DNA from: a virus
Taxonomy: Duplodnaviria; Caudoviricetes
DNA length: 64,000 nucleotides
Strand: one strand, 5' to 3'
IMG/VR virus record: IMGVR_UViG_3300024229_000651
Part shown: positions 1 to 64,000 of the stretch, piece after piece
Layout: every line of letters starts with the position of its first letter
How positions within the stretch are numbered: the stretch's first letter is position 1
The notes under the pieces: model-generated
Databases searched by the model: none
What the model saw: only the letters and a program-made list of their open reading frames with translations
Told to the model about the DNA's origin: nothing
Position numbers and translations under genes: made by a program

Positions 1-668
1 CTAACATTTGAGCTATCACCTAATCGAAGAATCTTTAATACAACTTCAAGAGGCCAATTCCATTCTGTAGTGATGTCTCCACTAACATTGTTATCAATAA
101 GAATCTTAGTTCGGTTGCTACCCAATGTGCCTACGTAGAAATATAATGCACCGTTCTCAGTTTTTGGCATAAAGTTTGCTTCATAAGAACCTAATACTCC
201 AGTGAAGTAGCCCAAATCTTGTAGCATCTTCTTAGTAGGAGAAATAGTTACATCAAATGCTGCACCTTTAAACTTAATGTCTTTTAACTGCTGATTGATA
301 ACATCAGCTAACATAAATCTGTAATGAGCATCCGTACCTTCTGTAGTCTTAAATTCTACTTCAACAGGTACTTCTTCATCGTTTCGAGTTTGCTTTAGTA
401 CTTGTATAGTTGCACTCTCATCGTCAAAGCCAGGATACTGTAAGTAACCCTTCAGTACGTTCATAGTACTTAGACCCACAGTTGAACCTGCAAAGTCTAC
501 AACAGGGTTAGCTGTCTCGCCCTTAAAGATAACTGTTTTGTCTGCGTCTACAGTTTCTACTACAGTTTCTGATGTAGTACCTTTGATCTTTACCATTTCG
601 AATATACCCAGGTCGTGAGTGTGTCTCACAACATCTTTCAGCACATCTTTAATATAATTGTTACTCAT
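1..668 (-). CDS. Probable DNA polymerase sliding clamp (gp45-like), truncated by left edge
   Basis: Absent from the ORF track. Translated by hand from ATG at 668 (GGAGG SD at 674-678): MSNNYIKDVLKDVVRHTHDLGIFEMVKIKG...HYRFMLADVINQQLK...WNWPLEVVLKIL, open to the edge. Resembles clamp-like proteins of large phages and lies next to the polB gene. Confidence 0.6.
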   Translation of the reverse strand, partial: MSNNYIKDVLKDVVRHTHDLGIFEMVKIKGTTSETVVETVDADKTVIFKGETANPVVDFAGSTVGLSTMNVLKGYLQYPGFDDESATIQVLKQTRNDEEVPVEVEFKTTEGTDAHYRFMLADVINQQLKDIKFKGAAFDVTISPTKKMLQDLGYFTGVLGSYEANFMPKTENGALYFYVGTLGSNRTKILIDNNVSGDITTEWNWPLEVVLKILRLGDSSNV

Positions 669-698
669 AGTTTCCTCCAAATAGAACTAGTTGTGTGT

Positions 699-727
699 AT
701 TGTATATGATATATTTAGAAAAGTCAA
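699..727 (-). promoter_or_regulatory. sigma70-like promoter upstream of clamp gene
   Basis: TTGACT-17-TACAAT on minus strand. Confidence 0.6.
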
Positions 728-981
728 GCTGATTCCGAGTCTTTTCTTCGATTTCTTTTTTCAAAATATAATCTCATGTATGTTTTTCTTGCTATTGCTA
801 CTACTGTGAATATGATTGTAAAGAAAATGGTTGTTAATAGCACAGACATTTCGTATGTTCTTGCAATAACAATCAGTCCCATGTTTAACGGAAAGTTAAT
901 TAATAATGCAATGCCAGTGTCTGCTACTGCCTCTTTAAACGCCGCAAATTTAGAATTCAAAGAATGCCTCCAGTGTTTCAC
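724..981 (-). CDS. Small two-TM membrane protein
   Basis: 85 aa, two hydrophobic segments, overlaps the polymerase 3' end. Confidence 0.6.
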   Translation of the reverse strand: MKHWRHSLNSKFAAFKEAVADTGIALLINFPLNMGLIVIARTYEMSVLLTTIFFTIIFTVVAIARKTYMRLYFEKRNRRKDSESA

Positions 982-3643
982 TTTCGTTAGCTCTATTAAG
1001 ATCCCATCCCATAATGCCGATCACATTACCAATCTTCTTATCTAGTACAGCCTTTTCCATAGCCTCTTCATCGAACGGCAAATCTTTAAACCATTGAGGC
1101 AACTGAAGTTCGTCTGTAGGATATGCTATGCTGGCATAGTTCATTGCATTATTCTTCAAGCGGCAAACGACTACCTTAGCACCATCCATAATTGATGTGC
1201 TATAGTTATCGCTGTTCGCAAATTTTAGATTGTTGTAATTAATACTAGCACGTACATGTCCTGGTATCATTTTGTTTTCTTTTTCTTCCTTTAACGCATT
1301 TAACTTATACAAACGTTCATGCCCACCTGGGCCTTTGATTTGTTTGTTATACTTTTTTGTGTATGTAGTCAAATTGTTCACACGCTTAGGCATACCTTTA
1401 CGCCAAGGATCCATTGAGCGAAACTCCTTCTTGAACTCTTTGATTTTTAAGATAACATCATCTTCGGTAAAGCCTTCTAATGCATCATCGAGGATCTCTT
1501 CTAGGAAGTCTTGTACGAACTCAGGCGTGTCTGAACGCTTAATGTCCATACCCATGATCTTTAGTTTGCCGCCTTCTGGCTGCCAGCCTTCTAAGTCTAG
1601 CACCTTAATAGCATAACGCTTCTTAGTAATAAACACACCTGACTTTCCAACTACTTCTCTACCTGCCTTCATTACAGCGCCAGCTGACAGCGGAACATTA
1701 AATGTATCGTGTAACCATTGTGGGAAAGTATCACTAACAGTATCTGAAACATGGTCGTACAATTTAATAGCACCTTCCATATCTAGCGTTTGTCCTTCTG
1801 GCAACGCCGGAACAGCACTAAAATACACAGAGTCAGTATCACCGTATATCATACAGTCTCCTGTGTGATCATACTTACCTGTGAACAGTTCGTTTGTTTT
1901 CGCCCCCATATGTTTCGTGATTGCTCTGCCAGTGAGCGTTGTACTTTGCCCAATGCGCTTATCGTAAAACCTACAACCCGGATTAAGAATAGCACCATAC
2001 AAACTGTTCAAGTTAATCTTCTTAACCAACTGTCTTTTATCCCAAAATGCAATCTGCTCAGGGTCAGTGGCTTCTTTCTTCTTTGCTTGCAGTTCTTGCC
2101 GCTCTGCATACCAACGCTCTAGTAGTCCTGGCACAATGCCTTGGAAGTCTGTTCTAAAGATAGTACCGTTAGCACTAATGTTCCAAGGTTGCCCAGAGTT
2201 AAAAATTAAATTATACACGTCAGCGCCTGTAGTTTCTACGCTACCACCAGTCTCCATATCCAATATTAGAGGCTTGTTTATGTCCTTATCCATCACAAGC
2301 TCATATTCGTTGCTTCCGAACTTGCCTAACCATGCGTCAGCAAATGAGCTTTTCTCAAGTTTCATTTTACTATCAATTTCTTCGTCAGTATAGACAGGCT
2401 TGAGCTGACCTACTATAGTCTCCGGAGCCATGTTAAGTGCTCTAAACACACTAGGATACAGTGAATTCAAATCCATACTGCCAATCCATTTGTGGAAACC
2501 TTTCTTAGGGAATGCAACATACGCACCAGCTGCTTGTGTACTTTCACCCGGATCGCTACGCCTTCTGTCAGGGACTACATATCCACGCCGGTGTGCTTCG
2601 TTAATGATTGCTTGCTCTGTGGTTGCTACAGCACCCATCGTAGTAAACAGCAATACAGTGTTATCGTGAGCGATAGTATTTGCTAAGTCGATGAACTGTA
2701 ATTTTTTATCTAACTTGTCCAGCAACATAACGTCTTGGATATTATATTCAATGAACTTAGCATAGTCATGATTATAAAGACGATCTAATGATCCTTCGTA
2801 TGCAACTTTCTTTTCGCCTACTTCGATCTCGCCGATAAAGTCTAGTCTGTAACTGTGTCGCTCTTCATAATTGAACTTTCTATACAATTGCATATAGTCC
2901 AAATGCACACGCCCTACTAGGTCATAGCTCTGTCGTTCCTCACCGAAGTTATCATACGTCCTATCTTTTGGAAGTTGATCAAATAAGCACAGTTTTCGAG
3001 TTTCTGCCTTGCCTAGTACTTTGATAATACGATTAACAGTATACGGAATATCATATCCTTCACTGTTCCATCCACTTAGAATGTCTGCATCATCTATCAA
3101 TTGCAAAAAGACTTTAAGCATTTCGGCTTCGTCTTTGAACAACAACACTTCTTTATACTGACTGCCAATGGCTTGGGCTTGCTCCCAAGTAAGTGTCTTA
3201 GGTGGGACTGTTAAACACACCATTGCGTCCATCCACTGCAAGTAAACACCGATAGCTGTGATAGGCATGAATGCTTCTTCGGGTGAACTAAAACCTCTTA
3301 CTGGGTCAAAGTCCACCTCAATATCAAACATACATGTATGTAGCTTTGGCGGCTCTACTCCGTTATAATGTAATGCAAGTGTCTTGTTCAGAGGCTTAAT
3401 ATCAGTCTCGAATAGTTTTCCACTTTTTCTAGCAATAGCTACATTCTTTCTGAAATCTTTGAAGTTTTTGCATGATACTTCAGTGACTTTGTCACCATAC
3501 ACGCTTTGTGATTTGCCCTTAGGATCTGGGTAATAAAAATTGTACACCGGCTTATGCTCAGTGATAATTCGCTTGCCGTCAACACGCTCTGACACATGTA
3601 TGACATCGCGACTCTTGTCATGATGTGCATCAACATAACTCAT
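950..3643 (-). CDS. 43: Family B DNA polymerase (T4 gp43-like) with 3'-5' exonuclease
   Basis: Exo motifs FDIEVD, GWNSEGYD, YNIQD; polymerase motifs DLNSLYPS, KINLNSLYG, YGDTDS; AAGGAG SD. Confidence 0.97.
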   Translation of the reverse strand: MSYVDAHHDKSRDVIHVSERVDGKRIITEHKPVYNFYYPDPKGKSQSVYGDKVTEVSCKNFKDFRKNVAIARKSGKLFETDIKPLNKTLALHYNGVEPPKLHTCMFDIEVDFDPVRGFSSPEEAFMPITAIGVYLQWMDAMVCLTVPPKTLTWEQAQAIGSQYKEVLLFKDEAEMLKVFLQLIDDADILSGWNSEGYDIPYTVNRIIKVLGKAETRKLCLFDQLPKDRTYDNFGEERQSYDLVGRVHLDYMQLYRKFNYEERHSYRLDFIGEIEVGEKKVAYEGSLDRLYNHDYAKFIEYNIQDVMLLDKLDKKLQFIDLANTIAHDNTVLLFTTMGAVATTEQAIINEAHRRGYVVPDRRRSDPGESTQAAGAYVAFPKKGFHKWIGSMDLNSLYPSVFRALNMAPETIVGQLKPVYTDEEIDSKMKLEKSSFADAWLGKFGSNEYELVMDKDINKPLILDMETGGSVETTGADVYNLIFNSGQPWNISANGTIFRTDFQGIVPGLLERWYAERQELQAKKKEATDPEQIAFWDKRQLVKKINLNSLYGAILNPGCRFYDKRIGQSTTLTGRAITKHMGAKTNELFTGKYDHTGDCMIYGDTDSVYFSAVPALPEGQTLDMEGAIKLYDHVSDTVSDTFPQWLHDTFNVPLSAGAVMKAGREVVGKSGVFITKKRYAIKVLDLEGWQPEGGKLKIMGMDIKRSDTPEFVQDFLEEILDDALEGFTEDDVILKIKEFKKEFRSMDPWRKGMPKRVNNLTTYTKKYNKQIKGPGGHERLYKLNALKEEKENKMIPGHVRASINYNNLKFANSDNYSTSIMDGAKVVVCRLKNNAMNYASIAYPTDELQLPQWFKDLPFDEEAMEKAVLDKKIGNVIGIMGWDLNRANESETLEAFFEF

Positions 3644-3660
3644 TGTTTCTCCTTCTTCAA

Positions 3661-3682
3661 TGCGCCACTTGTGGCTGGCGCA
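3661..3682 (-). promoter_or_regulatory. Hairpin just 5' of the polymerase SD (candidate translational operator)
   Basis: TGCGCCA-GCCACAAG-TGGCGCA, 7-bp stem, 8-nt loop, no U-tract, followed by TTGAAGAAGGAGAAACAATG. Confidence 0.45.
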
Positions 3683-3706
3683 ATACCCGCATAAATAATT
3701 AGCTTG

Positions 3707-3970
3707 TTAAAGCGTTCTGCCAACAGTTTCTAGGATAGTCTCTAGTTGATCAAACTTGTCTGACTCTTCACCAAAACTCGCTTTGTGTGCAATCTTAATT
3801 GCTTTGTTAAGCACACCGGGTTTTAGGTCCATTTCTTCTGCAATAGCCTTTACTGTTTCTCTGAGTCCAGTCTGCAACAAATCAACCTCTGCCAGTACCT
3901 GCTCACCTTCCTGAATGAGCCGCTTTAACCTAGCTTGCTCTTCGCCGTTAAAACTTCTGTTAAATGCCAT
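3707..3970 (-). CDS. Small dsDNA-binding protein (T4 DsbA / GapR-like coiled coil)
   Basis: True start ATG 3970 (MAFNRSF) with GGAGG SD; LRETVKAIAEEMDLKPGVLNKAIKIAHK pattern. Confidence 0.6.
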   Translation of the reverse strand: MAFNRSFNGEEQARLKRLIQEGEQVLAEVDLLQTGLRETVKAIAEEMDLKPGVLNKAIKIAHKASFGEESDKFDQLETILETVGRTL

Positions 3971-4007
3971 ATAGCCTCCTGTGAATGTATTTACGTTAAC
4001 ATAGTGT

Positions 4008-4035
4008 AGTATAGCATCTTTTGTGGAGCAGTCAA
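4008..4035 (-). promoter_or_regulatory. sigma70-like promoter for the dsbA-like/polymerase unit
   Basis: TTGACT-16-TATACT; back-to-back with a plus-strand GATAAATA at 4038-4045. Confidence 0.55.
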
Positions 4036-4070
4036 GTGATAAATACAATTATATACTGTAGGAGTACAAC

Positions 4071-4397
4071 ATGACAGAAGAAGTAAAACCAACGACACAC
4101 CATCCTGCAGATTCAAATGGAGATGGTAAAGTGTCTAAACAAGAAGAAACAATGTTCCTCGAGTTCAAACGTAAAGAGCTAGAAGATGCAGATGCGATGC
4201 GAGATGCCCAGCGTAAGATGGCTTGGTTCTCATTGTTCGGTATGTTATTATACCCTTTCGCAGTAGTTGTCGCCAGCCTAGCAGGTTTAAGTGAAGCACA
4301 AGCAACGCTTGGATCAATGGCACCAACATACTTTGTAGCCGTTGCGGGTATTGTAGCCGCATTCTTTGGCGCTCAAGCGTTTAGCAAAGGTAAGTAG
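4071..4397 (+). CDS. Two-TM membrane protein (possible holin-like)
   Basis: 108 aa, AGGAG SD, two C-terminal hydrophobic helices, preceded by GATAAATA. Confidence 0.65.
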   Translation: MTEEVKPTTHHPADSNGDGKVSKQEETMFLEFKRKELEDADAMRDAQRKMAWFSLFGMLLYPFAVVVASLAGLSEAQATLGSMAPTYFVAVAGIVAAFFGAQAFSKGK

Positions 4398-4401
4398 TTA
4401 T

Positions 4402-4710
4402 ATGTTCACCAAACACTTCACCCGACTCGTATCAAGAGAGCAACTTGACAACGATGATGTAGAGCTTTTCTACGACATCGTGCAGAGTGTTGTCTCAACA
4501 AAAGTAGTAACAGCATATGACACAGACAAAGATGAAGTGTCTGTGGATGTAATAGCATATGAAGACTCAGACGAGGACGGTGATTTGTTTGTGTACGAAA
4601 TAGTCTTATCAGAAGAGATAGCTCCATCAGAAGGCGATGAGATAGCCGGCTTGATATTTGATGAGTTTGATAGCGAGAGTATCACATTCGAGGCAAGTAT
4701 CGAGATATAG
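4402..4710 (+). CDS. Acidic hypothetical protein
   Basis: Likely start MFTKHF at 4402, directly after previous stop. Confidence 0.65.
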   Translation: MFTKHFTRLVSREQLDNDDVELFYDIVQSVVSTKVVTAYDTDKDEVSVDVIAYEDSDEDGDLFVYEIVLSEEIAPSEGDEIAGLIFDEFDSESITFEASIEI

Positions 4711-4711
4711 T

Positions 4712-5521
4712 ATGGCATTAGATCGCCTTGGCATACCTTTCCATCCTGCAGAATACGATCCTGATTTCCCAAGGGTAAAGTGCAAAGTTTGCAACCTAAT
4801 GAATAGTTGCACACACGGTCAACAAGAGATGGTACCATGGTACCCTAGACTCCCTATATTATTAGACGGCGGCATGATAACTTCCGTACCAGAAAACAAC
4901 AGGTACTTTCATGAGTACACCTTGTGGAGTATAGAAAAAATTGCTAATGCTAATATTATAAATCACAAACTGATAATAGAAGATTTTATACACCCAGAGC
5001 TTCTTGCTGACTTGCTGGATTCATGGCCAAATGAAATGCCAGAAGATGAGGATGTTCCAGGCAGGTTCTTTCACAGCAATGATATTTCTGCTTATAGACA
5101 ACTAGAAGAAACTGTGTTCGGAAACTGGTACATACAATGTGCATTGGTAGATAAGTTTGATCTACATATAGAATATAAAAGCACACAGTTTTGGTTATGG
5201 AAGGACACAGATGTGTTCAGCATTAATGATGTGCATGTAGACTACACTGATTTTGAAATGACGTTTGGATTGTATTTACCTGGTAACAACAAGATCGCCA
5301 ATTACGGAACTCAATTTTGGAAACCGTTGATAGATGTATCCGAAATATGGGATAAAGATATGAGTATCAACAGAGAGGACTGCGTACTAACTGAGCAAGC
5401 TCCTTTTACTAACGGCACTTGCTACTTTATGCCTAGGTCTATCCATAGTTGGCATAGTAGTCCTATAATAGATAAGCCAATGGACAGGAAACATGTTTAC
5501 GGATTTTATAAAACAGTTTGA
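4712..5521 (+). CDS. 2OG-Fe(II) oxygenase-like protein
   Basis: HVD...WH...R facial-triad pattern, GLYLP..GT motif; N-terminal CxxC/C/H segment. Confidence 0.65.
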   Translation: MALDRLGIPFHPAEYDPDFPRVKCKVCNLMNSCTHGQQEMVPWYPRLPILLDGGMITSVPENNRYFHEYTLWSIEKIANANIINHKLIIEDFIHPELLADLLDSWPNEMPEDEDVPGRFFHSNDISAYRQLEETVFGNWYIQCALVDKFDLHIEYKSTQFWLWKDTDVFSINDVHVDYTDFEMTFGLYLPGNNKIANYGTQFWKPLIDVSEIWDKDMSINREDCVLTEQAPFTNGTCYFMPRSIHSWHSSPIIDKPMDRKHVYGFYKTV

Positions 5522-6206
5522 TCATATAGCAGAAAGAGTGAAAGCCACAACTTTATCTACAGAGCCGTGGGATCATCTGTATGTTCGTAATATTTTTGAG
5601 GAAGATTTTTATGAAGAGATGATTAAATTTCCTCAGTGGCAAGAAACACAGTTATGTCTGGATGCAAATGCACAAGAGCTTGGCCGGCAAACGACTATAT
5701 TCAATACAGAAAATAATGTGTATCGAAATAATTTAGAAGAGTTTAATGACAAAACTAACATGTTATTTCATTTGTTAACAGATAAGTTTTCTGAGACAGA
5801 ATATCGGGATGACTATGTCACATGTACTTCGAATTTTTGGGAAGACACAAATGCGTTGGTCATTCAGGATATACATACTGATGCATTCTTTGACACACGT
5901 TTTTCATTAAGTGGGCAGTTTTATCTACCACCTTTAAACGACCAGTCACAAATAGATTACGGTACTTCGTTATACAAATATATAGGTGACGATATATCTA
6001 AGCACTCTCAACAGAATGAGGGACTGCTACACCCATCCTTAGTTTTCGAAGAGCATGAGTGTTATTATGAGAATTCGCTAACAGTGCCTTTCGAATCGAA
6101 TAGTGCGTTGTTCACAATCAACAAAGCGAATACATGGCATCGAGCACCCAGGAATATAAAGCCCAGCGACATACGTAAAAGTATGATGTTTCGTTGGAAA
6201 GTTTAG
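5493..6206 (+). CDS. 2OG-Fe(II) oxygenase-like protein (paralogue of upstream gene)
   Basis: IHTD...FYLP...GTSLY...WH...RKS. Confidence 0.65.
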   Translation: MFTDFIKQFDHIAERVKATTLSTEPWDHLYVRNIFEEDFYEEMIKFPQWQETQLCLDANAQELGRQTTIFNTENNVYRNNLEEFNDKTNMLFHLLTDKFSETEYRDDYVTCTSNFWEDTNALVIQDIHTDAFFDTRFSLSGQFYLPPLNDQSQIDYGTSLYKYIGDDISKHSQQNEGLLHPSLVFEEHECYYENSLTVPFESNSALFTINKANTWHRAPRNIKPSDIRKSMMFRWKV

Positions 6207-6215
6207 TTTATGCTT

Positions 6216-7952
6216 TTAGTACGACAACGTACTAATTGATGTATATCCCAAGTTGTTTAATGCACCGATAACTTGGTTAGCATAATACGTAGCATTACTT
6301 GCAGCAATAACATCAGTCTCTACAGATATTGTAGCAGTCATATCACTAAGCCCTGCAGTCCCATTGTAGTTCCCTGTGCCGTTAATCACAGCACTAACAT
6401 ACTCTTTGTAACCGGAATAAGTTCCGGGACCAGTGTTTATCTGGAACAACACACCTCTAAAGTAGGCACTTCCGTTTGTGGATAGTGCAGAGTTCACGTC
6501 ACTGCGTAGAGCAGCAATATCTGTATTGTGTTGAGTAGTAGGAAGCGTTGGATAGTTTTGTACAGCACCGTACGGTGAGTTCTCATCTGAGAATACTAAG
6601 TTAATAACTTGCGTAATGTTAGCATTACTGCCCATAGTATTCATTTGATCCCAAACTTTCTCGTCGGGCTTTTCAAAGAATGTTACGTTTTCATCGTAGA
6701 TATCACCATCATTATTATAGAATGGTAGCAATGCATTTTTAAGTACATTAGTCTTCATTGTTTGCATAGGAGTTAGTGACGTATTCATACTGCCGCTTGT
6801 ATCGAAGAATATATTAATTTCAGTGTTTGTGTCAATAGTAACTTCTGCTTCTTCTTCTTCGGTCTCATCGCATGGGCAAGTTGCATCACTGTCACCAGCA
6901 ATACCGTTGTCTGATACTCTTCTCCAATTGGTCCCGTCAAATACAACAATAGTCGGTCCAAACGGATCGTTTACACAAAAAACAAATGTACCTGCACTTA
7001 TGTTTATAGTAGGTAGTTCTACAACACGATATGTAGGCATCATAGGTAAACCACTATCTGTGACTACAAAACCTTGATCCACAATAGCACCAGTTCTGCT
7101 AGTAATAGAACCCAAGTCACTTCTGATCTCGTCACTACCCACAATCAAGTCATAGTCTGTGAACTGTTCAAACGACACACTTCTAACTAAGCCTGTGGTG
7201 AGATGTCCCGTGTTCCGCTGGTATGTTAAGCCAGGCGTTCCATGAAATGCGCCACTATTGTTAAATTGTATTTCTGTATTGCTACCGCCAGGAGAGATAT
7301 TAAAATTAGCAAAAGTTAAATTACCTTGGCCATCTGTAGTTAATATTTGATCAGCGGTGCCATCTGCTGTAGGGAAACTGTATGCATTAGTTACTGATAG
7401 TGATCCTGCACTAATAGTGTTACCTTCAATAACGTTCGGAGAACCGTTAGGTCTAATACTACCTATGACATTGCCGTGCAAGTCGCCAACAAAGCCGCCT
7501 GCTACTAATGTTTCAGTGCCTAGTGTCCACTCACCTTCTGACTCGTCCCACAAGAAAGTAACATTAGGCTCATCGCCTCTGTTCATTTCTATGCCACCAT
7601 CACTAACATTGTCAGCACCAGAGAAGTCGCTGTTTAGAACAACAATGTTGTCCTCAACTTCTAACACGTTTGTGCTGATTGTAGTTTGATTGCCTGTAAC
7701 AGTTAGATTGCCTGTTACTGTGAGGTCTTGCGTTGTGGCATTACTGCCAGCTACTATTAAGTCGTTCCACGTTACTACACCATTTGATATTTCGGCAATT
7801 TTGATAGCAGCATTAGTGCTATCTAGCCATATATCACCTGCTGTAACATTTGCGTCAATAGGTGTGGATGTTGAGCCAAAGACTTTACCACCGCGTTTAC
7901 CAAACTGAAAGTTTGAATTGGTGGTTCCTTTGGCATTCATGTAAACTGCCAT
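6216..7952 (-). CDS. Virion fibre-like protein with C-terminal vWA-like domain
   Basis: N-terminal LTVTGNLTVTGNQTTI / YSFPTADG fibre motifs; FFDTSGSM MIDAS-like motif after an acidic linker. Confidence 0.65.
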   Translation of the reverse strand: MAVYMNAKGTTNSNFQFGKRGGKVFGSTSTPIDANVTAGDIWLDSTNAAIKIAEISNGVVTWNDLIVAGSNATTQDLTVTGNLTVTGNQTTISTNVLEVEDNIVVLNSDFSGADNVSDGGIEMNRGDEPNVTFLWDESEGEWTLGTETLVAGGFVGDLHGNVIGSIRPNGSPNVIEGNTISAGSLSVTNAYSFPTADGTADQILTTDGQGNLTFANFNISPGGSNTEIQFNNSGAFHGTPGLTYQRNTGHLTTGLVRSVSFEQFTDYDLIVGSDEIRSDLGSITSRTGAIVDQGFVVTDSGLPMMPTYRVVELPTINISAGTFVFCVNDPFGPTIVVFDGTNWRRVSDNGIAGDSDATCPCDETEEEEAEVTIDTNTEINIFFDTSGSMNTSLTPMQTMKTNVLKNALLPFYNNDGDIYDENVTFFEKPDEKVWDQMNTMGSNANITQVINLVFSDENSPYGAVQNYPTLPTTQHNTDIAALRSDVNSALSTNGSAYFRGVLFQINTGPGTYSGYKEYVSAVINGTGNYNGTAGLSDMTATISVETDVIAASNATYYANQVIGALNNLGYTSISTLSY

Positions 7953-8020
7953 ATGTAATATACTCCGATCTGCTAATAAAGCAGTCTAGGGCAGTATGCC
8001 CTAGCTCTAAGTTATATTAC

Positions 8021-8028
8021 TATTTATC
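8021..8028 (-). promoter_or_regulatory. Late-promoter-like GATAAATA box
   Basis: One of nine exact copies oriented toward a downstream gene; compare T4 late promoter TATAAATA. Confidence 0.6.
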
Positions 8029-8030
8029 TT

Positions 8031-8729
8031 TTATTGATCGAAGGTGACTCGATTTACAAACGTTTCTTTGCACTTACTGTAATCAGACACTTCGTGGCTT
8101 TTAACGAATGCTGAGAACTCCATTTTTGTGCCTACTGAAAAGTCTTCAACTGTGTTTTTGTGAAAACGTGACATATCCAAGAAACACTTTACAATGTTTT
8201 CATCCTCTGTCAGCACGGCAACTAGCACACTGTGGCTCCGGGCAATGTATCTACTCATTGCTATAGTGCCGTTGAAGTGCCCACGCTTGCCTAGTTCTCC
8301 CTCAAAATCAGCTGTCTTGCGCAAACTACGCTCTTTATCAGACCATACATCGTGCTTGATGTTGTTACGGTACATGTTGGGCAAGCTAGGGGCTACAGCG
8401 AGCCTATCGTCCCTACCGTTGACATTGATATCTTCGGCTTTGATTAGGTCAACAATTTTCTGCTCAAAGTCGCTGAGGTTGCGCTGAATAGCCTTAAATA
8501 TCAATCCCTGAAAGTAATCGATAATTTCGCTGGCTTTTTCATTGTGAGCATCAGTCACTTGCAAATCTCTATTACCACGCAAACACTCGAGCAGAATATG
8601 GAAGTTTGCTTCTTCGCCTTCTTCCTTTTCTCGAGACTTCACATAGCGAAATCCTTGATGTTCGTCAACTGCCACACAAAGGCTAAGAATTTCCTTAGCA
8701 TCATACACTGATCTTTTTGAATCCTTCAT
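8031..8729 (-). CDS. Hypothetical protein
   Basis: 232 aa ORF in the dominant orientation, no recognised motif. Confidence 0.75.
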   Translation of the reverse strand: MKDSKRSVYDAKEILSLCVAVDEHQGFRYVKSREKEEGEEANFHILLECLRGNRDLQVTDAHNEKASEIIDYFQGLIFKAIQRNLSDFEQKIVDLIKAEDINVNGRDDRLAVAPSLPNMYRNNIKHDVWSDKERSLRKTADFEGELGKRGHFNGTIAMSRYIARSHSVLVAVLTEDENIVKCFLDMSRFHKNTVEDFSVGTKMEFSAFVKSHEVSDYSKCKETFVNRVTFDQ

Positions 8730-8739
8730 AGTATAATCC

Positions 8740-9063
8740 TTAGTCTAACCGTGAGCGTGAAAACAGTTTAACTTCTGGTAGATACTTGTTAACAGTATCC
8801 ACATAAGCATCAGTACCAGCCATCTTAGCACTCATGTCTTGAGTATAGCTACCGCTTGGGTTCCATAACTTGTACCCGCCTTCGTAACTTTTATCAAAGC
8901 CCTGAGCAATAAAACTCTTGCCTACTCTGGTGTTGCCTTTTTCGTAACAGGACACCCATGCAAATCCACAGTTACCTGGATGCTCGCCGTGAGCCTTAAT
9001 ATAGTTGTCTGTGGCTTGCGCCGCATTAAGAAGTGCTTCGTTGTGAATTTGTTCTGTTAACAT
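8740..9063 (-). CDS. Early hypothetical protein (CGFAWV motif)
   Basis: Start MLTEQ at 9063, directly behind a sigma70 promoter. Confidence 0.7.
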   Translation of the reverse strand: MLTEQIHNEALLNAAQATDNYIKAHGEHPGNCGFAWVSCYEKGNTRVGKSFIAQGFDKSYEGGYKLWNPSGSYTQDMSAKMAGTDAYVDTVNKYLPEVKLFSRSRLD

Positions 9064-9094
9064 ATTTTCTACCCTTTGCTTAATTATGTATACA

Positions 9095-9123
9095 ATTATA
9101 CCGGAAAAAGTGGCGCAAGTCAA
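9095..9123 (-). promoter_or_regulatory. Consensus sigma70 early promoter
   Basis: TTGACT-17-TATAAT. Confidence 0.8.
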
Positions 9124-9128
9124 CCTTT

Positions 9129-9416
9129 TTAGGCAGACTCGACCACAGAAACTCTTTCGTCATATTCCATCATGCTAACTTGAAATGGAACAAAACCTGT
9201 GTCGCCTTGGCGAACGTTGTCACTACACTCAGTGACTTCGATAGTGTATCCATCGCACAGATAAATCTCACGTCCCAGCTCTGGTTCAAAACGATGAATT
9301 GGACCTTTCTCAATAACCTTACCAACTAGGAAACTGTCCTCACGACCTTCCATTGGCTTAAAATCAAACGCTTTGATTACGTCACCAACTTTAGCCGTCT
9401 CTGCAAATTTCAACAT
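9129..9416 (-). CDS. Early hypothetical protein
   Basis: 95 aa, own promoter and a leader nearly identical to that of the downstream gene. Confidence 0.7.
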   Translation of the reverse strand: MLKFAETAKVGDVIKAFDFKPMEGREDSFLVGKVIEKGPIHRFEPELGREIYLCDGYTIEVTECSDNVRQGDTGFVPFQVSMMEYDERVSVVESA

Positions 9417-9448
9417 ATCTTCTACCCTTTTGCTTAATTATGTATACT

Positions 9449-9476
9449 ATTATACTGGTTTTTGGGGAGAAGTCAA
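9449..9476 (-). promoter_or_regulatory. sigma70 early promoter
   Basis: TTGACT-16-TATAAT. Confidence 0.75.
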
Positions 9477-9548
9477 GTTTTGGAAACGCTGTAAGTCGTT
9501 GATTTTGTTAGGTTTTTAAAATAATTTCCAGAAATTCCGGCATGTTTT

Positions 9549-9598
9549 TAAGTGCTTGATTACACTAGAGTTTTTTCTGTATGTAAATCAAGCACTTA
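9549..9598. repeat. 13-bp inverted repeat TAAGTGCTTGATT / AATCAAGCACTTA
   Basis: Arms 9549-9561 and 9586-9598, 24-nt spacer; motif recurs at 19671 and partly at 25285. Confidence 0.75.
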
Positions 9599-9599
9599 G

Positions 9600-11222
9600 T
9601 TAAAATAGGCAAATATCTGGGTGAGTTTGGATGCTAAACGCTGGAGATTGGGTACGTATTATATTGTGATTCAATTCGTGTAACTGACTCATCAGCCATC
9701 GGGTACGTTGGATTGTATTGGTGTTGTTGGTGGGAGGAGGTTGTTCCTCCTTTCCATCTAAGCAAAAGCAACCACCATCAGTGCCCAGCTGTACTGACTG
9801 CCCCGTTTCAGGAATTATGCACGTTGAATTAGGATCAGAGAATCTACCTGTAGATAAGTCTGCATAACTCATGATAGTTCCGTACCCACCGTACGTACCA
9901 GCATAGTTCGGATTGTCTGATTGTAAGTCAAACCCGGGAAGATTATATCCATAGGAGTGTTCGAACAGCCCGGGCGTATCAGTGTCATTCCATTCGTGTG
10001 CCGCACCAAGTAAGTGTCCTACTTCGTGTGCAAATGTTTCGTTCGCACGTTGATAGTAACGTGTACTCGCAGTTGATTTAAATTGACTGTTATGGTAGCA
10101 CTGTGTGATCCCCCGTGTTTTATCCAAGCCCCGACTAGCATCTAAACTGGCTACCCCACATGCAATAGCATCGCTGGGTTTTGCTTTAAACAAGAATGCC
10201 ATATCTGCATTGGCATCACGTTGCCAGTTATCTAATCCTTGAAACTCGTAACGTCCATTAAAGAATGCCGCATACTGCCTATACAAATCGCCTGGCTGTA
10301 CGTCAACAATTTTGATGTCAGCTACACGTAACAAAGTGTACACACCTGATATCATGTATATATGGTTAGCGTCAAAAAATTGTTTGTCCACAAACTCTTC
10401 TATGGTCATCCCGTCGAGTTGCTCATCGCTGATGTTGGAATCAAAAACTACTAGCATATCAATAACAGCTCTGCCTGCATCGGCTGTGACAGGCTGGTAA
10501 GGGAAGTTTACATCCGACTTTTGCAGTATACCATCGCATGTCATGTAGTTGTATCTGGTGTCAATTCCTGCAGAGAAATCTGTTGGGCATTCGTCTGGCT
10601 TCGCCATTTGTATAAAGCATGATTGATCAATGTGTACAACTCGATCAGTATAAGTTCCGCCCTCACCGTCAGCAAAGTCCTGTAACCTATCCTCAGACAA
10701 TAAGTGATTTATACTGTCCTTGTGCTGGTCAAATTCTTCCTGTGTAACAGTATTTGCGCAGTACGATTCTCCTATAGGAGTTCCTTCTTCTGGCTCTTCG
10801 CTGGCTCCGCAATCTGTAGATTCTGATTCTACAATCTCTGTGTACACACCTCCAATGCCGTTAGCGAAGTCCTGTACTTTATCATGCTGTCTTAGTTGCG
10901 TAAGAATAGCAAGGAGAGTGTTAAACACTGTTTGTGTTTTGTTTGCGCAGTATGCACTGCCAATTGGAGTGCCGTATTGGGGAGGATCTTCGTAGCCGCA
11001 TGCCTCTGAATTCTCAGTCTGCGTTTCCGTTGATCCGCCTAGCCCATCGGCAATTACTTCTATAAGAGTTGTATCGGAACAGCGTTGTTCGAGTACTGTG
11101 CCTTGTGAGGGGTTATTGGGAGTTGTTGCTACTACTGTGGGAGGCGTAGCTTCTTCAGTAGAACTTGAGCCTCCACAGCTAGATAGAATCAGAATGGTTG
11201 AGATTAAAATTGCGTGTTTCAT
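9600..11222 (-). CDS. Lipoprotein with C-terminal metzincin (reprolysin/M12-like) zinc metalloprotease
   Basis: Signal peptide with lipobox LSSC; HEVGHLLGAAH (HExxHxxGxxH); TIMSY Met-turn; repeated Cys-containing N-terminal modules. Confidence 0.8.
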   Translation of the reverse strand: MKHAILISTILILSSCGGSSSTEEATPPTVVATTPNNPSQGTVLEQRCSDTTLIEVIADGLGGSTETQTENSEACGYEDPPQYGTPIGSAYCANKTQTVFNTLLAILTQLRQHDKVQDFANGIGGVYTEIVESESTDCGASEEPEEGTPIGESYCANTVTQEEFDQHKDSINHLLSEDRLQDFADGEGGTYTDRVVHIDQSCFIQMAKPDECPTDFSAGIDTRYNYMTCDGILQKSDVNFPYQPVTADAGRAVIDMLVVFDSNISDEQLDGMTIEEFVDKQFFDANHIYMISGVYTLLRVADIKIVDVQPGDLYRQYAAFFNGRYEFQGLDNWQRDANADMAFLFKAKPSDAIACGVASLDASRGLDKTRGITQCYHNSQFKSTASTRYYQRANETFAHEVGHLLGAAHEWNDTDTPGLFEHSYGYNLPGFDLQSDNPNYAGTYGGYGTIMSYADLSTGRFSDPNSTCIIPETGQSVQLGTDGGCFCLDGKEEQPPPTNNTNTIQRTRWLMSQLHELNHNIIRTQSPAFSIQTHPDICLF

Positions 11223-11300
11223 TATGGCTCCTTGTGTACATCATAATCACAATGAGTGCATAATACCGCCTTGAGTCCACTCTATTAGTTTACTGTTTTG

Positions 11301-11957
11301 CTATTTTTTCTTTCTAGATCTTGCTACATGTTTAAGCATGTTTCTACTTGCAACGTCAAATGTTGTTAACATCTCTTCATCAGAAGAAAACGTGCAATTA
11401 ATAACTTGCTCTGCTATGTTATAGTCCTTATTTTCCATCAAATCAATTAGTGCAAACGCAGCTGCTTCTTCACCAATAAGATCTTCAGTTTGGTTGATTG
11501 TTTTGTTAGTGTTTGTAATTAACGGTGTAGCAACAAAGCCGAAGCTAATACAATGTATACGACATTTGTTAGCCCACGGATAGTTGAAGCTGTTTCTAAT
11601 GCAAAACTCTGACAACGCTCGCTTATCATTAACATAGTCACTGTCGTCATTAAGCAGTATACCTTTCAAGTATCCGCTAATTGATCCTGTGTTTATTATA
11701 ATCTTATCGCGATCGGACCATTTTTCATACAGTGTTTCTAGAATCTTGTTTTGTATTCCAGGATAGTATGCATTGTTAAAAACAACATCGGGATCGTAGT
11801 CGAGGATAGTGTCAATGATTGATTCACCATTATCGTCTGCAATATTGAACCCGTTGCTTTTAGAAAACCCACGAACTTCATGCTTACTAGTAAGCGATAG
11901 TACAGTGTCTAATGATAGACCAATTCCGCTACTATTACCAGTGATCGCTATTTTCAT
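11301..11957 (-). CDS. Short-chain dehydrogenase/reductase
   Basis: ITGNSSGIG, FNNA, YVNDK (YxxxK). Confidence 0.8.
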   Translation of the reverse strand: MKIAITGNSSGIGLSLDTVLSLTSKHEVRGFSKSNGFNIADDNGESIIDTILDYDPDVVFNNAYYPGIQNKILETLYEKWSDRDKIIINTGSISGYLKGILLNDDSDYVNDKRALSEFCIRNSFNYPWANKCRIHCISFGFVATPLITNTNKTINQTEDLIGEEAAAFALIDLMENKDYNIAEQVINCTFSSDEEMLTTFDVASRNMLKHVARSRKKK

Positions 11958-11966
11958 TATGAACCT

Positions 11967-12293
11967 TTAGTCGAAAAACTTATCCAACATAGAGCCAACT
12001 TTGCTGTCGACAGCTCGTTCTATTTTCCGAACGTCGACAACAATGCTGACTTTACTAACGTTGGAGAACGCTTTTATCATTGTTTGCCATGTTTTGTTGG
12101 GTGACGTGGGAAGCGGTTCATTGAGCTCTTTATGATTCATAATAGCCTGTTGACCGTCTTTGAATTCCAACACTACTTTGTCGATTATATCAAGAGGTAT
12201 CTCACTAGGAAAAATTTCCTTGAGTAACTCCTCAAAATCTCCATTGTTACTGTTCTTTGCTACCAAAAGTATTCTTACATCATTAGATGCCAC
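11967..12293 (-). CDS. Hypothetical protein
   Basis: 108 aa ORF, AGGAG SD. Confidence 0.7.
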   Translation of the reverse strand: MASNDVRILLVAKNSNNGDFEELLKEIFPSEIPLDIIDKVVLEFKDGQQAIMNHKELNEPLPTSPNKTWQTMIKAFSNVSKVSIVVDVRKIERAVDSKVGSMLDKFFD

Positions 12294-12332
12294 GTCATCT
12301 CCTACAAATTTTGTGATATACTATTACTTATA

Positions 12333-12953
12333 TCAGATATTATCAATGGTAGCTTTTTGGGGCCTACCTGGCCCTTTCTTGGGTCTTAGACCTGGATCCA
12401 TTTCGTATGCTTCATTACGCTTACGTTCTGCATCCTCAACCAAAGACTTAGCATCTTGCTCAAGTAACGATGCTTGTGTAAGCAAGTTCTTAGCAATATC
12501 GCTAGGCTCTGATGATGTATTAGCCGTAGTACCCTCAATCTGTGCTGTAGTAACTCGGGTCTCAGGAGAATCAGTTTTCAGCGGAGGATTTGTTCCCTCT
12601 GCGATCTTTTTGATTTCCTTATTAATATCACCCAATGGTACAGATTGATTTGGAGCAGGAGTTAACTGCACCATACTGACCGGAACTTTTTGCAACTTGC
12701 CACGTGCATGTAATGCAGACAACATGTTTTCGCCGTCGGACAACATTCTGCGATGTAGTACTTCGCTGATGTCTTGCGCACTTTGTGCTTCATGACTATC
12801 AACTACGTTCATAACGTCATCGTGCAATTGACCTTCTAGTGTATTACTAGGTACAATCAATGCCGAGTCGTTGTCGTCTGGCAATTCTCTAAACACTATG
12901 ACACAAGGCTTACCGCCATATGTGCCTACGTGTTTCATGATTTTAGTAGACAT
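12333..12953 (-). CDS. Hypothetical protein
   Basis: 206 aa ORF in operon context. Confidence 0.75.
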   Translation of the reverse strand: MSTKIMKHVGTYGGKPCVIVFRELPDDNDSALIVPSNTLEGQLHDDVMNVVDSHEAQSAQDISEVLHRRMLSDGENMLSALHARGKLQKVPVSMVQLTPAPNQSVPLGDINKEIKKIAEGTNPPLKTDSPETRVTTAQIEGTTANTSSEPSDIAKNLLTQASLLEQDAKSLVEDAERKRNEAYEMDPGLRPKKGPGRPQKATIDNI

Positions 12954-12955
12954 AT

Positions 12956-13243
12956 TTACTCACCTTCGGATGCTTCTGCACCCTCTTCTGTTTCAGCAGA
13001 CTCTGCTTCAGCCGCCGCTTGTTGTTGTGACTGTACATATGATAGGAATGCTACCAATTTGTTATAAAGTGCTCCAACAACTTCTAGTTCACCTGCTCGG
13101 TATGCACCACGCTGGCTTCCCAAGTCAATTACTTGTGCCAATTGATCCAATTCACGCAGGGTTAAATTCTCTGGTGCAACTTGCTCTGCTGCATCGTTGT
13201 TTACAATCTCAGTTTCACCTGAGGTAGTAGCTTCTTCGCTCAT
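12956..13243 (-). CDS. Small acidic hypothetical protein
   Basis: 95 aa, GGAG SD. Confidence 0.7.
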   Translation of the reverse strand: MSEEATTSGETEIVNNDAAEQVAPENLTLRELDQLAQVIDLGSQRGAYRAGELEVVGALYNKLVAFLSYVQSQQQAAAEAESAETEEGAEASEGE

Positions 13244-13298
13244 TTTTTAATTCTCCGTTAGTTAGTGTGTTTTTAACACAGTTTTATTTATATAGTGG

Positions 13299-14033
13299 TT
13301 ATTTAAAGCTGATACTTTCTTGGTACTTTGCTTCGTTATCTAGCACTACAGCTGATACAAAACCGCCCTTGCCACCACCAGTATCGGTAAAAATGGCTGT
13401 GCCGCCTTGCACATTCTTGTTAACACTTACCTTTGTTATGTTCTTATCAAAGGTAGGTATTGTTTCAAATGGGCTTCGATCGTGCCCTACAACAACTGTC
13501 TTGTCTTCGGGTATTCCTAAAGTCCAATCATATAATCTGCTGGGATACTCTTGCCCTCGCAACATTATTTTTTTAGTTCTGTCTGGATTTATTTCTCCAT
13601 ATAAGAACCCACGCTGAGTTTTTTTAGTATCTTTCTCACCTTCCCAAAACTCAGGTAGTACTGCCCCGTGAGTCAAAACAGTGTTGCTTATTTCAACGTA
13701 AGGCACCATGTTAGCATACAAACTAAAGAATGCATCCTTGACTACTGGATCTTCTAATGCGCTGATAGTTGTATCCATAGCCGGCGGGTACAGTTTAACA
13801 TCGTTGCCCTGGGCCCACCGGTAAATTTTGTTGTCATGGTTACCTTCAACAAATAAAGCCTTGCCTGTTTCTGCTAGGTACGAAGCAAACAATATAGTAT
13901 TAGCTGGATCAGGGCCATAATCCACAATGTCACCAAGGAAGATTGGCGTTGCCCGTAGCTCAACACTCTTGTTATATGCCGCTAACAAGGACCTATAATC
14001 GTTATGTACGTCACTGATCGCTAAATAAGTCAT
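13299..14033 (-). CDS. Calcineurin-like metallophosphoesterase (PrpE/Pnkp phosphatase-domain-like)
   Basis: SDVH, GDIVDYG, GNHD, THG, VVGHD, DTG motifs. Confidence 0.8.
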   Translation of the reverse strand: MTYLAISDVHNDYRSLLAAYNKSVELRATPIFLGDIVDYGPDPANTILFASYLAETGKALFVEGNHDNKIYRWAQGNDVKLYPPAMDTTISALEDPVVKDAFFSLYANMVPYVEISNTVLTHGAVLPEFWEGEKDTKKTQRGFLYGEINPDRTKKIMLRGQEYPSRLYDWTLGIPEDKTVVVGHDRSPFETIPTFDKNITKVSVNKNVQGGTAIFTDTGGGKGGFVSAVVLDNEAKYQESISFK

Positions 14034-14059
14034 AGTGTTTCTGCACTGTTTAATAGTAT

Positions 14060-14088
14060 ATTATACTGAAAACCACAAGTAAAGTCAA
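14060..14088 (-). promoter_or_regulatory. Consensus sigma70 promoter
   Basis: TTGACT-17-TATAAT. Confidence 0.75.
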
Positions 14089-14091
14089 GAA

Positions 14092-15156
14092 TTAATATGA
14101 TTCTAGGGTGCCTTCTCGCACTAAATCACAGCTCACACAGTGAGGTCCGCCAGCTAATGTACGCATATGACGCATTCTAACGGGCACTGCGTTGACTCCG
14201 TGTTTCTCTATTTCACGTATCAAACCCACTTCTTCTTGGGGCACTATGACGCTGTCAGGGCTTATACTGAGCACATTCATGCCTATCCATTCACTTGCAG
14301 GAGCATAGTCTTCCAAGCAGGGCTGTCCCACGCACATTTCTTCAGTGTACCAGATTTTATCCCAGTCCTTAAAGATAGATGGGATCTTGTCCTTATCGAC
14401 TCTACTAGCATTAAGTATTACCAGACCAGGACGCAAAGGCATAATAGTGCTATCAACGTGAGCCCAACTGTATAAGTCGTGCATTTCGTGAACCCTAAAC
14501 TGTGGGCCGAGCGTGTTACGAAGCCATTGAGCTCCTTTAGCATTTCCTGTATTAGATATAAGATAAAGGATGTCATAGCCGCACCTAATTAAGTTTGCTG
14601 GATCGAGTATAGGCTCATTGTTGTTTACACTTGGGTCTCTGCCTGGTTGCAGTTTAAACAAATTATCTTGCAACATAGGTTTAGGCATAGGTAACCAACG
14701 AGCACCCTGCATCATCTTGTCCTGAAATAACTGATTGAACAAGAACGTTTCGTGATAGCGAGCCCTAAGACTCATAGCACCCTCGATAATTGCGTCACCT
14801 ATTACTGTGACACTATCCCTGGGGCAGTATGCTTCATATTGATCAGACTGCCATAATCCATTGGAAACGTTACTAGCGAAGTCTACGGCAGTCATGTCGG
14901 GTCTGTGAACTTTAACACCTTCCCCTTCTAACACATCTATCATGCCTGCTAAGTCTTCTTCAGCTTCTTCGTATACGTGAGCAGGATATCTGCCCTTGGG
15001 TACGTTAGCATACTCTTCTGGAGTAAGATTTGCATAATTAGTAGCATGGTGGCTTAGATCACCGTGAGGTATATTTGCACCAGTTGCTGTACCAATTATA
15101 ATTTCTTTTAACGGATCCCATTCATTGGGAGACCATATAGGTTTAGTTTGATTCAT
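14092..15156 (-). CDS. L-arginine-dependent amidinotransferase (AGAT/StrB1-like)
   Basis: NEWDPLKEIIIG, CPRD, HVDST, GGPHCVS; Asp/His/Cys triad intact; ATG 15156. Confidence 0.88.
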   Translation of the reverse strand: MNQTKPIWSPNEWDPLKEIIIGTATGANIPHGDLSHHATNYANLTPEEYANVPKGRYPAHVYEEAEEDLAGMIDVLEGEGVKVHRPDMTAVDFASNVSNGLWQSDQYEAYCPRDSVTVIGDAIIEGAMSLRARYHETFLFNQLFQDKMMQGARWLPMPKPMLQDNLFKLQPGRDPSVNNNEPILDPANLIRCGYDILYLISNTGNAKGAQWLRNTLGPQFRVHEMHDLYSWAHVDSTIMPLRPGLVILNASRVDKDKIPSIFKDWDKIWYTEEMCVGQPCLEDYAPASEWIGMNVLSISPDSVIVPQEEVGLIREIEKHGVNAVPVRMRHMRTLAGGPHCVSCDLVREGTLESY

Positions 15157-15436
15157 GTACAATATTTATAGAATGGATTGGTGGTTGGCTTACAGTATCT
15201 GAACCGTTTGAGTACTGATTTGCTAAGTGTGCATCCTCTAGGCTTTCGAAGTATAAAATATATCCTTCACCGTGCACAATGCAACACCACTGACAAATAG
15301 CAGATTGTTCTAAGTGTCGAACCACATCGGGATCATCTGTATAAAATTTGTTAGAAAGCATACTTGCTAATTTCTCTGTGCCTTTTAACAATACAATTTC
15401 ATCTTCGGTTAGTCTGTTAAATCTTCTAAATGTCAT
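15143..15436 (-). CDS. Hypothetical protein
   Basis: 97 aa, overlaps both neighbours. Confidence 0.65.
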   Translation of the reverse strand: MTFRRFNRLTEDEIVLLKGTEKLASMLSNKFYTDDPDVVRHLEQSAICQWCCIVHGEGYILYFESLEDAHLANQYSNGSDTVSQPPIHSINIVHESN

Positions 15437-16014
15437 CGTTTTACTAATACCTGTCTTTCGCTAAGTTGTTCAAGGGTTAGATTATTTGAGGATACAAATT
15501 CATTTACAGCCTGCATAACTTCAGGCCATGCATCATCGCAATCATCAAATACTATGATCCCATCCTTCTTTAAATACTTGAGTGCAAACTTTGCATCGTT
15601 AAGCACACTCAGGTATCTGTGAGTTCCGTCGATGTATACCATGTCGTACATAATCTGCAGATGTTTCATTACTGCAATGCCGTACTGGTTATAGTATCTT
15701 ATCTTGGGGAACGATTTTAATCGATTGTCAGCATATTCATCTATGCCTTGCTTGGGGTCTATACCTGCTGTATGTATAAAACTCTCAGGATGCTTACATA
15801 TATGGGTGTTCATCCACTCTGCACTAGATCCTATGCCTGTCCCTATCTCCATGATAATAACAGGCTGTGTAGTATCCAAATGTGCGCCTATGATCTTTTC
15901 CTTCCATACTTCCGCATGGGAGGAGTCGCCGAAGTACTCATATTGCTTCAGCAACTCCTCCAAAGACAACTGGGTGTCTTGTGAAAATATCAAATCATCT
16001 GGCTTAAATTCCAC
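15433..16014 (-). CDS. Class I SAM-dependent methyltransferase (Methyltransf_24-like)
   Basis: MEIGTGIGSS motif I; VYIDGTH; LKKDGIIVFDD. Confidence 0.8.
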   Translation of the reverse strand: MEFKPDDLIFSQDTQLSLEELLKQYEYFGDSSHAEVWKEKIIGAHLDTTQPVIIMEIGTGIGSSAEWMNTHICKHPESFIHTAGIDPKQGIDEYADNRLKSFPKIRYYNQYGIAVMKHLQIMYDMVYIDGTHRYLSVLNDAKFALKYLKKDGIIVFDDCDDAWPEVMQAVNEFVSSNNLTLEQLSERQVLVKR

Positions 16015-17349
16015 TTACGCAGCATCTCTCTCGTAAGGAACAGTTATACCGAAAGGTGCTTCTGGTACTTTGTTACCAAAGCCACCTCCGTGTACAATAA
16101 ACAGCGTATCACAGTAGCTCTCATCTCCCCAACTGTTCCAAGGGTAACCGTCTGTGAACATGATAAACTTCTTGGGTTGAATACCTTGCTCTTTCATGTA
16201 ATCGAAACAGCAATCAAAGTCAGTGCCACCGCCTCCAGCTGTTTCGTAATCCATAAACTCTTCCATGTTGTGCTCAGTGAACACTTGCGGATTGTGTACT
16301 TCTGTGTCAAAGCAGAACAAGTGAATTTTAAAGTCACTGTATTGATCCATACAGCCCTTAACCTCACTGAGTATGTCTCTGCACATAGCATCAGTCATTG
16401 AACCTGACGTGTCAATACCAATAGCAACATCGATCGTTTGTTCACGATCCATTCCAGGTAACCAAATACCTTGGTCCATACCTTTTCTACTGGGACGGCT
16501 AAACGTGTAGTCACTTCTAATAATACTTTGAATTTGCTGTGGTAACAATTCTTTCCAGCTGAGTTGTGGATTAACAAGTGAATCGATCAGTCGCTTGATT
16601 CCTTTGGGAGTATTGGCAGCGCCAGAACTTTTTGCTGCTTGGATCGTTGCGTTCTTAAACTTCTCACGAATTTCACGCTTTTGATCAGCAGTGTATTTTT
16701 CTGGGCCTTGCCCTTCTTTACCTTCAGCATCTTTGTTACCATTGCTCGGAGCACCAGCGCCTTCGTCATCAGATGAGTCGTCCATGTCCAAGTGAACATC
16801 TAATGTAGACATGTCAATGACTCTGCCTTCCTCCTCCGCTTGTTTGAACAAGTCGTCATACACCTCGTCTGAAGTATAGTCTCTATATTTCCAGTCAAAG
16901 CAGATGTCAACTAACTTAATTTTCTCACCAACCTTACCTTCTACTAGATCCATGTTAACCACATAGTCATTGGCAACATTCCATAGGATAGGGTTGCGGT
17001 CACCACGTCGACCCATATGGTCATAAACACAGTGCTCTACTTCATGACCCCATAAGAACACCAGTTCCTGATTGCTCAGTGCGGCAACAAAGTTGCGGTT
17101 GTAATAAAAGTATCTGCCATCAGTAGCGGCTGTGGGGCACCAGTCGGTAGCGTCTCTAATGTCTAACTGACATGCTAGATTACCGTAGAACGGAGTGTGC
17201 AGAAGCATACTGATTCTTGCTGTTATTAGTTTGTCTTCAATCTCCGCGGTAGTCAGCGTTGTTTCTGGAATGGCTTCTAACGCCTTGTGGGCAGTATCAT
17301 TGGGTGTCCCGGATATTTTGGGGGATTTAGCGTGTACTATATCGGCCAT
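16015..17349 (-). CDS. DUF2201-like putative metallopeptidase plus vWA domain
   Basis: TAATDG, HEVEH, IDTSGS, GGGGTDF, FTDG. Confidence 0.8.
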   Translation of the reverse strand: MADIVHAKSPKISGTPNDTAHKALEAIPETTLTTAEIEDKLITARISMLLHTPFYGNLACQLDIRDATDWCPTAATDGRYFYYNRNFVAALSNQELVFLWGHEVEHCVYDHMGRRGDRNPILWNVANDYVVNMDLVEGKVGEKIKLVDICFDWKYRDYTSDEVYDDLFKQAEEEGRVIDMSTLDVHLDMDDSSDDEGAGAPSNGNKDAEGKEGQGPEKYTADQKREIREKFKNATIQAAKSSGAANTPKGIKRLIDSLVNPQLSWKELLPQQIQSIIRSDYTFSRPSRKGMDQGIWLPGMDREQTIDVAIGIDTSGSMTDAMCRDILSEVKGCMDQYSDFKIHLFCFDTEVHNPQVFTEHNMEEFMDYETAGGGGTDFDCCFDYMKEQGIQPKKFIMFTDGYPWNSWGDESYCDTLFIVHGGGFGNKVPEAPFGITVPYERDAA

Positions 17350-17381
17350 TTCTCTGTCCTATTTGCTAATTTATACATACT

Positions 17382-17409
17382 ATTATACTGATTTTGAGTC
17401 AGAAGTCAA
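17382..17409 (-). promoter_or_regulatory. sigma70 promoter
   Basis: TTGACT-16-TATAAT. Confidence 0.7.
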
Positions 17410-17419
17410 GTTTTTTATG

Positions 17420-17443
17420 AAAAAAACCCCGCCGAAGCGGGGT
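17420..17443 (-). terminator. Intrinsic terminator
   Basis: CCCCGC-TTCG-GCGGGG followed by T7 on minus strand. Confidence 0.85.
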
Positions 17444-17504
17444 GAAAAATTGGATGCAGCTGTTGTAGGAGTAACATTGTAGGATACAGCAACCAATTTT
17501 ATTA

Positions 17505-18596
17505 CTACGCCGCCGGGAATAGGTATTTCCAGTAGCGATCTTTGAACTCCTTTTTACTTTGGAGTTTTCTCGGTTTTATATCAATATCGTGATCACTGAG
17601 CACTGTTTTTGCACTGTATATCACTAGCTCGGGCTGGAAGTTGTTGATGATAAAGTCGAAGAAGTAATCAACACCTTTATCAAATAACTTCTCATCAGTA
17701 GTCGATAACTCAGCAAGCTCGTAGCATAGTCCTACAGCGAACGAGTATTGTGCACTTCGCTCCTTGATTTCTAGCTTCTTGACCTTACCGTTGAGCACAT
17801 CTTCTGGGTTGGGCAGTTTGGACGCAATCTTTCGATGCTCAACAAACTTCATAGCCATGCCCTCCCCTACAGCAGATGCGATCTCTGCCTTCTGCTCAAA
17901 CTCGGGTGCAGAGTCAAAGCCATCAGTGTAAAGTATATCGCTAACACCGTTAACCCACGAACGAGGTGTAGCAAATGCCGTGCTGTTAGACTTAGGATCA
18001 AAGTCAAATAGATCTGCCTTAGCATAAGTCAAGTAACCAACTACATCAGGGTGAACACGGTTCTCAGATGCCCAAGAGCTCCAATCATCAAAGTTCACAG
18101 TCATGTATACGTGTCGAAACCTGTTAGCCAACGGTGCTGGCATTCTGTATGTAACACCACGATCCGTCTCACGGTTACCAGCCGCTACAATTCTTACATT
18201 GTTTGGCATCACATACTGACCAATGCGCCCGTTCAGTATCAACTGATACGCCGCAGCCTGTACACTTGGCGGAGCACTGTTAAGCTCGTCTAGGAACAAC
18301 ACAATTGTGTCGTATTGATCAGCCGTTTCTTGGCTAGGAAGATCAGCTGGGGGAGCCCATTCCATTTGGTTTGTTTCCGGGTTACGGAAAGGATAGCCAC
18401 GAAGATCGGTTGGCTCCATAAGTGCCAATCGCATGTCTATCATTAGGTTATTACCGGGCATGTCATTAACAATGCTCTGCACTAGATCTGACTTACCAAT
18501 ACCAGGAGCACCCCATACAAAGATAGGACGCTTGCCTGTTAATGCCCGACCTACAATATTGCGGGTCTCTGTGGGGCGAATTTGTAAAGTTTCCAT
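17505..18596 (-). CDS. MoxR/dynein-related AAA+ ATPase
   Basis: GAPGIGKS Walker A, LFLDE Walker B, AAGN, LANRF; upstream of vWA gene. Confidence 0.88.
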   Translation of the reverse strand: METLQIRPTETRNIVGRALTGKRPIFVWGAPGIGKSDLVQSIVNDMPGNNLMIDMRLALMEPTDLRGYPFRNPETNQMEWAPPADLPSQETADQYDTIVLFLDELNSAPPSVQAAAYQLILNGRIGQYVMPNNVRIVAAGNRETDRGVTYRMPAPLANRFRHVYMTVNFDDWSSWASENRVHPDVVGYLTYAKADLFDFDPKSNSTAFATPRSWVNGVSDILYTDGFDSAPEFEQKAEIASAVGEGMAMKFVEHRKIASKLPNPEDVLNGKVKKLEIKERSAQYSFAVGLCYELAELSTTDEKLFDKGVDYFFDFIINNFQPELVIYSAKTVLSDHDIDIKPRKLQSKKEFKDRYWKYLFPAA

Positions 18597-18633
18597 ACGT
18601 TTCTCCTACGTGTTTTTGTAACCTACAAGTACT

Positions 18634-18661
18634 ATTATACTTCTTTACAGCCTAAAGTCAA
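18634..18661 (-). promoter_or_regulatory. sigma70 promoter
   Basis: TTGACT-16-TATAAT. Confidence 0.7.
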
Positions 18662-19083
18662 CCTTTATTTAAGGTGTTGTATCCCTCAACAACCTTACCT
18701 AATGCTTCATTTAGAAACATTAGGTTCTTATTTTCTAAATCTGCATAGCATTGGGCAGTAATATAGATCAATCCAATTAAATTACCCATAGTCCCCTGAT
18801 ATGAATGCTCTAGCTCTTCTATCTGAGAAGCAATCTTATCAACGTCTATTTGAATGTCTTCAAAACGTACCCCATCTGACTCGCCAAACATTTTCATTGC
18901 AAGCTCAGGGTGTTTCTCCCACAGAAATTCTTTGAATTGACCTTGATCATCCTCACTGAGAGCAGCAAACAGATCATGCATTGCAGTGTCAACGAGATTT
19001 GATACTTTTAGAAAGTCTGTTTTTCTTTTCTTAGTCTTTGAAAAGATATCTATGACTTTCCCTTTGTCATTCTCATCGGTCAT
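18658..19083 (-). CDS. Hypothetical protein
   Basis: 141 aa ORF in operon context. Confidence 0.7.
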   Translation of the reverse strand: MTDENDKGKVIDIFSKTKKRKTDFLKVSNLVDTAMHDLFAALSEDDQGQFKEFLWEKHPELAMKMFGESDGVRFEDIQIDVDKIASQIEELEHSYQGTMGNLIGLIYITAQCYADLENKNLMFLNEALGKVVEGYNTLNKG

Positions 19084-19084
19084 A

Positions 19085-19591
19085 TTATTGTACTCGAAGG
19101 CTTACAGGAATATAATCGCCTACACTTGGTGCAAACGGTCGGTTAACAACAAACGTGGAACCTTCCATCTCAACGGTAATACGATAGCTGCTGATCTCTT
19201 GTGTTCGGTACGGCTCTCTGCGCTCAACATCTTCGAACTCACATTGTGATCGACGATTGTTTGCAACATTGTTACCAATCTTGTTACCAATCAGTCCACC
19301 GATAATCTTTGCAGCATCGTTTCCACGTCCACCGCCAATCTTATCGCCAATCGCAACACCAACCCCAGCGCCGATCAACCCTTCAGTGCTACCAAATCCG
19401 CCATCTACTACACGCTCTAATAGACCACTGGAACGATTTTCACGATAACAAACTTTGCGAGTTTCCACTACTGTGTGATATCGTGTAACGTCTCGCATTA
19501 CAGGATCAACGTCAAGTACACGAAGCTCGACGCCTTGTGCTAATACCGTTGTTGATGCGCTAAGTGCTAGTGCTAGTACAGTCTTTTTCAT
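19085..19591 (-). CDS. Secreted glycine-zipper 2TM protein (SlyB/YcfJ-like)
   Basis: Signal peptide; GAGVGVAIGDKIGGGRG...IGGLIGNKIG glycine zipper. Confidence 0.75.
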   Translation of the reverse strand: MKKTVLALALSASTTVLAQGVELRVLDVDPVMRDVTRYHTVVETRKVCYRENRSSGLLERVVDGGFGSTEGLIGAGVGVAIGDKIGGGRGNDAAKIIGGLIGNKIGNNVANNRRSQCEFEDVERREPYRTQEISSYRITVEMEGSTFVVNRPFAPSVGDYIPVSLRVQ

Positions 19592-19626
19592 AAATGCTCC
19601 AATGCATTAATTGTTAATATGTATAT

Positions 19627-19655
19627 ATTATACCGGTTTTTCCGGCTAGAGTCAA
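19627..19655 (-). promoter_or_regulatory. Consensus sigma70 promoter
   Basis: TTGACT-17-TATAAT; TAAGTGCTTGATTACA motif at 19671-19686 upstream. Confidence 0.8.
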
Positions 19656-19706
19656 CCTTTTTGTGATTTGTAAGTGCTTGATTACATTGAGAATTGTAAA
19701 AAAATG

Positions 19707-19892
19707 CTAGATTTTTGTGTTTTTTGGGGTATTTTTGGGCTGAACACCCATGGATTTTAGGTATTCTACCTTGTCTGATTGAGGTAATACGACTAATTCA
19801 ACAGGCTGATCGTTATACCACCATTGTCCCTCGCTATCCTGTTTAGGATAAATCCAGTTGTTAGGATTATAATTAGTCCCAGAGGTTTTCAT
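19707..19892 (-). CDS. Possible small hypothetical protein
   Basis: ATG 19892 overlaps the end of the upstream gene; no motif. Confidence 0.4.
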   Translation of the reverse strand: MKTSGTNYNPNNWIYPKQDSEGQWWYNDQPVELVVLPQSDKVEYLKSMGVQPKNTPKNTKI

Positions 19893-20418
19893 AGTATTTT
19901 CCAAATAACTTAAACCCGTTTGTGATACGCTCTTGGTATGCTCTAAGTCCTTCCCAATCAATTTCAAATGTATCGTTAGGTCCTTTAACCAGTTCGCCTA
20001 GGCCTTCACTTTCCGGTACTTCAATCCACTGCACATCGTGTTCGCCTGAGCGAAACTGTTCTTCCCAGTCGTTATGTTTGCTCTCAAAGGCAAAGATCAT
20101 TTCATCCATTACCCAATCCCAACGCTCAAAGAACTTGCTATCAGTCTCACCATTTTTAGTGTATGCTGTTAGTTCTTTCTTAGTAGGACGCAACTCTGCA
20201 GGAACATCCTCTGGGTACACATAAGGAGCACCATGCTTGGTTAGTTTGAGTTGCTTGAGCATTGGCTCAATAATATACGAGAGGGTGTGATCCATGCTCC
20301 AAGTATCAAAGTCGTCTATGTGCACAGATACTTTAGGCTCATTACCGATACCAAACTTCTCGTATAGAAAGTTATGATACCAACGATGCTTGGGGTATGG
20401 TCCTATTTTAATTTTCAT
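19873..20418 (-). CDS. Hypothetical protein (MKIKIGPYP...)
   Basis: ATG overlaps upstream stop (ATGA). Confidence 0.75.
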   Translation of the reverse strand: MKIKIGPYPKHRWYHNFLYEKFGIGNEPKVSVHIDDFDTWSMDHTLSYIIEPMLKQLKLTKHGAPYVYPEDVPAELRPTKKELTAYTKNGETDSKFFERWDWVMDEMIFAFESKHNDWEEQFRSGEHDVQWIEVPESEGLGELVKGPNDTFEIDWEGLRAYQERITNGFKLFGKYYENLWD

Positions 20419-20741
20419 ACTAACTCCATCCAATCTGTATCTTCAGGCATCAATTGAATTTGACCTCCGAACTCCTGCTTTTCTATCAACTGATTATAGA
20501 TACCAGCAGTACTCATTCTAAGTCCGTAGGCTCCTTTAGGACATCTGTAGACTGACCCACTTTCACCATAGAAATGAACTTCATCCTCGTGATCAAACGT
20601 AAGAGTAATACCACTGTTCATTCTCCAACTATCACCGCTTAGATAACCACCGCTCCATCCTGCGAGAACTTTGTAGAAAGGGAATGCGCCTTTACCTGGC
20701 TTGATCTTTAATACTACCCAACTGTCAGGGCTATAATCCAC
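20415..20741 (-). CDS. Hypothetical protein
   Basis: Likely GTG start 20741 after GGAG; WSGGYLSGDSWRMNSG motif. Confidence 0.7.
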   Translation of the reverse strand: MDYSPDSWVVLKIKPGKGAFPFYKVLAGWSGGYLSGDSWRMNSGITLTFDHEDEVHFYGESGSVYRCPKGAYGLRMSTAGIYNQLIEKQEFGGQIQLMPEDTDWMELV

Positions 20742-20940
20742 TGTTCCACTCCCCAAATATGTTAGGTGCCTGTTCAGCCGCTTCTTCCATATAGTATTCG
20801 CCTGGGTAATGCTTTAAGCAACGATATGCTTCTTTGCGTATAGCACTTGGCACCCTAGGTGTCTTCTTAGGATCCATTAAGTCTACCAGGAACTGCCTAG
20901 TATAGTTAACAGCATTTCGTCTTTCATTTGGCATTGTCAT
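20731..20940 (-). CDS. BPSL0761-like small protein
   Basis: MT.P.ER..AV..TR.FL.DL....TPRVP.A.R..A..CLKHYP pattern. Confidence 0.7.
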   Translation of the reverse strand: MTMPNERRNAVNYTRQFLVDLMDPKKTPRVPSAIRKEAYRCLKHYPGEYYMEEAAEQAPNIFGEWNSGL

Positions 20941-21038
20941 TGCGATACTCCAACTCGCTGTGCATAGTAGTTAATTTGGTGGGCCCTGTTGGATTTGAAC
21001 CAACGATGCTTGGGGTATGGTCCTATTTTAATTTTCAT
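20937..21038 (-). CDS. Chimeric 33-aa mini-ORF (gene start fused through a tRNA fragment)
   Basis: MKIKIGPYPKHRWFKSNRAHQINYYAQRVGVSQ; both ends overlap neighbours as ATGA. Confidence 0.4.
   Translation of the reverse strand: MKIKIGPYPKHRWFKSNRAHQINYYAQRVGVSQ
20977..21005 (-). pseudogene. 3' half of a tRNA (T-arm + acceptor strand + CCA), Ile2-like
   Basis: CGTTGG-TTCAAAT-CCAAC-AGGGCCC-A-CCA; no D-arm or anticodon arm upstream. Confidence 0.75.
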
Positions 21039-21430
21039 ATAAACACCTTAGATAAATTCATACATACGGCTGTGCCTGTGATAGCACTACCGATCATAAT
21101 TGCTTTGTCATTCCAGCAATGTCCTACATATGTCCACGCTATAGAACTTAACGCATATGCCACTTTGCCAGCAAGCATGAACTCTGCACTCTGTAAAAAT
21201 ACACCAACAACTGCAAAGATAGTTGCTATCCATTTGATGCGGCTGTCAATGGTGCCAGTTGGTGTGGACGGTGTTAGTTCGTCTACTAGGTCTTGAATAT
21301 CATCTAGTTCCTGACGCAATCTATTTCGTTCTGTCCTGACACGCATTATGCTTTTGCTGCTTTCGCTCATGGCGCTGTCTTTAAACTGCTCGGATACCTC
21401 TGCTTGTATTTCTTCTGATTTATTTTTCAC
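21035..21430 (-). CDS. Membrane protein with coiled-coil N-terminus
   Basis: 131 aa, three C-terminal hydrophobic segments. Confidence 0.65.
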   Translation of the reverse strand: MKNKSEEIQAEVSEQFKDSAMSESSKSIMRVRTERNRLRQELDDIQDLVDELTPSTPTGTIDSRIKWIATIFAVVGVFLQSAEFMLAGKVAYALSSIAWTYVGHCWNDKAIMIGSAITGTAVCMNLSKVFI

Positions 21431-22554
21431 TTGTTAACCTTCTCGAACACATATACGCCTTCGTATTTTTCAACACCTTCTTGCTTTCCGTTGCCTGCTC
21501 CGGGTCGAGTGTTTAGCATCATCTTTAATGTTTCTGTGTGTTTAAAACCTATTTTTTCCGCTGTACTTATCCATCTGTCTACAACCTTGAACTCTTCTTT
21601 TGGCGTTTTATAATCTGCAATGTTTGTTGCAAACACACCTTCTGAGTTTAGTCCTGTGTGTATGTTTTGCATAGTAGGTGCAACGTATCCCTCAAACCAT
21701 TCATCTATACTGTTGAACTGATTCATACACTGCGTGGGTTCGTCTGAATACTTCTCTAGGTTAAAGTATGGTGGGCTACTAAATGCACAATCAATGTTCT
21801 CAGGCACAAACTCTTCGCTTACACTTTGATGTATTTCTCCTGGACGTCCACCAGCTTGTTCTATAAAACTGTTTAATAATTTTAAGTTCTCAACAGTTTC
21901 CGTGTTAGGATCTACGCCTACGTATTCAAGTTGAAGATTGCTACTGGTTACGCCTAATAATCTTCCGCCGTAACCACAACTATAATCGTACACTCGCCCC
22001 CACAGCACAGGACAACAATACTCTACTATTGCCCTAGCATTTTGAGACTTAAAGTTCTGTATGTTTTCTCCTGTGACTAGCTCTAGTGATCTGCGAATAG
22101 CAGTGGGGTGCACAAGATTATTACCTTCTCTGAATTCAAAGCAAATTCGGATAGCTCTACGTAATTTAGTGTCGTTGTAGAATCTGTCCCTAAGGCTATT
22201 TGATCCTCTGCCCTTGGGTTCTGCAGTCATCATGTTTGTAAACAAGAAACGGTTTATCGATTGGCCTTTGTTATTACCTAAACCTATACGTCCTAAACTT
22301 ACATTGTTATAACTGGAACGCTTAAAATCTTTTATTGCTTGTATTAAGCCGCTGTCTGTGAAGTAAACAATAGGCACAAGATTAATACTACGGTATAAAT
22401 CAAACACTTCCTCAATTGTTTTTTCTGGGTCTTCATTGTAAACTTCCTTAGTGTATTTTGCTAGTTGCGGATATAGTGATTCGTACCCAGTGAACTCATC
22501 ACCGGATATATGATCTGCTTCTATTTCCCAAAATTTATATATACGTTCAAGCAT
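21427..22554 (-). CDS. DNA amino-methyltransferase (N4-C or N6-A)
   Basis: YDYSCGYGGRL SAM-binding motif and FSSPPYF catalytic motif; start moved to ATG 22554 because the track ORF begins inside tRNA-Trp. Confidence 0.8.
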   Translation of the reverse strand: MLERIYKFWEIEADHISGDEFTGYESLYPQLAKYTKEVYNEDPEKTIEEVFDLYRSINLVPIVYFTDSGLIQAIKDFKRSSYNNVSLGRIGLGNNKGQSINRFLFTNMMTAEPKGRGSNSLRDRFYNDTKLRRAIRICFEFREGNNLVHPTAIRRSLELVTGENIQNFKSQNARAIVEYCCPVLWGRVYDYSCGYGGRLLGVTSSNLQLEYVGVDPNTETVENLKLLNSFIEQAGGRPGEIHQSVSEEFVPENIDCAFSSPPYFNLEKYSDEPTQCMNQFNSIDEWFEGYVAPTMQNIHTGLNSEGVFATNIADYKTPKEEFKVVDRWISTAEKIGFKHTETLKMMLNTRPGAGNGKQEGVEKYEGVYVFEKVNK

Positions 22555-22575
22555 ATTTAATACACTGTGCATAAA

Positions 22576-22650
22576 TGGCAGGCGAGCAGGGATTCGAACC
22601 CCAACCAACGGTTTTGGAGACCGCCATGCTACCGTTAACACCACTCACCT
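22576..22650 (-). tRNA. trnW: tRNA-Trp(CCA)
   Basis: Acceptor AGGTGAG/CTCGCCT, anticodon loop CTCCAAA, GTTCGAATC, encoded CCA. Confidence 0.88.
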
Positions 22651-22756
22651 AAAAACGACTTCACTTCACCATTCTTTGCATGTTCCCAATAAACATGCAC
22701 AAAGATCCGCCTACCTACTCGTTCTCAGTATAACTAAACACTTCAAACTCATGTAC

Positions 22757-22784
22757 ATTATATATGACATTGTACGAATGTCAA
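22757..22784 (-). promoter_or_regulatory. sigma70 promoter overlapped by a 19-bp palindrome
   Basis: TTGACA-16-TATAAT; TGACATT-N5-AATGTCA at 22765-22783. Confidence 0.65.
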
Positions 22785-23416
22785 GTTTTTATTTTAGTAA
22801 AAACACGCCAATCATACTTCGCAAGCGGAATTTCTGTATAGTCATATCTAGGTACAATGTTATCGCATACAAAATTCACAGCCGCAATAGTAGATTCTTC
22901 CTGTGACATTCTGGGATAAATGGTACTATAATCACATGGTAAGTCTCTTTGAGCATTCCAATTGGTATCATCGAAAATTATCATTCCGCCTGGGGCTGTG
23001 AGCTTGTCAACTAAAGTAAAGGCTAATGCGCTAGTTGGGAAGTCGTGTCCACCATCAATATAACATAAATCGTATATTGGTGTACTATTCTGCTCAACCA
23101 ACTTACCCAACTCCCACAAGAAACATTTCTCCGCTCTTGTAATTGTTACTAGCTCTTGTAAATCAAGTTTAGATAGTACTTGATCTATATTAGGCTTTAC
23201 TAGATTAGTTTTACGATCAAAGGTGTGGACTTTGCCAAAACCTTGTTCTTTAAGTATAGAGGCAAAGTATGCTGTGCCTTTACCGTGATAGAAACCTAGT
23301 TCACAGATACTCGAGTACTCGTTATCCATTATAACATCACGCAACCATGCAGCTTGCTCGTGCGACATATAACTTAAATTTTCGTACTCTTGTGTTACAG
23401 TATCTATTAGTGACAC
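22781..23416 (-). CDS. Class I SAM-dependent methyltransferase (Methyltransf_24-like)
   Basis: CELGFYHGKG, CYIDGGH, PGGMIIFDD; GTG start 23416 after AGAGGAG. Confidence 0.8.
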   Translation of the reverse strand: MSLIDTVTQEYENLSYMSHEQAAWLRDVIMDNEYSSICELGFYHGKGTAYFASILKEQGFGKVHTFDRKTNLVKPNIDQVLSKLDLQELVTITRAEKCFLWELGKLVEQNSTPIYDLCYIDGGHDFPTSALAFTLVDKLTAPGGMIIFDDTNWNAQRDLPCDYSTIYPRMSQEESTIAAVNFVCDNIVPRYDYTEIPLAKYDWRVFTKIKT

Positions 23417-23436
23417 AGTATCTCCTCTAACTAATA

Positions 23437-23513
23437 TGGTGGGCCCAGTAGGACTTGAACCTACGACCAATCGATTATGAGTCGAGTGCTCTGACCAACT
23501 GAGCTATGGGCCC
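23437..23513 (-). tRNA. tRNA-CAT, most likely Ile2 (lysidine type)
   Basis: GGGCCCA acceptor with paired G1-C72 (not fMet), C4/C5, loop CTCATAA, A73, CCA. Confidence 0.85.
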
Positions 23514-23519
23514 AAAACT

Positions 23520-23876
23520 TCAATCTTTATCTTTTGTAATAATTATGCTGCTATCTTCGCGACTTACTGTAACAGAATCGCCTGGGGATAATCCAACAGC
23601 TTCACATGCCTCTTGGGGTATAGTGAGCTGTACATTGCTGTCGTCGCCCGGTATATCCTCAAACAAGCTGTCTGCACTGTATGTTTGATTAAACTGTACT
23701 CGACGAGCATTTTGTTGTCGCTGTGACACTGCCCTTTGCTGCCTACGGTTGACCATTGTTTCCTCTTTTACTAGATCACTGAAGTCTAGATCATCTTTAA
23801 TATACCTGTATACACTAATACAGGACCACACAAATATAACAGTACACAACCCAACTAAAATATATATACTTTCCAT
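23520..23876 (-). CDS. AbrB/MazE-like DNA-binding domain protein with possible N-terminal TM
   Basis: LTIPQEACEAVGLSPGDSVTVSREDSSIIITK; starts at 23876 (AAGGAG) and possibly 23756 (GAGGA). Confidence 0.65.
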   Translation of the reverse strand: MESIYILVGLCTVIFVWSCISVYRYIKDDLDFSDLVKEETMVNRRQQRAVSQRQQNARRVQFNQTYSADSLFEDIPGDDSNVQLTIPQEACEAVGLSPGDSVTVSREDSSIIITKDKD

Positions 23877-23890
23877 ACATATCTCCTTAA

Positions 23891-23967
23891 TGGTCGGAGT
23901 ACAAGGATTCGAACCTTGGACCTCTGCCTCCCAAAGGCAGCGCACTACCAGGCTGTGCTATACTCCG
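23891..23967 (-). tRNA. trnP: tRNA-Pro(TGG)
   Basis: CGGAGTA acceptor, loop TTTGGGA, CCA. Confidence 0.95.
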
Positions 23968-23972
23968 TTAAC

Positions 23973-24048
23973 TGGCTCCGCAACTTGGGCTCGAACCAAG
24001 GACCCACAGATTAACAGTCTGTTGCTCTACCAACTGAGCTATTGCGGA
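23973..24048 (-). tRNA. trnN: tRNA-Asn(GTT)
   Basis: TCCGCAA acceptor, loop CTGTTAA, CCA. Confidence 0.95.
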
Positions 24049-24096
24049 ATAAATTGTTGGCTCTCTTTTTTACCCTGGGAGAGCCAAACCAGAATG

Positions 24097-24183
24097 TGGT
24101 ACCCGGAGACGGACTTGAACCGTCATGCCATTGCTGGCGAGGGATTTTAAGTCCCTTGTGTCTACCAATTCCACCACCCGGGC
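24097..24183 (-). tRNA. trnL: tRNA-Leu(TAA)
   Basis: Long variable arm, loop CTTAAAA, CCA. Confidence 0.95.
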
Positions 24184-24189
24184 ATTATT

Positions 24190-24381
24190 CTATATATTAA
24201 GACTTAACTGACCACTATCAATATCTTTACCGTGGAATTCAACTGCATCATTTAAAGATTCTGTCAATGCAGTAGTAATACCTATTTTTGCAAAAAAATT
24301 AATCGCTTCAGAATCCATGTCAAACGATATTGTTGCTCCACCACCATCAGACTCAATATAATCCAATACGTCTATTTTCAT
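24190..24381 (-). CDS. Small hypothetical protein
   Basis: Likely start MKIDV at 24381 after AAGGA. Confidence 0.55.
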   Translation of the reverse strand: MKIDVLDYIESDGGGATISFDMDSEAINFFAKIGITTALTESLNDAVEFHGKDIDSGQLSLNI

Positions 24382-24414
24382 TGTGTTTCTTTCCTTTCTC
24401 TTATTTACTTCCTT

Positions 24415-24502
24415 TGAAAAGGCCCCGCTCTCAATATTGAATGAGTTGTACATAAACTGTACTGCACCTCACGACCCCGAATACTTTGGGACCGCCTTTT
24501 CA
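24415..24502 (-). ncRNA. Candidate multibranch structured RNA
   Basis: Perfect 9-bp closing helix TGAAAAGGC/GCCTTTTCA with three internal stems. Confidence 0.4.
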
Positions 24503-24565
24503 CGCCCTCTAACTAATACCCTCTTTTAACTGGTTGGAGTTATCCAAACTCCTTAAACATTGTAA

Positions 24566-24642
<77 letters not shown>

Positions 24643-24661
24643 ATAAACTTGTTGCACTTCT

Positions 24662-25078
24662 TTAATCCTTATCAAACTCTAGAACTAACTTATTTTGTAA
24701 ACGCCGTGCTTCTTTCTCCCACGGCTGATCCCAATATGCAATATGGTCTACATACCTGTTGCTTTTCCATCTGGACATGCAGGGGTCTAGTTCGCTATTA
24801 GCAAATTGCTTTACATGAACCATTTCATGTGCAAGAGTGCTCAGCCAATTACCAAATAGTGCTACATCGATAACAAAGTTTCGATTATCGACTGCTTCGC
24901 AGAGACCCATACTGTTTTCTTTATCAACAAAAAGATTGTTATGAATTTTAATATGCAGATTTGTATGCAGGCGACTAATACCTAATTGCTTTGCAAAACT
25001 TTTGACAGCTAACGTTGCATATGCTTGTAAGCCAATATCCAACTCAGCACCACGTGGACCAGTAACAGAAATATTCAA
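24662..25078 (-). CDS. HExxH zinc-metallopeptidase-like protein
   Basis: LSTLAHEMVHVKQF, QPWEKEA; own promoter TTGACA-17-TATAAT at 25108-25136. Confidence 0.65.
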   Translation of the reverse strand: MNISVTGPRGAELDIGLQAYATLAVKSFAKQLGISRLHTNLHIKIHNNLFVDKENSMGLCEAVDNRNFVIDVALFGNWLSTLAHEMVHVKQFANSELDPCMSRWKSNRYVDHIAYWDQPWEKEARRLQNKLVLEFDKD

Positions 25079-25144
25079 ACGTATTCTCCTACGTAAACAA
25101 TGTGGATATTATAGTTGAAATGACCAGTCATGTCAACCGAAATA

Positions 25145-25234
25145 ATTGTAGTGGACAAAGGTACACTTAGGGAATTTACAAGGATACATCCTAACCCAAT
25201 TTACGAAATACCAGCCGCTTTGCCCAACTACAAT
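25145..25234 (-). ncRNA. Candidate ~90-nt small RNA with paired ends
   Basis: ATTGTAGTTGGGCAAAG pairs with CTTTGTCCACTACAAT; begins at the expected +1 of TTGACT-16-TATAAT (25239-25266). Confidence 0.55.
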
Positions 25235-25328
25235 ACGTATTATAATGATATTTGGGCTAAAGTCAACCTTTTTTTTGTGTTTGCTAAGTGCTTGTTTTTG
25301 TTACGGTTTTTGTACGGAAGTTAAGAGA

Positions 25329-25703
25329 TCAAACGAGTTTGTGCCACGGATCTCCAGGTTCTAGCCCGCTTACGTACAAAAAAGTGTACCCTATGCGTTC
25401 TAGTTGTTGTTTGGTTTTTACTGAAGTTTGCCTGTTATCGAGTATATAATTACCTGATGCACAAACTAAGTGCATCTCACCAGTTTCGCATTTACATACC
25501 ACTAATCTACTATCAAGCTCTTCCTTACGAATTTTAGTCCTACATGCAATAGCAAACCCATCGCAGTCATCCTTAATGTCTGACATATCATCGGGAAATT
25601 GCCAATGCTCATTCATACCATGCATTTCAGTGTCAGTTTTATATGTGAACGCTTTGCTAATATCAGTATGGATCTGGTCGACTATTTCTTTTATATCTTT
25701 CAT
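25329..25703 (-). CDS. Transglutaminase-like cysteine peptidase (BTLCP/C93-like)
   Basis: DCDGFA, HLVC, YILDNR (Cys-His-Asp). Confidence 0.75.
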   Translation of the reverse strand: MKDIKEIVDQIHTDISKAFTYKTDTEMHGMNEHWQFPDDMSDIKDDCDGFAIACRTKIRKEELDSRLVVCKCETGEMHLVCASGNYILDNRQTSVKTKQQLERIGYTFLYVSGLEPGDPWHKLV

Positions 25704-25906
25704 TAGCAGTCTGCCTCCTCATTACGCTCCTTCCAATCCTCACATCCTTTTATTGTTACTTCTTCACCGAGGTTACCCCAAGTGTCTGCATCATTCTGAT
25801 AATTGCCCGGAGCAACATATTGCTCGTTACCTTGCTCTACGACTTGATCTGTATCGCTACATGCTATTAGTAGTGACATACCTACCACGATTAGTATATT
25901 CTTCAT
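25703..25906 (-). CDS. Small lipoprotein
   Basis: MKNILIVVGMSLLIAC lipobox; start 25906 after AAGGAG. Confidence 0.7.
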   Translation of the reverse strand: MKNILIVVGMSLLIACSDTDQVVEQGNEQYVAPGNYQNDADTWGNLGEEVTIKGCEDWKERNEEADC

Positions 25907-25949
25907 ATGAATTCTCCTTTTGCAACATGTATTTGTATTTATTACAGCC

Positions 25950-25975
25950 AAAAAAATAGGGCCCGTAGGCCCTAT
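25950..25975 (-). terminator. Intrinsic terminator after fibre gene
   Basis: ATAGGGCC-TACG-GGCCCTAT followed by a T run. Confidence 0.85.
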
Positions 25976-25996
25976 CTTCTATTTTTCTAACTTCTA

Positions 25997-28900
25997 TTAA
26001 TTAGAGAAGTTGTACTCAACTGTTACTGTTACAGCGCCTGAAGTAGGAGCACTGCTAGAATCGCTAGTGTCCTTAAAGGATGCTGTTACAGTTGCACCAG
26101 ATGCAATTGCTTCTGCACCGAGGTCAACTACATAAGTGCCTGCACTTGTTGGATCAGTTAATGCATTGCTTACTAATGTGTTTGTACCATCAGATATAAC
26201 AATTGCGTCAACGTCAGCACCAGCAAATGGAGTTGAAACTTTAACAATGACTCTTGAGCCAATGTAAGTTCTACCCGCTGTGCTTGGCATTGTACCTACT
26301 GTGAAGCTGCTTGCAGAACTGTCTGCTGTGAAAGCTGCTCTAAGTATAGTATCGTCAACTTGACTTACTTGTGCGTCAACGTATGCTTTAACAGATTGCT
26401 GTGTTGGAACATGAGTAGCACTGTCTGACGCTAGGTCGTCTTCATCTTTGAAGCCAGCCAATGTCAATGTACCATCGCTTAATGAACCAAACTGTACAGT
26501 ACCAGAAGCAGTTACAGTTGCACCGTTTAGGTCACCAGTTACATCACCAGTTAAATCACCAGTTACGTTACCTGTTACGTTACCTGTTACGTTACCAACT
26601 ACTGCACCAGTATGTGTACCAGCACTGTCACCAGTTAAATCACCAGTTACATCGCCTGTTACATTACCAGTTACGTTACCAGTTAAATCACCAGTTACGT
26701 TACCAGTTACGTTACCTGTTACATCACCAGTTAAATCACCAGTTACGTCACCTGTTACGTTACCTGTTACACTACCAGTAAAGCTATCTGCTTTAACGCC
26801 TTCAGAACCAAAGTCCCACTCACTACCAACTGTTGTATAAAGGATCTGCTTGACACCGCTAGCTGTATTAGCTTCAAAACCTGCGTCAGTTGCAGCACCA
26901 TTTGCGTTAGTGCGGAAAATTGAATCGTTAGTCTGAACTGTTGTTGAGTTAACGATTGTCTGAGTACCTTGTACTGTTAAGTTACCAGTAATAGTAGCGT
27001 CACCGTCGATGCTGATCTGTGAAGATGTAATATCGTCGGATGTGAACGTACCAGTTACACTCAAGTTTGCAATGCTTGCACCGTCAACAATGCCGATTTC
27101 AACTTTGTTGTCAGTTACAGTTGTTTCCAACTGATTTGCAGTACCAGTAAACTCTAAAGTTTGACCGCCTGCTACAGCATCGTTTGTGCCGTTGTCGCCA
27201 GCAATATCGAAACCAGTTGCGATTGTTGCTGTTGAAGTCGAAGTAACACGACCTTGTGCGTCAATTGTTAAGATTGGCACAGCAGTTGTACTACCAACAG
27301 TACCAGCAGTTACGCCAGTAGCTGGCATGCTGATCTGTCCGCCTGTCTTGCTCAAAGTAGAATCTACAGTGATCAAGCCTTGTACTTCTGCGTCAGTTCT
27401 TTCTGTGAAGCTTATTACGCCAGTTGCACTATCGTAACTTAGATCACCACTTGCTGATACTAAACCACGTACTTCTGCGTCTGTGCGCTCTGTGAAGCTC
27501 ATAACACCTGTAGCACTATCGTAACTTAAATCACCACCTGCGCTAACAGCACCACGTGCTCTTGCAGTTGTGTGGTATAAGTTAGTGCCTTCTGATAAAT
27601 CAGTTGTGCTATGGTTGCTGATGTCGCTAACTGTACCTGTTACAGAACCTGTGAACACTGCATCAGTGCCATCAGTACCGTTGTCAAGTACTTTAGTACC
27701 GTTTGTTGCAAATACATCACCTGTCAAAGATGTTGCTTCTGCACCAGTAACTTCAACTGCTAGTGTAACATCGCCTGAACCGTCAATGCTTACATTACCA
27801 GCGGCATCGCCAGATAGTGTAATAGTTCTTGCAGTTGCCCATGCACTTGCTGTGTCAGCGTTACCTGTTACATCACCAGTTACATCACCTGTTACGTTAC
27901 CTGTTACGTTACCAGTTAAATCACCAGTTACATCACCAGTTACATCACCAGTTACATCACCAGTTAAATCACCTGTATACGATTGACCAGCTGCAATTGA
28001 AACGCTGTTAAACGTTACGTCAGCAGTTGTGCCAACATCTTGACCAATTGCAATAGCGCCTGCACCACTTACAGATACACCAGTACCGCCACTAATGTGT
28101 GCTAGTACTTCTGCTTGACTTGGGCCAGTGTATGTTAATACGCCAGTGCCACTATCGTATGCTAATGAACCGTCGCCGCCTGCATCTGTTACACTGATTG
28201 CACTACGTGCTCTAGCATCAGTGAAGTATAAGTTGCTTGAACCTTCTGACAATGCATCCGTATCATGGTTTGCAATGCTAGAAACTTGACCAGTTACATC
28301 ACCAGTGATGTCACCAGTAAAGCTGTCTGCTTTAACGCCTTCAGAACCGAAGTCCCATTCGCCGCCAACAGATGTATAAAGAATCTGCTTAACGCCGCTT
28401 GCAGTGTTAGCTTCGAAACCAGCGTCAGTGTCTGAACCGTTGCTGTTTGTTCTAAAGATAGCGTCTGCTGTTTCTACAGTTGTCGAATTAACTGTTGTTT
28501 GTGTACCTTGTACTGTTAAGTTACCAGTAATAGTTGCATCACCATCAATACTAATTTGACTAGATGTAATGTCATCACTTGTAAATGTGCCAGTTACGCT
28601 CAAGTTTGCAATGCTTGCACCATCAACGATACCAATTTCAACTTTGTTGTCAGAAATTGTTGTTTCGATTTGGTTAGCTGTGCCTTCGAATGTAATAGTC
28701 TCGCCACCAGCTACTGAGTCAGCTGAACCATTGTCGCCTGCTAAACCGAAGCCAGTTGCAATAGTTGCTGTTGTAGCTGCTGTGATACGACCTTTTGCGT
28801 CTACTGTTAAAACAGGAACCGCTGTTGAGCCACCAACTACGCCAGCTGTTACACCACTGTTTGCTAATGTTAGGTCTAGTGTTAAGTTACCTGAACCATC

Positions 28901-29503
28901 GAAAAACTCATCAGGTGCAGTTGCATCGCCGATGATGTTGAAGGTACGTTGTGTAGCAAGTTTGGTTGCTGTATCTGCATTACCAGTTACATCACCAGTT
29001 ACATCACCAGTTACGTCACCAGTTAAGTTACCAGTGAAGCCTGATGAAGCTGCTAACGTTGTGAATGAGCCAGCTGCTGCTGTTGATCCACCAATTACGA
29101 CATTGTCTAACGTGCCGCCTGTTAATGCAATAGCATTAGCATTTTGTGTTGCTACTGAGCCTAAGCCCAATGTTGTTCTACCTGCTGCAGCATCAGCTGA
29201 ACCCAATAAGGATATGCCTGTTGCAGTTATATCAGTGGTACCAAATGTATCAGCGCCAGTTGTGTAAAGGATCTTGTCAGCCGCTACAGTAGACAAACCA
29301 GTACCACCATAGGTGACACCAATTGTTGAACCTTGCCAAGTACCAGCTTCTACAGTTGCAAACTGTACGTTCTCTAATGAAGAGCCGCTGTCCTTGAATT
29401 CAAATCTACCGTTAGCAGAATCGTATACTACGAAGCCGCCGCCTTTACCCATTTGTACGTCTGAGGCAATACCTTTGATTCCAAAGTTTTTAATATTAGC
29501 CAT
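25997..29503 (-). CDS. Long tail-fibre-like structural protein with TG(D/N)(V/L) repeats and internal duplication
   Basis: 1168 aa, Gly/Thr/Asp-rich; TITGNLTVQGT and LSEG..NLY.T.ARAR fibre motifs; late promoter 29580-29587. Confidence 0.85.
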   Translation of the reverse strand: MANIKNFGIKGIASDVQMGKGGGFVVYDSANGRFEFKDSGSSLENVQFATVEAGTWQGSTIGVTYGGTGLSTVAADKILYTTGADTFGTTDITATGISLLGSADAAAGRTTLGLGSVATQNANAIALTGGTLDNVVIGGSTAAAGSFTTLAASSGFTGNLTGDVTGDVTGDVTGNADTATKLATQRTFNIIGDATAPDEFFDGSGNLTLDLTLANSGVTAGVVGGSTAVPVLTVDAKGRITAATTATIATGFGLAGDNGSADSVAGGETITFEGTANQIETTISDNKVEIGIVDGASIANLSVTGTFTSDDITSSQISIDGDATITGNLTVQGTQTTVNSTTVETADAIFRTNSNGSDTDAGFEANTASGVKQILYTSVGGEWDFGSEGVKADSFTGDITGDVTGQVSSIANHDTDALSEGSSNLYFTDARARSAISVTDAGGDGSLAYDSGTGVLTYTGPSQAEVLAHISGGTGVSVSGAGAIAIGQDVGTTADVTFNSVSIAAGQSYTGDLTGDVTGDVTGDVTGDLTGNVTGNVTGDVTGDVTGNADTASAWATARTITLSGDAAGNVSIDGSGDVTLAVEVTGAEATSLTGDVFATNGTKVLDNGTDGTDAVFTGSVTGTVSDISNHSTTDLSEGTNLYHTTARARGAVSAGGDLSYDSATGVMSFTERTDAEVRGLVSASGDLSYDSATGVISFTERTDAEVQGLITVDSTLSKTGGQISMPATGVTAGTVGSTTAVPILTIDAQGRVTSTSTATIATGFDIAGDNGTNDAVAGGQTLEFTGTANQLETTVTDNKVEIGIVDGASIANLSVTGTFTSDDITSSQISIDGDATITGNLTVQGTQTIVNSTTVQTNDSIFRTNANGAATDAGFEANTASGVKQILYTTVGSEWDFGSEGVKADSFTGSVTGNVTGDVTGDLTGDVTGNVTGNVTGDLTGNVTGNVTGDVTGDLTGDSAGTHTGAVVGNVTGNVTGNVTGDLTGDVTGDLNGATVTASGTVQFGSLSDGTLTLAGFKDEDDLASDSATHVPTQQSVKAYVDAQVSQVDDTILRAAFTADSSASSFTVGTMPSTAGRTYIGSRVIVKVSTPFAGADVDAIVISDGTNTLVSNALTDPTSAGTYVVDLGAEAIASGATVTASFKDTSDSSSAPTSGAVTVTVEYNFSN

Positions 29504-29609
29504 TTATATTACTCCTAGGATTGTTAATTAAATTCCTTTCTTATAAGAATACATGCAGAACAATTTAGTCTGCACTCTTTATTTATCAGTTTTTCTGGTT
29601 AGTGTGTGG

Positions 29610-31634
29610 TTAGACGTAAGTTACTGACACAGTAAATTCGCCCTGTAATGCGTTTCTATGTGTGATTCGTGCTTTGATTTGTAAATCTGTTGTTTGTGTT
29701 TCTGGGTATAGATAATTGGGAGATGCACTGTATGTTGCTGCTTCTTCCAAATCTGATTCTTCACCGGTCATAAATTGATCTATGTCATTTGTTACGCCGA
29801 CTTCTACTATGGGAGGGTTGCCATTATAACTTCCCATGGGAGTTACAACTTCTACAACAATTTCTACTATTCGACAACCAGGTGAAATGTTGCCTAAGTT
29901 AATAGTTTCTATTCCGTTCAATCCTCCACCTGGTGTTGTGTACGTTGTTGTTAATGTTTGCGCATCTGTTGCAGCACTGTCTTGGTTACCTACTTCGACC
30001 CAGCCGCCGCCATCATATATAAACAAACCCCACTCACCGCCGCCTGCATCTGTTACATATGCCATGTCGCCGCCTTGTGAACTGAGATTGTCTCTTGCTG
30101 TTACTGAATTAACAACAACAATACCACCTGTTTTAACACCGTGCTCAATATAAAGTGCTAGTGGAAATTGTCCGTTGTGTACGCTATAAATCTCTAAGTC
30201 TGTGGTAGGAGTCCCAACTCTGTTTCTTAAATCTATCGGTCCTCCATCTGACCTAGTTAACTTCATTAATTCTAATGTTGATGACCCGGTACTTGTTGCT
30301 AATCCGGTTACACTACCCGAACCTGCAAATGGTGTTCCGTTTGTGTCGTTGTTAATATTGAATATGGTTACTGCATTACCTTCTGATTCTGTTAATTCTA
30401 TTTCACCTGATCCTAATACAATAGCAGATAAATTTGTTATTCCAGCACTGTTAATTGAAGTTACGATGTCATTTGCATCAGCAATACCTGCGCCATAAGC
30501 AACAGAACCAGATGCATCACTGTTAAAATTAATTGTTGTATTTCCGCTACCACTGTCTATAGCAGCAGAGAACGGTATAAAACCGCCCGCTAGACCGTAC
30601 AGATAGTCGCCAGTTGAACTTGTTACTTTTGCTACATCTAACACTACTGATGCAACAACATTTGTGTTTGCAGCAGTTATATCGCTTACGACAGTAGATA
30701 TGTTGCCGCCTGTAAGTGTTACATTTGTATCATTAACTTCTAGTACACTATTAACATTAGCCAATGCACTTGAGTTTCCGCTTATTAATGTTGTTGGTAT
30801 ACTGTCTTTAATTTTTAGAAACAGTACTTTGTTTGTGGTATACGATGTAGTTAAGTCACCATCTGTATCAGCGTAAATATAATCACCAGCAACACCTGGT
30901 ATCGCTGGATTAAAATCAATAATTCTATTCTGAGGCATAAGCATAAATTGATCCGGGCCTGGGCCAGTCACACTTACTACACCAATAGTTCGTGCCACTG
31001 TTGAAGCATTTGCTTTGTCAAACTCCCCAGTTTCTGTACACACAATAACATCTCCACGAGCAAATCCGTGGCTTGTTTTTTGTAATCTAAAGTTCTCTGC
31101 CGGGTTAAAATATTCAAATCTACTTGTGATATTAGGGAAGAAGTCTGTGCTTACGACACTTGCTGGCAAAGGATCAAGCAATGGCTTACCAGTTTCATTT
31201 ACTGTAAACACAATTGCAGTTCCTGGAACGGAAAATAAAGGAGAACCTGTAGCACTTCTAAATGTATTATATCTTAACACATCTTCCACTACACAAGTTA
31301 CTTCCGTTTCCGTTTTAGCAGTAACACTAATTATCTGCATGCACTTACCGTCTTGAGAACCTGCTATCCAATCACCTACTGCAATGTCTAAGCCGTTGTA
31401 TTTACGTGGATCTCTAGTCTTGTGTGAGCCATGCGTATAAGTGGATACAGTAAAAGTAATACTGTATTGATAAAACTTTGGACTCGAGGAGCCAGACCAC
31501 CATGGATCATTTTCTCCGTCGTCAAATGGCCAAGTTCTTTCACCTGTTGAGCTAGTTACTGTGCACTGTAAAACCTTTGCTGGTTTATAAATGTCAAGTA
31601 CCGGGGAGGCACTTTTGTTTATAGTATTGCTCAT
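29610..31634 (-). CDS. Virion structural protein (tail/baseplate-associated)
   Basis: 674 aa, beta-rich, within fibre operon. Confidence 0.7.
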   Translation of the reverse strand: MSNTINKSASPVLDIYKPAKVLQCTVTSSTGERTWPFDDGENDPWWSGSSSPKFYQYSITFTVSTYTHGSHKTRDPRKYNGLDIAVGDWIAGSQDGKCMQIISVTAKTETEVTCVVEDVLRYNTFRSATGSPLFSVPGTAIVFTVNETGKPLLDPLPASVVSTDFFPNITSRFEYFNPAENFRLQKTSHGFARGDVIVCTETGEFDKANASTVARTIGVVSVTGPGPDQFMLMPQNRIIDFNPAIPGVAGDYIYADTDGDLTTSYTTNKVLFLKIKDSIPTTLISGNSSALANVNSVLEVNDTNVTLTGGNISTVVSDITAANTNVVASVVLDVAKVTSSTGDYLYGLAGGFIPFSAAIDSGSGNTTINFNSDASGSVAYGAGIADANDIVTSINSAGITNLSAIVLGSGEIELTESEGNAVTIFNINNDTNGTPFAGSGSVTGLATSTGSSTLELMKLTRSDGGPIDLRNRVGTPTTDLEIYSVHNGQFPLALYIEHGVKTGGIVVVNSVTARDNLSSQGGDMAYVTDAGGGEWGLFIYDGGGWVEVGNQDSAATDAQTLTTTYTTPGGGLNGIETINLGNISPGCRIVEIVVEVVTPMGSYNGNPPIVEVGVTNDIDQFMTGEESDLEEAATYSASPNYLYPETQTTDLQIKARITHRNALQGEFTVSVTYV

Positions 31635-31637
31635 GTA

Positions 31638-34600
31638 TTATGATCCCATCGTAAAGTAAATCCAAGCATGCGACACTTGTCCAAATGTACTACTAGCGCC
31701 AGTTTCACCTCTAGTTAAGCTCATAGTGATCCCTGCAGAAGCAAGTGCACCGTGTGGGTTACTACCTGCGTCTAGCTTTAGTGTTGTACTAACGTCTACC
31801 AAACTTGGTTGTTTAATGTTGTATTCTGCAGTAGCCTGAGACAAACCGTATGACATCATGCCAATTGGTGGGAAGCTATAGTTTCCGCCAAAGTCTACCT
31901 CAATCTCACAACTGTTTGAAGAGGCATTATTTACTGATACATTGCCTAATCCTGAACTCATATCTGATATGCCGTTTGTTCCTTGTGAAGTATCAATGCC
32001 GCCACCTGCTGTATAATGCAATTTGAAATATTCAAAAGAGGTGCCGCCACCGCCACCACCGCCACCACCACCTGATATAGGTGCGTTAGCAATGCTTGTA
32101 ATTCGACCTTGCTGGTCAACTGTAATTGAGGCTGCTTGTGTTGAGCTACCATATGATCCTGGTGTTACAGCAGTGTCTGCCAGTGCAATTTCGCCTGTGG
32201 TATTGTCATAATCAATACCCGTTGTGCCGCTTATATCTGTAAGACTTATGCCTGAACCTAAGTCATTGTTGAAAGAACTTAATGGTATTTCTGAAAACTG
32301 CTTACGCTTCTGTGATCCGTTGTCTAACAGTATTACTTCATCTGCAGTTCTGTCCACAGTTTCGGTCATGTCAGCAAGTTCAGATAGGTCAACATGTAAC
32401 GAAACAGTTCCTGTAGTTCCACCGCCACTTAAACCTGTGCCAGCTAAAACACCTTCTATGTCGCCAGCACCACCGCCACCTGCGCCTGCAAGTAATGTAG
32501 TTAAGTCAACGTTACCAGTTTGTCCTGTAAGGCTAATTACATTACCACTAAGTGTTAAGTCTTGGGAGTCAGTGTTACCACCACCTGCTATTGGAGTTAA
32601 GTCAACACTGTTACCATTTGAAATAATAAGTGTATTACCTGATAAAGTTAGTGTTTGGCTGTCAGTTTCACTAGTTATATATCCGCTTAGGTCTGGTGGT
32701 GTAAATGTAAATACGCCTGTTCCGCCTGCATATGTTAGTGAACCGCTTCCGTTTGCACTTGCTGTGCTAACACTAATACTTGTAAGATCAGCGTCAGCAC
32801 CATCAGCACCTGCTGCTCCGTCTGCACCGTCTGCACCCGCCGGTCCTTGTGGACCCGTTGCGCCAGTATCACCAGTATCTCCTTTAGTACCCTGAAGTCC
32901 TTGTGGACCCTGAGCACCGTCTGCACCTGCGTCACCATCATCGCCTTTGAGACCCTGTGGGCCTTGAGCGCCTGTTGCACCCTGAACACTACCAGTAACG
33001 TTTACAGTACTTGCATCGTTCATAGTTAGTGTTATAGCACCGTTTGATACCGCAGCACTTGTAATTGTTTGACCGTCAGCGCCGTCTGCGCCAGCTGGTC
33101 CAGTTAAGCCTATATCACCCTTAGGCCCTTGAATATTGCCTACGTCTGTTGTGGATGTATTAGAAAAATCTATTACTAAGTTACCAGCAACTAATGTCAC
33201 GTCTGTGATACTAATGCCGTCATCGCCATCTGCACCAGCCTGTCCTGTTAAGCCGACATTACCCTGTGGTCCTGTTGGTCCAGTAGGCCCTGGTACTGTG
33301 CTGTCTGCGCCATCAGCGCCATCTGCTCCAGCTTGGCCTTGCGGTCCTTGAGAACCAGTATCGCCTGTATCTCCTTTAAGACCTTGTGGTCCCTGGGCGC
33401 CAGCGGCTCCATCAGCTCCATCAGCTCCGGGTGCTCCATCTGCTCCATCTGCTCCTGCTGGCCCCGGTACTGTGCTGTCTGCGCCATCTGCTCCAGCTGG
33501 TCCTGTTGGCCCAGCTGGTCCTGTTGCTCCCAACCCGCTTAAATCTATTGTAGTACCATCATATGTAAAGTCACTGCCTGACACACTTATAGCTGGTCTA
33601 TTTTGTAAATCTGTATAGTTACCTGTGAAAGCAACTGTACTTAATTCTGTATTGCTGTTGTTTAGTGCATTAGCAACTTCTGCTAAACTGTCTAAGTTTA
33701 CATTAGCACCGCCTAAAATCTTTGTTTCTAAAGCATCGACATACGATAACATGTTTACGTTTGCAGTGTCAACATATGCTTTCATATCACTATTTGCTTG
33801 CGTAATCTCGCCACTCAATGTTGTAGCACTACTACCTATGGATGTTTGTAAATTGTTTAGGCCACCATCTACATATGATTTAAGATCAGTGTTTGCTTGA
33901 TCTACATACGCTTCTGTTGCATATCCTGTTAAGTCTACACTAACATTAGCTACTGCGTTATCAACGTAACTCTCTGTCGCATAGCCTGTTAAGTCCACTG
34001 CGCCGTTTGCTACAGCAGTGTTTACAAATGATTCTGTTGCATAGCCTGTTAAGTCTACTGCAAGAGTGCTTAAATCAACGCTGTTACCATTGCTAATACT
34101 CAGTGTATTATTTGCAAATGTCAATGTTTGTGTTACAGTTTGATCTGCTACCCAAGCATAGTCAGTGCCGTTCCAGCTTAATAGTTCTCCGGAGCTTGCA
34201 CTTGATATATTTAAATGATCATCGATGTTACCTTGTACTTGTTGCTCAAAGTTTACAAATTCAAACTGTGCATTGCCTGCAACATATTTTAGAATGTCTC
34301 CGTCGTTTAATGCATCAGCACTATCAACTTGCTGTATATGTTGTATGTCGATATAACCGTTGATCCATTCGCTACCGCTCCATCTAAGTGCTTGGTTAGC
34401 AACAGGGTTTGAAACGTTAGTATCTGTTAGTGCTTCGAATGTTGTTGATCCTGCACTGTCCAACGAGCTTAAATCAACACTGTTGCCATCGCTTATTGTT
34501 AATGTATTTGTTGCTGTATTCCAACTCAATGATTGTGTTACTGAGGAAATATCTGCAGGCTCAAAAGTTATTACGCCTGTAACGTTGTTATAAGTTAATG

Positions 34601-34853
34601 ACCCGTTACCATTCGCTGGATCAGTAGTAACACTAATGTCAGAAAGGGCAATCCCTGACGAAAATGCTAGCGGAGATCCGTTTGCGTAATAATAGTTGTC
34701 TGTGAAAATTGCATCTACTGTTGCGTTACCCGATGCAGCAACATCAATAACACCGACAATGTTATTGTTTGCTAGGTTAAGATTGTCTCCTGCGGGTAGT
34801 TCTTTTAGTAATCTACTCCCCGAGTCTACAATTAGTGGAATTCTATCTGTCAT
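31638..34853 (-). CDS. Collagen-like fibre protein
   Basis: Long Gly-X-Y tract (~32795-33530), DLTGYATE repeats, poly-Gly linkers. Confidence 0.85.
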   Translation of the reverse strand: MTDRIPLIVDSGSRLLKELPAGDNLNLANNNIVGVIDVAASGNATVDAIFTDNYYYANGSPLAFSSGIALSDISVTTDPANGNGSLTYNNVTGVITFEPADISSVTQSLSWNTATNTLTISDGNSVDLSSLDSAGSTTFEALTDTNVSNPVANQALRWSGSEWINGYIDIQHIQQVDSADALNDGDILKYVAGNAQFEFVNFEQQVQGNIDDHLNISSASSGELLSWNGTDYAWVADQTVTQTLTFANNTLSISNGNSVDLSTLAVDLTGYATESFVNTAVANGAVDLTGYATESYVDNAVANVSVDLTGYATEAYVDQANTDLKSYVDGGLNNLQTSIGSSATTLSGEITQANSDMKAYVDTANVNMLSYVDALETKILGGANVNLDSLAEVANALNNSNTELSTVAFTGNYTDLQNRPAISVSGSDFTYDGTTIDLSGLGATGPAGPTGPAGADGADSTVPGPAGADGADGAPGADGADGAAGAQGPQGLKGDTGDTGSQGPQGQAGADGADGADSTVPGPTGPTGPQGNVGLTGQAGADGDDGISITDVTLVAGNLVIDFSNTSTTDVGNIQGPKGDIGLTGPAGADGADGQTITSAAVSNGAITLTMNDASTVNVTGSVQGATGAQGPQGLKGDDGDAGADGAQGPQGLQGTKGDTGDTGATGPQGPAGADGADGAAGADGADADLTSISVSTASANGSGSLTYAGGTGVFTFTPPDLSGYITSETDSQTLTLSGNTLIISNGNSVDLTPIAGGGNTDSQDLTLSGNVISLTGQTGNVDLTTLLAGAGGGGAGDIEGVLAGTGLSGGGTTGTVSLHVDLSELADMTETVDRTADEVILLDNGSQKRKQFSEIPLSSFNNDLGSGISLTDISGTTGIDYDNTTGEIALADTAVTPGSYGSSTQAASITVDQQGRITSIANAPISGGGGGGGGGGTSFEYFKLHYTAGGGIDTSQGTNGISDMSSGLGNVSVNNASSNSCEIEVDFGGNYSFPPIGMMSYGLSQATAEYNIKQPSLVDVSTTLKLDAGSNPHGALASAGITMSLTRGETGASSTFGQVSHAWIYFTMGS

Positions 34854-34865
34854 GTCATTGCCCTT

Positions 34866-36737
34866 TTATGATAAACTTATCGCAACAGTTCCTGTGCGTG
34901 ATATTATATTTAACAGACCACCCGCTGTGAGTGGTATACTTTCGGTTCCAAGCCGTGTGCCTACAATCAATTCTGATACTTGTGGCCCAGCCGAACCCAA
35001 TATGTTCGTTGTGTCAGTTAACTGGCTTATATCTGATGGTATTACATTAGTTGTGTCAGTTAAGTTACTGATGTCGCTTGGCAGTAAATTAGTCGAGTCT
35101 GTTAAGTCGCTAAGGTCACTTGCCAATAAATTAGTCGTGTCAGTCAATTGACTGATATCATCTGGTACAACGTTTGTTGTGTCAGATAGATCACTGAGGT
35201 CTGCTGGTATTAGCCCACCAGTGTCTGTTAAGTTACTAAGGTCCGAAGGTATTAACCCAGTAGTATCTGTTAAGTTACTGAGGTCACTTGGTATTAAACT
35301 AGTTGTGTCAGATAAGTCTGTTAGATCAGCTGGTATTAACCCAGTAGTATCTGTTAAGTTACTGAGGTCACTTGGTATTAAACTAGTTGTGTCAGATAAG
35401 TCTGTTAGATCAGCTGGTATTAGTCCAGTAGTATCTGTTAACTCACTTAAATCTGACGGTACATAAATTGTTCCTGCTTCGAACTGTGAATTACTAGCGT
35501 TCCATATTAGCGTTTGACCGTCTTGTATCCCAATGGAATCGACATCTAGTAAATCTGAAATTACATTTATTTCTCTATATGTTGACGATATTAGTATTGA
35601 ATCTGCATTAGAATCAGCTACAACAGATATTCCAGGACCAGCAGCAAAATTCAATACATCATTTTGTCTGTCTGCAACTATGTAATTGTATACATTGCCT
35701 TCTGCAGATACTCGCCCAAAGCTGTGTACGTTGATATCTGTAGACAACGTTATTGTGTCAGTCATTGGATCAGCACTAACAACCAAGTTGTTATCTCCGG
35801 ACACAATAGTAAGGTTAGTAGAATCAAAATCTACACTACCGTCACTGAAGTTTACAGTCTTAATAAATCCGCCAGTCGACGGTATCACAATGTTTGCAAT
35901 CTCAGATCTGATCTGATCAGCATCCATAGAGTCAGCTCTCAGCATATAGTTCGATGCTGGCTGGCTACCCAGGTTTAATGTGTTGACTGATAGATCAGCA
36001 GTACCTCTAAAGTATGTTGAGAACACTTGATGGTATTGATGATTTGCATTACCTAAACTATAAAAATTATGTAGGGCAGGAGCATGGTTGGATGTTTCTG
36101 TTATAGACGTTACAACATGTGCATTAAACAGTAAGGAGTCTACTTTACCACTTATGTCTACGTTGTCTACCCAAGTTACAGAACCATTTCCATCTGTTTT
36201 TAAAATTTGTCCGTCAGTGCCATCTGTCTGCGGAAGGTTAAAGTTTCCGCCTATGCTTAAATTATGTAAATTTGCACTGAATGCTGTGATGGATCCATCT
36301 TCAATATTGACACTATTGCTTAGACCAGCAATTGTTAGTACACCTTCGTCCAATGTGATTCCAGCTGCATTTTTAATACCATTGCCGGTCTCGTCGTATA
36401 CTGCAACGGCATTTGCTGTAACTGATGGTTGTACACTTAATGCATTGCTACCAACTGTTGCGTCGATTGTGATGACATTGTTTGCTAGAGTTAATGTTGT
36501 GTTTGCGCCAGCACTTAGTTTGTAAAAATCTAAATATGCGCCATCGTTGGCTTTGTAAATACCAACACCAGTGTCGCCAATATTTCTACCCACACCATGA
36601 ACTGCGCCGCCTCCGTTAACTAGAGATGCTATTGTTTCATTAACAAACGCACCAACATTCGCATCGTAAACCAATATTTGGTTGTCTGCGATGGAATCAA
36701 TGTTGAATTGTACCGTTTGGTTAGTTGTAATCGCCAT
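34866..36737 (-). CDS. Fibre-like protein with C-terminal 14-aa tandem repeats
   Basis: LPQTDGTDGQILKTDG motif; P(S/A)DL(S/T)xL(T/S)DTTxL(I/L) repeats; GATAAATA at 36762-36769. Confidence 0.8.
   Translation of the reverse strand: MAITTNQTVQFNIDSIADNQILVYDANVGAFVNETIASLVNGGGAVHGVGRNIGDTGVGIYKANDGAYLDFYKLSAGANTTLTLANNVITIDATVGSNALSVQPSVTANAVAVYDETGNGIKNAAGITLDEGVLTIAGLSNSVNIEDGSITAFSANLHNLSIGGNFNLPQTDGTDGQILKTDGNGSVTWVDNVDISGKVDSLLFNAHVVTSITETSNHAPALHNFYSLGNANHQYHQVFSTYFRGTADLSVNTLNLGSQPASNYMLRADSMDADQIRSEIANIVIPSTGGFIKTVNFSDGSVDFDSTNLTIVSGDNNLVVSADPMTDTITLSTDINVHSFGRVSAEGNVYNYIVADRQNDVLNFAAGPGISVVADSNADSILISSTYREINVISDLLDVDSIGIQDGQTLIWNASNSQFEAGTIYVPSDLSELTDTTGLIPADLTDLSDTTSLIPSDLSNLTDTTGLIPADLTDLSDTTSLIPSDLSNLTDTTGLIPSDLSNLTDTGGLIPADLSDLSDTTNVVPDDISQLTDTTNLLASDLSDLTDSTNLLPSDISNLTDTTNVIPSDISQLTDTTNILGSAGPQVSELIVGTRLGTESIPLTAGGLLNIISRTGTVAISLS
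35248..35422. repeat. Perfect 84-bp tandem duplication within the 42-bp repeat array
   Basis: 35248-35331 identical to 35332-35415. Confidence 0.9.
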
Positions 36738-36790
36738 ATTATATCCTGCTCAGTATAGCAGTATTTATCACTTTATGTGATTTTTAGACT

Positions 36791-37204
36791 CTATGCAGAG
36801 AGTCGGATATAATTAATTGCGCCGTATTCTGTGAGATAAGTAGATCCGTCACCTAATTGGCTACGATCAATAACTACTCTTAGATATGTGAAGTTGCCTT
36901 CAATAGTATATGCTTCGACTCCAGTAAAACCCTCTGTGCCGATTACAGGGAATTGCTTATAACCACCTTGATCAGGTGTTCGTCCGCCCGGGACTTGTAA
37001 GTTGAACCAGTCAGCTTCTGCAGGGTCTAAAGACAAACTACCTTGTACAAACACTCTGCCTTTAAATGCATTATACGAAACAGCAAAAGTGTGTATACCG
37101 TCGCTGTATCCGTAGTAACCGTCACCCTCAACTTTGTCAGTTGTGATGTTCATGTCAGAGCCAGTTGAACTCTGTACTAAAATACTCTTGCGTTCTATAG
37201 TCAT
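36791..37204 (-). CDS. Probable structural protein
   Basis: 137 aa behind GATAAATA (37210-37217). Confidence 0.7.
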   Translation of the reverse strand: MTIERKSILVQSSTGSDMNITTDKVEGDGYYGYSDGIHTFAVSYNAFKGRVFVQGSLSLDPAEADWFNLQVPGGRTPDQGGYKQFPVIGTEGFTGVEAYTIEGNFTYLRVVIDRSQLGDGSTYLTEYGAINYIRLSA

Positions 37205-37220
37205 ACAAGTATTTATCTAA

Positions 37221-37901
37221 TTACAGATTATCTATCACAATAATTTCTACCTTAGATGAAATAACATCGCCATATTTTAGTTTACAAAAAAACTCAATAT
37301 CCTCTAAGTCTTCCTTATTGAAATATACGTTGCAGTCATAGTATCTGCTGTCGCACACCCCCATAATAGATTTGCCTAACTTGTCATAGTATTCTGCATT
37401 GATTCTAGGATAGGTTTGTGCGTACCCATATGTACCAGTAGACAATCTACCACCAGTGCGATTTTCTTGTCTCTTTGGGTACTTCCATATTAACTTCATA
37501 TCATACTGATTAAAGTATTTATTGCCCTTTATAATGTGTACATAACCGCCGTACTTATTTTGTTTTTGAACTTTTTTCAGCATATCTACGTGGTAATCAC
37601 TGATAGGCCCTGATATATGATCTACGTTGTCATGGCCTATGTGATTTACAAAACTATCCAGTAATGCTTTACCGGTAAAGTAATAGTTTTTAGTCCAATT
37701 ATTAACACTTTTTGTACCAAACTTTCTATCCCACGCATCCCCAGAGCTTGTACCTTTCCAACTAAGAACATCAGCAGTTACTTTCCAATCAGCTGTGATC
37801 TCATTGTCCCTGAGCTTTACTCTATAAGGATATCCGCCGTAATATACTTTGTCACTGCCATGTACAGTATTTTTATAATCACTTCTGTTGAGAATTTCCA
37901 A
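37221..37901 (-). CDS. Hypothetical protein
   Basis: 226 aa ORF downstream of clpA. Confidence 0.65.
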   Translation of the reverse strand: MEILNRSDYKNTVHGSDKVYYGGYPYRVKLRDNEITADWKVTADVLSWKGTSSGDAWDRKFGTKSVNNWTKNYYFTGKALLDSFVNHIGHDNVDHISGPISDYHVDMLKKVQKQNKYGGYVHIIKGNKYFNQYDMKLIWKYPKRQENRTGGRLSTGTYGYAQTYPRINAEYYDKLGKSIMGVCDSRYYDCNVYFNKEDLEDIEFFCKLKYGDVISSKVEIIVIDNL

Positions 37902-40071
37902 AACTGATCTCTCCTTCTTCGCTAGTTGATACAGTTATGCAAACATCTTTAAGGTCTTCGAAGAGTAGTTTCTTACTGAGAGGTATTTTAATTAGTCTCT
38001 CAAATAAACGCTTTAAAGGTCTCGCTCCCATTGTGGGTTCGTATCCGTTTTCAATAAAGTATTCCAATGTATTATCGTCAAATACAATCTCTATATTCTT
38101 ATCTGATAGTTGTTGATTTGTTTCCTCTATCACTCGCTTGACAATTTTACCGATCACATCCTTATCTAACTTGTTGAATCGTATCACAGTATCAAGCCTG
38201 TTTCTAAATTCTGGAGTAAAGAATGACGTAATAGCTGTGACGTCTGTGTCAACTTTAGTGTTCTTGCCAAAACCAATTTTAAGTTTCTCTGCATCAGCAG
38301 CACCTAAGTTAGATGTCATAAGCAAAACTACATTTGTAAAGTCTGTTGTTTTGCCTGTTGCACCAGTCAGTCTACCATCGTCCATAACTTGCAACAATAC
38401 CTGTAATACTTCAGGTGCGGCTTTCTCAACTTCGTCTAATAGTAACACACAGTTGGGATAATTCTCTACAGTAGTTAGTAGTTGACCTTGCCCCATCTTG
38501 CCTTCAGCATGTCCTACATATCCAGGAGGAGCACCAATCAGTTTGCTCACGCTGTGACGTTCCTGGTACTCACTCATATCAAATCTAACTAATTTGCAGT
38601 CTAGTTCTTCTGCAAGTTGCTTTGCAGTTTCTGTTTTACCTGTTCCAGTAGGCCCAACTAATAAGAAACTACCCACAGGCTTATTCTTTTCTCTCAAACC
38701 AGACTTACTAACTAGTACTGCTTCTACTATCTTGTCAATGGCTTCGTCTTGCCCGTATACTTTTGTCTTAATGCGTTTGTCTAGGCTTTTATACCCCACA
38801 GTGCTGTCCACATCAATGACATCCTTACCAATGTTGCTCATTTTGCTGACAACAGTTAGAACATCATCCATGTCTACTATAGTTACACCTTTTAGTTTTG
38901 CTCTAGCTGCAGCACTGTCCATCACATCAACTGCCTTATCTGGAAAATACTTGTTCTTGATATATCTGTCAGCTAAGTCCACACACCGCTCTGCTAAGTC
39001 ATCTGACATCTCGACCTTGTGAAAATCTTCAAAGTTGGGCTTGAGGCCTTTGAGAATTAATATAGTATCTTCTACGTTTGTAGGCTCAACATCAACTCGT
39101 TGGAATCGACGCATCAATGCTCTATCTTTTTCAAAGTGTGTGCTGTACTCGTCACTGGTCGTAGCACCCATAGTAAGCAATTTACCTCTGCCCAGTATAG
39201 GTTTCATAAGGTTAGCAATATCTACGCTACTACCTCCGGCTGCGCCTGCGCCCATAATCATATGTATTTCGTCGATGAACAGAATTACATCTTTGTTCTT
39301 TTCCAAGTTGTCTAATACAATTTTAATCCTTTCTTCAAAGTCTCCTCTGTATCTTGTACCTGCTAACAACGAACCTATGTCTAAACTGAATACTGTTTTG
39401 GATTTTAATGCAGCAGGCACTTGCCCTTCTACAATCTTTAATGCCAAGCCTTCTGCAATAGCTGTTTTACCTACGCCTGGCTCGCCAATCAAAATTGGAT
39501 TATTCTTTTTTCGTCTTGCAAGAATATGCACAACTTCATCAACTTCTTCTGAACGTCCTATAAGTGGATCTATTTCACTTTGTGCGGCTTTCTCATTTAA
39601 GTTAATAAGAAATTCTTCTGCTTCTTTGAGGCTGTCTTCAAGTATGTTAGACTTATTAACAACTTCTACAATTTTCTTTTTGTTAATACCGTTCAATTCA
39701 CATAGATAAGATGCGTGTGTATCGCTTTCGCTTAGTATACTAATAAACAAATCTACTGAAGATATTTGTTCCCTAGCATTAAATATTACTTGGGCAAAGG
39801 CTCGCTGTAGTGCACGTTCTATGGACACAGTTTTTTTAGGCCTACCTTCGTAAGGGATCTCACCTACAAGCCCATTAAAATTATTTGCCTCTAAATAAGT
39901 TTCTAGATCATCTTTAGCTGTGAGCCAATCGCACTCTATTTCTTCTAAAACAGCAACCACATTCTCATCATCAAACAGGCTCACCACAAGGTGCTCTAAT
40001 GTAACATACTCGTGTTGCTTTGCTTGTGCAGAGTCTACTGCGTTTGATATGATTAAGTCCACATTACTCAT
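37879..40071 (-). CDS. clpA: ClpA-like AAA+ unfoldase
   Basis: Clp-N domain, GEPGVGKT, FIDEIH, GPTGTGKT, LDEVEKA, KIGF ClpP-docking loop, MGARPL. Confidence 0.92.
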   Translation of the reverse strand: MSNVDLIISNAVDSAQAKQHEYVTLEHLVVSLFDDENVVAVLEEIECDWLTAKDDLETYLEANNFNGLVGEIPYEGRPKKTVSIERALQRAFAQVIFNAREQISSVDLFISILSESDTHASYLCELNGINKKKIVEVVNKSNILEDSLKEAEEFLINLNEKAAQSEIDPLIGRSEEVDEVVHILARRKKNNPILIGEPGVGKTAIAEGLALKIVEGQVPAALKSKTVFSLDIGSLLAGTRYRGDFEERIKIVLDNLEKNKDVILFIDEIHMIMGAGAAGGSSVDIANLMKPILGRGKLLTMGATTSDEYSTHFEKDRALMRRFQRVDVEPTNVEDTILILKGLKPNFEDFHKVEMSDDLAERCVDLADRYIKNKYFPDKAVDVMDSAAARAKLKGVTIVDMDDVLTVVSKMSNIGKDVIDVDSTVGYKSLDKRIKTKVYGQDEAIDKIVEAVLVSKSGLREKNKPVGSFLLVGPTGTGKTETAKQLAEELDCKLVRFDMSEYQERHSVSKLIGAPPGYVGHAEGKMGQGQLLTTVENYPNCVLLLDEVEKAAPEVLQVLLQVMDDGRLTGATGKTTDFTNVVLLMTSNLGAADAEKLKIGFGKNTKVDTDVTAITSFFTPEFRNRLDTVIRFNKLDKDVIGKIVKRVIEETNQQLSDKNIEIVFDDNTLEYFIENGYEPTMGARPLKRLFERLIKIPLSKKLLFEDLKDVCITVSTSEEGEISFGNSQQK

Positions 40072-40075
40072 ATTG

Positions 40076-40858
40076 CTAAATTTCCTTGTTTATAAATTGT
40101 TCTAATTTGTCTAATTGATCGTCCATCAAACTAGGCATAGATACGTCAAGAATAACATATAACGTGCCTTTTACTCCACTATTAGAGTTAGGCATTCCTA
40201 AGTTACTTAACCTTAACCTACCATCTTGCCCACTTCGTTTTGGCACTTTTACACGCACTGTTGTACCATTTATGTGTTCTATTTCAACAGTGCATCCTAG
40301 CAATGATTGAAAATAATCTATACCCACTTTGCAATATAGATCATCACCACGTCTATCCCACTCGGGTGGATTGATAACGTGTATCCTGACTACTAAATCC
40401 CCAGGAGGTAAGTTGCTGTGCTCCAACGGCCCTTTACCAGTTAAGTGGAATTGTGTGCCGTGTGAGGTACCAGCTGGTACACTAAATTTTATTTTACTGT
40501 ACCCTAAATCAATTATTTTATCTATGCCGGTGTATGCTTCTCTCAAGTTTACGGACAAGTCGCATACTGCGTCTCTGTTTGCTCTTGCTCTCGTTCTATG
40601 CTGTGCATGTGCTTGTCTAAACATGTCATGGAAAAAACTGTCGAACCCTCCCCCAAAACTAGATCCTTGCACTGGATTATCGTATTCTGCTTTTGCCTTT
40701 TCATTGCCTAATACATCGTATGCTTCTTGTACTTTTTTAAAGCTCGCTTCGTCGCCGCCTCTATCTGGATGATGTTTGCTGGCTAAACGCCTGTATGCTT
40801 TTTTGATATCTGCTTGTGACGCCTGTTTATCGACGCCTAACGTGTTATAATAATCCAT
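40076..40858 (-). CDS. dnaJ: DnaJ/CbpA-class co-chaperone (no Zn finger)
   Basis: MDYYNTLGV...HPD J-domain; C-terminal GDLYC; promoter TTGACT-17-TATAAT at 40864-40892. Confidence 0.88.
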   Translation of the reverse strand: MDYYNTLGVDKQASQADIKKAYRRLASKHHPDRGGDEASFKKVQEAYDVLGNEKAKAEYDNPVQGSSFGGGFDSFFHDMFRQAHAQHRTRARANRDAVCDLSVNLREAYTGIDKIIDLGYSKIKFSVPAGTSHGTQFHLTGKGPLEHSNLPPGDLVVRIHVINPPEWDRRGDDLYCKVGIDYFQSLLGCTVEIEHINGTTVRVKVPKRSGQDGRLRLSNLGMPNSNSGVKGTLYVILDVSMPSLMDDQLDKLEQFINKEI

Positions 40859-40902
40859 AGTTAATTATAGCAAAGTTTTATAGTGTAGTCAATGAATATT
40901 TG

Positions 40903-41139
40903 TTAGAGACGACTTTTAACTAGTTGGACAACATCACGTACAATGTAAATATTATCCAAGTCATCGTCAAAAATTTCTATATCGAACTCATCTTCGCATA
41001 TCAGTGACATATCGACTACAGCTAAACTATCTAACTCTAGATCATTCACTAAATGGCTATTGAGGTTTATTTGTATTTTGGAGTTGGTTACTAATTCTTG
41101 TAGCAAGACAATTAGTTTTTCTTCAATGTGATCCTGCAT
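40903..41139 (-). CDS. acpP: Acyl carrier protein-like
   Basis: 78 aa, acidic, LELDSLAVVD phosphopantetheine-site motif, EDEFDIEI. Confidence 0.8.
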   Translation of the reverse strand: MQDHIEEKLIVLLQELVTNSKIQINLNSHLVNDLELDSLAVVDMSLICEDEFDIEIFDDDLDNIYIVRDVVQLVKSRL

Positions 41140-41868
41140 TTAATCGTTTCCGAAAGGTAGTAATTTCTTAATGCTGAAGCCTGTTTCTTCTTGCGGCTGT
41201 TCTGCAGGTGGAGGAGTATACTGTTCCTCGTTGTTTGCTTCCTCTGCCTCACGCTGGTTGTCTTGTCTTTCTTCGTTCTCGTCTAACCAGCCTTCCTTAC
41301 CTTTGGGCTTAGTTGCTTCTCTGTAGTAAAAAATAATTTCTTTTTGCTGGTTGATATAACGCTTAATATCTTGTAAGTTAGCAGCCATTCGCTCGTAGCC
41401 TACCGGAGTGATTGCTAGTACAACAAATCCTCCGTCTAGCATGTTCTCAACTTCAGCAATCTTTTGTTCTAAGTTACCGCATACTTCTATACCTTTGCCG
41501 GCATCGTCTAACAGTTGGGGCAACTCTATTCTGTTACCATCTGCATCACGTTGGACACGCCTTGCTGAAGTACCATCCTCTTTGGTATAGTCTTCGTATG
41601 CAAAGCGTTCCGTTGTTCGATAAGTTTTTGAACTGCCTACTACTTTTTTAATTCCTGTTGCTGGTTTGCAAGGAGTATTTGTGATCACTTTCCAATCTAT
41701 ATCATTTAACGAAATCTGTGGAGGTAATGGTGGCTGATATATTTCAACCTCAACAGTTTCTGTTATTACTTTAACTGGTGGTAGTGGTTGATATGGTTGC
41801 TGCATCGTGCTACATGCACCTAATGAAAATAATGATGCAATCAATAGTATATTTTTAATTTGTCTCAT
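41140..41868 (-). CDS. Outer-membrane lipoprotein, o-spanin-like
   Basis: LGAC lipobox, Pro-rich N-terminus, follows an i-spanin-like gene. Confidence 0.6.
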   Translation of the reverse strand: MRQIKNILLIASLFSLGACSTMQQPYQPLPPVKVITETVEVEIYQPPLPPQISLNDIDWKVITNTPCKPATGIKKVVGSSKTYRTTERFAYEDYTKEDGTSARRVQRDADGNRIELPQLLDDAGKGIEVCGNLEQKIAEVENMLDGGFVVLAITPVGYERMAANLQDIKRYINQQKEIIFYYREATKPKGKEGWLDENEERQDNQREAEEANNEEQYTPPPAEQPQEETGFSIKKLLPFGND

Positions 41869-42289
41869 CTTGTGTACCTAATGTCTCTGTCTCTATACTG
41901 TCTTGTTCCACGCTGTCAAAAACTTCTGCTGTTGCATTATTAGCACGATCCTCAATCATCTGTGGACGTAACCTAGCTAATTTTGTAAAATTGTGATTAG
42001 CAAAAATTTGCATGGCTTCTTTTGCTTGCGCTTCCCATTGTGAGGACTGTGTTGCAAGTGTACCTATTTGTGCAATTTGCTTTTTATTAGACTCTTCTAA
42101 GCCTCTGATAGTTTGCTCGTTCAATTGTGCGGCAGTCTGGAGTGCAACATTCTGTTGATTTAGTACATCTATCTGTTGTTGCTGATTTGATATTCTAGTT
42201 TCTAATTGACCAACAACAAATTTATGTGCACCGTATCCGACGCCTGCCAATAGTATAATTAGTGGTAATGCTTTTATAAATCCTAACAT
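41855..42289 (-). CDS. i-spanin-like protein
   Basis: N-terminal TM followed by a long coiled coil. Confidence 0.6.
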   Translation of the reverse strand: MLGFIKALPLIILLAGVGYGAHKFVVGQLETRISNQQQQIDVLNQQNVALQTAAQLNEQTIRGLEESNKKQIAQIGTLATQSSQWEAQAKEAMQIFANHNFTKLARLRPQMIEDRANNATAEVFDSVEQDSIETETLGTQDETN

Positions 42290-43044
42290 GGTTTCGCTAC
42301 TAACACTCTATCAGTTTCCGTATTATGGAAAACGATATGTTTGTTAATAGGCACAATACTTAAATTTCCTTTTATACTACTTAATTGACTTAGTAAGTGG
42401 GGGTCAAAATCTGTGTCTATTGCAAGATCGTTTAATCCGGATTCTTCGAGTGGAAGTTTCCCTTCTCCGATTGTTACAAATTCTAATGTTGTGTTATATC
42501 TGTAATCTTTTAAATTTAGTTTGTTTTCTTGGAAGGTAACTTCCAATGCGTTCGATCCTGTAAAAAATTCTAACACAGACTCTTCGAACTTGGATTGCTT
42601 GTCGTTATCAAAATCTTCTTTGGTCATGTACTCGTCAGGCGATTCTATAATATATGTGGATAGTAAATCTGATGATATGTCAATTTCTTCTTCTGACAAT
42701 AATGGTTTCACTGTCCAATCAGCTTCGCCAATTAAGTTATACATATCCGAGACCATTTCTTTTATAGTGCTGAGTACGCCTTCTTTCCTATCCATCTCAA
42801 CAAATACCATATAATAGTTTTCTTGATTTGGATTTGGAGTAACTTCCACATCCCTTATATCAAAATGACTCTTGCTTAAAAACTTTGCAAGGTCATCGCC
42901 TGCACTTTGTTCTGTTACATAAAATCCCACCACAGCAACATTTTCTTTTTCGCCTGTCTTAGGTTCAAACTCATCAAACGATATGTTTGGTACGAGTACA
43001 TCTTTTAAATCTTTGTGGTTTAGATTTTCGTTAACTATAGACAT
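42283..43044 (-). CDS. Hypothetical protein
   Basis: 253 aa, acidic, operonic. Confidence 0.75.
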   Translation of the reverse strand: MSIVNENLNHKDLKDVLVPNISFDEFEPKTGEKENVAVVGFYVTEQSAGDDLAKFLSKSHFDIRDVEVTPNPNQENYYMVFVEMDRKEGVLSTIKEMVSDMYNLIGEADWTVKPLLSEEEIDISSDLLSTYIIESPDEYMTKEDFDNDKQSKFEESVLEFFTGSNALEVTFQENKLNLKDYRYNTTLEFVTIGEGKLPLEESGLNDLAIDTDFDPHLLSQLSSIKGNLSIVPINKHIVFHNTETDRVLVAKPC

Positions 43045-43045
43045 A

Positions 43046-43603
43046 TTATACTACACCCGGGTCTGTTGCGGCATCTAATGTGTCACCAGCAATAGCAGGT
43101 TGTTCAGCAACACCCATGTCTTGGGCACCAGCGACATCCTCCATGTTTACATACGCATCTTCAGCAGCTTCTATTTGTTCGGTACTGAATTCATCTACGA
43201 ACCGTCTGGGCATTTTGATCTCAACTATCCAAACGTCATCTTTCGCAGGCTTCGCTACACGCCTAGCCTGATCCCCTCGCATTTTGATTTCTGTATCTTC
43301 TAAGCTATTAATTTTACTCGGTCTCAATAGCTGATCTTTGTACATCCTAACATCACATTGGTTGCTTTCCAAACGCTTAATAGCATCTGGATCTGGCATA
43401 TCCTTGTAAGGATACATAATCGACACTTCAACAAAGTATCTGCTTAACTTAGGCCCTTCAACAATTTCACCGGTGCGCCAGTTTCTGTAAGCATAAATGT
43501 CGAAACTGTCTAGTACACCTTCAAATTCTAAAAGCATGTCCAATAAAGTATTAGTATCAGACACTTTTCGAATGTTATCATTAATTATTTTCAATGTTCG
43601 CAT
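43046..43603 (-). CDS. Hypothetical late protein
   Basis: Start MRTLK at 43603; GATAAATA at 43626-43633. Confidence 0.75.
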   Translation of the reverse strand: MRTLKIINDNIRKVSDTNTLLDMLLEFEGVLDSFDIYAYRNWRTGEIVEGPKLSRYFVEVSIMYPYKDMPDPDAIKRLESNQCDVRMYKDQLLRPSKINSLEDTEIKMRGDQARRVAKPAKDDVWIVEIKMPRRFVDEFSTEQIEAAEDAYVNMEDVAGAQDMGVAEQPAIAGDTLDAATDPGVV

Positions 43604-43821
43604 TGGATATTCCTTGTAATGCAAGTATTTATCAAAAGTAGAACAACAAATGACAGAATTTTAAACAACTGTGTTAATAGTACACACATACACACTAAAT
43701 ATTTTTTGAGTATGATAAGTCTACAAACATTACAGCGTCCTCAACTATACCCCAATATGTTATTCGGCTATAAATTTGTAGCCAGCCATACTCACGACAA
43801 GACAAAGACGGAGGTCGTATC

Positions 43822-44577
43822 ATGTCTAGAAAGAAACGCAAAGAGCGCCAATCAAAAACAAGATTTATGGAGAACTCACATTTGACAGTAATTACGGGTG
43901 GAAATCAAGCAGAACAATACATACAAACATATAGTAAGGAGGTGAGAATATTACCAAGAAACATTAAACAAGATACTCTGCTAGAAACACTTGAGGACTC
44001 AACTAAACCTATAGTTTTTGCTACAGGCCCAGCTGGTACCGGTAAAACAATGATTAGCACATTATACGCTATACGAGAATTTAAAAAGGGTAACATTGAT
44101 AAGATCATTATCACAAGACCCGCAGTTAGCGTAGATGAGCAACACGGTTTTTTACCTGGTACACTTCAAGAAAAAATGGCACCATGGACTAGGCCCATTT
44201 TTGATATTTTTGAGGAGTATTTCAACCCTAAAGAAATTGAAACATTGATCGAATATAATAAAATAGAGATAGCCCCTCTAGCATATATGCGAGGTCGAAC
44301 ATTTAAAAATGCTGTGATCTTAGCCGACGAGATGCAAAATGCAACTAAGGAACAAATGAAGATGTTGCTAACACGTATTGGTGATAATAGCCAGCTCGTT
44401 GTGAACGGAGATCTTAATCAGCATGATAGAGGCTACGAGACAAACGGTCTCAAAGATTTTTTACATCATTTAGAAAGCTGTAATAGCAAAATGATAGGAG
44501 CAGTCGAATTTACTACTAAGGAGGTAGAGAGACATCCGGCTGTATCAGAAGTTCTTAAGATTTATCAACAAGAGTAG
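43822..44577 (+). CDS. phoH: PhoH-family ATPase
   Basis: GPAGTGKT, GFLPG, YMRGRT, ADEMQN, GDLNQHD; GGAGG SD. Confidence 0.93.
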   Translation: MSRKKRKERQSKTRFMENSHLTVITGGNQAEQYIQTYSKEVRILPRNIKQDTLLETLEDSTKPIVFATGPAGTGKTMISTLYAIREFKKGNIDKIIITRPAVSVDEQHGFLPGTLQEKMAPWTRPIFDIFEEYFNPKEIETLIEYNKIEIAPLAYMRGRTFKNAVILADEMQNATKEQMKMLLTRIGDNSQLVVNGDLNQHDRGYETNGLKDFLHHLESCNSKMIGAVEFTTKEVERHPAVSEVLKIYQQE

Positions 44578-44770
44578 TTATAACTTTTAAGAGTTGTTCA
44601 CACAGTGGACCGAATTGATTATCTTCTATATCGTGGAGTTCTCTCATTCGGTCCACTGCACTCTGTACAGATCTCAGCGGATCTGCACTACCTTGCTCAA
44701 TGTGCTTCCACACAAATCCACTAGGCTTAAACTCCGGTTCCTTGAGAATCTCTGCTACAAGATCAATCAT
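44555..44770 (-). CDS. Small hypothetical protein
   Basis: Start MIDLV overlapping the upstream stop. Confidence 0.55.
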   Translation of the reverse strand: MIDLVAEILKEPEFKPSGFVWKHIEQGSADPLRSVQSAVDRMRELHDIEDNQFGPLCEQLLKVITTLVDKS

Positions 44771-45290
44771 ATTCGCTGTATCGAATAGCAGCAAAATACG
44801 AGTTGTGCTCGTCTACATCTATCATGCCCTTAACGCTATCAAACAGCTCGTCTACGCAACGTTTAATATTATATGAGTTGTAGTCGCAGGTAATAATATA
44901 TCCGCCTGGTTCTAGCATAGCATACATGCGCTCAAACGAAGCACGTATTTTAGGATAAAGGGCTTCGTCTGGCACTCCGGGAATCATGTTGGGTATGGAA
45001 CAAAAAATTATATCATGCAACACATCGGGGGGTTCTGCATTACCCATTATGTTATATTCTGTAAAATTTTCGTCCAAGCCTTTATAGCGACCGTTTGTTG
45101 GTCTAAAGATATTTTGTGTATAATCGTCGTAAATTTTTACATCAAGGTCATTGTCTATTAGGAACTGGGCTAGTTCTTTATCGCCTCTGCCATACTCAAA
45201 TAGCCCAACTGTTTTAACTGGCCATTTGTTAAAATATTCATTAAAGACAACGTTATGAGTAGAATCATAATTTTCGAGTTGGAAGTCCAT
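44763..45290 (-). CDS. Degenerate class I methyltransferase-like protein
   Basis: FEYGRG and MLEPGGYIITCD segments. Confidence 0.45.
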   Translation of the reverse strand: MDFQLENYDSTHNVVFNEYFNKWPVKTVGLFEYGRGDKELAQFLIDNDLDVKIYDDYTQNIFRPTNGRYKGLDENFTEYNIMGNAEPPDVLHDIIFCSIPNMIPGVPDEALYPKIRASFERMYAMLEPGGYIITCDYNSYNIKRCVDELFDSVKGMIDVDEHNSYFAAIRYSEYD

Positions 45291-45304
45291 GTGTGTCCTG
45301 TGTA

Positions 45305-45613
45305 TTAGTAAATTTTTCTTACATCGTAGCCCACGGGATTGACAACTTTTATTTCGTGTGTGACCCCGAGCAAATCTACAAATATAATGTGTGTTGTACT
45401 TAGTTTTTTAAGTGCTTTAGCTCTATATGTTTTGGGGGACGTTGACTCTATACGTGAACCATCGTCCATGAACTTAACTGCGCTTGGGAAAAATATTGTT
45501 AGTTCCCACTCTTCTCTCCAAAGTGTTCGCCACCAATGTCTAATTCTAGCCCAGGCACTCAGCTTGACAACTTTAATGTCTTCTTCTTGTGTGATCTTTT
45601 CTAATTCAGCCAT
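45305..45613 (-). CDS. Hypothetical late protein
   Basis: GATAAATA at 45619-45626. Confidence 0.65.
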   Translation of the reverse strand: MAELEKITQEEDIKVVKLSAWARIRHWWRTLWREEWELTIFFPSAVKFMDDGSRIESTSPKTYRAKALKKLSTTHIIFVDLLGVTHEIKVVNPVGYDVRKIY

Positions 45614-45625
45614 AGCAGTATTTAT

Positions 45626-46549
45626 CTACATACTGTTCATTTGTAGTTCCACAAGAGTTGCACTAAGATTGATTTCAGGGTCAGCTACAGCAATACTTTT
45701 TGCTATGCCGTTTCTGATAATCACAATAGCTTGATCCTGCTGTTGCTCTGTGTTACCCCATAGTTGTAAGTTCCTGTACATAAACCTATACACGTCATCA
45801 TATTCTTCCGGACGAGCTTGGCTTACAATCATTGTTCTTGCATCTTTATACTTGCCTGCTTTAAACAATTCTACAGCACTTAACATCCAATCACTCTGGC
45901 TTTTGTCACCGGCTTGTGGTTTTTGTAGTGCGTTATCAACAACATTCTGTTGTAACAAATTGATACTTTTACGCAAGTCTGGATAACTTGCTTGTACATA
46001 GGTGTCCAATGTTTCTAAATCTACTGCTACATTTTCCGCAATACAAATAGTTGCTAACCTAGCAGTAAATTCTTTAATGTCTAACTTCTCAATATGAAAG
46101 CCCTGGCATCTGCTGTGCAATGCAGGAATAATTCTGTTTGGATAGTTACAAGTGAGTATAAACCTACAACTAGTATGGTACATCTCCATTACACCGCGGA
46201 GTGCTGCCTGACCATTAGGCGTGATGTAATCAGCCTCATCTAGCAACACATACTTCATGTCTCCAAACGGCATTGTGCCACTAAAGTTTGTGATTTTATT
46301 TCTTATTGTGTCTACGTTATTTTCGTTACTAGCATTAATTTCCAGTATGTCCATACTGTCAACATCTAGCTCTTTCAGTAAAACTTTTGCAAGTGTTGTC
46401 TTGCCAGTTCCAGGCGCACCACTGAACAGTAAGTGCGGAAGTGCTCCTTCGTTAACCCAGCTACTGACTTGGGTTCGCTGACTGTCATCTCTAAACACAT
46501 AGTCTGTGATATTATTAGGACGGTATTTCTCTACCCAAAGTTCTTTCAT
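45626..46549 (-). CDS. Clamp loader small subunit (RFC / T4 gp44-like)
   Basis: WVEKYRP, GAPGTGKT, LDEAD, ALHSRC; promoter TTGACA-17-TATAAT at 46585-46613. Confidence 0.92.
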   Translation of the reverse strand: MKELWVEKYRPNNITDYVFRDDSQRTQVSSWVNEGALPHLLFSGAPGTGKTTLAKVLLKELDVDSMDILEINASNENNVDTIRNKITNFSGTMPFGDMKYVLLDEADYITPNGQAALRGVMEMYHTSCRFILTCNYPNRIIPALHSRCQGFHIEKLDIKEFTARLATICIAENVAVDLETLDTYVQASYPDLRKSINLLQQNVVDNALQKPQAGDKSQSDWMLSAVELFKAGKYKDARTMIVSQARPEEYDDVYRFMYRNLQLWGNTEQQQDQAIVIIRNGIAKSIAVADPEINLSATLVELQMNSM

Positions 46550-46609
46550 TACGGTGTCTCAAAGGTTAGTTGTATTTGTGTATTATTATAGCGTAAAAGA
46601 CGCTGAGTG

Positions 46610-46786
46610 TCAAGACTTATTTGGTGCTCTTCCGCTTTCAACACCTACACCCATTAGTATAAGTGTCACAGCGGCTGTGAGCCAAGCAGAGTGTAAGTCT
46701 CCAAAGATAACTCCAGCGAGCACAACACATCCCGCTAAACCCAAAGTGGAAACTCCTACTCTATTATTTTGTTCTGGTAGTTTCAT
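46610..46786 (-). CDS. 58-aa two-TM small protein (missed by ORF track)
   Basis: MKLPEQNNRVGVSTLGLAGCVVLAGVIFGDLHSAWLTAAVTLILMGVGVESGRAPNKS, starts 2 nt after the groES stop. Confidence 0.55.
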   Translation of the reverse strand: MKLPEQNNRVGVSTLGLAGCVVLAGVIFGDLHSAWLTAAVTLILMGVGVESGRAPNKS

Positions 46787-46788
46787 TC

Positions 46789-47154
46789 TTAGTCCAAGCC
46801 GCCTCTAAAGGACTCGAACTGACCTAGCACTGCACCTTCGGGAGGTTCATCTGCAATTAACATGCATGCAACTGGATCTACCTTCCACACTTTCTTAATA
46901 TTGCCTTCAGTGTCAAAAGCATCATCTTGCATGTCCATGGCTTCAGTCCATCTTCCGTATTCTACATACACCCAATCATCCTGTTTACACCAGTCAATCT
47001 CAGGACCAACTGCATGTACCTTAAACCATCTTGGGTGAATGCCTTCGTCTTTGCCAATAGTCTTTTGTATAATGATACCGGACTGCGTTTGTTGCTCGCC
47101 GAAGTTTGCATCAACACAAAGTATGTTGTCACCTATTGCTCTTAACTTAGGCAT
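46789..47154 (-). CDS. groES: GroES-like co-chaperonin
   Basis: LRAIGDNIL...QTQSGIII mobile-loop pattern, VHAVGP. Confidence 0.7.
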   Translation of the reverse strand: MPKLRAIGDNILCVDANFGEQQTQSGIIIQKTIGKDEGIHPRWFKVHAVGPEIDWCKQDDWVYVEYGRWTEAMDMQDDAFDTEGNIKKVWKVDPVACMLIADEPPEGAVLGQFESFRGGLD

Positions 47155-47597
47155 TACTCGTCCTCGTTTGTGTAGAATGGAACCATTTGAATATCACCGT
47201 TAGGTAATTCCACTTCCTTATATCCAAGAGGTTCCATATCATCAGGAGCACCAAACTCGTCAGGCTCTACTGCTGGTGTGGGAGGAACTGCTTTTGCTTC
47301 CTCAGTTGCTCGAGCTTTTCCAGTTTTAACAACTGGCGCCATATCAGACTCAGTAGTTTGTTGCTCGTCTGGCATAGGTCCTTTTAGTGAACTTTTCTGT
47401 GCCGTGTCAGTTTTAGGATTAGCTTTATGATGCTCCCTAGCACGATCCTCGGCTTTTTGTATTACCTTACCACCTTTGCCGATAACATCGCCTCTCGCAT
47501 TCACTTTCATATTGCCTACGGCCGGTTCGTCGCCCTGCTGTGCAATAAGTGTCTGGAAGTCAATAATCTTGCCTCTGTTTGATCTATGTTGTACCAT
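47154..47597 (-). CDS. Hypothetical protein
   Basis: 147 aa, GNMKVNARGD motif. Confidence 0.7.
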   Translation of the reverse strand: MVQHRSNRGKIIDFQTLIAQQGDEPAVGNMKVNARGDVIGKGGKVIQKAEDRAREHHKANPKTDTAQKSSLKGPMPDEQQTTESDMAPVVKTGKARATEEAKAVPPTPAVEPDEFGAPDDMEPLGYKEVELPNGDIQMVPFYTNEDE

Positions 47598-48110
47598 TTA
47601 ACCCTCTTTTAAAAATTCTGTTATGTCCAAGTTATATTTAATGCTGTTTATCTTATGCACACCAATTAAAAATAGAACATAACTGGCTACACTACTGCCT
47701 CTACCTACTCCCCAAACACAATTGTTAGATCTCATAGTGTCTATAATATATATCAACAACTGTAACATGGGATATAAGTTTCTGGCTTTGTATAGTGCTA
47801 ATTCCTCGTCTACTCTGTTAAGGGCCTCCAGGTTATCAGACTGGTCCTCTGCTTGGGGAATTAGCTTTCTAATATAATCCTCAACATCTATATCTCTATA
47901 ATGCTGTGGTATATTAAAAACTGCCGTTCTATCGTAATCTTCGTCTGCCAGCAAGGACATACAATTCATGTCAAGTTCTTCACAAAACTTGTTGTACTGT
48001 TGTAAGTCGCTAGATTCCACAAATTCTGTTTGTGCAATATCGGCATCTCTGTATAACAGTTCAATACCGTCAAATTCTGATGTCTGGTGTCTATTAAATT
48101 TATCTAACAT
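47598..48110 (-). CDS. Stand-alone DnaE (Pol III alpha)-like palm fragment lacking the catalytic DxD
   Basis: RVDEELALY...GVGRGSSVASYVLFLIGVHKI...EFLK parallels DnaE G.GRGS...FERFL. Confidence 0.7.
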   Translation of the reverse strand: MLDKFNRHQTSEFDGIELLYRDADIAQTEFVESSDLQQYNKFCEELDMNCMSLLADEDYDRTAVFNIPQHYRDIDVEDYIRKLIPQAEDQSDNLEALNRVDEELALYKARNLYPMLQLLIYIIDTMRSNNCVWGVGRGSSVASYVLFLIGVHKINSIKYNLDITEFLKEG

Positions 48111-48150
48111 GTGCTAATAATACATGATATTGCATTCATTGTCAAGAAGT

Positions 48151-48894
48151 TTATACTAAAGTAGGTTTCCACTTTTGTTTATCCCTGGCGATCTTTTCAA
48201 AGTCGATTTCTATGACCTCAGCTGGAGAGTTTGTACCAAGTATATCTCTTACTTGATCTTCAATTTGCTCAAAGTCACTAGTAATATTATCTTCTGCATC
48301 ACAAATGTTTAAGCGAATTTTATCCACGTCTTCTTGTGAAAGTGCAAAATTGTCATATGTTGTAACATCATCTCGCATCCACCATGGGTTTTTCCATATA
48401 CTAAGTTCGCCCATAAATTCTTCCTGACTTGGCAAGGATTCAGGATATTCGCCGTCTAAATCAGAATATTCAAACACAGTGTTTGTGTCGTTTTCTTTTA
48501 GTACTATGTCGGTTACTATGATGCCTTCTTTGCATAGGGTGTTAAGTTTTGCATACAAGCAGAGTCCCAGTATTGTAAAATTCAATGAGGGTGTAACAAT
48601 TAACATATTTTCAGAAGCACTAAAATGCCTATTAATCATATCGGTACCATCTTTTTCATACCATATACTGTTGTCAATATAATTCTGTAAAAAATGCTCT
48701 ATCTTATGTACTGTGACATTTTGATTAAACGTGAGTTCGTCTAACTCCATTTCCGAATCAATAGCACTTGACTTCCAACAAATGTTATAAGATGCTGATT
48801 GGATAAATTCTAGTTCATCCCCTTGTTCGTTTTGTGTTGCACAAGATACACAAAAGTCTGTGCTCTTTGCTAATTTAATCGTTTTTATCATCAT
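48151..48894 (-). CDS. Hypothetical protein
   Basis: Acidic, operonic, start MMIK at 48894. Confidence 0.7.
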   Translation of the reverse strand: MMIKTIKLAKSTDFCVSCATQNEQGDELEFIQSASYNICWKSSAIDSEMELDELTFNQNVTVHKIEHFLQNYIDNSIWYEKDGTDMINRHFSASENMLIVTPSLNFTILGLCLYAKLNTLCKEGIIVTDIVLKENDTNTVFEYSDLDGEYPESLPSQEEFMGELSIWKNPWWMRDDVTTYDNFALSQEDVDKIRLNICDAEDNITSDFEQIEDQVRDILGTNSPAEVIEIDFEKIARDKQKWKPTLV

Positions 48895-49213
48895 TGCTAT
48901 CCTTTTTGGCATAAAATGCTGCGAGGTCTTGCACAATTTTTTGACTTTCGTCTTGATAGTCTGGGTGCACTAGATCCGATGATATTGTGCCTATCTCTGT
49001 GACTGTTTCTAATTGTACTTTGTTGTCTTTGTATGTATCCATGTACATCCTTTCTTGATATTCCATGTCAACTGCTTGTTTCATAGAATATACTACATCG
49101 TATAAAGGACTGCTACCTGGTATAACAAATAGTTTTTTATCGTACTCTCTTTGCTTTTCCTGTAGTTCTTGTAATGTCATACTGGAAAAATCTAATAAAG
49201 GATGTAGACTCAT
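48875..49213 (-). CDS. Hypothetical protein
   Basis: 112 aa operonic. Confidence 0.65.
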   Translation of the reverse strand: MSLHPLLDFSSMTLQELQEKQREYDKKLFVIPGSSPLYDVVYSMKQAVDMEYQERMYMDTYKDNKVQLETVTEIGTISSDLVHPDYQDESQKIVQDLAAFYAKKDSNDDKND

Positions 49214-49563
49214 AACGACAACCTGTAGTATATTGCATCGTCCGATTGTCTAAATCTAACTATGTTACCTTTGATTATAAAATCCCAAAACTCTTTCAAC
49301 CCGTGGTCTTCTGCGGCATCTCTTAATTTTTGTTGGCCGTCATTAGAACGAGTATTAAATCTACCTTGGGGTATTTGATACATGCTTCCTGAAAGATAAT
49401 GACTGTTTCCTGGTAACTGTATTTCGTTATCTTTCCAGTTTTCCCAGCACATTGTAAAATATTCTGACCGTCCAGCTACACTTTTCAAATCAATGTTGTG
49501 TTTGTGTGATATCATATCAATTAGATGATTAGGATATATGCTGTTCAGTGTTTTTAATTTCAT
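49210..49563 (-). CDS. Hypothetical protein
   Basis: 117 aa operonic. Confidence 0.6.
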   Translation of the reverse strand: MKLKTLNSIYPNHLIDMISHKHNIDLKSVAGRSEYFTMCWENWKDNEIQLPGNSHYLSGSMYQIPQGRFNTRSNDGQQKLRDAAEDHGLKEFWDFIIKGNIVRFRQSDDAIYYRLSL

Positions 49564-50407
49564 ATGATACTATCGATTCTTCGTTGACACCGTTATGATT
49601 AAATCTTTGACTAATGATTATGTCTAGATTCGGCAACGGATGTTTAATTTGTTTTTCAATAACATAACTTTTGGGTTTACCGTGTATGTTAAGTCCGTAG
49701 GCTTTTAATTTTTGCTTGCTAGGTAGTGGTACATCACTATTAACAGCATTGCTGTAAAACTGGTCTATATTCGATGAATGAGATGTTTCTGATAAATTAA
49801 ATCCCATAGTCGCATAGTCTGCTAGTACAGCAAATATGTCGCTGGTTGTTATAATTAATTTCTTAAATCTAGTTTCAGAAGTATTGTTATTCCATAAAAG
49901 ATTTAATCTGTTATTAACACAGGATATAGTAACAAAGCTCTCACTTTTCTTTATTACTTTAAAGTTCAGTTTATCTGCAAATTCATTCATAACATTTACA
50001 CTGCTATTATTTACAGTAAGTCCTACAACATAGTCTAACGGTAATGTGCCTGGTACCTCTGACATACTACTATCAAAATACTCATCGTAATTTTTCCTAA
50101 ACATATCTATAGGATAGGAATACACGTTGATTCCGTAGAACTTGCAAAAGTTTAGCCCTGTTGTAGTACACTTAACACTGCCGTCTAGGCAGTTATCACT
50201 GTTGAATCCTACACCGGATAAGCCAGTATCAGTGTCTGTCCTAGTATTCACTAGCATGATACACTTTCCCGCAACCCACATTGATGCAGTTTTAGATTTT
50301 GTTATTGACAACTTCTTAAACCCAAGCTGTCGAATAACAGTGTCGCACTCTTGGTAAGAGTGCGTATCAGGGTTCACGTTATATTCTATAAAGTTTAATT
50401 CAGCCAT
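49529..50407 (-). CDS. VOC/glyoxalase-fold protein resembling 4-hydroxyphenylpyruvate dioxygenase
   Basis: FIEY...LGF....SK...W..G...LVN and ..F.DKLNF segments resemble HppD; iron-ligand His not evident. Confidence 0.45.
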   Translation of the reverse strand: MAELNFIEYNVNPDTHSYQECDTVIRQLGFKKLSITKSKTASMWVAGKCIMLVNTRTDTDTGLSGVGFNSDNCLDGSVKCTTTGLNFCKFYGINVYSYPIDMFRKNYDEYFDSSMSEVPGTLPLDYVVGLTVNNSSVNVMNEFADKLNFKVIKKSESFVTISCVNNRLNLLWNNNTSETRFKKLIITTSDIFAVLADYATMGFNLSETSHSSNIDQFYSNAVNSDVPLPSKQKLKAYGLNIHGKPKSYVIEKQIKHPLPNLDIIISQRFNHNGVNEESIVSYEIKNTEQHIS

Positions 50408-50729
50408 TACTTGCTGTATCACACTCTCCGCAGCATTCCGGTGTGCCGCAATTTGGATGTTCTTTTATCTCAGGAAGTAAATCCTCACCATAACGGCCAC
50501 GAGTTCTGTTGCCATCGCCGTTAAGTTCGGTTAAATCCTGCTGTACATAAGTATAGTCTCTATGGCTCGCATCAACTAATTCTCTGTACTTTGTTTTGTA
50601 CTCATTATTATCAACGGCGTCTCTGTACTTGGATTTGTACAGTGATAATTCCTTTTCCAAGAACTCTACTTTTTGTTGTAGTTCTTGTACAGTCGGCTTA
50701 TCGTTAGGGTCAAATATTGCTGGTTCCAT
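50400..50729 (-). CDS. Coiled-coil protein with C-terminal Cys cluster
   Basis: HPNCGTPECCGEC. Confidence 0.65.
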   Translation of the reverse strand: MEPAIFDPNDKPTVQELQQKVEFLEKELSLYKSKYRDAVDNNEYKTKYRELVDASHRDYTYVQQDLTELNGDGNRTRGRYGEDLLPEIKEHPNCGTPECCGECDTASNG

Positions 50730-51322
50730 TACATCTCTCTTTTGTTTACCACAGTGTCAACTAGACCCATTGCCAATGCTTCTTGCGAAGTCAGGAAGTT
50801 GTCCCTGTCCATTGCAGATTCAAAGTCATTGTAGGACTTTCCAGCAGTGTTATGCTTGACATAAATTTCTGTAAGCTCACGCTTGATTCTAATAATCTCT
50901 TTAGCACGAATTTCAATGTCGCTTGCTTGCCCTTGGGCGCCGCCTAATGGTTGATGGATCATGTGCCTAGCGCCTGGTAACATGTAACGTTTACCTGTTG
51001 CGCCTGACTGAGCTAATAAACTCCCCATGCTTGCTGCCTGTCCCATTACGATAGTGCTTACTTCTGGATTAATGTATTGCATAGTATCATAGATTGCCAT
51101 ACCGGCAGTTACTACTCCGCCTGGACTATTAATATAAAAGCTAATATCCGCATTGGGGTCTTCTGCTTCTAAGAATAATAGCTGTGCACAAATGCTGTTT
51201 GACACCATGTCATTTACTTCTCCATTCAAAAATATAATTCTATCTTTGAGTAGTCTGCTGTAGATGTCATAACTACGCTCACCTGCGCTAGTCTTTTCTA
51301 TTACATACGGTACGAAATTCAT
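50729..51322 (-). CDS. clpP: ClpP protease
   Basis: [26 protein letters not shown] (Ser), MIHQP (His), MDRD (Asp). Confidence 0.96.
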
Positions 51323-51349
51323 ATTAACCTCTTGTGGTATTGTATTTAT

Positions 51350-51706
51350 TTAAACTGCAAGCAGTTCTTTAATTTTCTTCAGTGCCATATCAAATCCTCT
51401 CATACGTCTCATTGAGATTCTTGCAGGCGTTACATACTGGAAGTCAGAAAGTTCCATGTCCTTAATACCAGCGTAGTTTGTCGATTTTAAATCGTCAATC
51501 ATTGCTGTTAATATACCCTTAACAAACATACCCGAACTGTCATGATATATCTCTCCGTCAATGAGAGCTATCCAAACATCGGTGGCACATCCGACTACTT
51601 TATTTTCGTGTAGTCTAAGGTCTGCAGGAGGATCTTCATAATCGTAATCCATCATTACTTCATAAAAATCTTCGTGAGATAATTCTATTAAAAATTCTTT
51701 GTCCAT
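51350..51706 (-). CDS. SufE/CsdE-like sulfur acceptor
   Basis: ENKVVGCATDVWI, DSSGMFVKGI; promoter TTGACT-17-TATAAT at 51712-51740. Confidence 0.65.
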   Translation of the reverse strand: MDKEFLIELSHEDFYEVMMDYDYEDPPADLRLHENKVVGCATDVWIALIDGEIYHDSSGMFVKGILTAMIDDLKSTNYAGIKDMELSDFQYVTPARISMRRMRGFDMALKKIKELLAV

Positions 51707-51774
51707 AGTGTATTATACTTTAAAACTGTTTGATAGTCAATAGTATTTAATGACTTTTGAGGGGTAGCACAAAC

Positions 51775-51802
51775 AAAAATGGTGCGCATTTAGCGCACCA
51801 TT
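51775..51802 (-). terminator. Intrinsic terminator
   Basis: AATGGTGCGC-TAAAT-GCGCACCATT then T run. Confidence 0.75.
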
Positions 51803-51823
51803 AGTGTAAAGCATTAAGATAAA

Positions 51824-52237
51824 TTAATTGACTTCGACGCTGTAACCAGACGCTAAGATTAAGGATTCGATCTCTGCATCGTCTGATATTTCAGAAATGC
51901 TAGTACTGTCTCCGTTGTCTGCTTTATAAAATACGCCTTCTTTGACAAACCATGCTCTGTACTTAACGCCTTCATCTGCAATTTCGTCATCGAAATGTAT
52001 AGCTTTGTAGCCATCAAAGTCTGATGGACCTGAACCATTTGGTTCTTCTGCACCAATACTATAGTCACTTGCAGTAACTTTTGCATTTAGCAGTGCGTCT
52101 ACAGCAGCCTTGTCGCTTGCGTCATTTAGTACCCAGGCACCGCTGTCACCTTGAACAAAATACGCTTTGTACTCTGCGCTATCTTCTATTAAATCTATGT
52201 GTGCTCTAAGTGCTTTTTCGTCTGAATAAGATGCCAT
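51824..52237 (-). CDS. Acidic hypothetical protein
   Basis: 137 aa operonic. Confidence 0.7.
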   Translation of the reverse strand: MASYSDEKALRAHIDLIEDSAEYKAYFVQGDSGAWVLNDASDKAAVDALLNAKVTASDYSIGAEEPNGSGPSDFDGYKAIHFDDEIADEGVKYRAWFVKEGVFYKADNGDSTSISEISDDAEIESLILASGYSVEVN

Positions 52238-52243
52238 TTTCTA

Positions 52244-52411
52244 TTAGTCCTCTTCTTTTTGTAAAAATGTCCAGATACCATATGCTAAACCTGCCCAAGC
52301 GGCCATTTTAACAATGCCTCCAAACAAAATAATTGCTAAAGATCCAGCAACAATAATGCCGCCGTCCCAACTAGTTCTTTCCTTTAGTCTGTCTTTAACC
52401 CATGTAATCAT
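52244..52411 (-). CDS. Small two-TM membrane protein
   Basis: MITWVKDRLKERTSWDG..., GGAG SD. Confidence 0.65.
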   Translation of the reverse strand: MITWVKDRLKERTSWDGGIIVAGSLAIILFGGIVKMAAWAGLAYGIWTFLQKEED

Positions 52412-52427
52412 GATGGTCTCCTTAAAC

Positions 52428-53225
52428 TTATTTATCATTTTTTTCAATTTTGGATGTGTACCTAATGTAATAAGGCATGCCGTGATCCATAACAAAGTCG
52501 AAGAATTGAAACTTTGATAATGCTTTTCCTAATCCTCTGAATTGATCTTTAACTCTCTGCCATGAGGTACATGGACGTATTTGTCCGTAATAATTAATAT
52601 AGTTTAGTTCGCCAGTATGTCTAAACAACATAAATGTAGGTGGTACTTTTGGTACTATGTCGTTATTATTCACGTAACGCTTGTACGCACCAATACCACA
52701 TACATCTAGATGTTTACAGTAACCTTTCGTACCTACTCTAGGTTGTCCGAAAGTTCTCAATTCTTTAATTGGTATGCCGTCTGCTACCAATTGTTCTGCA
52801 ATAATAACTGCCATAGCACCGCCTAAACTGTGACCACAGACATAAACGTCTTGATCTTTTTTACGGCCTTGCCTAATTTCTTCGAGAATCTCAGAGTATA
52901 TTTTGTTTGCATACGTATGAAATCCTCTGTGTACTCTACCGGACACAGGGTGCTTTATTGGATATAAATCTAAGTCTGCTAGGACATCTTTTGCTTCTGT
53001 AGGTTCAGTGCCTCGACATGCTACTACTATACTGTTATCTTTTGTATAGAATATCCACGCTTCTGAACTATCATCGTCGCCACTAATATACTTTGACTTT
53101 GTACGTTGTAGTCCTATCTGCTTTTCTACATTTTTTTGATCTGCTTCGTCTAGATATGCTCTTCCTGCGAGCATTGCAAGTAAAGCAGCTTTTTGGTGTT
53201 CTGTTGCTGTTTTTAATTGCGGCAT
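52428..53225 (-). CDS. Class 3 lipase (alpha/beta hydrolase)
   Basis: ACRGT, VHRGF, GHSLGG, TFGQPRVG, NDIVP, DH. Confidence 0.88.
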   Translation of the reverse strand: MPQLKTATEHQKAALLAMLAGRAYLDEADQKNVEKQIGLQRTKSKYISGDDDSSEAWIFYTKDNSIVVACRGTEPTEAKDVLADLDLYPIKHPVSGRVHRGFHTYANKIYSEILEEIRQGRKKDQDVYVCGHSLGGAMAVIIAEQLVADGIPIKELRTFGQPRVGTKGYCKHLDVCGIGAYKRYVNNNDIVPKVPPTFMLFRHTGELNYINYYGQIRPCTSWQRVKDQFRGLGKALSKFQFFDFVMDHGMPYYIRYTSKIEKNDK

Positions 53226-53264
53226 GTGTAATCTCCGTTTATAAGTGTTATTTATTTTAATCAT

Positions 53265-53290
53265 AAAAAAAGGCAGTTTACACTGCCTTT
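53265..53290 (-). terminator. Intrinsic terminator
   Basis: AAAGGCAG-N6-CTGCCTTT plus T run. Confidence 0.8.
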
Positions 53291-53305
53291 AGTAATCTCA
53301 CAGAT

Positions 53306-53464
53306 CTATATTTGGGATAAGCATAGGTACATAGTAGCAATAGTCCACATAGATAGAAATGCCCAACCAACAGATTCACAAAATGAACCATCAGCACAGA
53401 CGTTGTCCGCTATATTTTTGATTACCGCCGAGATGTTACTACCCGCTTTTTTCAAGCTAGTCAT
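53306..53464 (-). CDS. 52-aa membrane peptide (missed by ORF track)
   Basis: MTSLKKAGSNISAVIKNIADNVCADGSFCESVGWAFLSMWTIATMYLCLSQI; CAGGAG SD; followed by terminator. Confidence 0.65.
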   Translation of the reverse strand: MTSLKKAGSNISAVIKNIADNVCADGSFCESVGWAFLSMWTIATMYLCLSQI

Positions 53465-53469
53465 GTTTT

Positions 53470-53601
53470 TCTCCTGAGTCTAATATAATATTAGCACCCG
53501 CTTTCACTACCCCTCTCGGGCATAGCTCAGTGTGTTAAGACCCTCTTACGAGGCATCAGTAAACACATTGTTGTGGAAGTGCGTTGTGCGAATTACTTCC
53601 A
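53470..53601 (-). ncRNA. Candidate structured 5' leader RNA
   Basis: Five stems including two GNRA tetraloops (GTAA, GAGA); downstream of GATAAATA at 53606-53613. Confidence 0.55.
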
Positions 53602-53658
53602 ATTGTATTTATCAATGTGTAACTATACTACACAGTTTATTGGTTTTTTGTTACCTTA

Positions 53659-55509
53659 TTAAACGGAAATGACGCTTTTGCCAAAGCCTTGGCGGCGCCT
53701 AAAGTAAAGACGGTTTAGGTATTCCTCACCTTTCACATTTTCACTAATGTCAAACGTGTAATTGTAAGTACCATCTTTAAAACTGTCTATGTGATTTATG
53801 AATTGAAAGAAGTTATGATTGTACTGCCTCTCATATGGATACGATGTGTCCATGCTTGTTACAAAATTATGCTGATAATCCATTAATTCTTCAAATAGGT
53901 CGCTGTCTAATTCGCACCATTCTGAACTGAATACTTTGTGCACAAAATCGAACACTATATCGCTGTTAGCGTGGAATTCTTTTTGTGCATCCCACATAAG
54001 TGTGTGCCCGCTAAAGCCATCGCTCTTGCCTGTTTCTAGGTAGTATGCTAATTTTTCTACTGTTGCTCTATTAACGTCACCAATGAATCCTTTATCATTA
54101 ATCACAGCATCGTATACTCTGTCATATGTTTCTAAGTAGGTAACGTTCTTGTATGATCTTAGAAACCTTGCAAGTGCCTGGCTCCATCCAAAGTTGTGGA
54201 AGTTATTGATCACCCAGGCATAGTTCCAACTATCGATAAATTTTTGTCTAGGCATGTACTTTGTGCCAGTAACAAGTTCTACCTTCTCTGGTATATTATC
54301 CTCTTCCTCAAAGCCACTGATATAGTTTTCCACAACAACTGTTGTTATGCCATGAGTTTCTCGTTGGGTAGGAGTATTCATTTCTGCATTCTCTAGCAAC
54401 TGTGCAAGCCAGCTTTCGATAGCATTGTGTTGTCCCGCTTCTATGACTTCGCATATACCTCTGCGCCAACTGTTAAACGTTTCCTTGGGTAATCCTAATA
54501 TTAACTCTGTGTAACTAGGGATGTTTTCCTTGTTGCACTTGTCGAAGATCATTTTTAGATCACTAATTTCCATGTTACGTCTACGGATCTCAGTGAGTAC
54601 GTCCATGTCCATGCTTTGTACACTTAATGTAAGTCCTCTATTGAACCCGCTACTAATAAACTTTTTAACAATTTCTAGGATTTCGTCACTACTGTTCTTA
54701 TACCATGTTGCATCAACAACTTTTGGGAATCCGTATTTGTCTTGCAGTTTCACAAGCTCTTCGGTGACTTCTAAATCTCTGTCAGTGAATACACCAAAGT
54801 TAGCATCTGCTATTGTAACGTAATCAACTTTATGTTCTGCCATCCATACAAGCTCTTGCAGAACCTTTGGCATAGGAAATTTTCGTATCTTTGCATACGT
54901 TAAACTGCCCCAGTCGCAGAATGTGCATGCAAACGGGCATCCTCTGTTTGTTTCTAATGTGCCATTCCAAACAACATCTGGATTATCTTTGTAAATTTTA
55001 TCAAATACACCCGTAGTGTAAGGACTAGGTATTTCTAAGTCGTCTAGTCTGCCTCCGAGATATATTTGTTTGAGTGGTTCTTTGTTATGGAAAGTTTCTA
55101 ATATTTCAACAAATGTCTCTTCGCCTTCATTAAGGGAAATAACATCCACAAAAGGATTATTATCAAAAAACTTTTCTTCTTCTGGTCGGTTGGTAACTTG
55201 TGGACCTCCGAATACAATCGTTATACTAGGATTATATTCTTTTAGCCTACGAGCTATTTCTTTGTTGTATTCCCAGTTCCACATATAGCAACTGAAGAAT
55301 GCTATATCAGAATCCTTAACTCGGCTAACTAACGTGTCTGGGTCTTCTCGCCTAAATATTAAATCGTGTAATTCAAAATTCTGATTTACTACATCAAACT
55401 GATTACCATAACTCCATAGGCATCCTACAGAATACGGTAACCAGTAGCCTGCTAACGATCCCAGGCCGATTTTAAAGTTAGGTTGTACTAACAATACTTT
55501 ATGTTTCAC
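53659..55509 (-). CDS. Cobalamin-binding radical SAM enzyme
   Basis: N-terminal B12-binding-like domain (FSCYMWN, GGPQ); RGCPFACTFCDWG; DANFG; ELILGLP. Confidence 0.88.
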   Translation of the reverse strand: MKHKVLLVQPNFKIGLGSLAGYWLPYSVGCLWSYGNQFDVVNQNFELHDLIFRREDPDTLVSRVKDSDIAFFSCYMWNWEYNKEIARRLKEYNPSITIVFGGPQVTNRPEEEKFFDNNPFVDVISLNEGEETFVEILETFHNKEPLKQIYLGGRLDDLEIPSPYTTGVFDKIYKDNPDVVWNGTLETNRGCPFACTFCDWGSLTYAKIRKFPMPKVLQELVWMAEHKVDYVTIADANFGVFTDRDLEVTEELVKLQDKYGFPKVVDATWYKNSSDEILEIVKKFISSGFNRGLTLSVQSMDMDVLTEIRRRNMEISDLKMIFDKCNKENIPSYTELILGLPKETFNSWRRGICEVIEAGQHNAIESWLAQLLENAEMNTPTQRETHGITTVVVENYISGFEEEDNIPEKVELVTGTKYMPRQKFIDSWNYAWVINNFHNFGWSQALARFLRSYKNVTYLETYDRVYDAVINDKGFIGDVNRATVEKLAYYLETGKSDGFSGHTLMWDAQKEFHANSDIVFDFVHKVFSSEWCELDSDLFEELMDYQHNFVTSMDTSYPYERQYNHNFFQFINHIDSFKDGTYNYTFDISENVKGEEYLNRLYFRRRQGFGKSVISV

Positions 55510-55530
55510 AGTACTACCTTGTTGTCAGAC

Positions 55531-55860
55531 TTACTTAGATGATGCGTCGAATACTTGTTGTACTAGAGCTTCTTTCTTTTTACGTCTGTCGATTTCAATA
55601 CCAAAAGTTCTACCTAATTCTTCCAGCTGCGATTTGGTCATTCTACCTAGTGATGCTAGGGTAACGCCCTTTTCAACTGTAACTGCAGGCTCTGCTTTTT
55701 TTGTTACTTTAGCCTTTTTCACAGCAGGCTTCTTGGGTGCTGCTTTCTTCTTGGGTGCTGCTTTCTTCTTAGGTGTTGCTTTCTCATCAGCCTTTGTTTC
55801 AGCTTTTTTTGGCTCTGCTACAGGAACACCTACGAACACACTTTGTAACCATTTAAACAT
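55531..55860 (-). CDS. Lys/Ala-rich histone-H1-like protein with C-terminal Rho-N/HeH-like motif
   Basis: PKKKAA repeats; MTKSQLEELGRTFGIEIDRRKKKEALV. Confidence 0.6.
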   Translation of the reverse strand: MFKWLQSVFVGVPVAEPKKAETKADEKATPKKKAAPKKKAAPKKPAVKKAKVTKKAEPAVTVEKGVTLASLGRMTKSQLEELGRTFGIEIDRRKKKEALVQQVFDASSK

Positions 55861-55862
55861 TA

Positions 55863-56807
55863 TTAGCTCCTATCTAGTTTGTCTAGTTGTTCAAATCTAT
55901 CTTTAAATACAGGGTGGGTTAAGTTCAACGGATTGTTTCTCTTATACGCTGTGTTGCGTATTCGATTATAAGCCAGCTGCGCTTTATTTTTAACGTCCAC
56001 ATCTTTAATCTTATTTATATATGTTCCTACTGCCTTTGGTGTTAATCTAGGCAGAGACATAAATTCAAATAGGAAAATATCAAATTCTATATATTGCATT
56101 CCTAGCTGATCAGCATCACTATTACTTATACCTAAGCCGTCTGTAGGTAGTGCACTAATTGTTGGTTCTGGAACACCCATTATACGTGCAGTCATCGGTA
56201 CTTCCCAACTCTTACTTAAACTTTGGATTGGTGCAACATCACCAACGTCACCGTGTAGTGTCCAAAAGCCTGCGGCTAGTTCACTAAAGTTGTCTGTACT
56301 ACCAACACAGCCACCTAGTTTGTGTGCTAAGTTATACAGAGTCATCATTCTTAATCTTGCCCTAATATTACCTTGACGTTGCAGTCCTCGATATGTAGTC
56401 TCTGTCTCTGCAAGGTAGTCTTTCAAAAAATCATACGGCTCGGAAAGGTCAAATTCGTATCTTTCTAACCGTAGCATATCAATTGCTTCGATACCGCGAA
56501 CTGTCTCTTCCATTTTTTGATGTATAGGTAATGTAACTCCGTGTACATGCCAGCCTGCTTCTTTGAACAGCGCAGCAGTTGTTGCGCTATCCACGCCGCC
56601 ACTCATACCAATAACTACATCGTCGAGCTTGTGATCTTTTCGATAATCACCTAGCTGTTTTACTAGCTTGAACGCTGTAGATTCTAACTTCTTTTTTGTT
56701 GGGTACACTCCTAATTTTATATGCCATTTTAATTTGTCAATAAACCAGTCGTTGATCGGACTACCGTCACCTGGAGTTATTTCCAGTATCTCATCCATTA
56801 ATGTCAT
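55863..56807 (-). CDS. nadE: NH3-dependent NAD+ synthetase-like
   Basis: GMSGGVDS PP-loop, GNIRARLRM, TDNFSE, TLHGD, PTDGL, DADQLG. Confidence 0.85.
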   Translation of the reverse strand: MTLMDEILEITPGDGSPINDWFIDKLKWHIKLGVYPTKKKLESTAFKLVKQLGDYRKDHKLDDVVIGMSGGVDSATTAALFKEAGWHVHGVTLPIHQKMEETVRGIEAIDMLRLERYEFDLSEPYDFLKDYLAETETTYRGLQRQGNIRARLRMMTLYNLAHKLGGCVGSTDNFSELAAGFWTLHGDVGDVAPIQSLSKSWEVPMTARIMGVPEPTISALPTDGLGISNSDADQLGMQYIEFDIFLFEFMSLPRLTPKAVGTYINKIKDVDVKNKAQLAYNRIRNTAYKRNNPLNLTHPVFKDRFEQLDKLDRS

Positions 56808-57306
56808 TCTTTACCTCCTCAGGCGTTCTCCAAATAATCATTTTACCTATTTGGTCTCTCTTTATGTTTTGTGTTTTCCAGTATTTCAAATCTTTCATTA
56901 TCCCATCGGGACTCTTAAAAAATGTGCTATTCTTTTTGCGTCTACCCTTTATAAAAAATGTCATAGCATGTCCGCCTTCTGGTATCTGAACACGGTGAAA
57001 TTCATCGTGTCTTCTAAAGGCACACCAACCAGGTCCTCGCCATTCCTTTTTATCGCCAGTGATCTCGTAATATCCACCAGACAATACTAATGTAAAATAT
57101 CCCCATGGGTGGTTATGTTCGACGTCTAAGTCGCTAGATGTGAATAAGTTAAAACAAACACGGCTTTCGCTGTACAGTCCGGCTACACCCTTAACTAGTT
57201 TATTACCGAATGGATATACTCTGTGCAAGTAGTACGTGCTTGTGTAGATGTTCTGTAATGACTCAGCGCCTTTAATTTTGGCGAGCCACCAAAAAAACCT
57301 TTTCAT
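56791..57306 (-). CDS. Cupin-fold protein
   Basis: HNHPW...LSGGYYE...FHRV. Confidence 0.7.
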   Translation of the reverse strand: MKRFFWWLAKIKGAESLQNIYTSTYYLHRVYPFGNKLVKGVAGLYSESRVCFNLFTSSDLDVEHNHPWGYFTLVLSGGYYEITGDKKEWRGPGWCAFRRHDEFHRVQIPEGGHAMTFFIKGRRKKNSTFFKSPDGIMKDLKYWKTQNIKRDQIGKMIIWRTPEEVKNDING

Positions 57307-57334
57307 ATAGGATGCTCAATAATTTACGTTTTAT

Positions 57335-58651
57335 TTACTTAAAGTTTAATTGTTCCGCAACTTTTCCCGGGTCAAAGCCGCCTTTGATAAACTCAGCGAT
57401 ATTGTTATAATTGTGTGCTGAAATACGTTTAATTAAATCAACATCATATTGTTTGCCATTCTTCATATCATTAATTATTTCGCAGATATTGTTGTTTGTT
57501 TCCTCAAAGTCTTTGCCTATGTAGTTACCAAATACATCCATGTACAAATCGAAACCCCATTCTTCTAACTGTTGATATAAGATATTTGTAGTAACTAATA
57601 AAAAGGGTTTGCCTAACAGTAGCATCCTGCTTGTCTTCTCTGTTAATTGAGATATTGGAAATGGTTTGCTGTTATTATGTGAAATTCCGAATTCGATAAT
57701 TTTACTACTAGGCTCTGCAACACTTTCAACTATTACTTCCAACTTAGAATTAAAAAAGCAATGCTGATTATATGTATAGGCACCGGCGCCGCCACAATCG
57801 AAGCCTGGTGCAAGATCTCCCGGCAAATTTGGAATTGTATCTGGGAAGTTTGTGTAGTCAACTGGCTCAGTTAATATATTCTCTAAATGGTTTCGATGTT
57901 CTTCTAGCCTGTCCGAGTTCCAAGATTCGCAATAGGTTCCTATATATCCTTTATCTGCAAGGCCTTTAATTTTTAATTTATTATATAAATCAAGCCTAAA
58001 CGTTTTAAAAGTTCCTAGTGAAAGAGTATAGTCGTGGCTGAGTGTGTTCCAGTTCTCATAATAATTTAGTAATGCTGCGTTGTGTTGATCCCAGTCATGC
58101 CTTTCCCTTACATCGGATTTTTTTAATAATCTCCTTTTAAATGTTGGTACCTCTGGGTGACATTGCTGAAGCCATTGTTTACTCCAAGAATGTGATGATA
58201 AGAATTTTACATCACTGTTTACAACATTCATATCCGGTGCTGAATTATCTATTATAAACGAAACGTTATTAAAGTTGGACAAGTACTCTTTATCTAACGT
58301 GTATCGCTGCTTATGTCCCCAATACTGATCCATATACTGATAACCGGTAGGCTTGGTTTCTAAGGATACAATAATGATATCTCTGCCGCCCATAATCTCT
58401 ATGGCTTTTTCCTGATTAAGTGCATACCAAAAGAAGTCAGAGATAACAATTTTCTCATTATCCGACATTGTTAAATTTGGAAGTTGCTCAGGTGTTGCTG
58501 TTCTAACTCGAAGGTCCAGTAAGTCAGACCATGTTAAAAATATGTCCTTAGAGAGTGTTGCTTCAAAATCCCATTCTAGTTCTATTGTCCACGAAAGATC
58601 AAAAATATTTTTATCTCTTCGCCTGGGTGTTATTATTGTAGCATCAAACAT
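57335..58651 (-). CDS. Glycosyltransferase-like protein
   Basis: C-terminal VIVES...LTEKT...GKPFL...WGF motif typical of a GT-B-like phage family. Confidence 0.5.
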   Translation of the reverse strand: MFDATIITPRRRDKNIFDLSWTIELEWDFEATLSKDIFLTWSDLLDLRVRTATPEQLPNLTMSDNEKIVISDFFWYALNQEKAIEIMGGRDIIIVSLETKPTGYQYMDQYWGHKQRYTLDKEYLSNFNNVSFIIDNSAPDMNVVNSDVKFLSSHSWSKQWLQQCHPEVPTFKRRLLKKSDVRERHDWDQHNAALLNYYENWNTLSHDYTLSLGTFKTFRLDLYNKLKIKGLADKGYIGTYCESWNSDRLEEHRNHLENILTEPVDYTNFPDTIPNLPGDLAPGFDCGGAGAYTYNQHCFFNSKLEVIVESVAEPSSKIIEFGISHNNSKPFPISQLTEKTSRMLLLGKPFLLVTTNILYQQLEEWGFDLYMDVFGNYIGKDFEETNNNICEIINDMKNGKQYDVDLIKRISAHNYNNIAEFIKGGFDPGKVAEQLNFK

Positions 58652-60023
58652 TTAACGACTCCGAATAATCTATTAATCCCATTTCATCCAAATGTTTGTA
58701 ATTATGTTCTAATACTTCTTGCATATCTTTATACATTTCTAGCCACTCAGCGTTTGATTTATTTTTAAGTTCTTGTGTTAATTTACAAATAGCGTCCATC
58801 CTAGCTGTAGGAGTAACTATAGTATCATAACTTTCGTCCCACCATGTATCAAAAGTTTTAAACCCTAGTTGTTTGAGCTGTGCAAGCGAGTTTGGGTGCC
58901 CGGCAAGTACAAACGGTTGGTGACATAGCATTGGTTTAAATATTTTTTCTGACAAGAAGCATGCTGTTTCACGTTCTTCGTTGAACGCTGTTTCAGGGAT
59001 AAGACTGAACCATGTTCTCAGATATGTCTCTTTAAACATCGTCCAAACATGATTCTGATTAAAATCCGATTGATCTAACACACACGGTAATTTTTTAATA
59101 AAGCTATCGATATTATCACTAGTAAAAGCTGGGTGTGAGTCCCAATCGTATGGTATTGCATGTTCAGGTTTTATAGGCTCCTTGGATAGGCCTGGGTGGC
59201 CTCCTAGGTGTGCAGAGTGGCTGATATCACTTATTTTAGGATCCAATAAGTTGTAATAATTAAGCATAACACATAGTGCTATTCTATGTTGGCGTGTTAC
59301 TCTGTTTAGACAACTAAAACTTTTCATTTCAGTTGTGTCTGATTTGTATTTTATTTGCTCTTCAAAAGAAATTGAATCTTCTTGATTGTGAAACTTTAGC
59401 AAACCGCAAAACGGTATAGATGACACAATGTTAAGTTTATGTTGCTTATCACTGTAATACTTGTCGTGTATTTGTTTTTCTAATAAGTTTGACGTTGTAA
59501 TAATAATCTGGGAAGGTAGAATATTATAAGCCTCGCAATTATGATAAAACACATCATAAAAATTTTTAGGTTCATTGACGTATCTTGTATAAAGCAATGA
59601 GTCGTAGTCTGAAGGAATAACATCTACATCTAAAATTGTTTTATTTTGCATGAGGGGGAAACCTTCCCAACCTTGATCGATGTGTAAAATAGCTCTACGC
59701 TCTTGCAAGGCCTTCATTACTATTGGTCTACTCAGTTGTATTACATCAAATAAATTAACTCGTTGCCCGGTTCTGTAACCGCCAAACCAATTTGCTGGTG
59801 ACCCGAGTGTGCCAATTTGGTATATAAATTTCTTTAATTTTTTGGCTTCGGTTAACGATGCATCTTTGCAGTCGCCTGTTTGTTTACAAAATGGTATAAG
59901 AGAGTTGCTACCAGGAGCAAAACGTCCTGCGAATCTAGAGTCCATTAAGTTGTAATTATTTTCAGCTAAGGGTCTGTCCCATACAAAATAATACTCATTA
60001 GTGTCTGCTGTCAATGTATACAA
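58644..60023 (-). CDS. Glycosyltransferase-like protein
   Basis: LIPET...LSEKIFKP...QPFVLAG...GFKTFDTWWDESYD. Confidence 0.55.
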   Translation of the reverse strand: MYTLTADTNEYYFVWDRPLAENNYNLMDSRFAGRFAPGSNSLIPFCKQTGDCKDASLTEAKKLKKFIYQIGTLGSPANWFGGYRTGQRVNLFDVIQLSRPIVMKALQERRAILHIDQGWEGFPLMQNKTILDVDVIPSDYDSLLYTRYVNEPKNFYDVFYHNCEAYNILPSQIIITTSNLLEKQIHDKYYSDKQHKLNIVSSIPFCGLLKFHNQEDSISFEEQIKYKSDTTEMKSFSCLNRVTRQHRIALCVMLNYYNLLDPKISDISHSAHLGGHPGLSKEPIKPEHAIPYDWDSHPAFTSDNIDSFIKKLPCVLDQSDFNQNHVWTMFKETYLRTWFSLIPETAFNEERETACFLSEKIFKPMLCHQPFVLAGHPNSLAQLKQLGFKTFDTWWDESYDTIVTPTARMDAICKLTQELKNKSNAEWLEMYKDMQEVLEHNYKHLDEMGLIDYSESLNV

Positions 60024-60042
60024 TCTCTCTAATTTAAAAGAT

Positions 60043-60067
60043 AAAAAAAGCGGGTTTCCCCGCTTTT
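60043..60067 (-). terminator. Intrinsic terminator
   Basis: AAAAGCGGG-GAAA-CCCGCTTTT plus T run. Confidence 0.8.
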
Positions 60068-60083
60068 ATTTATTAGACTAAAA

Positions 60084-60716
60084 TTAGTCTAAGTAAGTAA
60101 CTTGGATGTCTTTTCTATGCGTAGGGAAAGTTAATTCCGACTGCAAGTGGTGCTCTCGTCTAGCTTTTGATGCATCAGGTATACCAACACCCATCAATAG
60201 CATAGGCTTTTCATCAATACCGAGTATTTTCTGAATAGTATTTTTGTCGCAACAAGAACAGCATCCAGTGCTGTATCCTAATAACGAAGAAACTACATTC
60301 ACGTAACCTGCAGCAATTCCTAATGCTTGATGCTTATCTTTTTCCATAAGCTCTGCATTAAGAGACTGATCGGTGTGAGCTTTTGCTTCTTCTGGCTTAA
60401 ATGCGTCTGCAAACACAATTAGCAAATTTGCTAATGTCTGTGGATTAGTTGTTAGCCTGCCCTTTCCAGGTGCTTGGCCACCGCTTTTGCCGTCTGCAAT
60501 ATAAAAACCAGTCGTTGCTCTGTGAATCTTTTCAATCGTGTGTCTGTCAGTTATAAAGTAAGGCTTAAAGAATGTGACGTTCTGCTTGCTTGGTGCGCCT
60601 GTCACTGCATTTTCAATTACAGTTAAGTCTTCTTCCGGAATGGACTTGGACAGGTCCCAGTTACGCTGAACGTGCTGGCTCTTGTGTATCGCCTTGATTA
60701 GTAAATTATTAAACAT
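60084..60716 (-). CDS. Nitroreductase-family flavoprotein
   Basis: QRNWDLSKSIPEED...APSKQN FMN-binding pattern; GYSTGCC; LLMGVG. Confidence 0.7.
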   Translation of the reverse strand: MFNNLLIKAIHKSQHVQRNWDLSKSIPEEDLTVIENAVTGAPSKQNVTFFKPYFITDRHTIEKIHRATTGFYIADGKSGGQAPGKGRLTTNPQTLANLLIVFADAFKPEEAKAHTDQSLNAELMEKDKHQALGIAAGYVNVVSSLLGYSTGCCSCCDKNTIQKILGIDEKPMLLMGVGIPDASKARREHHLQSELTFPTHRKDIQVTYLD

Positions 60717-60817
60717 GTTTAACTCCTATATACTGTATAGTATGTATTATTTATGCAAATCAACGAAATTTTAACATTATCCTAATTTTTGAGGCTAAAT
60801 ATAAATGGAGTGTGTAT

Positions 60818-61423
60818 ATGAATTACGATTTTGTAGAGATTGGAACATCAGATTTCCATACGTGCATACAGTCTAGCAAGGGTAACGAAGTTGGGTTATC
60901 AATTGAACCCGTAAAACTTTATCTCGATAGGTTACCAGATCTGCCAAATGTCACAAAAATAAATTGTGCAATCTCACTCGATGGTACAGAATATATAGAT
61001 AGCATATATTGGATACATCCAGATGATATTGAAAAGAATGGTTTACCTGAATGGCTAAGGGGCTGTAACAGAGTCGGTAAGCCTCACATTGAGCATTTGA
61101 CTGAACTGGTAAAGAAAACAAACGTAAAGTTGATTGCAACAGAAATTGATATGATCCCACTGTCAAAGATCTTTAATGACTATAACGTAGAAGGACTTAA
61201 ATTACTAAAGCTAGACACAGAAGGTGCTGATGTCTACATACTGAAATCATTTTTACCTTATTTGTCAGATCGCCCCAGGGAACACAGACCGGACGAAATA
61301 TTTTTTGAGGCAAATCAGCTCACTGCTAACAATTTAGTGTTAGAAACAATCGACCTATACAAAGATATAGGATATAAAATGGTGCAACGGACTCAACGAG
61401 ATGTCCGACTATTAAAGGTTTAA
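60818..61423 (+). CDS. FkbM-family methyltransferase
   Basis: VEIGT, IEPV, LKLDTEGAD, IFFE. Confidence 0.75.
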   Translation: MNYDFVEIGTSDFHTCIQSSKGNEVGLSIEPVKLYLDRLPDLPNVTKINCAISLDGTEYIDSIYWIHPDDIEKNGLPEWLRGCNRVGKPHIEHLTELVKKTNVKLIATEIDMIPLSKIFNDYNVEGLKLLKLDTEGADVYILKSFLPYLSDRPREHRPDEIFFEANQLTANNLVLETIDLYKDIGYKMVQRTQRDVRLLKV

Positions 61424-61563
61424 CGAAATTTTTACTTCTGTATTATTAACTGTTGATAAATAGAGATGTAATGAAACTGTAATATTTCACACATTGTTGT
61501 TCACACTTGTGATAAAGCAATAGAAGTATATACAGTTTACTTACTAATCATTAGGAGAATGAC

Positions 61564-61686
61564 ATGGCGAAGTCCTTAGGAACAGTAGCCGTTGCAACTC
61601 GCAGAATTGCAGTGAACTACTATAAAAAATTCGATGGCATAATGAAGAGTGGCTCTTTAGACAGAGTTATTTCTAGAACTATGTAG
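61564..61686 (+). CDS. 40-aa basic peptide (missed by ORF track)
   Basis: MAKSLGTVAVATRRIAVNYYKKFDGIMKSGSLDRVISRTM; TAGGAG SD; GATAAATA at 61455-61462. Confidence 0.6.
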   Translation: MAKSLGTVAVATRRIAVNYYKKFDGIMKSGSLDRVISRTM

Positions 61687-61702
61687 GATATATAGGGTTG
61701 GT

Positions 61703-62515
61703 TTACTGACCCTTTATCTTATTATTTTTTGATACTGCTTTTTTCAACACACTCAGATCAACATCTTTCTTTCCCGCATAGTGTAAAAATGCGTCAGTGT
61801 CTTTAGGAAAGCAATGTCCGCCAAATCCTTTTTCACCGTCTGGTCCAGGAACTCTCATATGTGTATTGCCCATTCTGGGATCGTTAGTTAGCATCTCTGT
61901 AAATGTTTCCCAGTCGGTTATTGCCCCACTAGCATCGTGTAATTCACGAAGTTCATTAAAGAAAATAACTTTAGTTGCAAGCCAACTGTTGATAGTATAC
62001 TTAATTAAACTTGCTGTAACTAGATCCACCTTGAATGTTGGTACTACCTTGACACTGCTGTGTCGATTATATGCCTTTTCGATAGTGTCGCAATCTTTCC
62101 ATTTGCCGCCAAGCACTTGCATATTTGGATTAATAAAATCTGCATGTGCGTTTGCTTCTGTTAAAAACTCTGGATTGTAAACAATTCTTATGCCAAAGTC
62201 TTTTTTCATTGTTGTTAAATGTTTAGGAGTGATAGTACTTTTTATAGCCGCAATACCCTTGTAATTCCTGTCATATAAATCACTAAGTACCTGTCTCACC
62301 GCACTAACGTCTACATCAGCATGTTCGATACTTTTGGGTGTCGGCACACAAATAAACGTTATGCTCGGGTTGAACTCTATTAACATATCAATAGTGTTAT
62401 CGTTGTGAGCAGGATCAACAACGAACTGATCTACATTCTTATTAAAGCCATTAATAACACTACCACCAACAAAGCCAGCTCCGACAATACCTAATCTAAG
62501 TTTTTCTGTCTTCAT
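61703..62515 (-). CDS. ugd: UDP-glucose/GDP-mannose 6-dehydrogenase family (short form)
   Basis: GAGFVG, CVPTP, KST, NPEFL, GFGGHCFPKD. Confidence 0.85.
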   Translation of the reverse strand: MKTEKLRLGIVGAGFVGGSVINGFNKNVDQFVVDPAHNDNTIDMLIEFNPSITFICVPTPKSIEHADVDVSAVRQVLSDLYDRNYKGIAAIKSTITPKHLTTMKKDFGIRIVYNPEFLTEANAHADFINPNMQVLGGKWKDCDTIEKAYNRHSSVKVVPTFKVDLVTASLIKYTINSWLATKVIFFNELRELHDASGAITDWETFTEMLTNDPRMGNTHMRVPGPDGEKGFGGHCFPKDTDAFLHYAGKKDVDLSVLKKAVSKNNKIKGQ

Positions 62516-62733
62516 ACTTTCCCTTTAATACGGTTCATTAGGTATATATCTTCGTAAGGCTTCTCATCTACATATGTAGGTGCATTAACCAGTGCTTCAT
62601 CTACACAGTTTTTGATTTCCCATAATTTTTCCTTCATACCGGAACTTGTCCATCCGTCATTACGTGGACTGTTCATTTCATGTTTCAATTCCCATATAGT
62701 ATGTAATACTGTGTTTACATCAGGAAGAATCAT
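62512..62733 (-). CDS. Small hypothetical protein
   Basis: Operonic. Confidence 0.6.
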   Translation of the reverse strand: MILPDVNTVLHTIWELKHEMNSPRNDGWTSSGMKEKLWEIKNCVDEALVNAPTYVDEKPYEDIYLMNRIKGKV

Positions 62734-62734
62734 T

Positions 62735-62932
62735 TTACCAAGCCTCAACTGCTTTTACATTAGAAGGCATTCCTTCTACGCTATCCATTAGGATAAATTC
62801 AAATTCAAAAGAAGATTCAGCTCTGCCACTAAAGGTTGCCCAACCCTCGTTCACAACAAGAGAAATATTGTCTAAACTCTTGGTGGCTTTTAGCGGCTCA
62901 TCCATCTTTACTGTAGCACTAAAGTATTTCAT
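62735..62932 (-). CDS. Small hypothetical protein
   Basis: Operonic. Confidence 0.55.
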   Translation of the reverse strand: MKYFSATVKMDEPLKATKSLDNISLVVNEGWATFSGRAESSFEFEFILMDSVEGMPSNVKAVEAW

Positions 62933-62934
62933 TG

Positions 62935-64000
62935 TTATTCGCCTACTGTGTAGTTTTCCATAATAGTATTATGTGTTTTACCGTTTTTTAATTGAACAAA
63001 TGTTGCACATTTGCTTAATTGTTTTAGAGATTTAGCACCCACATAAGTGCAAGCAGAGCGCACACCTCCCAATATATCTGTGATTGGAACATCGACTGAG
63101 CCTTTGTAAGGAATCCGTACAACTCTGCCTTCGCTTGTTCTGTGATTTTTAACACCGCCCGTCTCCTTTTGTGCTTCAGTTGTGCTACTTCCGTAGAACT
63201 GTACATATGCTTTTTCTTTTCCTCTGTGTGATTCATTTGTTACTTCGCCAAACATATCCTTTAGAGGTTTGCCATCACGATTAACTAACTCGCCGCCTCC
63301 TTCTTCGCATCCAGCTAACATACCGCCCAGCATCACAAAGTCTGCTCCTGCTCCGAATGCTTTTGCTACATCTCCAGGACTACTACAACCGCCATCAGCA
63401 ATGATGTGTCCGCCAAGACCGTGAGCGGCATCGGCACACTCAATGACTGCTGAGAGTTGCGGATATCCAACACCAGTCTTAACCCTAGTAGTACAAACAC
63501 TACCAGGCCCAATACCCACTTTAACAATGTCTGCTCCTCGAAGAATAAGTTCTTCTGTTATGTCTGCTGTTACTACGTTACCAGCAATAATAGTAACATC
63601 GGGATATTTTTCTCTGAATCGAGAAACGTATTTCAAGAATCTTTCACTATACCCGTTTGCTACATCAATGCATACATACTGAATACTCCTGGATAACTTC
63701 ATAGTAGCATCTATGCGTTCAATATCAACGTCTGTAATGCCGGTGCTCACCGCAAAACTTTCCATTATTTTAGACTTGTTAGGATGAGCTCCAGACCATT
63801 CCCATATATCCACCGGTTGCTTATTTTTATCTAAGCAGGTAAACATACTGTTACCACATAATGCTTCAACCATTTGAGGAGTACCAACACCTTGCATGTT
63901 AGCAGCCATAATGGGAATGCCGTTATATTCCTTTCCGCTGTTTACAAATTTAAACGATCTGGTTAGATCAACTTCTTTTCTACTGCCTATGACACTGCGT
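62935..64000 (-). CDS. guaC: GMP reductase (type 1), start beyond right edge
   Basis: Frame open to the edge (..SRKEVDLTRSFKF..IPIMAANM); CIDVANGY, KVGIGPGSVCTTR, GYPQLSA, ADGG, FYGSS, SEG. Confidence 0.93.
   Translation of the reverse strand, partial: RSVIGSRKEVDLTRSFKFVNSGKEYNGIPIMAANMQGVGTPQMVEALCGNSMFTCLDKNKQPVDIWEWSGAHPNKSKIMESFAVSTGITDVDIERIDATMKLSRSIQYVCIDVANGYSERFLKYVSRFREKYPDVTIIAGNVVTADITEELILRGADIVKVGIGPGSVCTTRVKTGVGYPQLSAVIECADAAHGLGGHIIADGGCSSPGDVAKAFGAGADFVMLGGMLAGCEEGGGELVNRDGKPLKDMFGEVTNESHRGKEKAYVQFYGSSTTEAQKETGGVKNHRTSEGRVVRIPYKGSVDVPITDILGGVRSACTYVGAKSLKQLSKCATFVQLKNGKTHNTIMENYTVGE

Follow-up and report, generated by a model that had tools for sequence, protein, structure and literature searches.

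The species 1 and species 2 RNAs of T4, RNAC and RNAD, are stable small RNAs that are encoded by the phage, sit with its tRNA genes and come from the same transcripts and the same processing as the tRNAs. Their function is still listed as unknown (PMC9697503). In HK022, the put RNAs (putL and putR) are stretches of ~70 nt located just downstream of an early promoter, which act through their fold on a universally conserved host machine and do so without a phage protein (PMC9378689). Y RNA, YrlA and 6S are non-coding RNAs whose paired 5' and 3' ends form a long closing stem and whose internal loops are conserved. The HMP-PP thiS riboswitch carries its conserved nucleotides in a hairpin directly before a U tract (PMC6478431), and the IMG/VR catalogue of Fremin and Bhatt lists 8,495 candidate structured RNAs, some of them near tRNAs (PMC10690425).

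A 90-nt element from a marine giant phage (IMG/VR record IMGVR_UViG_3300024229_000651; 339,794 bp) was analysed in a window of 64,000 nucleotides, the whole stretch of DNA under study, the genes of which lie on the minus strand. The element belongs to an uncatalogued, phage-restricted RNA family, named here the 'twin-GUAAAUU' RNA, that is without a match in Rfam 15 or in cultured phages. Like RNAC and RNAD, it is phage-encoded and sits with phage tRNA genes; the T4 RNAs, however, are longer, are classed as late and show no similarity to the element (blastn, 50,697 phage records), whereas members of the element family, drawn from many phage lineages, are near-invariant and usually head the array. 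HK022 put consists of two stem-loops arranged in a V with an RNA triplex and is found at both early promoters, whereas the element is a single-copy rod closed by its own 5' and 3' ends. The position downstream of an early promoter that characterizes put was found at 24 of 61 family loci, and at 11 of the 61 the element follows the stop codon of an ORF.

The closing stem of Y RNA and YrlA has a counterpart in the element (15 bp here, 8-23 bp across the family), which is likewise non-coding with conserved internal loops, and a likeness to Y RNA or 6S had been proposed in the initial annotation, made from the sequence alone. That likeness did not survive comparison. The Rfam models Y_RNA, YrlA and 6S gave no match to the element. 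The Ro-binding helix of Y RNA is conserved in sequence, whereas the element helices next to the loops (P2) covary freely, and a search for a Ro60/Rsr partner by PF05731 (TROVE), in which positive controls responded, found none in this genome or in four other element-bearing phage records. 6S is a rod of ~180 nt with a large central bubble resembling an open promoter, whereas the element has 90 nt and two small asymmetric loops. Membership of the Y RNA, 6S and tRNA families was rejected on the lack of an Rfam match and of a cloverleaf by ARAGORN or RF00005.

The element resembles the HMP-PP thiS riboswitch in having conserved nucleotides within a hairpin directly before a U tract, but it has no consistent downstream gene family, many members lack a U tract and abut a tRNA, and helix P1 is far longer than a ligand-sensitive stem. 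Riboswitch membership was rejected on the heterogeneous downstream genes and the many members without an expression platform. The catalogue of Fremin and Bhatt shares with the element family its data source and its basis in covariation in viral contigs; none of the motifs highlighted in the text of that paper, to which the comparison was confined, matches the element, and the family may be among its 8,495 unnamed candidates (PMC10690425).

Fold of the element and its setting in the phage genome

The element occupies positions 25234-25145 (-) of the window sequence and lies between two promoters, promoter P1 and promoter P2 (Table 1). Promoter P1 (TTGACT-16-TATAAT, 25266-25239 (-)) is of the sigma-70 type with an 11/12 match, confirming the promoter that had first been read from the sequence, and the hexamers of promoter P2 (TTGACA at 25136-25131 and TATAAT at 25113-25108 (-)) match at 12/12 positions and are kept in syntenic relatives of the locus. 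Promoter-like sites are not in excess in the 5-kb region (13 found, 13.1 expected from shuffles); genome-wide, however, near-consensus promoters number 45 on the minus strand and 7 on the plus strand, which indicates that they are real signals despite the absence of a local excess. Judged only by the promoter type, the candidate RNA would be made early.

Table 1. Features of the element and its surroundings, listed in the direction of transcription (window coordinates)
Feature	Position	Strand	Evidence or remark
BTLCP-type peptidase (BTLCP/Peptidase_C93) gene, upstream of element	25329-25703	-	context
Promoter P1, -35 hexamer TTGACT	25261..25266	-	genome-wide near-consensus promoter class
Promoter P1, -10 hexamer TATAAT	25239..25244	-	spacer 16 nt
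Helix P1, 5' strand, bulged U at 25226; expected transcription start 25231-25234	25219..25234	-	pairs in register in every family member
J1/2 bulge, GCGGCU here; family consensus NCGARU	25213..25218	-	alignment A1, columns 19-24
P2 helix, 5' strand GGUAU	25208..25212	-	pairs with 25160-25164; covaries across family
J2/3 loop UUCGUAAAUU, first GUAAAUU at 25204-25198	25198..25207	-	invariant in A1
P3, 5' strand GGG	25195..25197	-	pairs with CCC 25170-25172
P4 apical hairpin AGGA-UGUA-UCCU	25181..25192	-	double compensatory changes in all four pairs; loop free in sequence and length
J4/3 loop UGUAAAUU, second GUAAAUU at 25179-25173	25173..25180	-	invariant in A1
P3, 3' strand CCC	25170..25172	-	family alignment
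J3/2 loop UAAGU; family consensus UARGU	25165..25169	-	family alignment
P2 helix, 3' strand GUACC	25160..25164	-	family alignment, RNAalifold
Helix P1, 3' strand	25145..25159	-	pairs with 25234-25219
U-rich tail UAUUUCGG after helix P1, UUUUUCGG in relatives; candidate leaky intrinsic-termination tract	25137..25144	-	
Promoter P2, TTGACA-17-TATAAT	25108..25136	-	serves downstream SprT-like gene; outside RNA
SprT-like HExxH protein gene, 138 aa, downstream of element	24662..25078	-	context

Helix P1 consists of 8 bp, the bulged U25226 and a further 7 bp that include one G·U, giving 15 bp where a bulged end helix of ~16 bp had been proposed. Its 5' end lies 5-8 nt past the -10 box, at the expected +1, and its 3' end is followed by UAUUUCGG and then by the next -35 box, so that the coordinates agree with the earlier placement of both arms; the apical hairpin and the two GUAAAUU copies flanking it are likewise present as described. 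The tail reads UAUUU in this phage and UUUUU in relatives. No minus-strand ORF of at least 20 aa lies inside the element, in keeping with the original judgement that the region holds no credible one, and the sole internal ATG (25189-25187), which opens an 18-codon frame, is ACG or ACA in close relatives. ARAGORN, which found all the neighbouring tRNAs, reported no tRNA or tmRNA at the element, and the consensus terminator scan is not built to admit a 'loop' of 60 nt. The single sequence has a minimum free energy of -24.2 kcal/mol (z = -1.84), a stability reached by 10 of 200 shuffles; the single-sequence fold barely beats shuffles, and it is the comparative evidence that settles the reality of the structure.

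An early-type promoter cassette is repeated genome-wide, comprising AAAAAGG-TTGACTT, a spacer, TATAAT, the leader AGTATACATA-R-TTA-R-GCAAA-GGG and an ATG ~10 nt further on, with examples in the window at 19655, 18661, 17409, 9476 and 9123 (-). The 5' strand of helix P1 is 84% identical over 56 nt to the cassette leader at genome positions 38898-38954, and the closing helix in this phage seems, on this similarity, to be built from the standard promoter leader. A decamer at 25285-25294 (plus strand TAAGTGCTTG, minus strand CAAGCACTTA), already noted upstream of promoter P1 in the initial annotation, is found at one or more further promoters of this class: it stands ~20 nt before the -35 box at 19655, and a degenerate version precedes the promoter at 9476. 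It could be a UP-like element or a regulator-binding site.

The SprT-like protein encoded downstream of the element matches phrog_10499 and, weakly, DUF6782, and its homologue at another family locus (L173) matches Pfam SprT-like. A small lipoprotein-like ORF (25703-25951 (-)) has a signal peptide with LIAC and, together with the BTLCP/Peptidase_C93 and SprT-like HExxH genes, surrounds the RNA gene as a trio that is conserved in every syntenic relative (L086-L103). Six tRNA genes lie beside the element in the window (Rfam at gathering thresholds, ARAGORN). Relatives of 98% identity (L098-L103) carry a 127-aa AdoMet-decarboxylase-like ORF (PF02675) in the tRNA cluster, downstream of tRNA-Leu, and no counterpart is seen among the ORFs of the tRNA cluster in the window; turnover of small genes in the cluster seems to be rapid.

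A family of RNAs with covarying helices

A syntenic search through the downstream gene found no element within 3 kb at the best 80 loci with SprT-like homologues, and the SprT-like homologues of 19 other phages have one promoter or none and no element. A cis-regulator of the SprT-like gene was rejected on these 80 loci and on the presence of the gene at only 18 of the 61 family loci. Homologues of the upstream peptidase led to syntenic contigs, and four syntenic relatives, which are sequence variants, keep promoter P1, the element and promoter P2. They differ by compensatory changes, from C-G to U-A in helix P1 and from A-U to G-C in P4, and by a change from G·U to G-C.

The interior is almost unchanged among the syntenic variants, and a 22-base interior pattern was therefore chosen for scanning: TCGTAAATTGGG, a gap of 8-24 and GTAAATTCCC, with unconstrained flanks. 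The pattern fixed nine of the ten J2/3 bases (UCGUAAAUU) and left the leading U free. It matched 47 viral and 59 metagenome contigs, 106 in all, and helices P1 and P2 are present in all but 4 of these although the pattern did not require them. The closing helix forms in perfect register from unrelated sequence, with 43 distinct 5' strands and lengths of 8-23 bp. Relaxed patterns added 12 members that are single-base variants of the GUAAAUU loops, among them one AUAAAUU variant in J4/3, and a pattern in which P3 GGG/CCC was left free still returned no member with another P3. The family as now defined, including the 12 relaxed-pattern members, holds ~61 distinct sequences from uncultured marine and freshwater phages. 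Its covariance model scores 81 bits at 25150-25228, the only copy in this genome, and five other records, among them genomes of 333 kb and 259 kb, likewise hold a single copy each.

Searches outside this set returned no further members. A blastn search with three variants against 50,697 deposited phage records had no match among cultured phages. The element has no match among the 4,227 models of Rfam 15, with 0 hits in 25050-25350 even at E<=10, upholding the initial impression that it belongs to no recognised family; at 13 other element-bearing loci Rfam reports tRNAs only, none of them overlapping the element. A literature search by motif string gave nothing relevant. Among prokaryotes, scanned as one genome from each of 185,579 species, the pattern matched twice, both times without P1 or P2. 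A module with twin GUAAAUU and GGG/CCC and without P1 or P2 was seen at L210:3385-3414 (Paenibacillus cookii genome) and in a few metagenome contigs (L181, L199, L158 and L182), one type of it being flanked by a short CCGGA/UCCGG helix. Such modules may be chance occurrences, of which ~1-2 are expected by our estimate, or a minimal relative of the motif.

The consensus reads, from 5' to 3', P1, NCGARU, P2 (GGUMU), UUCGUAAAUU, GGG, UU, P4, UGUAAAUU, CCC, UARGU, P2' (GKACY) and P1', in which ~40 nucleotides are nearly invariant, P4 is variable, and P1 is free in sequence with a length of 8-23 bp. Covariation statistics were calculated on 55 distinct sequences, with 500 shuffles as one control and partners slid by 1-3 columns as the other. 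Paired cells amount to 86.7%, compared with 64.7% in shuffles, and the covariation score is 0.613, compared with 0.196 in shuffles, none of the 500 reaching 0.613, and about 0.13-0.18 with slid partners. In helix P1 the inner eight pairs are formed in 91-100% of the 55 sequences; the innermost four are paired in 100% and show up to six pair types, and the next four in 91-96%. The P2 helix is paired in 99.6% of cells and occurs as GGUAU/GUACU, GGUCU/GGACU, GAUCU/GGAUU and GACUU/GAGUC, with three doubly changed pairs. RNAalifold, given the alignment alone, returns the same rod with 25 pairs, 20 of which have double compensatory changes.

Within the helices G·U pairs outnumber A·C pairs by 159 to 9, which indicates that the structure forms on the strand of the element only, that is, as RNA. 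Mutual information picks out the secondary-structure pairs only and no further tertiary contacts. A candidate helix between the bulge and the loop (CGAR/UUCG) is 98.6% compatible with the alignment, its changes being one-sided only, and on our geometric reasoning it is hard to reconcile with P1-P2 stacking. In our judgement, both the structured RNA and its family are established. The initial annotation had proposed a dedicated non-coding structured RNA with its own consensus promoter and had named relatives lacking compensatory changes as the finding that would speak against it; the relatives show such changes overwhelmingly, and family covariation bears the proposal out.

Transcript contexts of the element

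Three transcript contexts recur across the family. In the first, a -35/-10 promoter of the element's own ends 2-10 nt before helix P1, as at 24 of the 61 distinct loci, and a transcript from it begins at the base of the helix. Seven loci (L110, L112, L184, L194, L208, L249 and L251) have TGTACA, 17 nt and TAGATT, TACATT or TAGGAT before the element in place of TTGACA...TATAAT, which may be a lineage-specific promoter type. In the second context a tRNA starts 0-8 nt past helix P1, most commonly tRNA-Glu and also tRNA-Asp or tRNA-Lys. All 89 of the 89 tRNA genes within 3 kb of an element are on its strand, and the element heads the array in most lineages that have tRNAs close by. At L161, L179 and L186 a conserved non-coding sequence of ~100-140 nt, starting AAUAGGGGCCUUAGAGCUCGGG, lies between the element and tRNA-Glu, and may be a second structured RNA.

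In the third context, at 11 of the 61 loci, the stop codon of a 220-aa ORF comes right before the element, which has a P1 of 16-23 bp and a U-run and looks like the terminator of that gene. A U-run of at least four follows helix P1 in 22 of the 61 members. Several lineages have, behind a long P1, a U-run, a Shine-Dalgarno sequence and an ORF that starts 16-22 nt past the helix; there is no room for a promoter, and the element is thus physically a 5' UTR and must allow read-through. The 13 commonest neighbouring gene families are co-oriented with the element, and neighbours include replication and early functions such as DNA ligase, UvsX-like and DnaB-like proteins and peptide deformylase, none of which is universal. 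Co-occurrence of any one protein family with the element reaches 18 of the 61 loci at most, the number with a SprT-like homologue downstream, mostly in a few syntenic clades.

Transcription in this phage is weakly documented by seawater metatranscriptome assemblies. In three of four contig sets, a contig of 24-33x extends from the tRNA cluster up to 25189, 25206 or 25254, and the depth of RNA contigs further upstream of those ends is 0-8x, with gaps in cover beyond 25255; the late tail-fibre gene reaches 220-450x in the two runs covering it. The RNA contigs, which are contig-level data, span the element, promoter P2 and the downstream gene. They give a weak hint of activity at promoter P1 and of read-through of the element and promoter P2 by some transcripts, and since they bridge the element, U-tract termination in this phage is at best partial. 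A GC-rich palindromic hairpin with U tracts (25956-25975) follows the 1,168-aa tail-fibre gene; RNA contigs end there, with depth falling from the level of the tail-fibre gene to <10x in most runs, and the hairpin behaves as expected of a late-gene terminator.

Candidate functions of the twin-GUAAAUU RNA

The account preferred here, tentatively and with a confidence just short of even, is that of a discrete stable RNA with invariant loops that would bind a conserved partner, and with release either by leaky termination at helix P1 and the U tract or through processing of tRNAs. In this phage, host RNA polymerase would start at the consensus sigma-70-type promoter P1, and the 5' strand of the closing helix, P1, would be transcribed first. 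The RNA would then zip into the rod P1-P2-P3-P4, presenting the two asymmetric GUAAAUU loops and the 6-nt bulge, which are near-invariant. Helix P1 and the U-rich tail would most likely serve as a leaky intrinsic terminator, and the products would be an RNA of ~90-95 nt and read-through transcripts that extend to the SprT-like gene and tRNA cluster. Other phages would free the module from a tRNA precursor by RNase P-type processing, as suggested by the tRNA 0-8 nt behind P1, or from the 3' ends of mRNAs. Folding of the invariant loops would create a specific three-dimensional site, and a highly conserved partner, probably part of the host tRNA, translation or RNA-processing machinery, would recognise it in trans; the protein sponge or decoy first suggested for this RNA is a plausible function of this kind.

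An autonomous RNA is favoured because the element is single-copy, occurs in at least three unrelated transcript contexts and always closes its own ends. Its independence of context, with its own promoter, before a tRNA or after an ORF stop codon, fits an autonomous product. The RNA contigs that bridge the element and a tail that is only UAUUU here speak against a discrete RNA, and the strong bias towards the first position in tRNA arrays, which is not required of a purely trans-acting RNA, also counts against the preferred account.

The main rival, itself unlikely, is a put-like modifier of RNA polymerase: a cis-acting nascent RNA that would bind the transcribing polymerase and bring about processive antitermination as HK022 put does, securing read-through of a poorly translated tRNA or early operon. 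Such a role would suit the promoter-proximal position at 24 of the 61 loci, since putL, of ~70 nt, lies just downstream of PL (PMC9378689), as well as the co-orientation with all 89 tRNAs and the 13 commonest neighbour families. Unrelated downstream genes (tRNAs, SprT-like, DNA ligase and small ORFs) suit a generic function in transcription, a near-invariant core in marine and freshwater phages suits a universal target such as RNA polymerase, and the RNA contigs reading through the U tract and promoter P2 are a weak hint in the same direction. However, even phages of 330-340 kb, which have dozens of similar promoters, carry a single copy, and the downstream genes of this phage have a second full promoter immediately behind the element, which makes them independent of promoter P1. 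Moreover, 11 lineages have the element at the 3' end of an ORF, where its long P1 and U-run resemble a terminator of that gene, and neither its shape, a rod closed by its own ends rather than a V of two stem-loops, nor its sequence is similar to put.

A riboswitch-like attenuator, in which an aptamer embedded in a terminator would bind a ligand, an ion or uncharged tRNA through its loops and so tune termination at P1 and the U tract, is considered improbable. Variable helices around invariant junctions are the typical conservation of an aptamer, a U-run directly follows P1 in 22 of the 61 members, often with a Shine-Dalgarno sequence and an ORF next, and the HMP-PP thiS riboswitch provides a precedent for an aptamer within a terminator hairpin (PMC6478431). 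Yet no gene family is consistently regulated, the downstream genes being tRNAs, DNA ligase and unknown small ORFs; in many members a tRNA comes straight after a P1 of 8 bp, and an expression platform is missing; and a P1 of 15-23 perfect pairs forms with or without ligand. Nor does the J1/2 triplet track the identity of the downstream tRNA: it is GAR whether tRNA-Glu, tRNA-Asp or tRNA-Lys follows, and a T-box-like specifier was rejected on this count.

Quite improbable is a mimic of the tRNA-Tyr anticodon loop, by which the RNA loops would act as a decoy for a host tRNA-targeting nuclease or tRNA-modifying enzyme and the element would be an RNA-only anti-defence gene. For 36 of 55 sequences the second loop with the last P4 base reads CUGUAAAU, exactly as do the anticodon loop and next base of the two phage tRNA-Tyr genes in element loci, a match that was noticed after the fact; the first loop reads UCGUAAAU. 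Both retron-Eco7 PtuAB and Septu are documented to target tRNA-Tyr, and phages respond by supplying a tRNA-Tyr of their own (PMC11555353, PMC13096335). This phage has 10 tRNA genes and no tRNA-Tyr, and of the 201 tRNAs called in the 120 loci with an element, a set that includes near-duplicates, only 2 are tRNA-Tyr. For a link to TGT (queuosine/deazaguanine), PF01702, a profile blind to phage DpdA, had no match in five element-bearing records or in this genome. Mimicry of rRNA or an antisense role towards it was rejected, as none of five core variants compared by local alignment with E. coli 16S, 23S and 5S in both senses scored above shuffles (z<2.5).

A self-cleaving ribozyme or processing signal that would set the 5' end of a tRNA precursor or mRNA is regarded as very improbable. 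The element is small, has conserved internal loops within variable peripheral helices, is restricted to phages and adjoins tRNAs as many small ribozymes do, but it matches no Rfam ribozyme model, its ~40 invariant positions are more than is usual for small self-cleavers, and where a promoter is seen the transcript starts at P1 and has no leader to remove. Finally, a chance inverted repeat, a promoter-leader remnant in a tandem-promoter arrangement or an 18-codon micro-ORF is hardly credible, because the modest z-score, the resemblance of P1 to the cassette leader and the internal ATG that would suit these origins are outweighed by family-wide covariation in ~61 distinct sequences from unrelated contexts, which refutes them, by the replacement of the ATG in the closest relatives and by the lack of an element at the SprT-like homologues of 19 other phages.

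With ~40 near-invariant nucleotides held in place by helices that have been completely rewritten many times, the twin-GUAAAUU RNA is under very strong selection, and conservation of such a kind has earlier pointed to riboswitches, ribozymes and RNAs that dock onto core machinery. The family occurs in ocean and lake phages, including genomes of 260-340 kb, and yet has no match in Rfam or among cultured phages; it is now defined by a consensus, a covariance model, ~61 sequences and three genomic contexts. Its place at the head of tRNA arrays bears on the question of why phages carry tRNA clusters, in which host tRNA-directed defences and the control of transcription both come into consideration.

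Follow-up and report, generated by a model that had tools for sequence, protein, structure and literature searches.

A conserved, covarying leader RNA adjoining a small membrane-peptide gene in uncultured marine phages

Results

A self-contained unit on the minus strand of a large phage genome

The window, by which we mean the whole 64,000-nucleotide stretch of DNA analyzed here, comes from a 339,794 bp IMG/VR virus record estimated to be 91% complete. Jumbo phages of the SCTP-2, PA5oct and RaK2 kind come closest among those in culture, though they are only distantly related, a virion protein being 32-42% identical. On the minus strand, GATAAATA, a leader of ~136 nt, a gene for a 52-aa peptide and a terminator follow one another, with 141 nt from GATAAATA to the ATG. 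Promoter motif, structured leader, small membrane-peptide gene and terminator make up one self-contained unit, and all four lie where the original prediction, which was made from the letters of this DNA, had placed them. Its elements, from 5' to 3', are:

53616-53634, minus: inverted repeat TGTGTA-GTATAGT-TACACA, directly 5' of the promoter motif
53606-53613, minus: promoter motif GATAAATA, resembling the T4 late -10 element TATAAATA
53574-53601, minus: P1 hairpin, TGGAAGT/ACTTCCA (arms 53601-53595 and 53580-53574), with a 14-nt loop (53594-53581)
53528-53570, minus: P2, long-range helix CAATGTGTT/AACACACTG (arms 53570-53562 and 53536-53528)
53557-53539, minus: single GTAA-capped hairpin, enclosed by P2 in the window copy
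53503-53527, minus: AG, P4 and TGAA
53525-53507, minus: P4, GAGA-capped, CTAT, bulged G and CCC opposite GGG and GTAG
53494-53501, minus: GCGGGTGC, target of the P1 loop, overlapping the 5' strand of P5
53476-53499, minus: P5, GGGT, bulged G and CTAATA, a TTA loop, then TATTAG and ACTC
53471-53475, minus: Shine-Dalgarno (SD) sequence AGGAG, 6 nt 5' of the ATG
53306-53464, minus: 52-aa peptide gene, ATG at 53464
53262-53290, minus: intrinsic terminator, 9-bp stem (53290-53269), GTAA loop and T run
53287-53600: transcript body inferred from separate RNA-library contigs, 5' end ~6 nt past the promoter motif

The stems that had been proposed can be read in the sequence: P1, the GTAA- and GAGA-capped hairpins, CTAATA/TATTAG (within 53499-53476) and P2, which had been given as TGTGTT/AACACA and extends to CAATGTGTT/AACACACTG. 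At the position of the terminator, relatives carry different GC-rich hairpins followed by a T run.

The peptide has the C23-x5-C29 pair and following hydrophobic helix that had been described for it. An N-terminal helix leads to C-A-D-G-S-F-C, after which the hydrophobic helix runs to the C-terminus. AlphaFold2 predicted helices at residues 3-22 and 26-51, joined at the Cys-Ala-Asp turn, with low confidence (pLDDT 68). Searches of Pfam, PHROG and NCBIfam with the peptide gave no family matches, and ESM Atlas returned only unnamed viral clusters below a useful score.

The cassette recurs in marine phages with varying neighbors

BLAST against 50,697 phage records found no match for the DNA, only a chance match for the peptide and one distant match for the radical SAM protein encoded upstream. 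Scanning viral contigs with a pattern built from the single peptide gave no match either. The radical SAM protein was used to reach viral contigs with the same cassette, and a peptide-profile search of sequences from JGI, ENA, Tara, Logan and NCBI returned no fewer than 101 clusters when grouped at 90% identity. Profile-based pattern scans yielded 28 viral loci and 174 confirmed metagenome stretches; 80 of the latter were fetched, and 79 distinct upstream regions were extracted from loci and stretches together. The cassette recurs in more than 80 distinct marine phage or metagenome sequences, the marine origin being evident from contig and run records. Members of the peptide family carry the motifs C-x-[DNS]-G-x-x-C and FMY[IVL]AMxP and share the core FK-x-KYCPDGQTCNDIA-x-x-GGLAFMVWFMYIAMEPI. 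The window peptide is a divergent member, with P0053 and P0093 as its nearest relatives.

The unit is flanked in the window by two genes, one for a B12-binding radical SAM protein on its 5' side and one for a class-3 lipase on its 3' side. This gene order, with a small membrane protein encoded after the lipase, recurs in about half of the related loci. Elsewhere the upstream gene encodes an NAD synthase, a DUF4396 protein, a decarboxylase or a DNA ligase, and at one locus ClpP is encoded downstream. Since the neighbors vary among loci, the cassette acts as an independent unit. The syntenic trio of peptide, lipase and small membrane protein could be a late membrane-directed module.

Two other roles for the peptide were considered and set aside. 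We rejected a RiPP precursor of the radical SAM enzyme, as the radical SAM gene is upstream in only 59 of 112 loci. A holin or lysis cassette was not recognized, the neighbors being radical SAM and class-3 lipase genes with no muramidase.

On the 3' side of the cassette, the lipase gene is followed by one for a 55-aa membrane protein (52428-53225 and 52244-52411, respectively, both minus). A separate copy of GATAAATA (52436-52429) stands 17 nt 5' of the start of the latter. The lipase itself probably starts at MPQLK, since the alignment with relatives sets in at residues 10-14 of the ORF as listed.

A putative late promoter and a hint of a discrete transcript

T4 late promoters carry TATAAATA as their -10 element. 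The motif of the unit, GATAAATA, matches it at seven of eight positions and at the expected distance from the inferred 5' end. Like the T4 element, it is enriched in intergenic DNA: 49 of its 61 copies genome-wide fall in the 9.4% of the DNA that is non-coding by crude gene calls, where 5.7 would be expected. It also precedes structural genes, within the window those for a virion structural protein and for a 1,168-aa protein with structural-protein and tail-fibre matches. Unlike a T4 late promoter, it has G in place of the first T and a conserved inverted repeat just upstream. The dominant intergenic motif of this phage is GATAAATA and not the T4 form, and KATAAATA was not enriched across the window as a whole (13 occurrences vs. 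9.2 expected), the enrichment emerging only from the genome-wide intergenic count. A -10 element of this kind, enriched 5' of structural genes, points to a putative T4-type late promoter, and its likeness to the T4 motif together with the structural-gene neighbors suggests that the unit would be expressed late. The PA5oct paper contains no matching promoter motif.

Among the 79 upstream regions, 70 have the promoter motif, which lies 160-225 nt 5' of the ATG (in the window, 148 nt). Its place is kept in nearly all of these 70 leaders, and P1 begins within a few bases of it. Such spacing is unusual within the phage. Among 53 genes driven by GATAAATA, the motif lies within 50 nt of the start in 39, which makes the ~140-nt spacing of the peptide gene exceptional. 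There are other genes ~150-175 nt 3' of a motif, for example from 37217 to 37054 and from 56019 to 55860 in the window.

An inverted repeat of the TTAAC...TTAA type, defined by a regular expression, precedes the motif by no more than 46 nt in 52 of the 70 relatives. The arms of the upstream repeat, which is found at the matching place in L002, L136, L158 and others, change together, which suggests a hairpin or an operator. Most relatives have the form ACTTAAC-TGATGTG-TTAA, with the 7-nt spacer in either orientation, and in many loci a TTGACT-like hexamer stands ~15 nt 5' of the repeat.

The window stretch was found in six seawater RNA libraries, and the leader unit appears to be expressed in seawater. 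In two of them, which have different study codes, the unit lies on a contig of its own (53287-53593 in X19, 53295-53600 in X20), and the radical SAM and lipase flanks are on other contigs. The ends of these contigs agree with a start ~6 nt past the motif and an end at the terminator. Per-contig depth, a weak measure, was 104 and 62 for the unit vs. 2-6 for the flanks. Contig ends and depth in these two libraries hint weakly at a discrete transcript. Silence of the flanks cannot be read from their lack of coverage in X19 and X20, and the contigs in X15 and X17, long pieces running across the entire region, are uninformative on transcription. The RNA-library contigs carry no strand information. 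Between 53100 and 53800, the sole promoter-like site on the plus strand is at 53678-53705, upstream of the unit, and such matches occur at chance level.

The leader fold is supported by covariation

Folded alone, the window leader reproduces most of the proposed stems, with z = -1.71 relative to shuffled sequences. As this energy is only marginal, the window by itself cannot settle the matter and comparison across the family is decisive. We aligned 63 distinct leaders with MAFFT (alignment A4). Unguided RNAalifold folding of A4 gave P1, the long-range P2, P4 and P5, with compensatory changes in 17 of 23 pairs. A fuller structure of 50 pairs, including three middle-domain helices missing from the window, was then scored on the 63 leaders. 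Paired cells amounted to 87.4% (76.4% after shuffling), pairs changed on both sides to 31 (23.0 after shuffling) and cells with both-side changes to 326 (98 after shuffling). The covariation looked for by the original prediction is strong: the score was 0.290 vs. 0.121 for shuffled alignments and was reached by none of 500 shuffles. In controls with the partners shifted by 1-3 columns, which leaves the relatedness of the sequences intact, covariation was at most 0.109. Judged by this comparison of sequences, the leader is a real structured RNA with a strongly supported fold, and it has the conserved, aptamer-like, covarying architecture expected of a riboswitch class.

Individual helices vary in sequence while preserving pairing. 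P1 occurs as GCAAGT/ACTTGC and GACG/CGTC. In P2, all four family-wide pairs change on both sides and 92.7% of cells are paired, with variants CAGG/CCTG, CGGG/CCCG, GAGG/CCTC and TAGG/CCTA. All seven pairs of P4 covary (98.6% of cells paired), and its GNRA loop, bulged G and flanking AG and TGAA are nearly invariant. P5 is paired in 98% of cells; its three outer pairs covary, with GGGT/ACTC, GGTT/AACC, GGAT/ATCT and CTAGT/ACTAG among the variants, and its 3' end stops one base short of the SD. The SD, AGGAG, is nearly invariant in the family and unpaired in the covariation-supported fold. Within the middle domain, two hairpins covary in five of five pairs each. A third, AAAGTT-AAGG-AACTTT, is invariant in stem and loop in most relatives and is therefore uninformative on pairing, either way; it has been lost from the window copy.

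The window leader is a shortened variant of a ~210-nt family. It is without the three middle-domain helices, and its P2 closes one GTAA-capped hairpin instead. The stem of this inner hairpin recurs in a window-like subfamily (L216, L245, L247, L260) and shows one compensatory change, CCTC/GAGG vs. CTTC/GAAG. The leaders are non-coding: 62 of the 63 have stops in all three frames, on which basis an upstream ORF inside the leader was rejected.

The P1 loop can pair alternatively with the 5' strand of P5

The original prediction had remarked that the P1 loop could pair with GCGGGTG, and this complementarity is both present and conserved. The bases that the loop can pair with in most lineages comprise the linker and the 5' strand of P5, together with the bulged G of that helix. 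Loop and target read GCAC-AA-CGC and GCG-G-GTGC in the window, CATTGGTC and GACTAGTG in L136, CATCC and GGATG in L199, and TAACC and GGTTG in L158; they differ among lineages yet remain matched. The window duplex, at -9.9 kcal/mol, is the best site for the loop in the leader. Across 16 lineages, cognate duplexes have a mean of -5.64 kcal/mol vs. -3.85 kcal/mol for non-cognate ones, a difference not attained in any of 20,000 permutations. In 52% of 62 leaders the loop has no better site than the target, and in 77% the target ranks within the top 5%. In the L174-type lineage the pairing is weak (-2.0 kcal/mol).

Because it shares bases with P5, the loop-target pairing and P5 are mutually exclusive, and the leader in this respect resembles a two-state switch. 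Forbidding the target from pairing costs a mean of 4.6 kcal/mol, near the gain from the duplex, a balance that would be expected of a switch. No terminator was found within the leader. In nearest-neighbor modeling, SD accessibility showed no systematic change when the pseudoknot was mimicked (0.53 vs. 0.58, p = 0.09).

A folded 5' region need not switch. A 5' hairpin and compact fold could guard a late mRNA from nucleases and display the SD, with steady output throughout. The unpaired SD in the supported fold, the location of P1 at the inferred 5' end and a contig depth far above that of the flanks, weak as that measure is, are all in keeping with such a constitutive element. We nonetheless regard it as unlikely: protection has no need of ~200 nt, invariant unpaired bases, a fixed bulged G and a covarying pairing that excludes P5, and other genes with the same promoter motif make do with leaders of 20-70 nt.

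Masking of the SD is not a family property

A further helix, P3 (CTGAG/CTCAG), had been proposed to mask the SD and to open with temperature or a ligand. The window and L003 do contain its 5-bp complement, but relatives have not retained this helix, and most of them cannot form it. The strand CTGAG is made up of the 3' end of P2 (…CACTG) and the invariant AG, and CTCAG of the 3' end of P5 (ACTC) and the SD. CTG thus belongs to P2 and CTC to P5, both of which covary, and changes in the two strands track the P2 or P5 partner, not the P3 partner. Relatives with CTGAGC, such as L136, carry ACTAGGAG; others have CTCAGC (e.g. L002) or CTAAGC. Since P3 is not conserved and its strands serve P2 and P5, masking of the SD is not a property of the family. 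Partition-function folding of the 63 leaders with 15-57 nt of coding sequence gave a mean probability of ~0.5 that the SD is unpaired, and this probability was below 0.3 in only 16-25% of leaders. For the window leader, predicted SD accessibility falls from 0.42 to 0.02 once the pseudoknot target is barred from pairing, which, like the 5-bp complement, speaks for the proposal. Contradicted at the family level, P3 as the mask of the SD is extremely improbable and could survive only as a quirk of the window lineage.

The same accessibility values bear on a leader of the type I toxin kind. The hok, tisB and aapA1 mRNAs are type I toxin mRNAs with structured 5' regions. Like them, the unit has a long folded leader with competing long-range pairings and a small hydrophobic peptide, and is self-contained. 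One may accordingly imagine a full-length RNA that is poorly translated until cleaved or refolded, confining a membrane-damaging peptide to the right moment, and the hydrophobic peptide in its own unit, the long structured 5' region and the alternative pairings would suit this. Unlike type I toxin mRNAs, however, the unit is single-copy, is preceded by a phage promoter motif common to structural genes and shows no conserved masking of SD or AUG. No antisense antitoxin RNA or second promoter was detected, although in contigs that are strandless, and RNA-library contigs hold leader and ORF in one piece. Activation by processing consequently strikes us as very unlikely.

The RNA is linked to one phage peptide family

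Searched with a covariance model built on the leader's 3' module (R1), the 340-kb genome gave exactly one copy, at 67.6 bits. With a strict RNA pattern, 21 viral contigs were recovered, 10 of which had not been reached via the peptide. In eight of these 10 the next ORF encodes a peptide of the family, and in the remaining two (L257 and L258) it probably does, the start codon lying inside the match. A loose 14-base RNA pattern gave more than 120 chance matches and no new member. The RNA is strictly linked to one phage peptide family in every case checked, and it adjoins the SD of the peptide gene in every case found. A few peptide genes (L149, L152, L157, L159, L162) have no such RNA and seem to lie immediately behind another gene; the peptide can thus do without the RNA. 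Peptide and RNA patterns had no matches in 185,579 bacterial and archaeal species-representative genomes; as these scans used exact patterns, distant forms may be missed. One unrelated viral contig (L011, 1378-1398) has GGGTG-CTAATAATTAG-ACT-CACCC between two genes, after a GC-rich hairpin, probably a chance resemblance since it has no match to R1.

This linkage weighs on the idea that the RNA acts in trans, for example as a decoy or by binding a host or phage protein, with the peptide gene merely co-transcribed. Strong conservation of unpaired regions, the AAAGTT-AAGG-AACTTT hairpin that is invariant in most relatives and a possibly high RNA level (by the weak depth measure) would all fit a trans-acting RNA. 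Against it, no copy of the RNA was found away from the peptide gene, whose SD it adjoins in every case, and the window copy, having lost the invariant hairpin, keeps P1, P2, P4 and P5 beside the SD. A role in trans is hence highly doubtful.

The leader, originally supposed to be undescribed, has no match in Rfam by scans at two stringencies. At the gathering threshold, Rfam 15 found only six tRNAs in the whole window, and none of its families, including the cobalamin, NAD+ nadA and glutamine-II riboswitches and self-cleaving ribozymes, reached that threshold in the leader. Permissive scans of the window, L002, L003 and L136 leaders returned chance-level matches only. The best sense-strand match, freshwater-2, was rejected (17.7 bits against a threshold of 49.9, which is chance level). 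The tRNA genes form a cluster at 22576-24642 on the minus strand (Trp, Met, Pro, Asn, Leu, Arg).

The preQ1-II, preQ1-III, SAM-II and SAM-V riboswitches and the glutamine-II 'Downstream-peptide' motif are translational riboswitches with a pseudoknot at the ribosome-binding site. Like them, the leader has conserved multiple helices and a covarying long-range loop pairing beside the SD, and it precedes a short ORF largely in marine metagenomic sequence. Unlike them, it has no Rfam match, its SD is outside any conserved helix, and its occurrences so far are all in phages, each 5' of a gene of one peptide family. To our knowledge, phages rarely have structured, covarying leaders as complex as this one, and only a few such leaders go with one gene family alone.

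A catalogue built on IMG/VR lists 8,495 unnamed candidate structured RNA motifs of 29-151 nt (PMC10690425). Like those candidates, the leader is a covarying intergenic RNA of uncultured phages from the same source. It may be listed anonymously among the 8,495; the main text of that paper describes no function or architecture for it.

Discussion

The stretch can be read as a single transcription unit of the late type in the genome of a marine jumbo phage. The mRNA of this unit would open with a conserved structured leader, specific to phages, that would act in cis on the adjoining membrane-peptide gene. The leader would fold into P1, P2, P4 and P5; alternatively, the P1 loop would bind the 5' strand of P5 including the bulged G. 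The RNA could thus adopt either the P5 hairpin abutting the SD or a pseudoknot tying the 5' end to the ribosome binding region. By shifting between the two, it would set translation initiation of the peptide, and perhaps mRNA lifetime, in answer to an effector, which may be a small molecule or a protein. The analysis establishes the unit, its fold, the alternative pairing and the strict bond between RNA and peptide; a difference in output between the two states, and something that tips them, are our supposition.

We put such a cis-acting two-state element at the ribosome binding site, answering an effector, at about even chances. What speaks for it is the covariation of the fold, the cognate pairing of loop and target, the balance of energies and the strict linkage to the peptide, along with the unusually long non-coding leader and the weak hint of a transcript. 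Against it, sequestration of the SD is not conserved in the 63 leaders, and no effector, protein partner or terminator-type platform was identified. Unlike most riboswitch classes, the RNA occurs only in phages, as does the peptide; some peptide genes go without the RNA; and the loop-target pairing of the L174-type lineage is weak.

A more specific version of the two-state element is a phage-restricted, riboswitch-like sensor. Here a signal of the state of infection, such as a host metabolite, an ion or a phage protein, would tip the balance between pseudoknot and P5 and so time the production of a tail-anchored Cys-x-x-Gly-x-x-Cys peptide, which may cooperate with the lipase and the other small membrane protein during a late step directed at the membrane. 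We consider this speculative and rather improbable as a whole.

The leader is widespread in seawater, judging from at least 101 peptide clusters, 174 confirmed metagenome stretches and ~30 viral contigs, and it offers a testable two-state design beside a ribosome binding site. Its effector would reveal which signal is sensed, late in infection, by a large group of marine jumbo phages not yet in culture, and would give a first handle on a conserved, unannotated small membrane peptide.

Nature has also altered the element next to the SD. In L257 (12503-12583) and L258 (10187-10267), P5 is replaced by a short hairpin with AAGGAGG in its loop, directly before the ATG, a variant that amounts to a natural experiment on the role of P5.
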